Assembly: GCA_020891255.1 (NCBI GenBank)
Contig: BQFW01000011.1
Span: 1,116,001 to 1,180,000, forward strand
Direction: 5' to 3'
DNA from: Entomortierella parvispora E1425
Lineage: Eukaryota > Fungi > Mortierellomycota
DNA length: 64,000 nucleotides
Position numbers and translations under genes: made by a program. The notes under the pieces are model-generated. The model did no database searches and was not told the DNA's origin. It worked only from the letters and a program-made list of their open reading frames with translations. Position 1 is the stretch's first letter. Each line of letters begins with the position of its first letter. Shown one piece after another: positions 1 through 64,000 of this stretch.

Positions 1-1288
1 CAATACCGTGAGTTTTTTTTCTCGTTTTTTTCTTTGATTCTTAGTTCTGATATTGTACCTGCGACAATGTAGATCTTGAGCAAAAGTAGACTTTGATGGT
101 GGTGGCTTTAAAAGTCTCATTTGAATGCAGTTTCCTCGCGGCTGCTATTGCATGTCGAATATCGAAAAATTCAAGAAAAATGACCCCATCGCTTCCCAGG
201 AAGGCGGTGAAAATGCCCTTGAGGTCGCCATAGCACTATTTCCAGTGCAATAATGTCGTGTGAGCACCCTTACGTTGCTTCATATCGACAAGAACTTGCA
301 TTTCACCTTATTTTACCTTGAATGCGTCTCGGGCTACCCAGATGGACATGTCCCTCGGAACACAAGAGACTTTTAAGAAGCGCGTAGGTGTACTGGATTC
401 ACAGGCCGAGACATCAAACATCCTCTTGTTTGGTGAGTCTGATAATGGCTGAAAAGTTGAATTGAGGCCGCTTGTCATCTTCTCAAAATCACTCGTGGGA
501 CTAGGCTGAATCGGATCGCCTCTCTCCAAAGCAAAGTTCTGTAAAGTGTTATCGACAGAATATGAGGGGAGGGATGGCAAAAGCGTAAAGGTTGTGTTGT
601 TGGCGGTCCTGTTTAGTTTGTAATGGGGATCCCAAGAGGAGTCCTCGTCGTGCAATAGAAGGGAGCGACTAAGCAAAGGGTTGTTTCCGAGAGCGACAAA
701 CTCTGATGAACGTCCATAGTTTCCTTCAAGTGCAGGGCTATGATACGTCAAAGAGGTCGTTGCCTCTCTGGTGATTTGGACGCCTTCCGGTGGGGTGATT
801 TTCTTTCCAGCAGTGCGGCCGTTCCATGGTGTGTAAAAGGAACCGGTAAGTCCAGGGGGTGGATTCACCGTTCGGGTGATTTCAGGATCAGCGGGCTGAG
901 TAATTTCCGAAGGCCCTAGTATGACGTGTGTGTCGTTCTGGTAGATTCGTCTCTCGGCCACGCTATGAGTGCGATTCAGACTCTCGTACTGATGCGGCCG
1001 TCCAAGGTCTTGCCAGTGTCGATGGTCATACTGTTATGGAAATGAATCAGATATGGTTAGGTAATCAGTCATCTTTGCGCCTCTTTTTTCGTCGCAAATA
1101 ATGATGTCAACTGCCCGGTGAGTCCTTACAGGTAGGTTGCTGGAACTGAAAGAAAGATGTCTGCGTGTGGCGACACGCTGGGAGTTGGTTGGAACAAGTG
1201 AGCTGTCGAGCTGAAACTCGCTGTCTGAGAGAGATCCAGTGGTAGGGTCCTCTGTGAAGCGGCGAGAGCGCGAACCAAATCCCTGCAT
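1..1288 (-). CDS. mei2: Mei2-like RRM RNA-binding protein, 5' part; gene continues beyond left edge
   Basis: Exons 1288-1130, 1030-317 and 235-59 are each whole codons with GT-AG boundaries. Spliced RRM reads TPTRFLKVSCVPRDMSIWVARDAFK|CYGDLKGIFTAFLGSDGVIFLEFFDIRHAIAAARKL, closely matching S. pombe Mei2 RRM1 as recalled (GDVKGIDTSSLSTDGICIVAFFDIRQAIQAAKSL). Exon 3 is not in the ORF track. Confidence 0.8.
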
Positions 1289-3374
1289 AGTGATGTTGAT
1301 CGCTGTGAAGTATTGGGAAGGGGGAGAAGTTCCTTTTGATGTTATGGTGTCTCAAAGGGCTGACAAGAGTTAGATGTGAGTGTGGTCTACAGCCGGAGCT
1401 GAGCAAATGATTTGTGCTGAATAAAGTGGGAAGACCCTGGTTGACTACTATTCATCGATAGAGTTGGAGGATATAATCGTGTTGGTTTTTCGTAAACACA
1501 ATTCTCAATTTATACAGATCTCCTTCAAAGGGAAAGGAATCCAAGTTACCAGCTGTGGACTCGGAAAGGCAAGGACGAGAAAGGATCCAAAATCAGATGC
1601 GACAGATTATCGAAAATCTGCATTAAGAATACGAGGCGATGTAGGGTTAGTAGGAAAGACTTGGATAGCTGCTATGTTAACATTAGGGCTATGTGCAGTC
1701 GAGGAGAGGGAGCATGAGTCTTTACAAATGCACCATCGTCAAAATGTGGCGACCGCAGCACTTTGAACAAATCAGGGAAGAACAAATTGAAGGCAGGGCC
1801 GTCAAATCAGCCCGTTATCAAAGTACCAAACATGTACTCGGACAAGTAAGGCAGGGGGGAAGGGAGCAGGTGCCCGTGAGAGCATGAACGGGTTGACAGA
1901 GAGTGGATGTCGCCCAAGGGTCGGAGACACAAAAAACAAGGGTCCGAGCCAAGACTTTCCCTTGAACTCTTTGTTGTTTTTATTTTCGACAACAATGACA
2001 ACGCACACCCGTTGTCGCTCCCTCCGATGTCCACACCTCTATCTCGTGATGATCCTTCTCTGCAAGGGTACTGCGTGCATGTTCCGTTTGCCTGTATGTG
2101 TGAATGACTCCCTTCTATCCAAAAGCGCTCCCTCCGTTATCTCTCGTCCCATGGCGCCCGTTCGGGACGATGGTACCTTGCGGGGTTCAGTAAGTGAGAG
2201 TTGCCCGAATTATGCATGCCTGTGATATGCATTCCCGAAGTTACGAGGCGCATTCAGGTGGCGTAGCAATTTCAGATTTGCTCTTTAGTTGTCAGGAGTG
2301 GCCTGTCGACAGTATCTCCCCCTGTTCGCTCAGTGAATGAAAACGAAGCAGTGATGAATATCTTGATGATCTGTGACAAGAAACGTCCATGCCTCAGAGA
2401 CTCTTTGGCTTTAGAACCCGATTCTCGAGCCAGCATTTTGACGTCTACGAGGAAGAGGGGGAAGAAGAAGAGGGAGGAGGAGGGGAGGGGGGGATGGCAA
2501 GAGAGATAACGAGGAGAGAAAAGAGGGGAAAGATGCAGAGACGTCTCTGTCGCCCTTAGGATGATGGGATCTTGGGTTGCCAGACAGACTTACCGGGAAG
2601 ATTGACTTTGGCAACGATTGCAAGTCGCACAAAAAGGAAACGCCAAGGGAAGGCGTGCGTCGTGTGAGATTCAAAGTCAAAAAGTGAAAGATCGAGTTTA
2701 TGTGGAGCAAGGATCTCGAAAGAAGCAACGGTTTGTCAAGAAAGATCAAAGGATTTTCAGTCGGAGTGCTCTGAGTGCGAATGCGATGTAAAGAAATCGA
2801 AGAGGCGAGGAGAATGGAGAAGGAGAGCGAGAGGGAGGAGAGAGAGAGGGAGAAGAGAGAGGGACAGGGAAGGCAGAGAAGGAAAGAAAGAAAATGAGCT
2901 TGTTTGTTCCGTTCACCATTCACCTGCCAGTTGAATCTTAATGTTTTGCGCTTGGACCACCATGTCCGTCCCTCCACAGCAGAAAGTTGTTATTTCATCT
3001 CCGTCTCGCACCGTCACAGTGCTGGCCCATTCACTGTCGTGTGCACCCTTCTGAGCTATTTCGTGTTTATTATATACAACTCGAGCGGGGCTGTATCTTG
3101 ATGCTGCTGTCTCCGAGAAGGAGAGGGAGTGCGTGAGAGAGGGCGAAGACCAAGGAAAGGGAGAAATGAAAAAGAAACTGTGTGTGGATGAAAGGAATAG
3201 AGAGACATAGGGAACGAGAAAGCGAGACGGGAGTCTGTGGGTGCACGTGTATGTTGTGAGGCTAGTGAACATAACAGGTAGAGTTGGGCCCATTCAGCAT
3301 GGTATCGAGTCGCGCGCATCCAAGTGGTGAGACTGACATGCGGCTCTTTCTCGATGCTGTCCCACGGTACTGCG

Positions 3375-3511
3375 TTAAACTAGTCCATCGTACAGACTCA
3401 ACGCTTGCACAATCGTAGGATCCTTCATCGAGCCCTCCTTGAACTCCTCGAAAGTCAGTCGACCGTCGCTGTCCTGAGAGTGGCAACAGATTCGATACAT
3501 CAGCAAACTTG

Positions 3512-3551
<40 letters not shown>

Positions 3552-4904
3552 ATGGAAGTATTATTACCTTGTCCATCAAAGCAAAGATCTTGGAGACACG
3601 CTTGTGTGGGGTATCCTCATCTGGAGGCAACTTGACCATAGTGCCCACCATCTTGTAGATAGCATCCACAATACTGAGCATCTCGTTGAAGGTGATGGTC
3701 TGATCATTATCGATATCATACAGTTGGAACGCCCCTGAGAAGTGAATCAAGGTATCAGAAAACAAACAGACAGGATTAGCTTTGTGTGACAATCATTCTG
3801 TGGTAGACTGAGGAGCTCCCCTCCGAAGTTTTCTGATGCTCTGCTGCCTCACCGAAAGAGGAAAAGATGTCCTCTCGTTCCCACTATGCTCGAATGTTGG
3901 GTTGATTTCCTTCTACCCATTCTTCCTGGCAACAACTTACATTGAAGCTTATCTTCCAAGTCTCCGCGGGAGGTCACCGAAAGGGCAACGATAAACTCCT
4001 TGAACTCGATCTTCCCATTTTTGTTCGAATCAAACACATTAAAGACATAGTCGGCGAATGTCGATGGGTCACCGAAGGGGAAGAACTGCTTGTAGATCTT
4101 TTGGAACTCGGTCTTGTCCAATTCGCCACTGGGGCAATCCTTAATAAAGCCTTTGTACCTATCGGGTATAGTTATAGGGAGTGAAGAAAAAAGAAAAAAG
4201 AAAAAAGAAAAAAGAAAAAAGAAAAAAAAAGTCAGTCAGTCAGTCGTCGACGACACAAACAGACACAAAACGATGATATAAGCGTTCGTGGCGAACGGCT
4301 GAGGGATTTGCTGGTTGTATCCAGATAGCGCTTGATTATGTGACGAATTGTTATCGCGTATCCCATTTTTGGCCCAGTTCAAAGACTGCAAGCATTGTCA
4401 TGATGAATTTTCCCGCAAGCTGGTGACGACAGTCTTTCACAGTAACGGTCCACCATAGGGCTGCAGTCAGAACTGAGGCGATAGTGTTGAACTAGTCACA
4501 TTCAGGTCATTCCAGAAAGGCCTCGCCCAAAATCTTCCCGTTTTTGCCATCCAGGAGTCCTCTTTGGGGACGTTGACGAGGACGAGTTCAACGAGTTGTA
4601 AGTCGATGATGGTCGTGGGAAAGATAGTGCGTAAAGTGCACAAGTGTCTTCTTGCTCTTCATGGAAATTCGTCTTCCACTCTGCTGAAATAGCTGTTTGT
4701 AGGTATTTACCATTGCTGAAGTTCCTTCTTATCGACTGCACAGGAATAAAAAAAGAGGTCAGGAATTAAACAGGTCCGTTAGTTTGGAACGAGCATGCTA
4801 CATGCAACCATACAATGGGAAGAAAAAACAATATGCTTACAGTTCGTGGTGCGTTGGAGTTCCTTGAGCTCCTCCGTGCTCAATTTGCTTTGAGATTTAC
4901 CCAT
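3375..4904 (-). CDS. FRQ1: Frequenin / neuronal calcium sensor-1 EF-hand protein, 190 aa
   Basis: Exons 4904-4841, 4735-4711 (25-nt micro-exon), 4158-3941, 3734-3568 and 3473-3375 give 190 aa. Starts MGKSQSKLS (myristoylation motif); [14 protein letters not shown]-hands, ends SLYDGLV. Confidence 0.95.
3516..3548. repeat. poly(A) run of about 33 nt inside last FRQ1 intron
   Basis: Directly visible mononucleotide run; similar runs at 18204-18229, 42895-42922 and about 59629-59655. Confidence 0.9.
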
Positions 4905-7783
4905 GGTGAAAGTTCTGGCTAAGCGGAATGGGTGAAGACGAGGGAAAGTAGGTGTCTGAAGATGAGGGTCAGGAGAATGGGAGAGTTAAGAAAGAGAGAA
5001 AAAAAAAAAAGAGAGAAAGAGAAAGAGAGAGAGAGAGGGAAAAGAAAACGAGGGAATGTGAGAACGTGAGGGGAAAGGGAGGGCGAAAGAAAGAAGCAAG
5101 GGAAAGAGAGGAATGGATGGATTCGATGGAAGAGGCGCACAACAGAAAGCAAAGCGGAGGGAATGAGAGTCGCGCTGGCCGTGTGCTCTCTTTCCAAGTC
5201 TTCTTGTCTCCCTTTCCCTGCCTTCCATGGCGAAAAAGACCAGACTGCCTGCCACAGCGCCTGTTGGGCATGTCTCTGCGCGACGATTCACGAAGTCACA
5301 TGACGATATATCACATGACCTTTTGTTTTTTTGGTGGTTTGGTGGCGGTACATTAGGTGGTGGGAAGGGGGGGAAAAAGGACTTCCAAAGTGTGTGCTGG
5401 CGAAAGAGCAGGAAGGGAAGAAAGACAAAAACCAAGTCATTTCGTAGATGATGTACTGTATTATGTATGAGAGAAAAAAAAAACTACCGCTGCAGTTCCA
5501 GACGGGCGCCAGACTGTCCACTCTGCAAAGGTAAGGACCTGCTGAAAGTCATAGGACTGAGAGCGACAGAAGTGCAACTCCGCGATGGTTAGTTTTCTCT
5601 TTGTGTAACTATTGAAGGGAGCCAGGAAGCGGGACCCAATTGAGGACAGCAAACGACATTTATCTGCTGAATTACACGTTCTCTCAAATGTCCAAAGCAA
5701 AATTCAGTGTCTTGGACAACATGCGGAAATATGTCCGTCTTCCTGAAATTCGATTTCCAGTCTCCAGTCTGCTGATAAGCGCTACCCTGAGGTTTAATAG
5801 TGTCGGACACGCAAAAAAAAAGTCTTCGGAACCGAGGCTGCCTGCATGAGCATGTGGGTCTGACAGCAGGATCGAAATATAATTTTCGCATCATAAATAG
5901 AGCGTATGATCGAACCAACTCTTGGGCCATGTTCCCTCTCTCGTGTTGTTCAACCAGCAGGCTCTGGACACATTCGAATTGACTTGAGAGCCGTCCGGTA
6001 TCAGTGATGCCAGTCGATGAAGGGAGCCATATGAGATCCGGACTGGCTGCTTGGCACATGTTTAATCGGGGATCCACTTTGTTGTTTGTCTACTCTATTT
6101 AGTCCACCTCTACTCCTCATGAACCGTGCGAGAAATCAATGCAGTACTTCAAGATATAAAATAAGCTGATCTTCAGCATGGAGGGGAAGCAAGGGCACAT
6201 GATGAATTACATCCAATACAGAAGGAAAGGAATAGTGGGGGTGCGATACTGGCATGCCCTCCACGCGCCCTGCAAACACAGAGGATCAGTGCACTTTTTA
6301 CAACCTTCTCCACGATTTTTTTTAATGAACGCAATCCTCACGTGCAACAACCAGTGTTCACAACCAAGGCTGTCCTTGAAGGAACTTAGCAATAAGGATG
6401 GACTATCTATTGTAGTGTTGTACGTCCTTTCTCGCCTGCCTTTCTGTTTGGAGCGTAGAGTAGTAAGTGAGACTACGTTTGGAGGGAATTGAGGGGAGAA
6501 AGAACAGAGTAGAAGAAGTGTGGGCGAAGAGAGAAGGGCAAGATCAAAGAGTGTGGAAGACAAGGCCTTTCTGTTTCGAACCTACTCAGGCTCACATTGA
6601 CATTTGACAAACAGAGTCTGAACCATGTCTGAAGAAATTGCTCTCTCTCTTCCTCTTTGATTTACTTCTCACAGGAATGACAAGACTACAAAGGACACGC
6701 GTTCGACATACCATGCTGGCAAGTTGCAGGGAAGAAGAGCGAAAGGACCCCGAAAGAATGGAACGCCTCTTTATTTTGTGAAGTCCGTTGCACAAGACAG
6801 ACCGTCCGCTTTAGATAACAAAGGCCGACCATCAAAACCAGTCCCCACATCATCACTTGACAACGGCTTTTCCGCACAAGTTCCCCGATCAAGGCCAAAT
6901 GAACAGCTAAAAAAAATGGGCGTCAAGATACAGGAGCAAGTGACTAAAGATATTGCGCGCGCAACGGAACTGACAACAAAGCAAGCATGCTCATGAGTGT
7001 TGAAAGGCCTTGCTCTGTAGCCAAAGAAGAAACAACACAGGTCAAGGAATGGGCGCGCTTTTTGTTGTTGTTTATTTATGAATCGAGTTGCATTTGTCTT
7101 TGTGTTTGCGCTGGACTGTGGGTGAGGAGAGTACATGGACATGTAGTCTATGTGGGGGTGGGCCAGGGGAAATGTTTTGTTGACTCTCAGACAGCCAGAC
7201 AGAGGTGGAAACGAGAGGGTGTTCTCGGTGAAAACTTGGCAGCTGATTAACAGCTGGTCGACGGACCCAGCGAGCAATTGACGGCGGCAGAAGACCGGCA
7301 GTAGTATGTAGAGTCCGATAAAGAAGGGCCGAGCATTCAGCCTTTTGTCCGAGCCTTGTCTTCCGCGTTGACAAGCAGGGCAAGGTGCACCAACGAGGCA
7401 AGGCACAAAAGACCAAAACCAAAGCACATGTTGCGCCCAGTCCACAGACAGTCCGCAAACTCAAAGCTGAACCAACGCCCATTCAGAGTTCGATTCAATG
7501 GCGGTCTTCTTTTTACTTTGTTGCAATCCAGAGTAATTCATTTTCACAATGAAGTTTGGAGTGTGTAACCAACCAGTCTTGCCGCTCCACGGCCATCCGT
7601 TTGACTGAAGTTGTCTTGTGCAAGTGGAGAGAGGTGAGAGCGCAGAGGGAGTTTCTCCTTCTTCTCCCCGTCGCCCAGATGTCAAGGAGCAGACTACAGG
7701 CCGAAGGCAAGACGAAGGACGAAGAAACAAAAGGAAAGAAACACTCCGCCCCCCGAGGTGGATGGACAGTCAAAAGAACAGCA

Positions 7784-7790
7784 TATAAAA
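7784..7790 (+). promoter_or_regulatory. TATA box candidate for acyl-CoA synthetase
   Basis: TATAAAA about 200 nt upstream of ATG 7991, followed by a CT-rich tract. Confidence 0.5.
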
Positions 7791-7990
7791 CCGCCTGTCT
7801 CCCCGCACGTCTCTTCCTCTTCTTTTCCTTTTTTTCTTCTCCATCGAACAGATCCCATCCAATCACACTCTCTCCTCGTCATCTCTCATCTTCCATCCTT
7901 CATCCTTCATCCACACCTTTTCTTTACTCAGTGCTGTAAAAAGGACTCCCCTCTCCCCCATTCTCATTTTTCTTACATAACTACATCATC

Positions 7991-10646
7991 ATGACAAAGT
8001 GCCTAACCGTCGAAGTCGGTCCTACTGATGTCCAGGGCGAGACCCGTATCCGCCGCTCCGTTCTCTCTGCCAAGCGTCTCATGTCCTCTCCCGAGGACGA
8101 TGTCAAGACTTTGTTCGATGTCTTCAACCACTCTGTCAAGGTTCGCCCAAAGCTCAACGCCATCGGCTACCGTAAGGTCGTGAAGGTCGTTGAAGAGGAG
8201 AAAGAAGTGACCAAGATCGTCGGAGGCGAGGAAGTCAAGGAGACGAAAACCTGGAAGTTTGTCAAGCTGTCCGGTTACCACTGGTTGACCTACGAGGCCG
8301 CCAAGCGCGTGGTTGACTCCATCGGTTGCGGCCTGCGCAAGTTTGGTGTTCAGCCAAAGGACAAGATGACCGTTTTTGGTTCCACCAGGTAAGGAAACAA
8401 TGAAGATTGTCACGTAACAAGCTCGACCACATGAACAATACGAAGCAATCCCAAATCAGCAAAAGTGGGATTTGGAAAGGAAAGAGAGAGAGAGAGTCGA
8501 CTTCTTTTCGAAGAAACGCTATCAGGAGTGGAGCGTTAAAAAAAGTGGAGTGGGGTGAGTGGAGTGCGAGCAAATCCGCTCCTGTGGGAGAATAGGGTCG
8601 GGACATGACAGGCTAGGCTGAGATGGACGGAGTCTCCGCTTGTGATTGCAGAGCGTGGAAGTGTTGCGTGGTCCTCGTCGGTCCGTCTGTCTGTTTGTCG
8701 TCGGCTCTCGAGAATGTGATTGTGGGAGGAAGGAGGTGACGAGATGGACCAAATTGGACGGCACGGAACCAGGGCCGAGGCGGGACTTGAATCATCCTCA
8801 TGCTGACCTTCCTACTCTGTAAAGTGCGATTGCACAGCATTGAAACAAGAAGATAACAACCTAACAGAACCGCTACCCAACTTTTTCTCATCCCCATAGT
8901 GCCAACTGGTTGTTGGTTGCCCATGGTGCCTTCACCCAGTCCATTACTATCGTCACTGCCTACGACACCTTGGGCGAGGATGGTCTCTTGCATTCGATGA
9001 ACGAAGCCGAGGTTGCCACCGCCTACACCAATGCCGACTTGCTCAACACTATCAAGAACGTCGCTGGAAAGTGCCCCACTCTTAAGAAGATCATCTACGA
9101 TGGTGAGGCCAAGCCCGCTGATGTCATTGCCCTCAAGGAGGCCCACCCTCACTTGGAGCTCATCACGCTGGAGGAATTGAAGCAGCTTGGTGAGGACAAC
9201 CCAGTTGAGCCAACCCCTCCCGCAGCCAAGGATTACTGCTGTATCATGTACACCTCTGGATCGACCGGCAACCCCAAGGGAGTTTTGCTCACTCACGGCA
9301 ACTTGGTCGCTGCCAGTACGTATTTTCTTGTTGATTTCCGCATTTCCGCATGAACCAGCTATCTCTCAATACGCAATTGGTCAACTGGGCTGTTCCTCAT
9401 CCTTTATTTTATTTCCTTTCTAGTTGGTGGTGTGAACAAGATGCTGACAAAGTATGTGCACGAAGGAGATGTCTTGCTCGCCTACTTGCCGTTGGCCCAC
9501 GTCCTCGAATTCCTGGTCGAGAACGTCTGCTTGTTCTGGGGAGTTACTCTTGGTTACGGAACCGTTCGTACTTTGACCGACTCATCTGTTCGAGAGTGCC
9601 AGGGAGATATCAAGGAGCTGCGCCCCACCCTTATGACAGGTGTACCTGCTGTGTGGGAGACCATTCGCAAGGGAGTGTTGGCTCAGGTCAGCCAGGGGTC
9701 GCCTCTTGTCCAAAAGATTTTCCACGCCGCTTTGAATGCCAAGGCATGGTGCCTGGACAACAACTTGAGCGCCTTGACCGGTGTTTTTGACGCTGTTGTC
9801 TTCAACAAGGTCAAGCAGCAAACTGGAGGTCGCCTTCGCTTCGCCCTTTCAGGCGGTGCCCCCATTTCTCAGGAAACTCAGCGTTTCTTGAGCACTGCCC
9901 TGTGCCCTATCCTTCAAGGTTACGGTATGACCGAGTCATGCGGTATGTGCGCCATCTTGACGCCTGATGTCTTCAACTATGGACGCGTAGGATCGCCCGT
10001 ACCCTGCACTGAGGTCAAGTTGGTGGATGTTCCTGATGCAGGATACTTCTCGACTGACTCCCCTCGCCCTCGTGGAGAGGTCTGCATTCGTGGACCTTCC
10101 ATCACTGCCGGATACTTCAAGAACCCCGAGGAAACCTCTGCTACGTTGACTGCCGATCGTTGGTTGAAGACTGGCGATATTGGTGAGTGGCACCCCGATG
10201 GCACAATCTCGATCATTGATCGCAAGAAGAATTTGGTCAAGTTGTCGCACGGAGAGTACATTGCCTTGGAGAAGCTCGAGTCAGTTTATAAGAGCACAGC
10301 CTACTGCAACAACATCTGCGTGTACGCAGACTCGATGCAGTCCAAGCCCGTGGCTTTGATTGTTGCAAGTGAGCCCCGTATTTTGGAGTTGGCTAAGGCC
10401 AAGGGTCTGGAGAGTCGCGACTTTGCTGCTCTCTGCAAGGATCGTGTTATCATCAAGGGCGTGCTGGATGCCTGTTTGGCCACTGCCAAGCGTGCTGGTC
10501 TCAAGCCCGCAGAGATGTTGCAGGGTGTTTACTTGGAATCCGAGGAGTGGACTGCTCAGGCTGGCCTGCTGACCGCTGCCCAGAAGTTGAAGCGCAAGGA
10601 GATCAACCAGGCCTATGTTGCCGAGATCAAGACCCTTTACTCTTAG
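7991..10646 (+). CDS. FAA1: Long-chain fatty acyl-CoA synthetase (FAA1/FAA4-like), 678 aa
   Basis: Exons 7991-8388, 8900-9315, 9424-10646. AMP-binding motif IMYTSGSTGNPKG, GYGMTES, and FACS signature WLKTGDIG...IIDRKKNLVKLSHGEYIALEKLE. Confidence 0.93.
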
Positions 10647-10957
10647 TGCAAAAGCCAGAGTGTCGTCAAGTATCATCTTTCCTCTCTTTCACTTTCAGCC
10701 AAAAATCCAAAAACACTTAGCTCCCTTTCACCTCTTCTACATAATTATCTATACCCTTCGAGAAGCATTTTTTTTTTTTCGCTTCATAAAAGATAAACAA
10801 TTAAAAGAAAAAAAAAGAAAAAATTGGTTCCGGGTAATATTAAACTTGTTTCTACATGAGGGTCTTCAGGGTGTATGTGTGTGTGTGTGAACGTGAAATG
10901 TGTGGATGCATGGGGGGTCCAAAATGCGGGTGGAGTTGAAGGAAAGGGTTTTGTTGT

Positions 10958-13200
10958 CTAAAACTTCTCAGTCACTTCAACGTCGATAGAGTCCAGCTCA
11001 ACCTCCTCACCGGCGACAAAAACACGTTTCACAAACAAATCATCATCCAAAAAGACCAGATCGGCATCAGCACCGGGCTTAATAACACCCTTGGTGTCCT
11101 GGATGCCCAACAGCACGGCAGGGTGCAACGTCACAGCCTCAAGGGCCTCGATCAATGTACAGGAAGTGAACTGGATAAAGTTGCGGATGCAGGCATCCAA
11201 AGTAATAACACTGCCTGCCAGCGTATCCGTGCCCTCGATGTAGACGCGGTCCTCCTCCTTGGTCACGTTCATGTTGCCCAGTTGGTAGTTGCCGGGGGAA
11301 AGGCCCATAGCCGACATAGCATCCGTAACCAAAATCACTCCCTCGGGGTGCGAGTCGTATGCAATCTTGACAGAGTTGGGGTGGACATGAATACCATCGC
11401 AAATCAATCCATAGTAAGGCCGAGGCAAGTCGAAACGGGAACCCAAAAGACCAATAACACCAGGATCGCGGTGATGGAACTGGGGCATAGCATTAAACAA
11501 GTGGGTGATAAACGTCGCGCCGTTCTGGACCGCCTGTTCTGCCTGCGAGATGTTGGCCATAGAGTGACCGACAGAGACTGTGATGCCAGCCTTGACAAGA
11601 TCAGGAATGCTCTCCATGATACCCTCGAGCTCTGGCGCGCAGGTGATGATCTTGACAGAATTGAGGTTTTCATGGCTGAGTTTGCTCTGGGCTTCGGGTG
11701 TCTCGCCTTCGAGTCCATACACGTCCTTGAAATCACTGTATCCGTTTTTGGCGGAAGCCTGGAGAACCTTGAGCTCATGGGCTCCAATACGTGCCTCGTT
11801 AATAAAAGGCCCCTCGACATGGGCGCCAAGCATAGTGGCGCCAGTGGCGGCAGATCCGGCCCTTGGTTTCAAGTGCGAGAGAACCTGATTCCAGCAAAAG
11901 AAGAAAGAGAAATGCGTAAGGTTTCTGGAGTGATCGTTTGCTTTTTCTATTTTGTAGGTCCTGTTTCATATCTTCCAGACAAGTCCGCAAAGAGGAGGGC
12001 TGCTTTGTGTCTGTCTGGGGGGGTTTTTTTTGGCACCCCTGCCGTTTGCTGCAAGATAATGCACATGGCGATGGCGATGGTGGGTGAGGGTGATTGTTAT
12101 TACAGCTATTATTGTTGTTGTTGTTGCTGTGATTCTCCTGGCATTGTTACTCTGTCCAGTCAGCGTGTCCTCTTTCAGCAATTGGCGAGTCCAGGCGATG
12201 CCCTTTCCTTCCAAGTCTTCTTACCTTGTGATACACAGCAGCGGAGGATGAGACGATGGTAGGGCAGTAAGAGGTGGTTCCATACTTGAGCAAGCCGCGG
12301 TTGACCTTGAGAAGATCCTTCTCGTAGGTGTCGTGGTCCGAGGGAACTGAGAAGTCGACACCAAAAGCACCTGTGAGAACGACAGTTTCAAATAAAAGAA
12401 AACAAGATTAGAACAAGATAACAGATCATGGTTTGACTTGTTTGGCTCTTGGTTTGGTTTTGAGGTTGGAGACTCGTTGTCCCACCTCCCTCTCTCTCTA
12501 TTCATGCTTCTCCACGTTCATCATCCCACACATCAAGTCAATGAGGCACGCCGTTACGCCCTCCCGATGTCTCCTTCTTAACCATAGAGCACACTTTGAC
12601 TACAATAACTGTTTGGGTTGCGATTGGTGCTGATGTGCCATGTGTTGTCATTGTTTGCAATCACAAACAAACAAAACGGGAAAGTCAACAAAGGCGAGAG
12701 GAAGGAGAAGCGGGATCGAGGTTCGTCGCTCTAACTCAAGTTCTTTCCCCACGAAGACGAGGATCATCTTCCCCAAAGAAAAAATCTCTCTTTTTCATTT
12801 TCTCTTCTCCCACCATTCTTTCTCTCTCCCTCCCTCCCTCCCACTCCTTCCCTCTTCTTCTCCTATAGTTGAAAGAAGTGCTCCTCTCTGTCGATTGGTC
12901 TGTCTGGACCCCCTTACCGTTAATCTGCGCCTCAATGAATCCTGGGACGACCAACAATCCACCGGCATCAAGGACAGTGTCAGGAAGGCGCTTCTGGTAC
13001 CAGAAGAACTTGTGGGGGTCGATGATCTTTCCTCCCTGAATCCAGAGGGCATCGTGCTCAACAATCTTGCGGTCCCGAAGGATTTTACAGTTTGTGATCT
13101 TGATCACCTTGGGTTCGTTATCCGAGATGGGTGTGGAAGGCTCGGGCGAGGCCGGGGCCGAGGTCAAGGCGTTGGTTTGGAGTGCAACGGGGTATTGCAT
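10958..13200 (-). CDS. DAC1: N-acetylglucosamine-6-phosphate deacetylase (NagA/Dac1), 451 aa
   Basis: Exons 13200-12918, 12370-12225, 11884-10958. Motifs PGFIEAQING|AFGVDF, GTTSYCPT, GAHVEGPF, VGHS, THLFNAM, VTDAM, LAGS. Confidence 0.93.
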
Positions 13201-14183
13201 TATGAACAATGTATGGATGATGTGGGAATGGAGAGAAGAAAGGCAAGGTTATGAGTAAGGTTGGTAGTGACTGGAGGAAGGACGAAAGCGATGAAAGAAG
13301 GAGGAGGGAAGGGGGAAGGGGAGGAGGGTGATGGCGATGGGAGTGTGGGGTAAAGCGAAAGAAGAGAAGAGAGAAAAGAAGAAGAGAAGAGAAGGAACGA
13401 GATAAATGCAGAGGGGAAAGGAGAGACAGAAATATTTTTTTTTCTTTTTCTTTACTCACTCTCACTCAATCAGCCAGAGAGCGGATTGAATAATGATCAG
13501 GAAGATGAGAGTGGGCGGCACCCATGAAGGGACTCAAAAGTTGCTGGGAGTGGGGTGGGGGAAGGAACAAGAGAAAGAGGCGACGAATTGCATTCAAGCC
13601 CCGACGAGATAAGATCTCTTGTCGCTTTTATCTCGCGGCCAGAGCCCACTCTGTGTTCACTTTTTCTCTTTTCCCTTTTCTTTTGCGTTGTGAGTGGATG
13701 AGGCCCGCCCGCCCTGTCTTGTCTCCTGTCAACACAACAAGTCTGACGGAGAAGGTACCTGGAGCCGCAATGGCTTGTACAGTAATTGTGGCAACTGGAA
13801 AGGAGGAATAAGAAACGTGTCCCTCACTCCCGAGTTTCGCTTTCAATGAGGTCTGAAACAGGGCCAAATAATGGGCCGCTTTAACTGGCTTCGAATCATG
13901 ACCCCTCCATCGTAAGGTTCAAGTTGTTCCGCAATGGGAGTGGTGGGGTTCTTCGCTTAGTGGGGCTGGGCTGACTATAAACATGCTCATCTGTGGGCCA
14001 AGGGGCAGGTCAGGGACGTCTGTGCTTTTTTCTATCTGCAGAGAGACATGCACGATAACATATCTGCAAGCTGCTGCTATCCTTGTGCCTCTTTCCCCGC
14101 AATGGGCAGTTTTAAGCCTTCCAGTGTACCCCCCGTCGACTCTTTATGTTTATCTTTTATCTTCAAGTTGTTTTCTTTCTTTT

Positions 14184-17103
14184 TTACAATGCCGCACGTT
14201 GTGCAACCAAGATATAGTAATCGATGTACGACTCGTTCTCTTCACATTCTCGGATCCAACTCTGAACCATCCCATCAAATGCCTTCTGGGACCCACCGTT
14301 TCGACTACTCTCCGTCTCATCCATCGACAAGGCTGACTGCAGGTTTTGAAATATCAGCACCATATTCTCGGCCATGGCCTGTCCGACACGCCCACCCCAG
14401 CCGCCGACTGGAATTGATAGTCGTTCGATCCTGACATTCTGGAACCCAATCTCGGCCGACTCACATAGCCGCTTCATTTTCTCGCCAGCAAAATCAAAGT
14501 CCAATCCACGCTCTTCCTGCAGCAATCGAGAGCACCATCGCATCACTTCCCTTGTCCGAGTTCCAGCGCGATGGACGCGCATGCAGGGCTCAAATAGCTC
14601 AATCCATCCTCCGGGCTTGGTCACTCGTTTCAGCTCCTTCAAGGCTACAGGCCAATCATCCACTGTCAACCCCAAGTAAAGGAATCGTTGGAAAACGAAA
14701 TCAAAGTATTGATCCGGGAATGAAAGTCGTGTCAGGAGATTTGATTGAGTGAAGAGACAATTGCTTGGGACGGGCTGTTGAGCGCTTGGAAACAACTCTG
14801 GGTTGATGTCGATCCCATAGACTGTCGCATTAGGAAACTCTCTCGCCATCTCCTATTTTACAGGCAGGGTATTGGAAAGATGAGTCAGCCACCGAATGAC
14901 CTCTATGACACCATCGCATGGCTAGGTAATTATCTTACCATTGTCCATTCGCCCAAACCACAGCCAGAGTCGAGGATGCGACTGATATCATATCGAAGAG
15001 GGGCATGAGAATTGCCGCCGCCAATGTATTTCCATAATGCATGCTGTCCCTTTTGACTGTAGCACCAAAAGAGAAAAGATGATGCGTGATGAGTTACAGC
15101 AGCAAAACATACCAAAACATAAAAAGCCTCCCGTTTGCCTTTTACCTGTCCCGGACATCAATGCTGATAGTCGGTAGACTCAGAGTGCTGAACCGCTTGC
15201 GCTCTGCCATCCACTCCAGGTTTGGTGGCGGTCGCCTCCGGGGGCTTCGCTTTTCGGGGGTGATCGACACTACTTCTTGAGTATCCTCAGCAGAATCGGT
15301 CATGGAAAGCATTTGTGTTCGCTGGGCAAGATCCGACTCCGAGTCACCTGTCTCCGTATCCGAAAGCGAATCCAAATCATCGTCCTCGTCCTCTTCAAGG
15401 GACTCGATCAGAGATAACCCCTGAGGATGGTTACCAAGCAATGATCGAAGAGAAGACAAAGTTGAGCTTGGACGATGATGGCGAGGCACTTGGGATGTTC
15501 CTGCCTCCAAAATCGCACCTGGCCCATTGGTAGTTGTACCTTGGGTTCGTTCTTGCTGCTGCTGTTCCAAGCACGATCCTGAAGGCGGTGACCCTGAAGT
15601 GGGGTGTGAAGTACTAGAAGATGTGGAAGCAGAATTGGCACCGGGAGCACAAGAGAGAGCTGTGAGAGGAGTGCTGATCTTGGACCTTGACATAACGAGT
15701 TTGCTAACAGGCGCCTCCTTGGGAACCGAGTGCTGCGGAGGAGCAGCCAGGTGAACAACATGTCCGTAGTGAGTGTCCACTGTCTTCCTGATTCCTGTAG
15801 CAGAGCTCTGTTCGGGCTGACTCAGTCCTCGAGTGCGCACTCCAAGGATAGGCGCTGACGCAAATGTCTGTTGCCTTGAGCTAGGACCGTTAGAGCTGTT
15901 GCTTTCCGCATCAAGACTTGATCTCTTCCATTCAGTTCCCGTGTTACTTGATGAAGCGGATCCACTGGCGACAGCTGATATTGAAGAGTTGTGGCTGAGA
16001 CTGCCTCGGCTGGTCGGCATCGGCCCGTTGTTTGCACCAGCGCCAAGTGAGCGCGCGTCTAAACTAGGAGGCATCATCGATGTAGCTGGCAAGACTGCGC
16101 TAGTAGCAACTGTGGTGGCAGAGACCGATGGCGACAAGGCGGAAGCACTGGGGTACCCAGTCATGTTGCGGCAGGTGTTATTCACGACCTTGACAGTTGT
16201 CCCTGGAAGCTGGTAGTATTGATGATTGTGGAAGTTGTACTGATGAATCATGTGGCTGGAAGACCGCATTGGCTTTTGTCGCAGCCAGTCCTTGGCTTCG
16301 GGAGACGTCCCTAGGAGTGCAGGGTCGGTTCGGAGCTGTTGCTGCTGTTCAGAGCCTCGGCGAAGAGGGACAAAGGCTGATGGCGAGGATGGGCTTTTTC
16401 CATGGTGTACCTCGATTGTTGTTGTTGCTGCTTTGGGGTTGGCTCCTGTGGCGGCTGCTATGGTAAAAGCAGTGGGAACTGCGGCGTTGGGACTGATCCC
16501 GTAGCTAGGCCGCTGCTGTTTTTGTTGCGGGATAACGATGGGGGACGAACCACTCTGGCCCATGGCAACCATAGGCGAGCTGGTGCTGCTGAACTGTTGA
16601 CTGTGGGTACCTTGGTGCTGGAGTGATCGGTTCCCTGTCTGCTCTCCACGCGACAGTATTTCATCCCGATCATCATAACTGAATCGGGGACTCAAATATG
16701 CAGGGACGTCGCTCTGATAGCTGGTGGACGTTGGGGTAGTGGCCGTGGATGGACTCGAGAGCGATGGGGAGGAAGGACTGTTGGGCGAAAAATCAACCAT
16801 ACGACTGCTGCTGTTGCTACTGTTGGCATAGTACTCCAAAGGGTCCTGTGAGCCGTACCGGGTCGAGGACTTTTGTCTATGCATGGAAAAGCCATTTTGA
16901 AGGTGCGGTTGATCAAGGGTATGGGCACCATTGGCGTGTATGGCTCGATGATGATGCTGAATATGAAGTTGAGGGTGTGGGTGTTGTTGCTTTTGTTGTT
17001 GCTGTTGTTGCTGTTTCCGGTTCTTTTCCGAGATCTTTTTCTTGGCGCGTTGCATTAGCAGCTCATTGACCTTTTCGTGGTCAGAGCTGGATACGTTTCC
17101 CAT
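14184..17103 (-). CDS. Class I SAM-dependent methyltransferase (LaeA/Methyltransf_25-like) with about 650-aa low-complexity N-terminus, 914 aa
   Basis: Exons 17103-15146, 15056-14939, 14852-14184. SAM motif I ILDSGCGLGEW, then VYGIDI, FPDQYFDFVFQRF, LKRVTKPGGWIELFE. Confidence 0.85.
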
Positions 17104-19433
17104 GGGCGGAGAACTGGATGACTAAAAGATGTTGGACACAATGATTGAGTGCTACTCTGCAGAGTTGAAGGAAGATGACAAGAAACAGAGAGTGGCGTGC
17201 AATGGAGATGTAAGGGGGAGCGATGGACAAGTCGAGACTGAGAAGACGGAAAAAAAAGAGAAGTGAGGGGAGGCACAGAGAGAAGAAGGGGGCGATGAAA
17301 AAAACGTGGCCGAGGAGAAAGGGACGGAAAAGGGGCAGGGAGGGGAAGGGGTGAACGTGCGGGTGCGGGGGTGTGGGGGCGAGAGATTTGACCTTTGTGT
17401 TCGCATGTATGCACTGTAGACAGACACCACAAGACACCTCCACACACTCCACACGCACCTACCCAACTTCATCTCGCTTCACAAACAACAACAGCGCCGC
17501 CGCTCGACACGGCTGATAGTCTGCCCGCTTGGCCCTCTCTGGGGAAATGAACCTGCCCATGTACTGTGCACGTAAACAAAATAGGCCGAGACAGTGAAGT
17601 GCCCGTTGAGAGATGGGGGTGGAGCGTGATCTAAAGAGTTTTAGACTTGCAAGACAGCACAGGTTGGCGCGATCTTGTCCCTCCCTGGCCAGGACCAGAC
17701 AAACAGTCATCAGCCGGAGAGGAAGAGAAAACACAAGAGGCGATCGATGGAAGAGAACCTTGTCTCGTCGAGGCAAAACAAACAACAGGAGAGGTCCATC
17801 TGCAAAAAGAGAAAATTCGGGCTCTCATAGATCCTTTTGGCACATCTCCCTTCTCTCCTTCGATGGTCCTATGACCAAGATTAAAATGAAGTAGTTAGAC
17901 AATCTCTCCCCTTCATTTGTTCTTGCTTGTTTGTTCCCCTTCCCCTCATTTTACTTTCTTCAGCTGCAACATGACATTTGGACGGAGGGCCTGGTGTGAA
18001 CATTTCAATTGAAGCACACTAAAATGTTAGGACAGGCTTCCACCTCTATTCTCATATTTCCAATGCATGGGGAACAAAGATCGCCCCGGTGTTTACGCTA
18101 ACAGTCGCAGGAGTCCCTGGCCAGACGACCGTCGTACCAAAGGAAAATGACGAGTGTTCAAGAGGAGGCATGTGGCCCTATTCTTGTACTTTGAGGCCTA
18201 CTTTCTTTTTTTTTTTTTTTTTTTTTTTTGGGATGATGCATGGCGAAGTCTTGGTGGATTTCCCGCTGCCTCTTCCTCGACCAAAGAACCTGGGTCGGAT
18301 CGCTGGACAATCGAGAAGTCTGATTTTGACATTGTCGCGCTCCCAAATAGTATGAGAAAAATTCTCCCTCGTCGCCGCCCATTTTTGCCTTGTTTTCGTT
18401 CCAGTGAGATGAATGAAGAAACAGACTTCAGGATTTCACAGCACATTTGACGTAAAAGCACTCTCGGTTCGTCAGCTTGCCTCTCTTGTCCGGTTCAATC
18501 CGTAATAACAACCCCAGTTCCTGCCCACAAGGTGGATTATACTATTTCAGCAAAGAAGAATTCAGAGTTGCCACTGCTTGGATCCATTGATCGGTGCCTG
18601 GGAACCTGGTTCATGACAGCTAAACGATGCTGGAGAACATCAATGTATCTTCGACATTAACAGCAGGCACAAGGATATCACCACTCACCTACACCCATAG
18701 AAATACCCTATCTTGCAGGCGACTCTGGCTGCCTGCTCCCAGAGACAAAGTTCATCGATGAATGCATCGTGAATCGCCATTCATTGAGATTCAGTAGTCA
18801 GTGATATGTCTTCTGTAGTGCTGATTGCCATCGTTTTCCAATTGCAAAAGAAATATCCTCGACACCCAGTGATTCCCGGGCGTCAAATAGCAATGATGAC
18901 GAGGCGCCGTTGAATCATGGAATACCTGTAGTCGCGCTAGATCTGGCACTGTACCCATCACGAATGATCATGTAAGCCTCCTATCCTCGACACACAGGGC
19001 TGAAGCGCAAGAACAGAAAGGAAGCTGCGGCGTTTGTAGGAAGACAGGCTATTATTACACGACAGGGACCTCTCTTTTGCAGATTTGTTCCGATTGTTCT
19101 TGTTGTGCAATTTGCGGTCCTAAAAGAAAACGCCCTTTCGTGTGCCATTTGAATGGCATCCTAAATAAAGAATCACCAGACGAACCAACGCACAGGGAAA
19201 GGGCGTGCACCGACACAGGTACTGAGCCTCGTTGTGCTTTACCGGGGAATCTCTGGAAGGTCTGCCCCTGTTTTTTTAACGTTTACCCTTTTGCCACCGC
19301 CAATGGCCTCACTGACCATGCAGTTTTGGAGTGTCTCTCTGTCAACCATAAATATGAGCAGCTCTTGCTCTCCATCTTATTCTCTGTCTTCATTCTTTGC
19401 ATCCATCCTATCTAGACTTCCCGTCTTCTTCTG

Positions 19434-19441
19434 TATAAATA
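19434..19441 (+). promoter_or_regulatory. TATA box candidate for chitin deacetylase
   Basis: TATAAATA about 210 nt upstream of ATG 19648. Confidence 0.55.
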
Positions 19442-19647
19442 CTAGCCGCCTTCGCTACCGTTACTGAAAAATTACACACACTCTCTCTCGTCCAGCCCCT
19501 CTTCGCATCCACCACGGAGAAAGAACGACCGTAGTCCCCTTCCAGCCAGCACCAGCAACAACCTTAACGATTTGACCGACCTATCAGTCACGCTTCCTAT
19601 TACCATTTCCTATATTTCCACCTATCCTTCAGTTGTTATAATCAAGC

Positions 19648-20706
19648 ATGAAGTTCCCTGGTCTCCTTTCCGTTGCCGCCCTGTTCATTGCCGCCTCAGT
19701 CTCGGCCATGCCCGATGATCCAGCTAAAATTGATACCTGTATCAAGCCGGGTGTAGTTGCCCTGACCTTTGATGATGGTCCGGGTCTTTATAACACGCAG
19801 TTGTTGGCTCTTTTGGCGAGAAAGAATGTCAAGGCTACCTTCTACATCATGTAAGAGTACCCTTTTATTTTTGTTATGGTGCGATGAGACATTCCTAATA
19901 GACTGCAAAATCTGACACGAGCTTCTGTGCAACTTCATCGCCCCCAAACATCCAGCGGTAAAAACGCTGCCGAACCTCAGTTTTCAACAGTTTTGAAGAG
20001 CGTTGTCGATGCCGGTCATCAACTGGCATCCCATACATACTCTCACGACAACCTTGACAACATGGATGCTGCCAAGATCCGCGAGGAGATGACTAGTACC
20101 TCTGACCTCATCTTCAAACAGACTGGTCTCCGTGTCGCCTACATGCGGGCACCTGAGGGCAACTGCCTTACTCCCACTTGTATCGGTGTAATGAACGAGC
20201 TCGGTTTGGTCATCTCCCACTGGAATGTGGACACACACGATTGGAAGTTCACAAGCCTCACTCCTGAGGCAGCTACTGACAAGTCCTTGGAGGAGATCAA
20301 CAAAGTTGTAATTGCCGAGTCGAACCCTGCTGTGGACTCCTTTGTCTTGCTCGAGCACGAGATCCACAAGTTTTCTGTCGAGCTCCTTGCCGAGCGTGTG
20401 ATTGACTCTATCGCGGCCAAGGGCTATAAATTCGTGACCATGGAGGAGTGTATTGGCAAACCCGCCTATTTTGGCGGCAACGTCACCCCTCCTACCAATG
20501 GTACCTCAGTCCCTGCTCCCAGTGGTGGTAGCTCGACCGCCGTCCCCTCCTCCACCGGCGGTGTGAGCAGGCCTGCCGCGTCATCCACCTCCGTTACGGG
20601 CCCAAACATTAGTAATCCTTCTAAGGGTGCGAACACTGCTGGTAGTCTCCGCGTTGGTGGCTGGGCCTTTGCTTTGGCTTCTGCGGTTGGTTATACTCTT
20701 TTGTAA
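19648..20706 (+). CDS. CDA: CE4 chitin/polysaccharide deacetylase, secreted and probably GPI-anchored, 317 aa
   Basis: Exons 19648-19850, 19956-20706. Signal peptide; NodB motifs TFDDGP, HTYSH, RAPEG, DTHDW, LLEHE; Ser/Thr/Gly linker and hydrophobic C-terminus. Confidence 0.9.
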
Positions 20707-21130
20707 CGAGGGAGACTCGCCAAAGACGACTCAACATAGAAAAACAATTTTGTATCATCAATGCTATCTATAAACCTTTTAATCGCGCGCCTTGTGTGCC
20801 GCAGTTCGTACCAGGCTGAATGAATCCCTGCCATGGGATGAAAGGGGAGTTCAGAGAGTTCAAGGCGGCAAATCGAGTCTGGTGGCGTTTCGTGTGCACC
20901 CCGGCAAATTTCATTTTGTTTGGTTTGGACACACATGCACTAACGGTGGTTTTTCATTTAGTCTCCGGGGAGTGATTGTGATACCAGGAGAACTGGGAGT
21001 GAATGAGCATTTGCCCGTTTGCTATTCTTACATGCTGCATTCCATTCCTCGGTTCATTCCTTCAGTTGACATCCACTCTTTCTCCCCCCCCATCTTTTTA
21101 TTGTATCCTCTGACTTCACGCTTTCAAAAA

Positions 21131-22055
21131 ATGGAGGATAGCACCACCATGACTTGTCGGAAACCAAAGAGGTCTCTCTCCTCTGCCAGCTGCCTGTTCG
21201 TCTTTTTTGTCCTCCTCTCCACCATGATTGTCTCCCCAGTGCAATCCGCGGCTGAATATTCCTTTCAGGTACCCACAGCCAATACCATTTGGACAGCAGG
21301 GCAAGCGGGCGTTATTACCATCACCTCAACGGACAAAGAAACCTCCACCACTAAGCCCACAGACCGGCTTCTGACCATCACACTCCAAAAAGACAAGACA
21401 CTCCTTGGGTCGAACCAGGTGGCCCTGATTCGTAATCGGCTTCAATTGCTTGTCCCTGCCGGAAGTTCACAGACATCAGTCTCGGTCACCATCACTGACT
21501 GGATAGTGCCAGCCGATCTCCCGGCTGGGTCAACGTACTTTGTTCAGCTCCAGAGAGCCAAGGTATCTGTATGGGACATTTTGCCGCTAAAAGAAACCTC
21601 ACCGAGATTCCAGATCGTGGCACCGACTGTTCCCCCATCTCCATCAGGTACGGTAGTGAAGAGAATGAGTATGCAAATATGTACGGCGATGTGGTGTGTG
21701 CTCGATTGACACTGACAACTATTGTTGGTAAGTAGCCTCTGGTCTTCCTACGTCTACGACATCACTCACCAACTCGACAGATTTACCTACAATGACCACC
21801 ACCACCGCCATCATGCCCACAGCCTCATCGTTGCCCCCAGGGACGACATGCAATGATATCCAAGAACAATGCGCCGCACAATCTTTGACCTTTGTCGACA
21901 CAGACCAGGGAATTCTCTGCCATTGTGGAGCCCCTTTAGTAGTACCCACCATCAGACCCAGCCGCGGGAGTCCATCCTTCCAGAAAACAGACAGCTCGAT
22001 GATGGTATGCATCTTCAGCGTCGTTATAATGACTCGTCTCATCGCTTGGTGCTAA
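21131..22055 (+). CDS. Ser/Thr-rich secreted/GPI-type surface protein with Kre9/Knh1-N-like beta domain, about 278 aa
   Basis: Exons 21131-21647, 21736-22055. Hydrophobic N-terminal segment; PTANTIWTAG...ITITS...W.VPADLPAGSTYFVQL pattern; Thr-rich linker, 4-Cys motif and hydrophobic C-terminus. Confidence 0.65.
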
Positions 22056-22223
22056 CGTTTTAATAAAGCTTTTACGGCGAATGGGTCAGTATGTTTTATT
22101 TTTTTATTTTTTACTATTATTATTTTTTTTTCAAGTAGAGACGTTGGGACTATTGCAAAAGTGTGCTTGAGTGTGCACCATGGGAGTGCATGGAAGGCCT
22201 TTTTTTCTATCTAAGACCAGCCT

Positions 22224-23448
22224 TTACTTCTGAGGAGATGGGACATAGGTAATGGACTCGCTTGGGTAAGGAGCGGGCTGTGCATAGCTATAGTCCTGTG
22301 GCTGGCCTGGGTATGGCGAGGCTGGTGCGACTGAAGGAGTGGGGGCTGACTGGGGATAAGGGGAACTGTTGGTAGCTGGGGAAGGAGAGTACATAGGAGC
22401 AACAAACGCACCGGTGGACGGGGGCGCGTAGCCCATGGGAGGCTGCTGATCCTTCAGAGGACCATAGTTTTGCGGGGGCTGGCCGTAGGCCTCGTAAGGC
22501 TGAGGAGGAGGATAGGAGGCGAATTGGGGTTGAGGGACAGGCGCCAGTTGAGGTTGAGCTTCGTTCTCGCGGCCGGGAATGACGGTAGTCACGACCATAG
22601 GAGCTCCCATCATGGCCAGCCTCCGACGGCGACGACGGAGCCAGATCGAGAGAATGCACAACAGGACAACTGCAGCAGCCACACCACCCGTCCAGTAGTA
22701 GTTACTGGAGCAAGTGAAGTCGGAGGTGCAATGGGATCCGCCGTTGCAATAGTAGCTATTGTAATTGACCAAAGAAAAATCGGAGATGAGTTTTTCCTTT
22801 CATGTTTGTTGTTGAGAAGAGCCGGCCTAACGAAGACAAGCGTTTGCACGGGATAGATCGCTATCTCTGGAGGGACAATGTGAATGAACGCGAGTCCAAA
22901 ACGCAGCGCCTCCGACAAAAAAAGGGAGCTTGGTCCTTATCCGCTTTTAGGTTGACAATGACGGCGGTCATTGGGACAAAAATTGACTGAACAGGACAGG
23001 GGAAAAAAGCACTGCCCCAGTCACCGACGCTCTCGGCCCTGCTCGTTACCCATTTTGCCTTCCACTCAACTCCAACATTTCTACTCCGAGATTATTAGTC
23101 AAGCTCTCATCTATTTTCCTCACTGGTGGTATCCTGCAAGATACAATGGATTGCAAGAGGATGCAATGTGTGTTGGAGGACAGTGTATCATCAGGAAGGA
23201 ACGAGTCTCGAAAGCACGGCGAGTATTTGATAAAATATTCATCCACCAAGAAGGGCAAAGACAAAGAGAAAAGCAAAAGTATTGATTTACGTGGTGCCAT
23301 CGATGGGATCCGTGTAGCAGAGATCGTAGCGCTTCTCAAGCGACCGAGTTTGTAAAAAGTGCTGGCTGCGGGAAGTGCGGGCGGCGGAGGAGACAATGGG
23401 GGCTAGGCCTTGCGCGACATAGTTGTAAACGGTATCAATGATAGCCAT
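22224..23448 (-). CDS. Small single-pass membrane protein with 4-Cys ectodomain and Pro/Tyr-rich tail (RCR1/Shisa-like architecture), 229 aa
   Basis: Exons 23448-23291, 22755-22224. Spliced: LEKR-YDLCYTDPIDGTTYYCNGGSHCTSDFTCSSNYYW, TM GGVAAAVVLLCILSIWL, RRRRRR stop-transfer, then P/Y/Q-rich tail. Confidence 0.7.
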
Positions 23449-24069
23449 TGCTTTCTTGGCGAACGGAGGTGGTTTTAGGGGAGGAGGAGAAGAGGGGGAA
23501 AGCAAGAGTGAAGGGCAGGTGAGTGACTGAAAGAAAAGAAAAGAGAAAACAAGAGAGTGAAAGGAGGGGGAATGAAGGTCGACAAAGCTCTTCGTTAGTC
23601 AACGGCGCCCGGATATGGTTATGAGCCAGAGCTTTGCTCTTACTTGTGAGTACCCAGTTCCTTTTTAGCACTAGTCCGCTCATTGTCCATTGTTGGAGAT
23701 GGGGCAGTGCTGTCTGTCTCTCAACATTCAACCGCCACACTTTTGGCGCTGTTGCTGATAAAAGAACGATCCAGGCTGTTGAGACGGACGAAAGCGTGCA
23801 CAACACGCGTTTGAGTCTTGTTTTGCAGGGAGGGTCATTTTATGATAAAAATACAACTTTCTCTGTCTACGGAATGATACCAATACGAAAGTCATTAAAA
23901 AAAGTACTTGTGCTAGAATGGACAGAGAAGTATGAAGGCTCAGTGTTTGCCACCGTTTTTTGTACAACGGGGGGAAGTCAGAATTGTCTCCGCCTCTCCG
24001 TTTTTTTTTTTTTGTCTGGAGTTTCGTTGTTTTCAAATGTCCGAGAGCTAGGGGAAGGTGTGCCCTCCT

Positions 24070-26308
24070 TCAATGACTGCTGTTGCTGCTGACAACTGCA
24101 CCACTGTTTTCAGCCAAGGAGCGCACCCAGTGCAGCTCATCCCTCAGCTTTTGGATCTCAAGCATGGCGTCACAGCAGTGATCGCGTTCCTGCTGACCAT
24201 GGTGAGAGTGTTGCTGGGACACTGGTTGTTGGTGAAGATGAGGCTGATGGGATATCTGTTGAGTTGGTGATGATGAGGACGATGCTTGAGCCTGCAGAGA
24301 ATTGTGATGATAATGGAGGTGCTGCTGTTGCTGTTGTTGCTGTTGATATTGTTGTTGCTGCTGCTCTTGCATGTACTGCTCAGTGTAATGTGGTTCCTGG
24401 TATTCAGGGTGATGTGGATGCGATTGGTCATGCAGGCGTGGCAAGGACGCATGCTCTCGACCTGCATGTACATAGTGTTCAGGAGACGGCTCGTGTCCCA
24501 CCATGTCCGACGGTGAAGACGACGCTGGTAAGCTGGGAGGCCTTGTCAAAGGTCCAAAGGATTCTTCGTATTCCATTCCACGCTGATGAGATCGCTCATC
24601 TCTACCAAAACTCCCTCGCCTCCCCTCTCCATCCTCTTCGCTGTAGTGGACCATCCCTTGACCTTGCCGGCGTTGGTACTCTGTAGAAGAGGACGGATCC
24701 GCCCAGGAATGTTGACGCTGCTCCCGAGGACGACCAGCGAATTCTGGTCCATTGAGTGCGCTCTTCTTGGTCATGACTGTGTCATAATGCTCCGGAGCTT
24801 TGGAGTAAGACCAAATCTGAGTTGGACTTGACATGGAGGAAGGCGGACGAGTAAAGGGTGAGGGCGACATAGTGGGCGACAGCGAAGGTGATGTCGTTGA
24901 TCTGGACGGCGAGGTAGGGTAGCTATCGCGCCTCCGACTATCGTGGGCACTGGTGACCAAACCTCCAAAGGGTGACTGGAGTAATGAAGATCGAGACGAT
25001 CCAACATAGATGGGCGATTTTGTCGGATGATGATGGTGCGGATGAGATCTGTTTGAAAAGGCAGACGATTGCTCAGCAGTAGCTGCCGATGCAGGGGGTG
25101 CGCGAGGACCAGACGATATTTGAGTGGGTGGGATATCCACCATCATCATCATGTCCGCCAACAAGGGGCCTTCGGAACTCATCTTTCGTGAGTGCGCCTG
25201 TGCCTTTGGGGAGAAGATTGGCGCCGGTGACCAATGGCTGGCGTTAGTCATGTCCCCTCCGTGCAAAGGACCACCTCGAGGAGGCCAGTAGACTGGTCCC
25301 ATTGCCGTTGTAGCGCCGCGCATCACTGGGGTCGCAGGAGAGTCATGCATGAGACGCGTTGGGGGATCGTCCTCTGACGAGGAAGGTTCAGGAGAAGAGG
25401 TCGTGACAGGATGAAGATGTGGATGTCGCTGGGGATGATTTGGATGCTGCTGGGGGTGATTTGGATGGTGGTACTTGGATGTCGGATCATGAAGATGACG
25501 GTGAAACATGGGCGAGGAGGAAGAGGAGGAAGAGGAGTGATCCTGGGGTGTGGGAGTCGACGGTGTGCGCTCGGTCTCGCTGTGGTAGATGCTACTGGTG
25601 TGATGGCTGTAACTGCTCACCATGCCGCTGTTGCCATTGTTGTTGTGGTGATGGGAGAAGTGGTGGTGGTGGTGGTGGTGGTGAGGGTGGTTGTTGTGAT
25701 TGCTGTTGTGTTCAAAGGAAAGGTTTTCCTGCGGGAGCGAGATACTCCGTTGGTGCAGCTTCCCCTGGGAACCGCGCGCTGCACCGCCAAGGGCCAACCC
25801 TGGCTGGTAAGTCCATTCTGAACAATGGACATTGGACTCGGCACTGAGGTGTCTCTTGAGGGCATCCAAGCGAGCAAACGTGCGCTGACACTGTTCAAGG
25901 GATAGGGAGGGATTCCACACAAAGGGATGTGTCAGCAAAGGAGCAAGCGCGAGTGATGACCGGTTGCAGGTTGGTGGTTTTTCTTGGTTTCTTCAAACAC
26001 TTACGTTCTTGCAGCAGTAAGGACGCTCGCCTGTGTGAAGCCGCTCATGTCTTTTCAAATCGTGCAAGCGTCGGAAGTATAGCTGACAGGCCTATTTTTG
26101 TTGTTTTGCGTTGTGTGGAAGGCGGACGAATTATTAGTTACAGCTTTGATTTACCGAAGTAACATCAAGGCAAGGGAGAGATCTCCCACAGAAGAGCAAT
26201 CAGCAATTGAGTGTTTTTTGTTACCGTGCACTCAAAAGGCTTGTCACTAGATGGATAGCTTTGTGCTTTGTAGGACAGCTTGGGCTTGGGTTTGGGGGTG
26301 GTCGACAT
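24070..26308 (-). CDS. Two-finger C2H2 zinc-finger transcription factor with His/Ser/Gln-rich tail, 663 aa
   Basis: Exons 26308-26225, 26091-26005, 25890-24070 give KPFECT|[29 protein letters not shown]|[14 protein letters not shown]. The first two exons are not in the ORF track. Confidence 0.85.
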
Positions 26309-26738
26309 TGTGAATCCAACAAAGATTTGGAAAAAAAACGCGGGTGTTGGCGAATTTGTGATTTTTTTTTCTCGGAAATGAACAGGACAGGGAGATTGGT
26401 GGTGTGTTGGTGCGAGGGAGAGGCTCGGCCGAGCGAGAGAACAAAGAAAAAGAGGGTGCTTATCTCTGGGTGTTTATCTGTGAGTGGAAGGAGGAGAAGC
26501 GAGAGGTGGTAGGTGCGAGTGAAGTCGAGTAATTGATGCCGTGCAGGCCAAAGACCGCTTTTTGAAGGATGGTGAGAAAGAAAGAGGCACGAGCGAGAGG
26601 GACAGCGTGAAAGAGCGACAATATAGAGAGGGAAGGGGGTGGGGGGGGGGGGTCGAAGTTGGATCAACGCAAAGCTGGATTGAAGAAAAGAGGACTGAGA
26701 GGACAGGGAGCAAGAGGGTCGGCGTTTGTGAGCGTCTC

Positions 26739-26745
26739 TTTTATA
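26739..26745 (-). promoter_or_regulatory. TATA box candidate for the C2H2 gene
   Basis: TATAAAA followed by a CT-rich leader, about 430 nt upstream of ATG 26308. Confidence 0.45.
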
Positions 26746-29343
26746 GCTACGAGCACAAACAACCATGGGCCAAGGACCATGGGCCAGGGCAAGAGGGGAC
26801 TGACTAAAGAGGGTAGATGTGGTGAGGCTGGGAGATGGCACAGAGAGCAGATTGAGCAATGGGTGGACAGGACCGCTTGTTGGTCAGTGGATAGAAGATG
26901 AAAGGTGGTGGATACATACAGTCCAGGAAGGTGGTTTTGGGTGCATGAAAGAGAGGCTGCCCTTGTTGTTGTCTCTTTCATAGTTTTTCCATTGTCGAAT
27001 TGACTATTCTATTCTTTCTTTTCAGTCTTTGCAGGCACCATCCATCATTCGGTGTAGAGAATTGTGTCAACGGGATTCAGACGGCGGAGGAAGAGGAAGC
27101 AACTCCCAGGCAGACGCGTTTAATGGTCATTGTTGATTTTTTTTCTTGGTTCAGGGTGTTTGTGGGTATGAAATGCAGTGTTGATGGACGCAAATCGGTG
27201 TGCGTAAAATGAAAAATGAATACAACGGAGGGACGTGGGTGCAGTGTGGTGTGGTGCGAGCAATGGTGGTGGTGATGACGGTGGTGGCGATGACAATGAT
27301 GATTTTGGCTAACATTGATTCACCTTCAGATAGAGGGAGTTGGGCCAACGAAGGCTCAGCTCGCCTGTTCAGTGAAATGTAATGAACGACCAAGGAAAGG
27401 GCACTTGTGATGGTTCCTGAAGGGACCTCAACCTGTCCCAGAAGGGTGTGGCGACATTGCGATCGACCTCGGAATAGGACCCTGTGGTGCAACATCTGGC
27501 CCTGCACTTGCAACAATAGCTGCGACAGAGAAAGAAAGAGAGCCGAGTTCAGTCGAGGATAGTGGACGCACTGACTGATTGACACTCAAAACAGGAAGTC
27601 AAAGGATAGACAGAACAAGGGGATGCGGTCTTCATTTTCTGCGCGTTCATTTCCCACTTCCTGAAATAAATTATTGGGGTCTGGACCAGACACAGCAGCG
27701 GCAGCAGCAACAACAATGGGCCTTCTGGCAGCTCTATCTTTGTCCAGTTTCTCGACCGCCCCACACTCGACCGGAACCCCTCACCGTTCCCTTTCCACAT
27801 TGCCCATCGACGAAACATATGCGGTAGACGGATGAATGCGTTAATTATTCCAACCAGTTGCACTATTATTATGATGCTCCCGATAAGGGCATGCATATGC
27901 ACAAATCATCGCGCTACCTTCATAAGGTCAACAACATCTTGATTAGAGGGATCGAGGTGTTGTGCATTGTGGATTCACATTCCAATTTCAGAATGGCAAA
28001 AAAAGTTTTTCTCCATTCCCTTATTTCGAGGTTTGAGTAACAGCGGGCTTTCCTCCCCAGACGCACTGGCAGAAAAGTAATTATATTTTCCTGCGCGTTC
28101 GCAGGCAGGAGGAGGAGGTGGATGGCAGTAAGCGCTGCTCTCCCGACACGCGTTTCATTTTGTCGCCTCACCTGCTTGTCCTGTTGTGATGTTCGACCCT
28201 TTTTTTCTCCCTTCAGTGCATGTGCTGGCAGGACGCAAATGTATTATGAAATCAACTTTTCATGTTTATTTTGTTTTTGAAGAAAAAAGTGGTGGTGTGC
28301 ATGGATGTCGAAAGTCAGTTAAACCTTGGGACAAGATGGGATTGACTGGCGCGCAATGCTGACTGCTTGGTTTATCTCTTTGCATACCCGACGAGAAGTC
28401 GGTCTAGGGTTTGGGAACGAGAAGAGGAGGGGCAGACGATTGAGTGGCAAGGTGAATATCTTTCAGCACGTCCGCCCTCTGAGGATCGATGAGTTCGTGG
28501 CTTTCCGCATAACGATATGCACTTGGCAAACATAATTCAAGTACGCTTGTCCGACCACATCCGAGAGAAGGGCAAGAAAAAGAAGGCGAAGGGGTGGGGA
28601 TTGTATTTTGGACTTGGTCTGTTCATCTGTTCATACTTTTCCTCTTGTTCATCTTTTGTGCCCAAGGGTGGTGGTAGTGGTTCTGAGCACAAGAGACAAA
28701 AACACCAGGCACCTCCAAGAGCACTCAAGTTTTGCTTGATCTCATTTCCAGCGCGTTGTGATACCTTTTTCTCTTGTTTTCAGGTATGATGACATTTATT
28801 TGCTCCAAAGGCAAACCACATCAGGACTACGATAGCATTGACATGCATGGGCTGGTGTAAAAATAACACGAGCTTGAGCTTTTGCACAAGGAAAGAGTTG
28901 TCGGCCACTGTCCCCCATCCCCCGCCTCACCCCACATCACAACCTTCCTCTTCCCCCTCTGTTGAAGGGGACGCGTTTGATGAGTTGTTAAGTCGCGAAG
29001 AGGAGAGATAGAGAGCAACAAACATGACACCGCAGATCCAGGGCTATTACTACTCAAATAACTGTCTGCGCTCTGGACACCCTGTATCGACGGGTTTAGG
29101 GCCCTTGCATCATGTTGCCAGGGCACGTATGAGCGAGATATGTGGCGGAAGAGATGACGGTGGTGATCATTTCCGCGTCCTTGAGGCCGAGACCATGCCT
29201 GGGAGAAGGTGGTTGTGGCTTGGCCGCCACCTTACGCAGCCTGACTTTTTTTAGCCTTGTCCCTTGTCCCTATCCCTTCCCTTCTTGCCTCGACCCACCG
29301 ACATCCCCTCCCTTTGTCTGCCCCTCCGCCTAATTATACCGTC

Positions 29344-30755
<1,412 letters not shown>

Positions 30756-31301
30756 AGAAACTGTTAATAACTTAATCACGTCCATCTGAATTCTCAACCA
30801 CTATTCGGCATCATCTATCCGTAGGGTTGTCATTTGCACTTCATTTTCCCTATAAATAACAAACATTTTCAAGCAGGTGGCAACTGGCGAGCGAGGTCCA
30901 ATTGCGTCTTCGACCATTGTGGGCAAACAACGTCTTTGCTTGACGCTTTTGGAATTGGTCCGCACGTCGGAGAAGAAGGGGATGAGACAACTCGCTCTTT
31001 CTGCCTTTCTGTTTGAAGTTGATTCATCTTCAAACAATATGTTTGGAGGAGGGAAACTAGGAAAGGAGGGAGGGGGAGGCTGATGGATCATGCATGTCAT
31101 GTTAATTGCTTCCTTCCTTTTCTTTCATTTTCTGATCGCGCACAGTCCCTGTCTTTTCCTCACGTTCAAGAATATTTGTACACCAAGCAATGATGAAGAG
31201 CAGCAACTGTATCTGTTCGCAAACATGAAGAAAAGGTTGGATATATTTAGAAGTGTAGAGGAACGTCTTAAAGGAGGCGGGAATAGATCTTTAAAGAGAG
31301 T

Positions 31302-33026
31302 TTACATGTACTCCATCTTGCGCTTGTGCCAGTCCAGCTGTCGAAGTGCGCCTACTCTGGAAAAGGTGCTCATATGGATACCGATCAAGGCTTGGGCGTG
31401 CGCCATGAGAACCTGATCCACCATCATCGGTCCAAAAACACCTAGTCGCTCCGCTGAGCCAATGCGTTCGTGATCCAAATAGGTCCAGCCCAGATCTGCA
31501 AACTTTTTCAGTTCCTCCGGACGCTTCTCGTTCGTCGCTACAAATACTGGCATGATCTCCGAAAGCGCTCCCGTGGGGTTGTACATGTTTTGGACCTTTT
31601 CCACCCTTCTTGAGAAGTCTTCCGTTGACGGCAGACAGCTGCTCATTTTGGGCCCTGGGAAGTTACTGGCACAGTACTGAGCGAAATCACCGCGGCGCGC
31701 ATGGATGGCAATGTACCGCTGCGTGGGCAGAATCGACTGTGTTAACTTGGAGTCATACACGGGATCGCGTTTCTCCAAAGTCCTGTCCAAAAACTCTGCG
31801 ACAAAGTCTTCTAACTCCGCTGTGAAGTGCAAATGCTGACCGAATCGTTTCCATTCCGACTTGTCTGGGATGCTGATCTTGTAGGTATTGCTGATACAAA
31901 GAAACTTGTCGTCTTTGTAAGGGTTCAAAACTTTGGCAATTGTTTCAATCTTGTTGGCATCGACAGACAATCTTGAGAGAGAATGGTTGAATTTCCACTG
32001 CTTCAAGAAACCCTTGGCAGTGAAATCAATCTCGCGTTTAGATCCAAAGCCACAGGTGATGTGGCACTTGAAGGTGCTGTAGGCAGCCGTGTCCACATCC
32101 CGGAGGTTATGGTACTCGACCACTTTGGCGCCTGTAAGCTCCTTGAACTTTTCCAGATCCAGAAACTTTGACCAGGGCTGGTTCTGCTTGGACTTGTCGT
32201 GACTCGAGGCGGTAATAGGAGGAATGATCAGAGTCCTTCCCAGAGATTTTGCAACTTCGAGGCCACGAAGGATACCATAGAACTGATTGGTGATGCCGGC
32301 ATAGGGCAGGTACGTGAGAAACTTTTCATCGCTCAATTGGTCCAGAGTGTCTTCAAAGGGCACAATATCTTCTTCCTCTTCTTCGGTGTCCTCTGCAATG
32401 CCCTCCACATCCTCCTCGTCCTCGGGAACCGAGCTGTCCTTGCTGTTTTTCCCCCTGCTGTCGTAGCCGCCGTTCATATTGGAGCCATCTTTGACAGGAG
32501 AGAGATCGTCTGCGAGTCGATTCATGTCTTCCTCGTCTTCTTCTGACCTAGCTCTGTCTCCATCCATTGGTGGCTGTTCTTGTTCGTTATTCTTGTGTTT
32601 GTCGTTAGAGAGATCATGGCTGTTGTTGTCGACGTTCCAGGGACTACCAGCGTCCCTATTTTCGCCATTTAGGTCGTATTTTATCCGGTGACCACCCTGC
32701 TCGAGGGCGCGATCGAATTGTGGAGAGTCGTTATCATGAGGATATTTGTTATTGCTGATGATGTTGTTGTCCTTCCTCTCCCATCGGATGATGGAAAAGT
32801 CCTCATCCTTGTTGCATCCAAGTCCATGCCTGTTGCCACTCGAGGATGAGGATGAACCGCCAGTTGCAGCATGGAAGACAAGCATGGACCCTGACGTGAC
32901 CAGAAGCAAAAGCGCGATCAGGACAATCAGTTGTCTTGGAGTGTGTCGCCTGGACGAGACCGCGCCAGCACTAGTGGATGAATAGCGAGGCAGCATGGCC
33001 GACCGGAACTTTGGAGAGGTGGCCAT
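31302..33026 (-). CDS. GDP-fucose O-fucosyltransferase family (O-FucT) type II membrane protein, 574 aa, intronless
   Basis: N-terminal TM LIVLIALLLLVTSGSMLVF, acidic stem, FLTYLPYAGITNQF...GRTLIIPP, YIAIHARRGDF, VFVATNE, DQVLMAHA..IGIHMSTFS. First ATG at 33026 (the ORF-track start is TTG). Confidence 0.85.
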   Translation of the reverse strand: MATSPKFRSAMLPRYSSTSAGAVSSRRHTPRQLIVLIALLLLVTSGSMLVFHAATGGSSSSSSGNRHGLGCNKDEDFSIIRWERKDNNIISNNKYPHDNDSPQFDRALEQGGHRIKYDLNGENRDAGSPWNVDNNSHDLSNDKHKNNEQEQPPMDGDRARSEEDEEDMNRLADDLSPVKDGSNMNGGYDSRGKNSKDSSVPEDEEDVEGIAEDTEEEEEDIVPFEDTLDQLSDEKFLTYLPYAGITNQFYGILRGLEVAKSLGRTLIIPPITASSHDKSKQNQPWSKFLDLEKFKELTGAKVVEYHNLRDVDTAAYSTFKCHITCGFGSKREIDFTAKGFLKQWKFNHSLSRLSVDANKIETIAKVLNPYKDDKFLCISNTYKISIPDKSEWKRFGQHLHFTAELEDFVAEFLDRTLEKRDPVYDSKLTQSILPTQRYIAIHARRGDFAQYCASNFPGPKMSSCLPSTEDFSRRVEKVQNMYNPTGALSEIMPVFVATNEKRPEELKKFADLGWTYLDHERIGSAERLGVFGPMMVDQVLMAHAQALIGIHMSTFSRVGALRQLDWHKRKMEYM

Positions 33027-33980
33027 AGTTGAAGGAGGGGGGAGGCTATTATTCCAAGGCAATCGATCCTTGTATCCTGTGTAGTTTTTGTCGCGGGTGA
33101 GTGTTGCGTCGTTTAAGCGGTGAGGGTCCGTCCGACAGGTCGAAGGCGATAGCGAAAGCGGTGGAGAAGAGACAGGAACAAAAACAAAGGGTTCGAGAGA
33201 CTGCAGTCGAGAGTGCCCTGAATAACCGTTTGGGAATCGATCGGTGAGCGAACGAAGGGGGCGTCTATTTCAGAGTACAGCGACGGACGGGAGGGACGAT
33301 GAGACCCAGAGGAGGAGGAGGAGGAGGAGAAGGAGATGAAGGAGATGAAGGATGAAGAATGAAAAAGAAATAAGAAGCAACCGGAAGGAAAGATACAGTT
33401 CAATAGGGGCCTGTCTGTTCTCCGCTCTCTTCTTTGCACCACCATGAGCAGAACAGCTGGACACCCGCGACTGGACTCTCCGCTCATGTTCATTTAGTGT
33501 ATGGTTTGATATGAGGAGAGCCCTTCTTGCTGCTATCTTTTCACAGTACCGTACAGTACATGTACTGTACTTTTCCCATCGCTCTTCTTCCCCTCCTTCC
33601 TCTCGTCTATAGAGTTCATTCTGCAAGTCGAATGGCGAGCAGAAGCGGCACCACTTGGACAGGGCAAGCAAGGTCAAGGTGCCCACACCGATGCAAGAGA
33701 AGTAAACAGCAGCCCAGCCGTCACATAGGCCGCCGCCACAACTTCCCTGGACAAATTAGTGTCCCCCTCGATCGGACACCAGACTTGCTTCTCCCTCCGC
33801 TGCCATGTGGTTGGCTGGGTGGTCTCAACCCTCTATTGCATTCCTCTTTGCCTTCATTCCCATTTCCTGGTCGGTCTCCCACTCCCTCCGCTCTCATTAA
33901 TCATCCCATCCCATCCCATCCTCATTACATCATCCACCACTGGAAGAGCACACACACGCACACACACGCCCTTGATAAGA

Positions 33981-36466
33981 ATGCCAACTACCATCCCCAC
34001 GCCGAGCATCAACATCTCGGCGTCGCGCTCCGCCTTCGCGCCTTCCAACTCTACCTCCACCTCGTCCTCGCATTCATCCAATGCCACCCTAGCTCCCTCC
34101 AATCACCACACTCCGCTCTCCACCTCCTCCGCCGCATCCTCTCCGTTCAATCCCGGGGCCTTGGCCGCGGCTGCAGCCCTTCGTCGACCTTCTCTTGTGC
34201 TCTCTGTTGGTTCGTTTCATTCGGCACAGCTCCGGAGACCTTCATTCTTCGCACCCTTCCCATATGGCCAGTCGCCACAGCAGTCCGAGTACGTATTCTC
34301 TTTTTTTGTTTGCTCGTCGTTATCGTGGTGTCTCGGGTTTTATGCTTTGAGGATAAATCGGCCATGAACGCACTTACGCAGCCCATGCGCAGATTTGTCA
34401 GCCAGTTCAGACAGTGGTATCTTCCCTGCCAATATTGCTGCAAAAAGAGTGGGAGGGACATACAACAAAGGAGTGATATTCTAGGGTTTATCCATTCTGA
34501 CTATTGTTGGCTCTTTCTAACCTTCTTCTCTCTAATTGAACACAGCCTTGCGATCCATGATTACAGTTCCTCTCCTCGACGGGGAGACGTCTACCAACGG
34601 GATCTGGAAGACAACTATTGTAAAAACTTCTCTTGCTGTGGCCTCACCTTGGGCGATCTTCATGCGCTCCTGCAGCACTACGAAGAAGCTCACGTGCGTT
34701 TTGAGGAGGACGACGACAATGGTCACCCTGTGCCCGCTGGATTCACGGACGAGGATGGATGGTCCACCGGTGCTTCAGATACAACCATGAACGGAGGAGG
34801 TCGATCCCTCAATAATGGATATCCTGGCAATAACAACAGCAACAGCAACCAACAACACCCTCTTAAGAATGGTTCCTCTTCCTCCTCCTCTGCCACAGCC
34901 GCCGCCGCCGCCACTGTGGCCGCATTAACTTCAAGCCATCAGCTTCAGCAGCAAAAGCACACCCCAATCTCACTCTTGAACGCAAATAAGAAAAAGAGTA
35001 ACGGCACCAGCGGAAATACTAGTGGAGGCGTCACCATGTCGGATCTTTATTCGGACGATTCTGGGTTTTCACACGATGATGCAATCTCTGCGTTTCCAAA
35101 CTCGATCCTCAGAACAGCTGCTCAGGCAGAGTTCTCCAATTTGGCCAGCAAGAAGAGAGATCTCTCTACTTATTCGACCTCCTATGATACCCACAGCCCC
35201 ATGTCCAAAAAGTTTTCAAACCTTGTCACGCTTACGCCTTCTGCCAGCAACGTGACAACGACGAGTGTCTCTACCTCTTCAACCTCAAAGACGAATCGGA
35301 ACAACGGTATTGTGGGGCTTGCTTTGCCCCCTACCTCCTCAGGCAAGGAATCGATCCAGCCTAGCAGCAGCAGCGGCGGTCTGTCCCCAGCCGCCGCAAA
35401 GGCACAGGATGAAGTAGTAAATACGGTAACGGGTTACCTGGAACATGCGATCCAACAAGGAATGTTGCAGAACTGTGGCGAAGTCGGATCACCTCAATAT
35501 GTCAAGGCGGCAGAGGAATTGATCAGGAAGCGCGAAGAGATTATGAGCATCATGGAGAGCATTGGCAAGCCGGGATCTTCTGGTGCAGACAAACCCTACC
35601 GCTGTCTAGTCGAGGGATGCGACAAAGCCTACAAGAATCCAAATGGACTGAAGTACCACAATCAGCACGGCCATTGTTCCACACCAGGCGCAACAGAGGA
35701 GGACAAGTTGAATGCGAAGCCTTACAGGTGCACTTTTCTTGAGTGTGGCAAATGTTACAAAAACTTGAACGGACTCAAGTATCACATTGAGCACTCGCAC
35801 CCGAACCTGGCCGCGGCTTTGCATGCCAACATTCCTGGACTGGCGACCCTTGAGGGTGGAAATGTGAGTCAGGCGGCAATGGCAGCCGCAGCGGCGATTG
35901 CGGCGGTTAAGAACGATCCCAACATGATGGCTGCGGCTGCTGCCATTATGGCTTCTGCCGCCAACAGCAACACTGCCGCCCAGAGGCTCTCTCCTCCAAC
36001 AGATCATACACCGGACTCCAGCCCCAATTCAAGTCCAGTCTTGGCGCCCGCTTTCGCCGCCGGTGCTCATGCAGGACTGCCCAGTAGTCAGCTCAGCAAC
36101 ATGACTTCGTATCGAGGGGGAGATGGAAGCGTATTCTCCACGGATGTCACCCCCATGACCTCCCCTGTGCTCAGTCGGGCAACGCTTCCTGGACTGAACA
36201 CAAACCATCACCCACTTTCGATCCAAACAGGAGCACACTCTTTGATTGGATTGGCAGGTATGGCTACTCCCTCTTCGCTTTCGCCCACGTTGACCTCGGC
36301 TCAGCCTCGATCCCCCACAAGCATTTCGCAGGTTTCAACTCTCACAGCCGCCCTGGCAGCGGTGACGGTGGAACAACAACGGCAGCAGCAACAGCAGTTG
36401 CAGCAGTTACAACATCAGCTGCATTTGCAGCAACAGCAGCAGCAGCAAAGATCTCATCCAATGTAA
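33981..36466 (+). CDS. SFP1: SFP1-like split C2H2 zinc-finger transcription factor, 742 aa
   Basis: Exons 33981-34288, 34546-36466. N-terminal YCKNFSCCGLTLGDLHALLQHYEEAH; KPYRCLVEGCDKAYKNPNGLKYH and KPYRC..CGKCYKNLNGLKYH; C-terminal polyQ. Confidence 0.88.
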
Positions 36467-36727
36467 ATGTCGAGGGTTCTTGACACAGTATCCATTTGGT
36501 CCGCTATCCTTTTTCTTATTTTCCCTCCCTACTCTTCACCAAGACTTCATTTCCATGTCTTCAATGTGCTTGTATCTTTTCTTTCTTTCTTTCTTTAGTC
36601 GTCGCATGTTCTGCATATTTTTTTTCTCTCATGTTCATTCCCCTGCATTTCTTCCTTTTCCTCCTCGATATATCCAACTACACTTGAAATAAATCCATGA
36701 AAAAAAGAGTTTTTTTTTTGTGATTTC

Positions 36728-39302
36728 TCATGTACTGAACGTTACAGCTGGTGGACTATGAGAGGATGACTGGAATGGCGGAGATGAGGAAACTGCAGAT
36801 GCTTGGGGGATCTGGAAAGTAACACTTGGGCCTGTACTGGAGCCCAAGACTGCCGCCGAGGATGCTTGTTTCATGAGCGAGCTAGATCCTGATCTGGGAA
36901 GAGGCGGGGGAAGAGGAGGTTGAGACTGAGTTGAAGGATGGTTGGTACTGCCCATAGCCGACAGCACAGAGTCACCCATATCATTCGAATCCGTGTTGTT
37001 GCAGACAAGAGGAGCAACCAAAGGCGATGGATCTTGATCCTGCAACTCCTTCTCCCGTGCTACCCGAGCACATTCCACATGGAGAGCATCCAGCCATTGC
37101 AATAGCGTATCTTCGTCTGGCGCACAACAGACAAAGCTCCTCTTCGATGTCACAATTCGGAGGCAGTATTGCTTGTGTTTGGAGACCGGATCTGTCTGGA
37201 GACAATCGATTATAGTTGAAAGCGGAATGATGCCATGGGGTTGATACTCCTTTTGGTTTTTGTAATACGTCAACTTGTCCCCACGGAGAACAAACCACTT
37301 CTTGCGCCAGGTCTTGTAGGTGTTGCCAAGCTTGAGTAGATATCCTTGCCGTACCACCTTACTCTCCAATTGCTCGTTTGTTACCAATCCTGACCCAGGC
37401 ATATTTGCTTCAGCTGCAACGCGACCTGCTTCCAAAAAACAAGGGTCATCCACTACCCCATCATCCTCTTCTTCCCCGGATGACGCGTGGTTGTTCGCAT
37501 TCGCGCTCGTCCCAAACTGTTCCCCACCAGAACCATAGCCTCCCAGTGATGAAGGGGTGCCAGGAACATTGTTGAGAGAGTAGTTGGATGAGAATGAATT
37601 TGCCAGCGGTCCTTCGTCGTCATTACCGCTACCAAAACCGTTGCGGGGTGGTGAAGCCGGCGAAGTGCTGCCACCGATACGAATTGCCTGTGTATTCGAA
37701 GTTATCAAAGACAGTCCTCCGCTAGGGTCGTTCCTCTGCGGTTGCTGTAGCACCCTACTCGTGTTTGTAATCGGCCCATTGTTGTTAAGAGGCGAAATTG
37801 AGCCTGAGGGCATCTGACCCATGGACTGACTCATCAAACCTAGCGACAGGCCAGAAACCTTGTGGTTGTTATTGCCGCCGTTGCTACTGTTGCCATGCTG
37901 TGCCTCAAGCGGGCGGGATAAAGGTGATGAGGCAGGAGGTGACATATGTCGCGGAGAGCTCAGACCACTTGAGCCTACACCAGTGCCTGTCTCTGTGCCC
38001 GTCAACAGACCCGGATCTGAGAGGGAAAGAGGATGAGCTTGTTGTCGCCTTGGCAAAAGTGTGCCCGAGCCCTGTTTCACCAATTCGGGCTTTGCCGACA
38101 ATGGCGACGAAGGTATTGTCCGAGACTGAGAATTTGGGTGAAGGGGATCCAGTAGTTGTGGACTTGATCCGGAGAAGGAATCAATGTCTGAGCTGGACGT
38201 GAGTTCATACTGAACTTTGGTCTGGTTGATAGCCTTAATCCACTCCTCCATGTCAGCAACGCTGTCGGCTTGTACTGTAAAGGTCCTCTTTGGCGTAAGA
38301 ATGACAAAGACCCCTGTCCTGTTCTTAACAACAACTTCCGCCGCTCGATGGACATCCCTGATGTCGACAATCCGAAGAAGTTCATACTCCTATCAGAAAG
38401 GGTAATATGGCAGGCTCGATTAGCCTTTGCTGCAAACCATTGGTGCACCGCGCATGTCCAGGTCCCAAAGCAGGGAACAACGGAGAGCATCTCTATACCT
38501 TGCTGTCTTTATAGTATGCGAGTTTTGAAGTCCGAAGGACGAACCACCTCTTCTTCCAGATCTACATGCAGACGCGATATTGTTGAAAAACAAGGTCAAT
38601 TCATCGTTAGAACGAATAAGAATCTTCACTAGGGGGCTATCCGGAAGCCACAGAGTCGTTCGCTTCTCGAGAGGATTGAATGTGTTGTATTGAAGGGTCT
38701 GCAAAAACGTTGGTTCCCCTGACCACAAGTACGAGCCCAATATCGCGCAGAGAGTCAATCAATACGTTGCTCACTCCATTTTTTTGATGCCCATTGAGCT
38801 TTTTATATCTTTTTTTTGTCCGTCCCTCCCTTGCTCTCTCTCCCTCGACGGCACACCACACCTCTGTGGTTTTCCAACTTATCCGGCGCCCCTCTCGTTC
38901 TATCTTCTCCTATGAGAGTAATCCTTGATGCTCTCAAGAAGCAGAATACTATTGACCGTTGCACGACTATTTTCTTTGGCCTTCCTTTGCGAGCTATCCA
39001 CACACTAAAATAAATCATTCATTTACCTTGATGCGTTCACCTTTCTTGTGAAGATACCCAGACTTGACAATCTGACCTTCCTGCAGGGTCTCCCTTGAGG
39101 GTCCAAGCTCCATGTCGTTGTCAATATCGGAGTCATATTGCTCGTATTGGTCGTCCGAGAAGGTGACTCCAGGTGAGGTTGCTCCTGCCTGTAAGTACTG
39201 CTGCTGCTGCTGATGTGAAGGGGGCGACGGTGGCGAGTGCTGGTGTTGCTGACGTGGTTGTACTGCCTGTACGTTTTCGCTTGCAGCGTGTGTCTGTATC
39301 AT
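36728..39302 (-). CDS. Tandem PH-domain protein (OPY1-like), 666 aa
   Basis: Exons 39302-39027, 38561-38499, 38389-36728. PH1 KSGYLHKKGERIK|IWKKRWFVLRTSKLAYYKDSK|EYELLR...EEWIKAIN; PH2 RQGYLLKLGNTYKTWRKKWFVLRGDKLTYYK...QWLDAL. Confidence 0.87.
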
Positions 39303-39980
39303 GATGAAGTGGTGTCTGTAAAGAAAAATATAATACACGTTGGTATGGTTAGTTGGGCTGTTAACGCATGCATTCCGTGCAAGACCTGCTTTCTTCCTTC
39401 TAATGGCGCATTTGCAAAGTTGCTTGTTGCCCTTTGACGGTATTCCGGGGCAACGCCGCGGGGCTGGCCGACGTGAGGAACCTGCTGACTTTATTCACCT
39501 GTGACTATGCTCGTGTGTAGCGAGAAACGAATGGGAAAGTGCCCGTCCTGGAAAAGCGTACAGGGGTCTAAGTGAGGAAAGGATGAGGGAGTGGGACTGC
39601 GAAGTGAAGGTGAGGGGTGCGAGAAGTAAGGAAGGAAGGAATGGAAGAGCTGGAGGGAATGATGGAGAATGTGGAAGAGAAAAGAGAATGGAGAGCGAGA
39701 AGCAAAGAGGGAACAGAAAAAAAGGGTTTTGAGCATGGGTCCCAGCCAGCGGCTGACACAGCTCTCTGGCCATGCAAAAAAGAGATGCCTGGCTGGGCTG
39801 TCTTTTCTCTTTTCAATGACGCTTCTTGCTCCTGTTGCTTTGTTGTTCTTTCAACCATGGGACTTTTTTTTATTTTTTATTTTCTGTACTACGACGATGC
39901 ATCGCATCATCGCGCCTCGTTGTTCTTTCCCTTTCCTTCACTCATCGGACAATCAAGTCAGACAAGCCAGAGAATGTCCA

Positions 39981-40979
39981 TTACCACAAGCTAAATAGAC
40001 TGAACCCATATCGCGATCCAGGCGCCTTGCTCCCCCGATGCAACTTGTAACACTCAACAATATGCTGCCCGGCCGTTGTGGCCTTCAGCTCATTGCAGAA
40101 AGCAACCGCCTCTGGCCTCAAGTTGTCCTTCTTGGGGATCCAGGCACCGTAGCCGTCCTCCTCATTTACGCCAACGACTAAGCCGCCCAGGCTCGCAAGT
40201 GTCAAGTCTGCAGCCGTGAATTGGTTCCCAATTAAATACGCTGGTCCAGGTGGGCCCGACTCAAGAACTCTTGAGATTTGCTCAAACTCCCGCTTCAGGA
40301 TATCCTTGGACCGCATAGCCGAGACGTCATTGATATGAAGAAAGTTGACCAGGATCCATCGAATCAAAGGGAAGAACAGTGTCCAAATCAAAACTTGTAG
40401 AGGTCCTGCATTCTCATGTTGGCCCATCGATCGGCCCACGGAACTTGGACTCTTGAGCAAGAGTTCATAATACAAGTAGCGTCGGATGTGAGGACCGATC
40501 ATCTTGTCGAACCGTTCTTCCAGAGACAAGATCTTGGTCGCCGTCGCTTCATCGTCCGTGTAAAGATTCATGGGTGCTGCCTCTGCCGTTGCATCGTCCA
40601 TGGTCTTCGGTGAGGCGGCGTACTGGTTTGACAAGAACTGCATAATCTTCGTAGAGTTGTTCAGGATAATGGCCTCAATTGGAGCCGAGGCTTGTGCGGA
40701 TTCGTTGAGTGGTGTCGCTGTGAGGTGAGGGGTTACAAATTTGGTGCCGCCGCCAGTCGTGGGGCGCTCCTTGGCCCGGTGATTAAACATAGAGAAGATA
40801 TGGCAGATTGGCAAGGAACGGTATTCTACATAGGGGACTTTGTAGTAGTCCAAAGCCCAGCGAGCTTTTTCGTTATAGTGCGAGAAGGAGATGGATCGAA
40901 GGACGAAACTCAGGTTGGCCTTCTTGCTCTGGTCGGCAGTGGAGGTACCAGTGATCTCTGGGGCAGATGCGGCGGTCAT
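39981..40979 (-). CDS. Glutathione S-transferase-like protein, 332 aa, intronless
   Basis: GST-N motif ISFSHYNEKARWALDYYKVPYVE; GST-C motif YLIGNQFTAADLTLASL. Confidence 0.8.
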   Translation of the reverse strand: MTAASAPEITGTSTADQSKKANLSFVLRSISFSHYNEKARWALDYYKVPYVEYRSLPICHIFSMFNHRAKERPTTGGGTKFVTPHLTATPLNESAQASAPIEAIILNNSTKIMQFLSNQYAASPKTMDDATAEAAPMNLYTDDEATATKILSLEERFDKMIGPHIRRYLYYELLLKSPSSVGRSMGQHENAGPLQVLIWTLFFPLIRWILVNFLHINDVSAMRSKDILKREFEQISRVLESGPPGPAYLIGNQFTAADLTLASLGGLVVGVNEEDGYGAWIPKKDNLRPEAVAFCNELKATTAGQHIVECYKLHRGSKAPGSRYGFSLFSLW

Positions 40980-41180
40980 GGCGGCCAATTTGAGGATGGG
41001 ATGAGTTGAGTCGAAGAGTAGATGAGTTGGAGCAACGGTCAGAGTGAAATAAGGAAGATGTCCCTGCGAGAAGGCGCGATCGCAAATGCTGCACATCTGA
41101 CTTTTCTTTGTCTCCCAAAAAAATAATGTCCCCTCGCTCTTTCACTCCTTTCTCTCTCCGCCTTCGTCATCGCCACTACC

Positions 41181-42520
41181 ATGCCCCCAGTCCGTGTACT
41201 CTCCCTCAATCAGGTTCACGTCGCCCTTGACGCTCTCGACACAGAAGACATCCTCGCCAGTCAGGCAAAGGCATTCCATTCTTACAGGTAAAGCTCCTGT
41301 GCTCCTGGTGTAGTATTTTCATTCCTCTCCATCAATATCCGTCTTCTCTCTCAGCTTCGTCTCTGTGTTGACAGCCTCTGACAATCGTTTGTAGCGCAAA
41401 TCAGACCCAAACCCCCCAGCGGTCAACTCTTCAAACCGATAATCACAGCACCTTAATCATGCCATCTCGTATCGATACCCAAACCTCCGTCATCAAGGTC
41501 GTATCCGTTCCCAAGAAGGACTCCAAGAATGGCTTACCAGGTGTAACCTTGGTCATGGATAATGAAACGGGAGAGCCTCGGGGATTGGTCAATGCCCGAC
41601 TCTTGACTGCCTTAAGAACAGCAGCTGGATCAGCACTAGCTACACGAGCAGTCTTTAGCGCCAAATACAACAACGACAACAACAAGGGGAGGGAAGGCCA
41701 TGTTAACTATGGGGAAAGGAGCTTGACCCTGGTCATTTTTGGATCCGGAGCGCAAGCCAAAGCCCATATCCAGTTGTTGATCCACATCTTGCCCCAGATC
41801 AAGACCGTGGTCATCTGCAACAGAACTCTGCCCCGAGCCCAAGAATTAATTCAAGAGCTGGCTCCAAAGTACAACCAGCAGGTCGATTTCTGGGCTTTTA
41901 GTATCAGCACAGGAGAATCTACGCCAAGGGCGATGACGACAATTACGATGGCAGTCAATTCTTCTATCCCACAACAACATGAACCAACTCTGGAGCTCAT
42001 TGTGTCATCAGCTGACATCATTTGCACCTGCACCAATTCAAAGGAGGCGTTGTTCAAAGGCGATTGGGTTCAACCAGGAACTCATATTAACATGGTGGGC
42101 TCGTTCAAACCCGACATGCACGAGGTCGACCAGACCCTGATCCAGCGCGCATTCACTATGGTCGACGCAAGAAGGGAATGCGAAGAAGAGGCTGGAGAGC
42201 TGATTTTGGCCAGAAAGGAGTCGGGCTATGACGGCATCTTGGCGGAGCTTGGTCAACTCTTTGATGAGCAGGGTACGCTAGATGTGCAGAAGATTCCTTC
42301 CGAGTTTGGAAGTCTGACATGGACAGCGTCTTCGCTGGGACAGCCCCGATCGCCTATTGCAACTGTAGCGTCAAAATCCATGTCGGCGTCCACAATGATC
42401 TCTTCCAAAGACGTCTCAATCTTCAAGAGTGTGGGGATTGCTGCCCAGGATGTAGCTATAACCGCATTGGTCCTTGACAAAGCAGAGCTGATGGGGCTGG
42501 GCAATGTGGTTGATATTTAA
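41181..42520 (+). CDS. Ornithine cyclodeaminase / mu-crystallin (ketimine reductase) family, 410 aa
   Basis: Exons 41181-41287, 41395-42520. IKVVSV, LTALRTAAGSALA, IFGSGAQA (Rossmann), ADIICTCT, GTHINMVGSF, IFKSVGIAAQDVA. Confidence 0.9.
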
Positions 42521-42672
42521 TGAGTGAAGAGGTCAATCTCATCATTACAATTGCAGATTCTTTTGGCGCATGGCGAGCCTTTGTTGTAGTGCCTCCTTGA
42601 TCTTTTTAATATAACATTGGCGAGCAGTTCTCTCTGTCCCCGAGGACCTTTTATTGTGCGCAAACGCTCTAG

Positions 42673-42894
42673 CTATTGCCGTACTACTCCAATATGCTCG
42701 CCTGTGCGAACAAGAGTTTCGAGACCATTTTGGGAATGCTCTAGAAGATCACTGTCGAACTGCACAGCACCTTTCTTGAACAGCAAGATGCAGGTTGAGC
42801 CACCGTATGCGAAATAACCCAACTCGTCGCCTTTCTTGAATGTGTTTCCAACATCCTTTGCACCGGTCAACGCGATCGAGCCGACTAAATAACG

Positions 42895-42925
<31 letters not shown>

Positions 42926-44484
42926 ACTACGTCTGAGCGAAGACAAAAAATAGTTCATCATTGAAATCACTTTTGAGCAGCTTTCTTTACCTAACAAAGC
43001 CCCAACTGCCACAAAAACCGCATGATCAAATGCAGCGTTTCTCTGGCCCTGCTGTCCCTGTTCTAAGTTGATCACATTTACCACGCGAACATTCTCTGTG
43101 AAGACATTCAAGTTCTCATTCACAGCCATCGGGTTCACAGTGAAATAGGTGCCTCCGATCTTGACCGGCTCTTTGGCGACAGATCCCTGCACAGGACTAT
43201 GGAATCGGTGGTAATCCTGAGGTGCTAATCGAAAAATGGCAATGGATCCACCATCAAAAGCCTGAGCCATTTCCTGATCCTGAAGTAAGTTCTCCAGGGT
43301 GAAAGCCTGTCCTTTGATCCAAACTTTCGTCGCTGCGTCGATCGAGTCAAAGACACAAAGTCGACTATCGGCGGCGGATGTGATAACATTCTAGGGTAGA
43401 TTATAAACCAACATTGATTAGCTAGGTCTTCCAGTTCACCACCACAACAGATGAATCATCTCGACTATTTTGTCTACCCCGTCATCCTTGTCAGCAATTT
43501 CGCGTGCTCCTTCTTTCAGTTTTCGGTAAAAGAACGCGTTGAAGCACTCGTATTGGGATAAGTCCTGGACCAACAGCTCGGTTAGATCTATTTTGTAGGT
43601 CTTGATAAAGTGCGAAATGTATGACACAGACTCTGGCGCATCAAAATGTCGCCCTTGATTCAATGATTCCTCAGAGAACAGGTGCTGCAGCCTGTGAGTT
43701 TCCAACACTAATGAGGTATTAAGAAGAGACATCGAAAGAGCATGAGGGACATACAATCCTAGGTCTTCTCGCATTCAGGCTGCTACTAACAAATCACCAT
43801 AAAGTTCATACATCTGCGATCAACCATGGTGGCAAAAAGAAGGTGCATGCCAATACGAGTGTAGACCGGCATGTCCTCCCATATGGTCGCAGAAGTCTAC
43901 ACGATCACATCATAAACCAGATATTAGAGGATGGCATCTGAGCTCCATCCATGCATCATACTTCTTACCTGCCGGTTCGAAATAACATAGTTTCCAAAGT
44001 GATGCTGCGTATAGACCTCATGCACCCAGTGAACAGGGTGTACATTCGGGTACCAGAATGCATGGTTGGCGCTCGTCAAAATGCCACCGGTGACTACAAC
44101 CGTATATCATTATCGAGGGAGAGAAAGAGAGAGAGAGAGAGTCAGTTTTCTCCTGTTTTCCCACGATGCAAGCTCATGAAATTTCTGCTTTGTCGATCGG
44201 ATTTTGTTCTTTGCTTGAGGGAGAAAAAAAAACTTCAGCGATCAACCCTTACAGAGTTCAGAGGGGTTGGCGACAGCTGACCGAAAAGAATGCGCCAGGT
44301 CCATGAGGTGTTTCTCAGTTGTGGCCGTGAGCGTATGTCCAGTAGATGGAATTTCTCCCCCGTTTGTGCTTGACAGTTCCTGCTGCTCCTCCTCCTCCAT
44401 CTCCTCTTCCTCCTCCTCTTCCTGCTGCTCCTCCTCTTTCTGCTGCGGAAGTCTTTGCTGAAGGTCTTGTTGTTGGTCACTCAT
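42673..44484 (-). CDS. PSD2: Phosphatidylserine decarboxylase proenzyme (PSD2-type catalytic region, no C2 domains), 427 aa
   Basis: Exons 44484-44253, 44093-43969, 43896-43812, 43707-43478, 43390-42991, 42884-42673, all phase-compatible. FNAFFYRKLK, SAADSRL, FRLAPQDYHRFHSP, autocleavage motif FAYGGST. Confidence 0.88.
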
Positions 44485-44752
44485 TCTTTTATATGATAGT
44501 TTGGGTGTAGAAAGGCAAAGGTTTATGTGTGGTGTGTTTGAAGAAGAAAGGAATAAACCAAAAAAAAAAAAAAAAAAATCCAACTGCGCGTGACTTCATG
44601 TTCGGCATGTTTGGAATCTGACCAGCGCCCTCAACCCCTTGCTCCTCTGTTTTGAATTCAACGTGGTATATTGCGATAGATAGAAAATAGATACACGGTG
44701 GGCTACTTCCACTGTTGGCGACAAAATTAGGCAGCAGAGCAGTTGAGAAGGT

Positions 44753-47239
44753 CTAATTGCAGCTGCAGGCACCAGGATAGCACCCAACACAAGACGTCGA
44801 GTGGATATTAGCCGTCTTCAAGATCAGGTTCACAATTGAGAACGTCCCCTCACCAAGCACAAAGCCCGATGCGATAATGATAATAAAAACTCTGCCAAGC
44901 TTGGCATACTTGGCTGTGGGGTGGCTTGCGTATCTCTTGCAATGCCAATCCCACCAGAGAGAGACTACCCCTCCTACAAAACGTGCCAGTGTGAAGTTGG
45001 GTAGGTTATACATGCCAATGGCAAACGCGATACCGGATGGAATCCAACCCACCCAACGAGGACGACCCTGTGTCGAACCATTGCGACTGCGAGACTTGAG
45101 GAAGGCCACATCAGAATAGACGACTGTGATCAGAGTCAAGAGGCCAAAAAACGCCGCAAACGACCAAATGAAAGGAGTTGTGTTGTAAGGTAACGAATGG
45201 CCATTGACTAAATGAGCAAGGTCAAGCCAGACCTTCGCAGTCGGGACCGCAAACTGGGGACCGGGCAACTCATATGCGTGCGAGTACAGCTTGTAGACTC
45301 CAGTCGAGATAAACACAGAAGCAACGGATCCGATTAATTGTCCGTAGAACTGGGCCCTGGGCGATGCACCCAGCAAATGTCCAGTCTTGAGATCCTGCAT
45401 CAAATCACCTGCCTGTTGAGCTCCAGCCTCGGCAATTCCTCCTGCAATCAGATTGGCGACGATACCTCCAGGGACAACACCAGCAAAGACAAACTGAGAG
45501 ACTTTGCCAATTCCACTGACAGGGTTCAAGTCAGTTGATCCCAAAGCCCGAACTCCCAAAACGGAAAGCAGGCATCCCAGAACGACGGCAAGCAATGTGG
45601 CGTACACAGGCATGCGTTCATGTCTGAAGACGACCCAAATCAAAAGCAGACACAGCGCAGAGGACAGGAGCAACCCACAGACCCAAAGCTTTAAAGGAAC
45701 CAGCTGATCAATAGGCGCGTCCTCCTCATCCTCATCCTCATCCTCCTCGCTGAAAGCATCAATCTCAGCGCCAGTTTGGGCAGCCGAAGCCTCCAGGGCG
45801 GCGCGACGTTCTACACGACGCTTATTACGGACACTTCGTCGGTGATGTGCGATCAAAGAGAGGACAATGACACCCAACAGTGAAACCACGGCTTCGGCAA
45901 TCATGACTCCAAGCGAAATCCAGAGGATCCATCCACGTGCACCATTGGTCGAGCTTCCGACGGATCCCGTAACCCACTTCTTGTTCGTGACAACGGGCGA
46001 GAGGATGGCCCAACCGACTACACATCCAAGAAGCATCGAGGCCGTTGTAGGAAAACCCATGATGACCCCCTGACCAACGTAGCTGAGAGATGGAGTCAAA
46101 TACCATTGCCAGGTACTGGCAACAGTGACCGTCATGCCAGAGAGCCAGTCAAAGATGGGAACGGTAGAAACCACTGGGAAGAAATACTGCAGAATCGTGT
46201 AGATGGCCGAGGCGGTGAACGAGAGTCCCAACGCCCACATGTTCAGACGCCAGTTCTCTTCCTGGACAAAATCCTGACTGAGAGTAAACCGCTCGCCGTT
46301 CTCGCCTCTGATTTCGACGATCTCTTTGTCCCGAGGGTCCTTTTCCTGGGGATCAAGATCTTCTCTACCGACATAGTCTGCGGGCGCAATCTGGCCTAGT
46401 GGCTGTTGTGGAGGAAACTCGTCCAAAGTGTGGGATCGGATAGGTGGCTTAGCATCTGCACCCAGAGCCTGCTCCTCGTCGCCATCAGAGATAACAACAC
46501 GGCGCTTGCGCAATCCGTCTGAGCCGTGAAAGGAGTCAGTGTCGTTCGACTGGGCTTTGCGCACGGGTCCGCGAGTGACCAAGGGGACATTGTGCAGGAC
46601 ACCAATCATTTGAGCTGTAGCTGTTCCTGAGGGGAAAGGCAGCTTCTCCTTGATCACAACCTGTGTTCTAAGAGGAACTGCAATAAAAACCCCGAAGAAG
46701 GCAATTGCCAGACTCCAGAGAATCATTTGGCCGGCAGAGAGGAACAAGGGCCCACCTGCATGGAAGCTGTTGGCCGGGTTGTCTTTGATGTCCAGCATTT
46801 GCAGCGCAGGAATGATACCGACGAATCCAGCGGCCAAGGGCATGGTTCCTGTTGCGACAGCTACCGATTGAAGGACAATATTTTCAGCGGGTCCAAAGGG
46901 GATCTTGAGATATCTCTTGGCGGCCTTGAAGAGTGCAAATCCGAGCAGGGAAGACTGAAGTGACATCATTGAGATCCAGCCGGTTTGTAGTCCAAAGTAC
47001 ATATTGGTAAAGCAAAGCAAGGTGCCGATGAAGATGCCCACAATGACCGCTCGCCACTACAAAATGTGACTGATGTTAGCGGGGTCTTTCAAGTTTTCTA
47101 AGGTGGATGCTTCTCGCTGTCTTACAGTAAAGTGAGGAAGATCTTGCTGCGCATGGTCATGATGGATGTGATGTTGTTGCTGGTCAGGGGTTGGTAGCTG
47201 TTGCTCTTCTAGCTTCGTGCTTTGGTGCTCCTCCTTCAT
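44753..47239 (-). CDS. OPT-superfamily oligopeptide transporter (YSL/YGL114w-like clade), 805 aa
   Basis: Exons 47239-47126, 47056-44753. FT|WRAVIVG, NMYFGLQTGW, LPFPSGTATA, DLNPVSGIGK, QQAGDLMQDLKTGHLLGASPRAQF; many TM segments. Confidence 0.92.
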
Positions 47240-49133
47240 AGTGCGTAGATAGTCTCAAAAAGAGAGGGTTTGCAGAAGGCAAGATGGGTAGGAAGAGAAA
47301 CAGCGCAAAAAAAGAAAAGGGGGGGGGGGCGACTTTTTTTTGGAAGTGACAAGAGAAAAGACCGAGATTGGACAAGCCCTGTCATTTTATACCGGGTGCC
47401 GTTGCGTCTGTCCATGTGCAAATCACGCAAGACTGACCGAGGGAAGAAGAGAGGGCGGCGACTGGTTCATTACCCTTATCTGTCTAAAAGTTTTGTCCAG
47501 GCGAATGCAAACAAGTCAAAGCAAGCAAAAAAAAAAAAGGCATCCGTGAGCACTGAACAGGTGTCAGTGTCGCACGCACCCCTCTGCGCAACTTGTTTCC
47601 TTCTTTTGGATTGGAAAAATTGCTGTCCTGGATCTGGATCTGAGACGAACAAGCACTTCCGTTCTTCGTTCTCGGATCAATAATAATAGCTTTCTCACTT
47701 TTTTTTACTCCGAAAGGCTGGCGAAACCAGATACGGCGGGAGTAGCAAGATGGATGGAGGAAAATGAAAAAATATGAATTGAGACGAGAAATGGCGTCTT
47801 CGGCACGCGAGAATGGTTCTATCCCTCCGCCCTCTGTGTCATAAAAAAAAAAACGGCTAAAAGAACCTTGTTCTTGAGGACACTACGCAAAAGAGGATGG
47901 ACCAAACCTGCGTTTGCGTTTGCATGCCATTTGGCCAACGAATAGCTCAGACCTACAACAGAAGCGGATAAAGAAAATTTTCGAGAGGCGCTGACCCAAG
48001 GAAACACTTCTGTTGTCAGAAGCTCTTGTTTGCGGCAGGTTCTACATCGTACTGTAGTCGACAGCTGACCGGGGAGGAAGGACCACCAACCCCTCCCCTC
48101 GTTTTGACCACTTTGGGCTGTGGCTTCTATTTCTCCAGGGGAGAAGTAGGAGTTTCCTCAGTATGGAGTTGCGGAGGTCGTTCCATTCAATGCGAGAGAA
48201 CTGGCGTCAACACAGTTCTAAACAGACGAACACACCAGCGACCACAGTAATGTAAGGCGATCATGCAAAAGGCACCATATTCGCGGCTACTCTTGGATTT
48301 TTACAGTAGAAACAGCCTACTGTTTTCTCTCTCTCTCTCCATCTTTTTTTTTCTATGATCGATGCTGTATCACAGAGCAGTGCTCTTGAACCTGCCCTGA
48401 ATCCATCCTGGATCGGCCGTACCCCCATCCAACCTTGCATCCTTGCAACTTCCACAAGATGGAGGTGATGATGTAGAGATAAGCCACCAAGAGTGCAATC
48501 CGCCCAAAGTCGGTTCTTGACACGTTGATCTATTAAAGCAAGGCGTGAGTTCTAGCTTCTATTTTCAATGTCCAACAGCCACACACGGCCACTAACAGCT
48601 ACATGTGTAGGCTGCAATCCCAATCTGCGGGGGTGAAGCGGTCGACAAATTTGACCAGGTTATAATTGGCGGGTGTCAAGCAAGATTTTCATTCTCCATA
48701 AACATGTTTTAGGACGCGACGAGTGGAACTCGAGCATCATACAAAGCTGAGGTGTTGATCAAGTTTTCCAGCAGTTGCTGCGGTCGTCAATTCGAATGGA
48801 CGAATGTAGAAGGATGCGACTGTTGTCGGCCTGTCTCATCCTGGCCAACAAAAAGAACACAATAGGAGTTTCCCCTTTCGAACAAAGACTGGAATGGAAG
48901 AGGGCGAAAGGGGAGATCACCAAATACGCGCCCCTATTATTCACAAGGCGAGTGAAAGGGTGGGGCAGAATTCTTCGCACCTATCTTTCCTTGCCCATCT
49001 TTCCTTCCATTCTCTTCATCAAAAACGAACCTCCATCCAACACCAACAAAGAGGTTCGTCATTCACACTGATTTTTTATGTGCTCCAACTTTCTTTGTCT
49101 GATATCTCTGCGCACTTTTTATCCCCGATAGTG

Positions 49134-51806
49134 ATGACGATGACTGTTGAGAAGGCAACCCCAATGCCATGTGGGTTTGCTCCACATTGCTCAAACTCGG
49201 CGTTGTTAGGGACGCCTACACCAGCGACGGCCTTTTCAGCACGCTCTCCGGCCCAAAGGTCTTGCAATTTCCCCGGTTATAACCGTATCAAAGGCGGCAG
49301 CATCTGGTTTTCACGCGTCGCTGTTTACGGGATGCTCGCATTCATTGCTTTCCTCTTTGCCGATGTCGAGCGCCTGATCATGTATCATTATGACCACCTT
49401 TTACCAATATCCTCTTCTACGGTTCCCGCCTCTTCGCTGCCTCAGCTATCATTGTACACCACCACTTCAACCTATCGATCCATTGCTTGCAAGGGTGGTC
49501 ATCATCGGTCAAGTCACGAGCAGGAATGTAATCAAGAACAAGGCTACAATGGCGACGATGAACGTCAAAGACGAAAAACACCCGCCTATCTGATGAGAAG
49601 AAGAAACGGCCTGATGCGAGTTCAAGAGCTGGAACGGGAGGGACAGTCGGAGAGAAGTCGACTCCAGCGGCGAGGAATGGGCTTTATGCCAATCATCTTT
49701 TGCCATGCTACTCCATCGCCAGATAAAGTGGATAATCCCGCGAAGGAGCTGAATGATAAGGATAACAAGCCTGCCCCTGAACAAGAGATTAACTTCCCAC
49801 GGTTGAAGCGGATGGAGAAGGTAAAGAGGGGGAATATCCCGCAGCCGCAACTTATGAGGCGTGCTCTCCCGGGGTTTCGGACTGGTAGCCAACACGACTT
49901 GTCCGAAAATGACAAAGAGGAGGATGAACAAGGGTTTGTTTACCTTGGCGAGTCGGAGAACACGCAAGGACCGAAAGGCGACGATGAGTTTGTCAAACGG
50001 CAGTATTCACAAGCGATTTATAGTTTTGGAGACTTTTATCTCTATGATCAAAAGTCGCGTCACGTCCTTGGATTCAACGAAGAGAAAACTCCATCTACTG
50101 AACAGGCTGTGCTCTCGTCTGGCGATGTGGTCGACTCTGGCGAACCTCAGGAACCACAATATCCCTTATCTACCCCAGCGGCATTCTCACAGAAGCGATT
50201 CCTTATGGTCGATATGAAATTGGAAGAAGGCATCAGTGAGGTCAGGACGGCGTTAGAGCACGCCGTCTTTGCAGCCCGATTGACTGAACGAACTTTGGTC
50301 TTGCCCCCGTTCCTTTACTTTCGGGGCTGTGTAAACAAGGTACTCTGCCGGGGATCTCCGTTCCAAGAAGTAGCACTTCGACCGTTCACACACTTTCCAG
50401 TTCGTGGAGATGAGATTGTGAACAGCACAAGAAAACTGCAGCCGCGGTACGCTGTCCCTTTTGAGAGGATTTACGATATACCTAGACTGCGAGAGTATAT
50501 CGACGTTGTTTCTATGGAAGATTGGGTTCAACATATGATCCAACAGCAAGAAGAGGGTGCAGGAAGACCCGGAGTGGACTTTACCACAATTTCAGGCCTG
50601 CAATGGCTCGAGGAAAAGGGTCAATTTCATTTCTCGTCTGCATACCATCAAGAGCTTCTGGATCAGTTTTTTGATCCCTCTGTCCAACCCTCACTGACCC
50701 TCAAGGTTAACATTCATCGATACCTTTATCGAGATGAGCCATTCGTTGTCAACGCGAATCCACAGCTGTTTCATACCCGACCTGGGGCGCTCTATGGCCA
50801 CGATAAATCCCCGAGCCGAAGTCTGAACGGCACTAGAAGTTGGAAAGTGAGCGAACTACCGTTTACGGGCTTCAAGGAGTCATTCGGACCACAGAATGAA
50901 ACTGTGGCGTCAAAGCAAGTCCTTCTCTTCCAAGGTGGGATAACTGCGTTTGAACAGCAGATGATGGTCTTCGAGTCTGAATCTGCGCGTGCAGATTTTG
51001 AACAAGTGTCCATGCACTGGGTTCGATACTCGGCCGAGGTCCGTAGGGTGGCCGAACAGTTGGTCAGGAACCTGGTCTTGAAGACTGGAGGCCGCAATTA
51101 TCTTGCAGTCCATTACCGACGTGGCGAGGAATTCTTGAGAGCCGAGATCCCAAAGTCAAGTCATACCAACATGGGGTGGTACCGAAAGGGACTGGGAACG
51201 AGAGACCTGAGCGGTCCAATGCTGAGAGTCACCAGCTTCCTCATGAATGACAGGACGATCGCCAAGTTTGACATCCAAGATTTCATGCAAGATAGTACGG
51301 ATATCGATGAAACCAAAGGACGGGCTCAAGAGCAAACCAAAGCAATTCTTGAATTGCAAGCCAAGATCTCCAGTCCATCGTATGAAGGAACACGAGAACG
51401 AAACTTTTACTTGGCAACAGACGAGCGCGACGAAGTCACTCTCCAGCAACTTCGAGATCAAGGTGCCATTGTGCTTGCGGACTTGATGGATGACCCATAC
51501 TTTTTAAAGGATAACCTGGACTGGATGGGCTTCCCAGACTGGTTTGCATATCTGGACCAATTGATCTGCGTCAAGGCGCGTCAGTTCTGGGGATCACCTA
51601 TGTCGGTGTTCTCTGGTAGTATCATCAACCAGCGGATCGGCCACGAGAGAAGCAAGAGGCGACGCAGACAGATGGCGCAACGGGATGGACAGAAACCGTC
51701 AAAAGAAGATTTGAGGCAGGAACTAGAGCGGCAGCGCAGTGATGGCAGTGGCAACGGATGGTTGTATCGACCACCGCCAATGCAATCTCGGTATGAGGTT
51801 GTCTGA
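49134..51806 (+). CDS. Second O-fucosyltransferase-family type II membrane protein, about 890 aa, intronless
   Basis: TM VAVYGMLAFIAFLFA; RFLMVDMKLEEG...RTLVLPP; YLAVHYRRGEEF; FYLATDE; LDQLICVKA..FWGSPMSVFS. Probable start ATG 49134. Confidence 0.75.
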   Translation: MTMTVEKATPMPCGFAPHCSNSALLGTPTPATAFSARSPAQRSCNFPGYNRIKGGSIWFSRVAVYGMLAFIAFLFADVERLIMYHYDHLLPISSSTVPASSLPQLSLYTTTSTYRSIACKGGHHRSSHEQECNQEQGYNGDDERQRRKTPAYLMRRRNGLMRVQELEREGQSERSRLQRRGMGFMPIIFCHATPSPDKVDNPAKELNDKDNKPAPEQEINFPRLKRMEKVKRGNIPQPQLMRRALPGFRTGSQHDLSENDKEEDEQGFVYLGESENTQGPKGDDEFVKRQYSQAIYSFGDFYLYDQKSRHVLGFNEEKTPSTEQAVLSSGDVVDSGEPQEPQYPLSTPAAFSQKRFLMVDMKLEEGISEVRTALEHAVFAARLTERTLVLPPFLYFRGCVNKVLCRGSPFQEVALRPFTHFPVRGDEIVNSTRKLQPRYAVPFERIYDIPRLREYIDVVSMEDWVQHMIQQQEEGAGRPGVDFTTISGLQWLEEKGQFHFSSAYHQELLDQFFDPSVQPSLTLKVNIHRYLYRDEPFVVNANPQLFHTRPGALYGHDKSPSRSLNGTRSWKVSELPFTGFKESFGPQNETVASKQVLLFQGGITAFEQQMMVFESESARADFEQVSMHWVRYSAEVRRVAEQLVRNLVLKTGGRNYLAVHYRRGEEFLRAEIPKSSHTNMGWYRKGLGTRDLSGPMLRVTSFLMNDRTIAKFDIQDFMQDSTDIDETKGRAQEQTKAILELQAKISSPSYEGTRERNFYLATDERDEVTLQQLRDQGAIVLADLMDDPYFLKDNLDWMGFPDWFAYLDQLICVKARQFWGSPMSVFSGSIINQRIGHERSKRRRRQMAQRDGQKPSKEDLRQELERQRSDGSGNGWLYRPPPMQSRYEVV

Positions 51807-52314
51807 TTTATCTTTATTTCACTACAATAGCACTTGTAACAGAATAAAAGAAAGGGTTCATTCAAAGGACACAAAGCTACAATATGCATTACGTTACATA
51901 ACGAAGGAGAGTTTTTTTATGTAATGTTACAGAACGTGTAAGAAAATATCTATTGTAATGCGAAGAGACGCGAGCAAACAGTCTTTGCGAGAGAAGGCAC
52001 CGTCGTCCTTGTTGTTGCAGTTGTCCTCGTCCTGCTGGCACCATCCATTCGCCACTTGCTTCGACCGTTCTACTTCTTAGTTCGTGCTGCCGTGTCCATG
52101 ACGCCTCTCCACGGCCATCTTCGTTCGAATACCAAGCCAATGTTCCGGTCCAAGATGATATTGGCAATAATAATGATAATAAAAATAATAAAAATAATGG
52201 GAATAGTAGCGCCGCCTGTAAATTACGTCGCTGTCGTTCTCTTGGATTTCTCTTCTCGTAAAACTGAACAATTGACATCAACGACGTCAACAAACAGGAC
52301 GTCACCACGTCAAG

Positions 52315-53563
52315 TCAAGCTTTCAAGCGGAACATTTTGCTCAGGCCACTCTTCAGTCCCGATGCACCCGAGGCCACGCTAGATCCAGAGCCCGCAGTTG
52401 CCGATCCGCTTCCCAAGGTGTGCTTGAGGATCTTGCCGCGCTTGTATCCATCAATGTATTGGATCTGGTTACTGTTGAAGCAACCACGACGGCGGCGGCG
52501 GATAAACTCCACAGTGTCCAAGTTTGCCATGCCCAGCTCAATCATGGCAATAGCTACCAGGATGGGTGCACGGCCTAATCCCGCCACGCAGTGGACAGCG
52601 ATGGTAGGCGCAGCAGGAGCGTCGTCTTCCTCCTCACTGGCTGAAGGCGACCCACTGCGGCGACGAAGAATACGAGTATCAACCAATTGCAACCAGCTCT
52701 TGATAATATTCATGGGAGGCTATCAAGCAAAGAGAGTCAAACATGGTCAGTCATTGTTACGCCATTGCGTTAAAATGAAAGGTCCACTCTGACGCAGCCG
52801 GGAGCGATGGTTCCCCTTTCTAAGATCCTGAGAATCTGCGCCTCCGTAATCCAGCCAGTTGCTAGCTCTTTTTTTTTTTGAGTTTCCCGGCCATGCGTCA
52901 CTGACCCTATGAAAATCCAGTTTCTTTCTTTCTCCTGCATGCCACAGCCCGTTGTATCATGAACTGCTATTGTCCCGTGTCTCCTTTGTTGCCCAAAACA
53001 CACCCCGGAGGGCTGTGCATTTCTTCCTGTCCAGACTTTCACTGAGTGTTTGCAAAGAAACCTGTAAACATCCCAGGATACTCTCCCTTGTTTTTTTGGA
53101 GTGAGAGATATTTCCTTGCTCCCTTCCAAGTCCGTTTATCGGCGATTTCATTTTTTTTGGCTGGAAGAATATAACATACCACAGCGCCATCACGGAAGGG
53201 CCAATCATGAACAGTAATACCGGCGTTCTGGAGAGTCTCGGCACGGTAAGTGGGCTCGCAGCATCGAACAACGTCTGTGACATTGTTGCGCTTGAGCTCG
53301 GCGAGATAGAAGGGAAGAGTAGAATCCGTAGGGCAATCGAGGATAAGGAATCGAACGCCTTTGGTCATGGGAGGCTCGATCAGGGTCAGTTGACGGCCAA
53401 GGGGCACCAGACCGGGGCTACGAGGAGGCGTAGGCAGACGCTGAAGTCGAGCAGCGGTCGAAGGGTTGATGGCAACCGAGGAACCAGAGGACTCAGTAGA
53501 CACAGAACGAAACATGCTGACAGGCGTGTGCTGGGAAGCGTTATTGGCGGAGACGGTGCTCAT
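52315..53563 (-). CDS. PTP4A: PRL/PTP4A-type prenylated-family protein tyrosine phosphatase, 262 aa
   Basis: Exons 53563-53180, 52719-52315. RFLILDCPT, VVRCCEPTY, WPFRDGAV|PP, catalytic AVHCVAGLGRAP, IRRRRRGCFN..Q. Confidence 0.92.
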
Positions 53564-54860
53564 TTTTGTTGCTGTTTGTGGCGTAGTGGCAATGACGAGG
53601 GAAGAGATATCGGAGGTGCAAAAATCAGAGGTGAAAAATTGAGGATGGTAGTTTCAATGAGCTGTGGGGAGAGAGCCAGAGTCCACGGCCGGACAGAAGT
53701 AAAGGCATGCCCAGGACGATGAAGATTCATGGCAGACAAGGGGTAGAAGTGATGCAAGTTGAGAAGAAAAGGGCTTGGGTTAGACAGAGTGTTCTTCCTT
53801 TGTAGTTCTGATCAGGTCCACACATTACAGGTTGACAGCCGCTCAAATACTTGCCTGATGACAATATTATATAAAAAAAGAGCTCTTTGCTCAGTAGAAA
53901 GACAATGAGGAAGAAAATGGGGGGGGGGGGACAAGAAAGGGGCGAAGGGTGAAGTAATAAGGCGAAAAGTGTTTTAACTGATAAATGAAGGTTGGATGTA
54001 GCTCAAATTAGGGATCATCCAAGCACGATGTAGAGTAGAATTCGGTCAGGAAAGTGACGAGGAAGTGTGCAGAGTCTCCGGCAGCGGCTCGTCGGGAAGT
54101 GGAGAGGTGAAGTATATTGAAATTACTACTGGATGGATCGGATTTTTTCATTGGATTTCAAGGGAGGTCGCATATAATCGCACAGCGGCGCTGAGGGTGT
54201 GTCAAGATTGGATCTGTTCGGGACAAGGAAGTGCGCGAACAAAAACAGATTAGGATTTTTGCAACAGGGATGCAAAGCGGGGACGGAATGTGTGGTTGGT
54301 TGGGGAGTGGGGAAGAGAAAATGAAAAAGGTAAGGATTCGAAAGGGGAAGAAAGAAGAAAGGAGAGTGAAGGTAAGCAGTGGTGTCAGTCGGTCTCGTCC
54401 GGCGGGCAGAAGGGAAGGCGGGGAGAGGGGAAGCAGAGAGGGAGAGAGACCATTCAGAGGACAGCAGACACAGACCAATGAGAAAAATTTTAAACTTTTC
54501 TTCTGGTCCGCCGATTCAATCGGCGGGTGGCTTGGGTCAATGCACTTGATTTCTTGCAGGTGCTGCGTCTCTTGATTCTTTCGACTTTACCGCGCCTTCG
54601 ATATAGCGATATATTGATATCGAGCGTGCAGTGGTATGTGGGTAACGTCGTGTCATGATGATAGCATCGGGTCAGGCCTAAAAAGTCTCCAATGTTATCT
54701 TCCTTCCTTACTACCTTCGTTTCCAAGTTATCGCAAGAACGAGCATCTTGCGATATCATAATGCCTACAATTTTCTAGAGAAAATTCGCCTTTTTTTTAT
54801 TTATTTATTTGGGAATATGAACAAGCGACTGGGAGGCAGTTTGGATTAAAGTGGAAAAGT

Positions 54861-56916
54861 TTAGGCCTTAGACTGAAGAGCCTTGAGCTTGGCCTCCAAA
54901 CGGGCGCCCCATTCCTTGTCAGCACGCTTGATGTGTCCGACCTGGCGCTCCTGGAGGAAGGTTTTGGCGTTCTTCAAGTGACCAGCCATGTTGTCAATGA
55001 GGTCCGACTTCTCCTCGGCACTCATCAAGCGGTACAAGTTACCAGGTTGGACAAAGTCCTCGTCCGACAACTGGATGATGTGACGAGCAGCAATGGCGTT
55101 CAACTCGAAAGAAGAGTAAGTGTTGGCGACAGCAGTTTGCTTGGCACCTCCGAACGAGTTAGGCTCGTAGTTGGGGGCAGATCCACCGTTGCCATTGATG
55201 GACATGGCACCATCGCGCTGCTGGTTGGCAATGCGGGCATTGTAGGCAACATTGACAGGGATCTGCTGGTAGTTAGTGCCGAGGCGGTGGCGGTGGGTAT
55301 CAGGGTAGGAGAAGAGACGTCCCTGCAACATGCGATCGGTTGAAGCCTCAATACCGGGAACCATGTGCGAAGGAGAGAAAGCAGCCTGCTCGACCTCAGC
55401 AAAGTAGTTGTCAGGGTTGCGGTTAAGGACCATCTTTCCGACGGGGATCAAGGGGTAGTCCTTCTGGGACCAGACCTTGGTGACATCGAAGGGATTCCAG
55501 CGGTAGGTGGCAGCATCCTTGGGGTTCATGACCTGGACATGGACAGACCAGGAGGGGAAATCACCCTTGGCAATGGCGTTGAAGAGATCGGCGGTGGCGT
55601 AGTCGGGGTTGGACGAGGCGAGCTTGGCGGCCTCGGCAGCCTTGAAGTTCTTGATGCCCTGGTCGCACTTGAAGTGCCACTTGACAAAGTGAGACTCACC
55701 AGCCTCGTTAACGAGCTTCAAGGTGTGGGAGGAGAAACCGTGCATGTGACGGTAACCATCAGGGGTACCACGGTTAGAGAAGAGGATCGCGACCTGGTGC
55801 AGGGTCTCGGGGACAAGGGAGATGAAGTCCCAGAAAGCATCAGGATCACCGCAGTTGGTTTGGGGGTTACGCTTCTGGGTGTGGATGAAGTCGGGGAACT
55901 TGATGGGGTCACGGCTATTGAGAGACAACGAAGACACTTTGTTAATGACCTTCACGCGTCGTATTGTTGGATGAAATGCAGCAGCCATCGAAGCTGACTC
56001 GCCATGGAGATCAAGCTTTGTACTCTCCGGGACTGGCGAACCATCAAGGATCCCGGTGTCACATGTGATTTGTAGAGCACATTTCTATCCTTTCCGTGCC
56101 GTTTTCAACCTTGCTTTGCTGAATTGTCCCGACTGTTTCGTTCAATCCAAGCGCTTCACTGCAAATCCTGCATTTGGGGGACAGGGGTACTTACATGAAG
56201 AAGACAGGGGTGTTGTTTCCGACCATGTCCCAGTTACCCTCCTCAGTGTAGAACTTGACGGCAAAACCACGAGGATCACGGGCGGTATCAGCAGAACCCT
56301 TCTCACCTCCGACGGTGGAGAAACGAGTGAACAAGGGAGTGCGCTTGCCAACGCGGTTCAAGAACTTAGCCTTGGTGTACTTGGAGATGTCGTGAGTGAC
56401 CTCAAAGTATCCGTGAGCTCCAGCACCCTTGGCATGGACAACACGCTCGGGGATACGCTCACGGTCAAAGTGGGACAACTTGTCAATGAGGGCAAAGTCT
56501 TGGAGGAGGCTAATAGATGAACAAGGACGAGTAGTGGGTTGAGTCGTTGTTTGTATACAGGCACTCCCTTGGATCGGATTCCGGAAGAATAAAGAAGAAA
56601 CTCGCTAAAGCGACAGGATGTGAACATCCTCAAAATCCACAGCCAGCCACTGCGCTTGTTGTATCTGGCACAAGGTTGACCAAGGCTCCTGGTTGCCATG
56701 TTCGGGCTGTCAACCAGGTAGGAAAGCTAGCAACAAAGAAACGAGCGGGCGGGCGAGCCTTTTTCGTTGTATTCGGTTGTCCGTGGGCACAAAGTCAGAT
56801 GGGCAGGTGTGAGAGCCATTAACAAGAACTTACATGGGACCATACTGACCAGCAGTGATGGAGTTCTGGTTATCCTCGACGGGGTTTCCGTTGGATGTGG
56901 TCAGAGTAGAGGCCAT
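54861..56916 (-). CDS. CTA1: Monofunctional small-subunit heme catalase, 483 aa
   Basis: Exons 56916-56834, 56509-56195, 55914-54861. [51 protein letters not shown]. Confidence 0.96.
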
Positions 56917-57366
56917 TGTCAATGTGAGGAGAGAGGAGTGCAGGAGATGTGATGAGAACGAACAAGAAGAAAGAGAGAAAAAAAGAAAGAAAAATAGAGA
57001 CGGAAAAGGGCGTCTCTTGGTTTGTCCGGACTACGAGGTGTCCGGAGACGAGGGGCCGATCAGTCGAATCAGCGCGCACACCCACACCCCACCTCGGATG
57101 TCTCCTACTCCTTTCTCTCTTTGTGCGAGCGAATCAGGCTCGGGTGCGTTCGCAACAGCAACACCTTTCGCTGCTTCCCCACTCCGGAGCAATAATAAGG
57201 CCAACTGAAGACACTATCGGAACCCAGTTTTTTTGCCCGCGCCAGCCGAACAAACGCCCATGGTTTGCATTGCACAGAACAACTGGCCGGAAAACCTAAG
57301 AACTCAAAAAACTGCATGTGACCGTAAAACCGAAGAGCGAAACATGTACGTGTACGTGCCAATCAT

Positions 57367-58926
57367 TTATTTCCCTGCTGCTTTCTTGTTTGATTTCTTG
57401 TGGGCACTTTTGTGCATCTTGTTGTTTTTCTTGCTTTGACGCTGAAGAGCCGCCTTGGAGGCACTCTTCCTCTTGTATCGCTGTTGCCGGGATGGAGGCT
57501 GCTGTTTCACTGTGAAGATGCGACCATTGTCAATATTCTGACCGTTGGTGTTTTGTGTGATGATTTGAATGCTAACAAGGTTCCGAGGACCAAGAACTAC
57601 CTTCTTTTGTTCCTGCTCATCCTGCTCGAATTGGACCATGGTTGTTGTCACTGAAACTGGGACCTGGTTGTTCCGCTTTGAAACCAAGGTACCCTCATCG
57701 TCATCTTGGCTTCTGCTGCGCTTAGCGCGGACATTCTTGATGTGCGTAGAGGCCACCTTCTTGTACTTATTATCATGTGAGTTGTAGGTCTTAGTGGTCT
57801 TGGAGTTGTCGTTCACATTGCTGATGCTCATAGAGTCTCCCCCGAACAAGAGCCCTCTGCGCATCAACGAAGGTTCAGGATTCTCAGCTCGTTTCTCATC
57901 ATTTGAGTGATACTGTTTTAACTTTGCGATGCGGTTTCCATGCGAGTTGTAGGTCTTGGTGTTTTTGGAGTTATCATTGATATTGCTGATGGTCATGGAG
58001 TCCCCGCCAAAGAGGAGGACTCTTCTTTCGACCTGGGGCTTTCCAAAATCTTCAACAGTGGCGCGCTTTTCAAAGTTGCCAGGCTGGTGACGATGGCCGC
58101 TCTCTCGGTATTGATACACCTTAGAGACTCGGGTGTTCTTGTTGCCATATGACTTGTACGTCTTTGTGGTCTTGGAATTGTCGTTGACATTGCTGATGGA
58201 TGTGCTCTGACCTCCCCAGAGAAGTCCTCTTCGGCCTAAGTTCAACTTGCTCGCTGCATTTTCGGTTTCTTGCTGCAAATAGTCACGACGTTCAAAGAAG
58301 TCTTCGGGCGCCATGTCATCGTCTTCTTTATGACCATCACGAGACGCCTTGTGAATCTGGGTGATAGATGTGTGGACGTTGCCATGTTGGTTTATGGCCT
58401 TTTTGTGCTGAGAGTTATCGTTGATGTTCTCGATGCTGGTACTGTCGCCTCCAAAGAGATCACCAAGCAGGCTACGGCGGTCAATGGTTTTCTTCTTGTT
58501 CACTTTGTTGATTTGAGTTTTTCGGTTGCCATGTTGGTTCATGGTCTGGGCGTGCTGCGAGTTGTCATTAACGTTCGAAATTGTGGTGCTATCTCCACCA
58601 AAGAGGTCTCCGAGCAGGCTTCGACGAGCTGGAGCTTGAGATATAGATTCGGTATCAACATCGGAATCGAAGCGCTTGTCCAAAAGGCCACCATCAACGA
58701 AGAGCCCATTGCGAGTCTCGGAATTGCCATTGTGATCAACTCGATAGGTTTTTTTCCCAACAGAGTTGTCCACCATGTTATTAACCGTGGTTTCATCACC
58801 GATCAGCGTACGACGGTCGACATCTACGTTGTTGCCATCGAGTTGGATTGGTGCGGCTTCCAGAGCTTGCAGTTGTGCCAGGGCGGCACTGGCAACGAGG
58901 AGCAGAGAAAGCGATTGAAACTTCAT
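57367..58926 (-). CDS. Secreted Kex2-processed repeat precursor (KEP-like) with six Asn-rich repeats, 519 aa, intronless
   Basis: Signal peptide MKFQSLSLLLVASAALAQLQALEA; 13 KR/RR sites; repeat xLLFGGDSxxISNVNDNSxxxxTxNxHGN; no Cys; Lys-rich C-terminus. Confidence 0.85.
   Translation of the reverse strand: MKFQSLSLLLVASAALAQLQALEAAPIQLDGNNVDVDRRTLIGDETTVNNMVDNSVGKKTYRVDHNGNSETRNGLFVDGGLLDKRFDSDVDTESISQAPARRSLLGDLFGGDSTTISNVNDNSQHAQTMNQHGNRKTQINKVNKKKTIDRRSLLGDLFGGDSTSIENINDNSQHKKAINQHGNVHTSITQIHKASRDGHKEDDDMAPEDFFERRDYLQQETENAASKLNLGRRGLLWGGQSTSISNVNDNSKTTKTYKSYGNKNTRVSKVYQYRESGHRHQPGNFEKRATVEDFGKPQVERRVLLFGGDSMTISNINDNSKNTKTYNSHGNRIAKLKQYHSNDEKRAENPEPSLMRRGLLFGGDSMSISNVNDNSKTTKTYNSHDNKYKKVASTHIKNVRAKRSRSQDDDEGTLVSKRNNQVPVSVTTTMVQFEQDEQEQKKVVLGPRNLVSIQIITQNTNGQNIDNGRIFTVKQQPPSRQQRYKRKSASKAALQRQSKKNNKMHKSAHKKSNKKAAGK
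57718..58809 (-). repeat. Six coding repeat units starting at about 58809, 58620, 58473, 58227, 58020 and 57855
   Basis: Each unit starts immediately after RR and shares the GG(D/Q)S(T/M)(T/S)I(S/E)N(V/I)NDNS core; unit 0 is a diverged version (TLIGDETTVNNMVDNS). Confidence 0.9.
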
Positions 58927-59050
58927 GGCTTGGAACTAGGTTGTTTTGAAGATCTTTGAAGGTTATAAGTTGGATCGGAAGATGAAGATGGAGCTGATGA
59001 TGCTTTGGTTGTTGTCCGGTTGTTGATCTGGTCTGGCATTTCAACGGTCT

Positions 59051-59058
59051 TATTTATA
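59051..59058 (-). promoter_or_regulatory. TATA box of the repeat-precursor gene
   Basis: TATAAATA on the minus strand about 125 nt upstream of ATG 58926. Confidence 0.6.
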
Positions 59059-60540
59059 CGCGGCCACCGATCGGGCAATGCATCCGGCAACCATTGCTCA
59101 ACAGCCTTTTCTCTTAGTACTGGTCGCTGGTTGAGCATCCACTCCAAACATCAGACCACAGAAACTCTCACACACACAAGCACGCGTAGGTCTATTTACT
59201 AACTGACCCCCACCGCCAAGAGAATTCTCGATACTGATGCTCATACAGAGGATCCTCGCGTGTTTTCTTGGCACGGAGGTCCCTGTTAAAGTGGGAGCGC
59301 GTTCATCTAGCCCTTTTGAGAGATAAAACGTTGTATTTCAAAGGAAAACAAAATGACCTCCTTGCTAGGAGATGCCAAGCCATTTATTTTATAGTTGAAG
59401 GAGCTATGTATACCGATGATGGCGTCAAACAAATGCATGGGGAAGGAAGCTTCCTGTGAAGTTTTCTTGGCAGGGATAGCGGACCCCGGGGAATGCTTGG
59501 CAGGCTACTCGAGCGTGGTAAACCGCAGATAGCTCCATGGTGCGAGATATGGTGTCACAGGTGGTGCAGTGGGATTCCACGTACGTTTTAACTTCTGCTG
59601 TGGTCGATCCCAAAGCGACGCGCGCTTTTCTTTTTTTTTTTTTTTTTTTTTTTTTCAATTTTCAGGGACGGTGCCCCCTTTTGTTCCCTCCCTGACACGC
59701 CTGCCTCTCCAGGAAAAGTTCCCTTTTTCCCTGTGATCAGCAATTTGAGCATAGTGGGATCGCACAATGGGACAAGAATCACTTGTCAAGCGTGAGTGGA
59801 GCATCCTTCTGTTATGTCCTTGTCTGTCCCCTGCTCTCCATAGGTTTAGTGTAGCTCGTGGGTTGTCTCCCCCCCCCCCCCCCTTTCTGCTGTCTGGTGC
59901 ATCCACACAGGATCGCGTCTCCCCTTTTGTGTCCCAAGCATTTAATCGTGCATGCGAGTGCATCACACCACAGCAGACCCTCCTCTATTTTACACCATAG
60001 CAACTATTCACAATCCGGGATGCACCACTTCAAGAGTGGAGGTCCCAAGAAACAGAAGAGGAAAGGAGAAGGGGGAGGGGAGTAGAGATTAAGGGAGAGA
60101 GGGAGGGGAGGCGACGACCAGGGAGTGAGAAAATGAAGAGCTGATTCAGCTCGCATCTCTTTCATTTACTCATTCATTAGGCCCCAAAGTGTCATTGCAT
60201 TCGTTCCTTGTCATCACTTGTTCCCTCTTTCTCCCGAGTTGTCAGCTCGTGGACTCGTCCAAGCCCCTTTTCATTATTCGTCCTCATAGAGCACGCGCCT
60301 ACCAATTATTGTCTTTCGTCATCTGAACACCTCTCTTGGATCATTCTTTCCTCGCTCTCGTTCTTTTCTTTCTTCGTCTCCCTGATACTCCCTCTTTTCC
60401 GCTCCATCTGCCGATCCGCGGTGACTAATTGACTGTAAAAGAATCAAGAGAAAGAGGGTATGGGTGGTTTTCTCTTTCTTACGATGACTTGTGCAACACT
60501 CTCATCTCATCGCAATTCCTGCATGCTTTAGGAATCAAAT

Positions 60541-63500
60541 ATGGATGCACAGCCAGCTTCGCCCACGATAGGCCTCTGGACTGAGGCCACTCCAAGGAAC
60601 GTCGTCGTTGAGCAGAATCCCGCCACGCCAAGCTCTAAGAACTCGAGGGCGACCCATTACTTTTCCTCAACGACATCCTCGCCATGCTCGTTCATTTCTG
60701 CCGTTTCTTCTATCGAGCGGGACGACGATGAAAGCTGGTTCGCGGCAAGAGACATGCATGAGTTGGTCTGCTACCGATCTTTGTCCTCACAGTCAGCTCC
60801 TTCAGATGTCAGGACATTGAGTGGGCAGCGAAGGATGGGGCAGCTTCTGCCTTGGTCAGGAACAGAGTCCTGTTCCTCGTCGGGATCAGGAGTGGGCTGC
60901 AAAATCGAGAGGGCTGGGGCAGGTCAATTTTGCGATTCTGCTGACCAGGGTCATTGCTCTGCCCATTCCCACACCTGCCTACAGCTGCCTCTAGAGAAGG
61001 ACGACCACGAGTTCAGCCCTGACCTCGATCCACCCAGTGGAGAGTTCCATGCAGATCGAGGACAAGAGCAGGAACGCGGCCAAGATCAACATCCAACTGT
61101 GCTACAAAAAGGGAAAGGAAAGGCACATTCACCGAAAGAAAGTGACTATTGTTGTTTGGATCATGTCCATTCTTGTGCAGTCCATGGTCATGTTCAAAGC
61201 CATCGGGTCCTGCTGCCCGAGTCGGATGATAGTCATAGTTGTTCACCCCTTCTCAAAAATCACGGCAACCCTTTTCTTCCAAGACGATTGCCTCACCTGC
61301 CACCGGAGCGAAAACAAGAAGGGCACGAGCGCCGAGAAGAACACAGAGACGAGAGACAGCGGGAAATGACAGCCTTCGATGCCCCTATTGATCCAATTTC
61401 TCTCCCTGTTGTCTCTCGCCCTCTGCCCTTTCAAAGAAGTGCCGTCAACGAGAATGGCCTCAGAGACAAAAATAGCCGTTCCCCGATCGTTCTCAAAGAT
61501 CCTCTGGACTTTCCCCCTCTCACTCGAGGGAGGTGCCGTTCCCTTTCAACGACTGCGGCCTCTCTCAACATGGCAGAACCGCAGTTGCTCTCAATGCCTG
61601 CTTTGTCACCATTGTCACCTTGTAGCAACTGTACCTGTCCAAATTCTTTGGACTGTGCTACTGCACCTGTTATCGCAGGAGCAGCAGCTGATCACCCTCG
61701 AAGTAGCTTCTACAGCGGTATAAGCCCCGTGCAAGAGTCGGGCCCTGATCTCCGCCCTGTCAGCAGTGGCAGCAACAGCAATAGTCATGATAATCAAGTT
61801 GTCGACAGCAGCATGGCGTCGTCTTCGCATTTGTCGCCCTTGATGTCGCAAGAGGCAAGGGCAGTACCAACGCCCCCTCTTTCTCCCTCTCCTCCTTCTT
61901 CATCCCTCTCTAATCTGTCATCCCGGATCTCGGGTTTGTCGTCTCCTCCTCTACCCCCTCCGCCGCCTCCTTCATCCACTCTTTCCTCAGCATCGTCCGT
62001 TGTTGCGGTGCCACAGCCAAGTCTGAATCTTCCTCTTGGTTTTGAGGCCATGCAAGACCGCCAGTTTTTTCACCATCTTGCTCTTCAACAACACTGCTCT
62101 TCAGCGACGGTATCACAGTCTTCCGCAACGCAGATCTCTCCTAACTCAACCGACTCTTCAAACGAGATGGTTTCATCGACCTTGTCCTCGCCATCATCAA
62201 CATCCTCCTCAAGATATCATTCCCCATCGTCCTCTGTCGTCTGGGGATCCCCGCAACGGCCTTCAAAGTCACCTCTTCGGCTACCCTATCAAGTCACAAC
62301 GCCCTTCTCTGATCTCCACAACCTCAAGAAGGACAAGGGGGTCTATAGGGCTTATCATCAACAAAGCAGCAGTATCACCAACGGACTTTTGAAACCAAGG
62401 CTTTCATTCGATGCTCTGCCTCGCGAGGTTCGGATACATGTTTTTCGTTACTTGTCCACCTTTCAACTCATCCGCGTCTCAAGAGTAAGTAGCCTTTTTT
62501 TCTCCTTTGGATCGAACTGATTGTGAACGCTATGTATATAATTCATTGACACATCTCAACTTTACTCTTTTGCTGGCCCTCTTAGGTCAGTCGAGCTTGG
62601 CGCGGCGTGGCCATGGATGGATCTCTATGGAAGGTGATCGATACCACACGGTACTACAAGACTATTCAAGACAAGCAACTCCGAATTCTTGGGACAGCTG
62701 CCTCAGGATTCTTGCGTTACGCCAATTTTCGGTAAGTTCCGTAAGCTGAAAGTGATTGCAGGCTTTTTTCTTCGTATTTATCCGCGATGGTATCTACCAA
62801 CAACCAACACTACAACATTAACATCGTCCCATTTTCAACATAATAGTGGTTGCGTGCAGCTCTCTGCGGACTCGCTTCGTGCTATTGCTGAGCATTGTCC
62901 CAACGTCGAGCATTTGGATTTGACTGGCTGTCATTCCGTGTCCTCCAAATCAATCGCCGATGTTTGCATGAACATGTCCTCACTGACACATCTCGATCTG
63001 GCTGGGCTTCAATCCGTCAACAACTATACCCTCCAAGCCATGGCCGTCTACTGCCGATCGCTTCAAGTCTTGAATCTGGCCTGGTGCAAACAAATATCAG
63101 GCACTGGTCTCTCCAAACTGACCAGGAGCTGTCAAGAATTGCGAAAGTTGAACGTCTCGGGTTGTTCAGCACTGGAGGATCGATGGATGCCTGTCATGGG
63201 AATGAACCTGCCAAAGCTCCGAGAACTTTGCTTGAATGGTTGTGGCTCCTTGACTGACAGGGGATTAATTGGACTTTTGTCGGGTCTTTCTGTTGCATCA
63301 AGCAAGAAGCATAGGCGGTGGAGGATTACGAGAAGAATGGCTTCCTCAGTAAGGGTCTCCAGCCTTGGTCACTTGTTGATCAACCAGAGTTCATGCAACG
63401 AAGATGATGACCAGGACGACGCTGATGATGTCGATAGCGACGGAGACGACGGGGACAAGGATGCCGACGAGAGCGAAAATGACGGTGATCCTGAGACCAT

Positions 63501-64000
63501 AGCTCCAGTCACCACTACTGCATCGTCCAACAGCTCAATGGGACTTCAGACGAAGTTGGTGTATCTTGGATTGTCCAATTGCCGCCTGTTAACCACAGAG
63601 TCGCTTCGTGCCATTGGCCATCATTGTGGACAAAACCTCTGTCGGCTAGAGCTCTCTGGCTGCGAGAACTTTGGTGATGAGGGTCTGTTGATCGTGGCTC
63701 AACACTGCAGGCAGCTTCGACTCTTGGATCTTGAGGATGTCACCCTTTTGACAGATGTCTCTCTTCGAGCATTTGGCTTGAATCTTCAAAAGCTGGAGCG
63801 GATCTGTCTTTCGTATTGCGAAAATGTGACGGATCAAGGTATTCTCAGGATGCTACGACCGGCTCCAAACCCGACTACTCTTTCAACGGCGAACCAAGCT
63901 ATGCTACTGAATAACTCAGAGGCGGCTAAACAGTGCTGTGGTCGATTGGTGCACCTCGAGTTGGACAACTGCGTACTTATCACTGACAGGATCTTGCTGG
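60541..64000 (+). CDS. F-box / leucine-rich-repeat protein (FBXL2/20-like), truncated by right edge
   Basis: Exons 60541-62484, 62586-62731, 62847->64000. F-box FDALPREVRIHVFRYLSTFQLIRVSR|VSRAWR..A.DGSLW, followed by Cys-containing LRRs (LDLTGCHSVSS, LNLAWCKQIS, LELSGCENFGD). The last exon is not in the ORF track because it has no stop in the window. Confidence 0.88.

What the first reader, a model, noticed from the sequence alone, without database searches (positions are those of the whole stretch)
57367..58926. Secreted Kex2-processed precursor of six Asn-rich, amyloid/beta-solenoid-like peptides: candidate new fungal surface-fibril system
Seen: signal peptide; no Cys; 13 KR/RR sites, 11 with aliphatic, aromatic or basic P4 (VDRR, LDKR, IDRR, FERR, LGRR, FEKR, VERR, LMRR, VSKR, RAKR, RYKR). 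Cores such as SLLGDLFGGDSTTISNVNDNSQHAQTMNQHGNRKTQI and GLLFGGDSMSISNVNDNSKTTKTYNSHDNKYKKV each begin right after RR and are mostly separated by acidic spacers. Each core has a hydrophobic cap, an alternating strand (T-I-S-N-V-N-D-N) and a second N-x-H-G-N strand. Established: Kex2 prefers aliphatic/basic P4; Ustilago Rep1 is a Kex2-cut repeat precursor whose peptides form amyloid-like surface fibrils; curli and HET-s use Asn/Gln ladders and xGN arcs. Inference: the released peptides self-assemble on the hyphal or spore surface, or act as lytic/signalling peptides. No DUF3328 or other RiPP tailoring gene is in the window, which favours a structural over a RiPP role. I do not recognise a named family.
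Basis: partly seen in the sequence, partly recalled or inferred. Interest (0 to 1): 0.88.

Follow-up and report, generated by a model that had tools for sequence, protein, structure and literature searches.

The report
Mortierellaceae secreted multi-peptide precursor
This gene encodes a secreted protein, found only in Mortierella-type soil fungi, that looks built to be cut into five or six conserved asparagine-rich peptides of 42-61 residues; the cutting pattern is a known type, and what the peptides do is unknown.

Summary
Window 57367-58926 (-) is one intact 519-aa ORF with a signal peptide and no Cys.

It carries five canonical Asn-rich cores, a divergent N-terminal copy and a degenerate C-terminal copy. 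The gene is the syntenic ortholog of a family found only in Mortierellaceae. No Pfam or PDB relative was found.

Across the family, 134 of 137 cores sit directly after [KR]R in a fixed register. P4 is hydrophobic in 127 of these and P1' is almost always Gly or Ser. Cutting in silico gives mostly basic 42-61-aa peptides alternating with 9-17-aa acidic spacers.

dN/dS is 0.07 in the cores and 0.24 in the spacers. None of the 52 Asn lies in an N-glycosylation sequon (8.3 expected).

It meets every published sequence criterion for a Kex2-processed repeat protein (KEP), so it is a new family within a known class.

The amyloid/beta-solenoid reading is not supported. AlphaFold2 gives a disordered chain with low-confidence hairpins and no solenoid. 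That reading is not excluded either. No cleavage, expression or function data were obtainable. The scan also flagged two other KEP candidates elsewhere in this genome; I did not check them.

The parts
57367..58926 (-). Whole single-exon ORF, 519 aa plus stop: secreted repeat precursor
   Evidence: overall dN/dS 0.15 against a 78%-identical ortholog
58876..58926 (-). Signal peptide, aa 1-17, ending A-L-A
   Evidence: sequence features; conserved in orthologs; modelled as helix 4-20; coordinates checked
58810..58875 (-). Short pro-segment, aa 18-39, ending V-D-R-R
   Evidence: R39 is invariant in alignment A2
58672..58809 (-). N-terminal variant core, aa 40-85 (TLIGDE...VDNS...VDHNG...), acidic, ending L-D-K-R
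   Evidence: Includes several columns invariant in all 33 aligned proteins; fragment pI 4.7
58474..58620 (-). Canonical core 1, aa 103-151, long-cap type (SLLGDLFGG...NVNDNS...)
58285..58473 (-). Canonical core 2, aa 152-214, long-cap type, with an acidic extension ending F-E-R-R
58063..58227 (-). Canonical core 3, aa 234-288, short-cap type (GLLWGG...)
   Evidence: clusters with the same-position core of M. alpina
57889..58020 (-). Canonical core 4, aa 303-346, short-cap type
57718..57855 (-). Canonical core 5, aa 358-403, short-cap type (GLLFGG...)
57469..57672 (-). C-terminal module, aa 419-486: Thr-rich strand, acidic stretch, then a degenerate core copy (NLVSIQIITQN...)
   Evidence: Conserved in the M. 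alpina and Actinomortierella orthologs and in the second paralog group; dN/dS 0.069; highest pLDDT in the model, blocks of 53-62
57367..57468 (-). Lys/Ser/Asn-rich basic tail, aa 487-519 (pI 11.6, charge about +12), plus stop codon
   Evidence: present in only part of the family
58621..58671 (-). Acidic spacer 1, aa 86-102. The other spacers are at 58228-58284, 58021-58062, 57856-57888 and 57673-57717
   Evidence: pI about 4.1 for every spacer; dN/dS 0.244 for spacers and other non-core sequence

Best explanation
The gene encodes a Mortierellaceae-specific Kex2-processed repeat protein (KEP).

Shown from sequence: a signal peptide sends the pre-pro-protein into the secretory pathway. The mature part consists of conserved units, each placed directly after a [LFIVM]-x-[KR]-R site.

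Inferred: the Golgi kexin cuts after each such site, and a Kex1-type carboxypeptidase trims the C-terminal basic residues. This would release five canonical peptides of 42-61 aa. Each has a hydrophobic Gly-rich N-terminus ([SG]LL..FGG), an invariant NVNDNS segment, a T-x-N-x-H-G-N segment and a basic I-T-K-x-H tail. An acidic N-terminal variant peptide and a C-terminal module with a polybasic tail would also be released. The 9-17-aa acidic spacers would be by-products.

The peptides are predicted to be unglycosylated and unstructured as monomers. They would act outside the cell through the conserved Asn-rich segment.

Which extracellular role they have is not resolved. Conditional on cleavage, I rank self-association at the wall or surface and diffusible signalling about equal, and antimicrobial action lower.
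For: - Architecture. There is a signal peptide and 13 [KR]R sites against 5.8 expected. Every core starts right after RR.
- Family-wide register. In 134 of 137 cores from 48 proteins, [KR]R lies in a fixed register before NVNDNS, 12 or 15 aa in 111 of them. P4 is L/F/I/V/M in 127 of the 134. P1' is Gly or Ser in 98% of 88 aligned cores.
- Site context. P4 is hydrophobic at 65% of all 560 [KR]R sites and at 78% of isolated ones. The figure is 17% for KK, 15% for RK and 21% for background.
- Second site class. A conserved F-F-D-[KR]-R site closes many units, followed by an acidic spacer.
- Fragments. In-silico cutting gives mostly basic cores (pI 8.3-9.9) alternating with acidic spacers (pI about 4.1).
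- Selection. dN/dS is 0.074 in cores and 0.244 in spacers. Eleven of 13 dibasic sites are kept in a 78%-identical ortholog.
- Copy number. It varies from 1 to 7 by whole-unit duplication, with positional orthology of older units.
- Fold. No stable fold is predicted for the intact chain: pLDDT 41.7 by AF2 and 0.44 in the ESM Atlas.
- Glycosylation. There are no N-x-S/T sequons among 52 Asn (8.3 expected). In 88 aligned cores there are 19 against 117 expected.
- Class criteria. It meets the published KEP criteria: signal peptide, at least 3 repeats, KR/RR/KK sites between them, and repeats covering at least 15% of the length (PMC6339444).
- Weak lead only. Protein-language-model neighbours include alpha-factor and apidaecin precursors.
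Against: - No experimental evidence of cleavage, secretion or even transcription could be obtained. No RNA run was listed.
- A conserved RR at a repeat boundary need not be a protease site. A phage structural protein has RR at the equivalent position of a superficially similar repeat.
- The family counts are not independent, because the cores are homologous.
- The C-terminal ends of the peptides are less sharply defined than the N-terminal ends. The next [KR]R lies 11-69 aa after NVNDNS.
- I did not verify the kexin gene in this genome. I rely on the report that KEX2 is found in nearly all fungi (PMC6339444).
Confidence: 0.72

Rival explanations
1. The reader's reading, which is a sub-hypothesis of the KEP model. 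After cleavage the peptides self-assemble into amyloid-like fibrils on hyphae or spores and stand in for hydrophobins, as Ustilago Rep1 repellents do.
For: - The architecture and peptide sizes parallel Rep1: 652 aa, 12 repeats, ten peptides of 34-53 aa, and amyloid fibrils in the wall (PMC3133707).
- Conserved positions alternate in the strand-like segments: I-x-N-x-N-x-N and T-x-N-x-H-x-N, with conserved Gly.
- Asn is kept free of glycosylation sequons.
- Distinct core subtypes are conserved side by side and could co-assemble.
- A survey found no canonical hydrophobin in the one Mortierellales genome it sampled (bioRxiv 10.1101/2022.08.19.504535).
Against: - AF2 gives no solenoid or stacked cores, only low-confidence hairpins.
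- The peptides are strongly hydrophilic, with GRAVY -0.9 to -1.4. Only the N-terminal cap of about 7-10 residues is hydrophobic.
- An invariant Asp inside NVNDNS, and the nearby Lys residues, would stack like charges in an in-register sheet (inference).
- There is no match to the curlin, HET-s or chaplin families.
- Core spacing is irregular at 49-82 aa.
- The same preprint cites a hydrophobin reported in M. elongata.
Confidence: 0.22
2. Also a sub-hypothesis of the KEP model. The peptides are diffusible signals, hormone- or pheromone-like, read by a receptor. Several copies per precursor raise the dose.
For: - There is a single syntenic locus with very strong conservation of the peptide across at least ten genera.
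- The peptides are soluble and predicted to be unstructured as monomers.
- The best-known KEPs are alpha-type pheromones, and KEPs of early-diverging fungi are proposed to be signals (PMC6339444).
Against: - Sexual signalling in Mortierellales is attributed to trisporic acids (Schimek 2003, as cited in PMC3834313).
- Peptides of 42-61 aa are long for fungal signals. The 9-24-aa class is the most abundant in Dikarya (PMC6339444).
- No receptor candidate is linked to the locus.
Confidence: 0.22
3. Also a sub-hypothesis of the KEP model. The peptides are antimicrobial or membrane-active defence peptides. The acidic spacers neutralise them until they are processed.
For: - Basic cores alternate with acidic spacers, as in many multi-peptide antimicrobial precursors (general knowledge). 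An apidaecin precursor cluster appears among weak feature neighbours.
- Cleavage would expose a hydrophobic Gly-rich N-terminus.
- The producers are soil fungi that live among bacteria.
Against: - Net charge is modest (+1 to +5, and -7 for one unit) and hydrophobicity is low.
- Sequence conservation across genera is extreme, where defence peptides usually diversify.
- dN/dS is 0.07.
Confidence: 0.12
4. The protein is not cleaved between repeats. It works as an intact, disordered secreted or wall-bound repeat protein. The RR residues are part of the repeat for structural or binding reasons, and the basic tail holds it on the wall.
For: - The conserved C-terminal module and polybasic tail look like an attachment element.
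- A phage fibre-like protein keeps RR at the matching position of a similar repeat, where no kexin is involved.
- There is no direct evidence of cleavage.
Against: - The full Kex2 context (hydrophobic P4, frequent acidic P3, small P1') is kept at both ends of the units. KK and RK pairs lack it.
- Accessible sites of this kind in a disordered secretory protein would be expected to be cut in the Golgi (inference from established Kex2 biology).
- Spacers evolve about three times faster than cores.
Confidence: 0.15
5. The core repeat derives from a phage or bacterial fibre repeat acquired by horizontal transfer, as shown for the InaZ-type ice-nucleation gene of Mortierellaceae.
For: - The only hit outside Mortierellaceae among 1.84 billion representatives is a phage protein with 38-aa repeats (E 1.7e-6). 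Its contig carries an SU10-type capsid gene.
- Profile-profile comparison gives probability 84.6% over 33 ungapped columns, including the RR.
- There is a precedent for bacterial-to-Mortierellaceae gene transfer (PMC12978214).
Against: - The HMMER score is the sum of nine near-identical weak matches. The best single repeat scores 15 bits, with an independent E of about 1e3.
- Relatives of the phage protein score lower still.
- The phage repeat starts with a helix-like D-A-L-L-x-x-K motif, where the fungal core has G-G.
- There was no hit in the phage genome collection.
Confidence: 0.03

Closest known systems
KEX2-processed repeat proteins (KEPs), as defined by Le Marquer et al. 2019 (PMC6339444) and Umemura 2020 (PMC7329392)
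   Same: It has a signal peptide, at least three internal repeats, KR/RR sites between the repeats, and repeats covering about 40% of the length. The neighbours include no tailoring enzyme, as in the non-RiPP KEPs. Those surveys counted 8-11 KEPs in the Mortierella genomes they sampled.
   Different: The repeat sequence matches nothing outside Mortierellaceae. NVNDNS does not occur in the held text of either survey's supplements, or in any searchable paper. The units are long (42-61 aa) and far more conserved across genera than typical KEP peptides.
Ustilago maydis Rep1 repellent precursor (PMC3133707)
   Same: It is a Kex2-cut polyprotein that yields about ten peptides of 34-53 aa plus a larger C-terminal product.
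   Different: No sequence relationship was detected. The profile search of 1.84 billion proteins returned only Mortierellaceae proteins and one phage cluster. Amyloid formation is demonstrated for Rep1 and untested here. Rep1 is from a basidiomycete and this family is from an early-diverging lineage.
Saccharomyces MF-alpha1-type pheromone precursors
   Same: Tandem peptide copies lie behind KR sites in a secreted pro-protein. This was a weak feature-space neighbour.
   Different: There is no Ste13-type X-A or X-P dipeptide after the cut. The peptides are 3-4 times longer. Mortierellales mating is attributed to trisporoids.
Curli CsgA and HET-s-type beta-solenoid amyloids
   Same: Asn/Gly positions are conserved in strand-turn-strand-like segments, and conservation alternates along the strands.
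   Different: There is no family match and no predicted solenoid. Repeat spacing is irregular. Charged residues are invariant inside the putative strand.
Mortierellaceae InaZ-type ice-nucleating proteins (PMC12978214)
   Same: They are secreted, repetitive, Thr/Asn/Ser-rich proteins from the same fungal family.
   Different: They have 23-42 tandem 16-residue repeats with TxT, SLT and YGS motifs, confidently modelled as a beta-solenoid. This protein has 5-7 irregularly spaced 40-aa cores and no solenoid model.

Membership tests
KEP (Kex2-processed repeat protein) | N-terminal signal peptide | tested here: met
   MK, then a 13-residue hydrophobic run, then A-L-A. It is conserved across orthologs and modelled as helix 4-20. 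No dedicated predictor was available.
KEP (Kex2-processed repeat protein) | At least three internal repeats | tested here: met
   Five canonical copies, one variant and one degenerate copy.
KEP (Kex2-processed repeat protein) | KR/RR/KK sites between the repeats | tested here: met
   Every core is preceded by RR. Family-wide the figure is 134 of 137.
KEP (Kex2-processed repeat protein) | Repeats cover at least 15% of the protein | tested here: met
   Five cores of about 40 conserved residues in 519 aa is about 39%. The criterion is from PMC6339444.
KEP (Kex2-processed repeat protein) | Actual cleavage by kexin and release of the peptides | not testable with these tools
   This needs peptidomics or a kexin mutant. 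No RNA or proteome data could be reached.
Rep1-type repellents | Sequence relationship to Ustilago Rep1 | tested here: not met
   The profile of 88 cores, searched against 1.84 billion representatives, returned only Mortierellaceae proteins and one phage cluster. Rep1 itself could not be fetched for a direct comparison.
Rep1-type repellents | Peptides form surface-active amyloid fibrils in the hyphal wall | not testable with these tools
   AF2 monomer models are disordered. No multimer prediction or wet test was possible.
Curlin / HET-s beta-solenoid amyloids | Match to the family profile, and regular stacked strand-turn-strand repeats | tested here: not met
   No Pfam match in the query or in 33 relatives. 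No solenoid in the AF2 model. AF2 is a weak test for amyloid states.
Dikaritin-type fungal RiPP precursors (ustiloxin-like) | A DUF3328/UstYa tailoring gene nearby, and short core peptides | tested here: not met
   The neighbours are Pho88, an F-box/LRR protein, catalase and an O-fucosyltransferase in four genera. The cores are 42-61 aa.
InaZ-type fungal ice-nucleating proteins | Tandem 16-residue repeats with TxT/SLT motifs forming a beta-solenoid | tested here: not met
   The repeat length and motifs differ, and the AF2 model shows no solenoid.

The most novel reading that the evidence does not exclude
The released Asn-rich peptides are functional amyloid or repellent analogues. They would coat Mortierellaceae hyphae in place of hydrophobins. 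The conserved C-terminal module and its polybasic tail would act as a wall-bound anchor or nucleator. This would be an independent invention of a Kex2-fed surface-fibril system in an early-diverging fungal lineage.
Probability: 0.18. Interest if true: 0.75.

Novelty: new member of a known kind. Interest (0 to 1): 0.45.

Why it matters
Mortierellaceae are abundant soil and rhizosphere fungi. They are used industrially, and some promote plant growth or host endobacteria. Almost nothing is known about their secreted peptides.

This is a single syntenic gene kept across at least ten genera. Its core is nearly invariant, it avoids glycosylation sites, and its cleavage signature is clear. That makes it one of the cleaner candidates for a functional KEP-derived peptide in early-diverging fungi, where the KEP surveys left the role of such proteins open.

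The predicted N-termini give an exact target for peptidomics. If the peptides prove to be structural, they would be a hydrophobin substitute. If they prove to be signals, they would be the first peptide signal described in this lineage.

As it stands, this is a well-defined family of unknown function within a known class.

Tried and rejected
1. Ice nucleation. The Thr/Asn-rich repeats, and the known ice nucleation of Mortierella, suggested this. I rejected it because that activity is assigned to InaZ orthologs with 16-residue repeats (PMC12978214).

2. Phage or bacterial ancestry of the core. The one outside hit (P0053) is a phage protein and aligns in register, including the RR. However, its HMMER score is the sum of nine near-identical weak repeats, the best scoring 15 bits. 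Its relatives score lower, and the phage genome collection gave nothing. I treat it as chance or convergence.

3. The sub-threshold Pfam hits (Phage Tail Collar in the query, LysM1_NFP_LYK in five relatives) are below cut-off and inconsistent across the family.

4. A PDB profile search gave no hits.

5. ESM Atlas searches on the whole protein, one core and the C-terminus gave nothing above 0.74. These are leads only.

6. Transcript evidence. No RNA run was listed and only DNA runs hold the gene.

7. Literature. No paper contains NVNDNS or the assembly accession. No paper combines Mortierella with the phrase 'Kex2-processed repeat'. Three listed papers mention both Mortierella and Kex2, but their titles and abstracts are unrelated to this family and I did not read them.

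8. RiPP reading. There is no tailoring gene at the locus in four genera.

9. PIR-type wall proteins. I considered these because of the V-S-I-Q-I-I-T-Q motif. There was no Pfam match.

10. TANGO/Waltz-type amyloid predictors and AlphaFold-multimer were not available, so they were not run.
Full report
**What is there**

Window 57367-58926 (minus strand) is one uninterrupted 519-codon ORF. It is identical to the deposited gene model on GCA_020891255.1, contig BQFW01000011.1.

The product starts with a typical signal peptide: MK, a hydrophobic run, then A-L-A. It has no Cys and is 10% Asn. Shuffling the mature sequence gives 5.8 +/- 2.2 such sites (P = 0.002).

Five canonical cores begin directly after RR, at residues 103, 152, 234, 303 and 358. 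A divergent sixth copy begins after RR at residue 40. The family alignment shows a seventh, degenerate copy in the C-terminal module.

**Family and distribution**

A word-indexed search of 5.8 billion proteins found 47 relatives. Every one that carries a name is from Mortierellaceae and is annotated as hypothetical: Podila, Linnemannia, Mortierella, Haplosporangium, Entomortierella, Actinomortierella.

A profile of 88 cores was searched against 1.84 billion cluster representatives. It returned only 16 proteins. These added Dissophora, Gamsiella and another Entomortierella, plus a single non-fungal cluster.

No Pfam family reaches its cut-off in the query or in 33 relatives. The profile has no relative in the PDB.

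The gene sits next to a catalase gene, with Pho88 and/or an F-box/LRR gene on the other side, in this genome, M. alpina, Actinomortierella and Podila. These are orthologs at one conserved locus. No tailoring enzyme accompanies the gene.

A second paralog group has one or two cores plus the same C-terminal module. It occurs in Linnemannia, Haplosporangium and several unnamed Mortierella species.

**Evidence for processing**

- Register. Across 48 proteins, 134 of 137 cores have [KR]R in a fixed register before the invariant NVNDNS, 12 or 15 residues in 111 of them. P4 is L/F/I/V/M in 127 of the 134, and P3 is often acidic.
- Column conservation. In the 88 aligned cores, P1 is Arg in 100%, P2 is Arg or Lys in 100%, and P1' is Gly or Ser in 98%.
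- Site context. Of all 560 [KR]R sites in the family, 65% have a hydrophobic P4, rising to 78% for isolated sites. The figure is 17% for KK, 15% for RK and 21% for background.
- Second site class. A conserved F-F-D-[KR]-R site closes many units. An acidic stretch follows, then the next L-[DE]-R-R.
- Fragments. Cutting the query at every [KR]R gives cores of 42-61 aa, mostly basic (pI 8.3-9.9). They alternate with 9-17-aa spacers of pI about 4.1.
- Selection. Against a 78%-identical metagenomic ortholog, dN/dS is 0.074 in the cores, 0.069 in the C-terminal module and 0.244 elsewhere. Eleven of 13 dibasic sites are retained.
- Copy number. It ranges from 1 to 7. A tree of cores shows old units conserved by position across genera, plus recent whole-unit tandem duplications.

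This is the published definition of a KEP: signal peptide, at least three repeats, KR/RR/KK sites between them, and repeats covering at least 15% of the length (PMC6339444). The two KEP surveys counted 8-11 KEPs in the Mortierella genomes they sampled. They neither name nor show this motif in the text that is held, and no searchable paper contains NVNDNS.

**Structure**

AlphaFold2 with the 33-sequence alignment gives mean pLDDT 41.7. There is no global fold. Each core is drawn as a low-confidence hairpin: a strand through I-S-N-V-N-D, a turn at N-S, then a strand through T-M-N-x-H-G-N. The best-scoring region (pLDDT blocks 53-62) is the small C-terminal module. There is no stacking of cores.

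A single core modelled with 88 aligned cores has pLDDT 56 and no secondary structure. The ESM Atlas model of the same protein has pLDDT 0.44. Cores are spaced irregularly, 49-82 aa apart. An intramolecular beta-solenoid is therefore unlikely. Any ordered assembly would have to form between released peptides.

Two features bear on that possibility:

- Conservation alternates along the segments (I20, N22, N24, N26, then T32, N34, H36, N38 in alignment columns). This fits strands with a conserved polar face.
- The protein has no N-x-S/T sequon among 52 Asn, where 8.3 are expected. Family-wide the count is 113 against 365 expected, and in 88 cores it is 19 against 117.

The sequon result argues that the Asn side chains must stay free. 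It also argues against a heavily N-glycosylated wall mannoprotein. The family counts are not independent, because the cores share ancestry. Neither feature separates an Asn-ladder assembly from receptor binding.

**Function**

I commit to the processing model at about 0.7. What the peptides do afterwards is open.

- Repellent-like self-assembly. For: the close parallel with Ustilago Rep1 (ten peptides of 34-53 aa that form wall amyloids; PMC3133707), and the sparse record of hydrophobins in Mortierellales. Against: the strong hydrophilicity, the invariant charged residues inside the putative strand, and the absence of any predicted assembly.
- Signalling. For: the extreme conservation at one locus, and the soluble, disordered monomer. 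Against: the peptide length, and the trisporoid mating system of Mortierellales.
- Antimicrobial action. For: the alternation of basic peptide and acidic spacer. Against: the low charge, the low hydrophobicity, and dN/dS of 0.07.
- No cleavage. An uncleaved, wall-tethered disordered protein remains possible at roughly 0.15.

**Leads that failed**

The one non-fungal profile hit is a phage structural protein. Its contig carries an SU10-type capsid gene. Its 38-aa repeats align to the core without gaps, including the RR. The score is the sum of nine near-identical weak matches, the best at 15 bits. Relatives score lower, and the phage genome collection gave nothing. I treat this as chance or convergence. 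It is also a caution that RR at a repeat boundary is not by itself proof of a protease site.

Ice nucleation was considered and rejected, because that activity in Mortierellaceae belongs to InaZ orthologs with 16-residue repeats (PMC12978214). No RNA run holding the gene was listed, so expression is unverified.

**Verdict**

This is a real, strongly constrained gene. It is a new, lineage-restricted family within the known KEP class, with an unusually clear cleavage signature and an unusually conserved, sequon-free, Asn-rich core.

Its amyloid surface-fibril interpretation is an untested possibility rather than a finding. The scan's notes also list two other KEP candidates and a kexin-like prodomain elsewhere in this genome. 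I did not examine them.

Noticed in passing
L006:3711-6194 (protein P0064; P0053 is the representative of the same 90%-identity cluster): A metagenomic phage protein of 827 aa, next to an SU10-type capsid gene. It has ten 35-39-aa repeats with consensus YRRAYVDAL..KQNTISNLADTSKY. They align without gaps to the fungal core, including the RR (hhalign probability 84.6%). The HMMER significance comes from summing nine weak repeats, so I judged it chance or convergence.
   Followed up: yes
Proteins P0036-P0048 and P0051 (Linnemannia, Haplosporangium, unnamed Mortierella spp.): A second paralog group has only one or two cores. It has the same conserved Thr-rich plus RRNLV(S/T)IQ C-terminal module and a long basic tail. 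The UniRef label 'Pal1-domain-containing' on two of them has no support: Pfam found nothing in the one I scanned (P0051).
   Followed up: partly
Proteins P0007 and P0023 (Haplosporangium, Podila): These deposited gene models carry a Pho88 domain at the N-terminus. They are probably erroneous fusions with the upstream Pho88 gene, which is the conserved neighbour at this locus.
   Followed up: partly
window 54861-56520 (-): A catalase gene (Pfam Catalase plus Catalase-rel), split by introns, lies immediately downstream. It is the conserved neighbour in all five loci examined, though it is on the opposite strand in Podila.
   Followed up: partly
window about 59600-59660: There is a long homopolymer-like A/T run in the 1.6-kb intergenic region between this gene and the divergent F-box/LRR gene. 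It shows up as poly-Lys and poly-Phe ORFs on the two strands.
   Followed up: no
same genome, other pieces (scan notes s1-176296, s1-192330, s1-201102): Earlier first-stage notes list two more Kex2-repeat precursor candidates and a stand-alone kexin-like prodomain elsewhere in this genome. None was examined here.
   Followed up: no
window 57469-57672 (-), aa 419-486: The C-terminal module is as constrained as the cores (dN/dS 0.069). It is the best-scoring region of the AF2 model, drawn as four short strands. In the query its internal dibasic site has become P-R, so it may stay attached to the preceding Thr-rich strand.
   Followed up: partly
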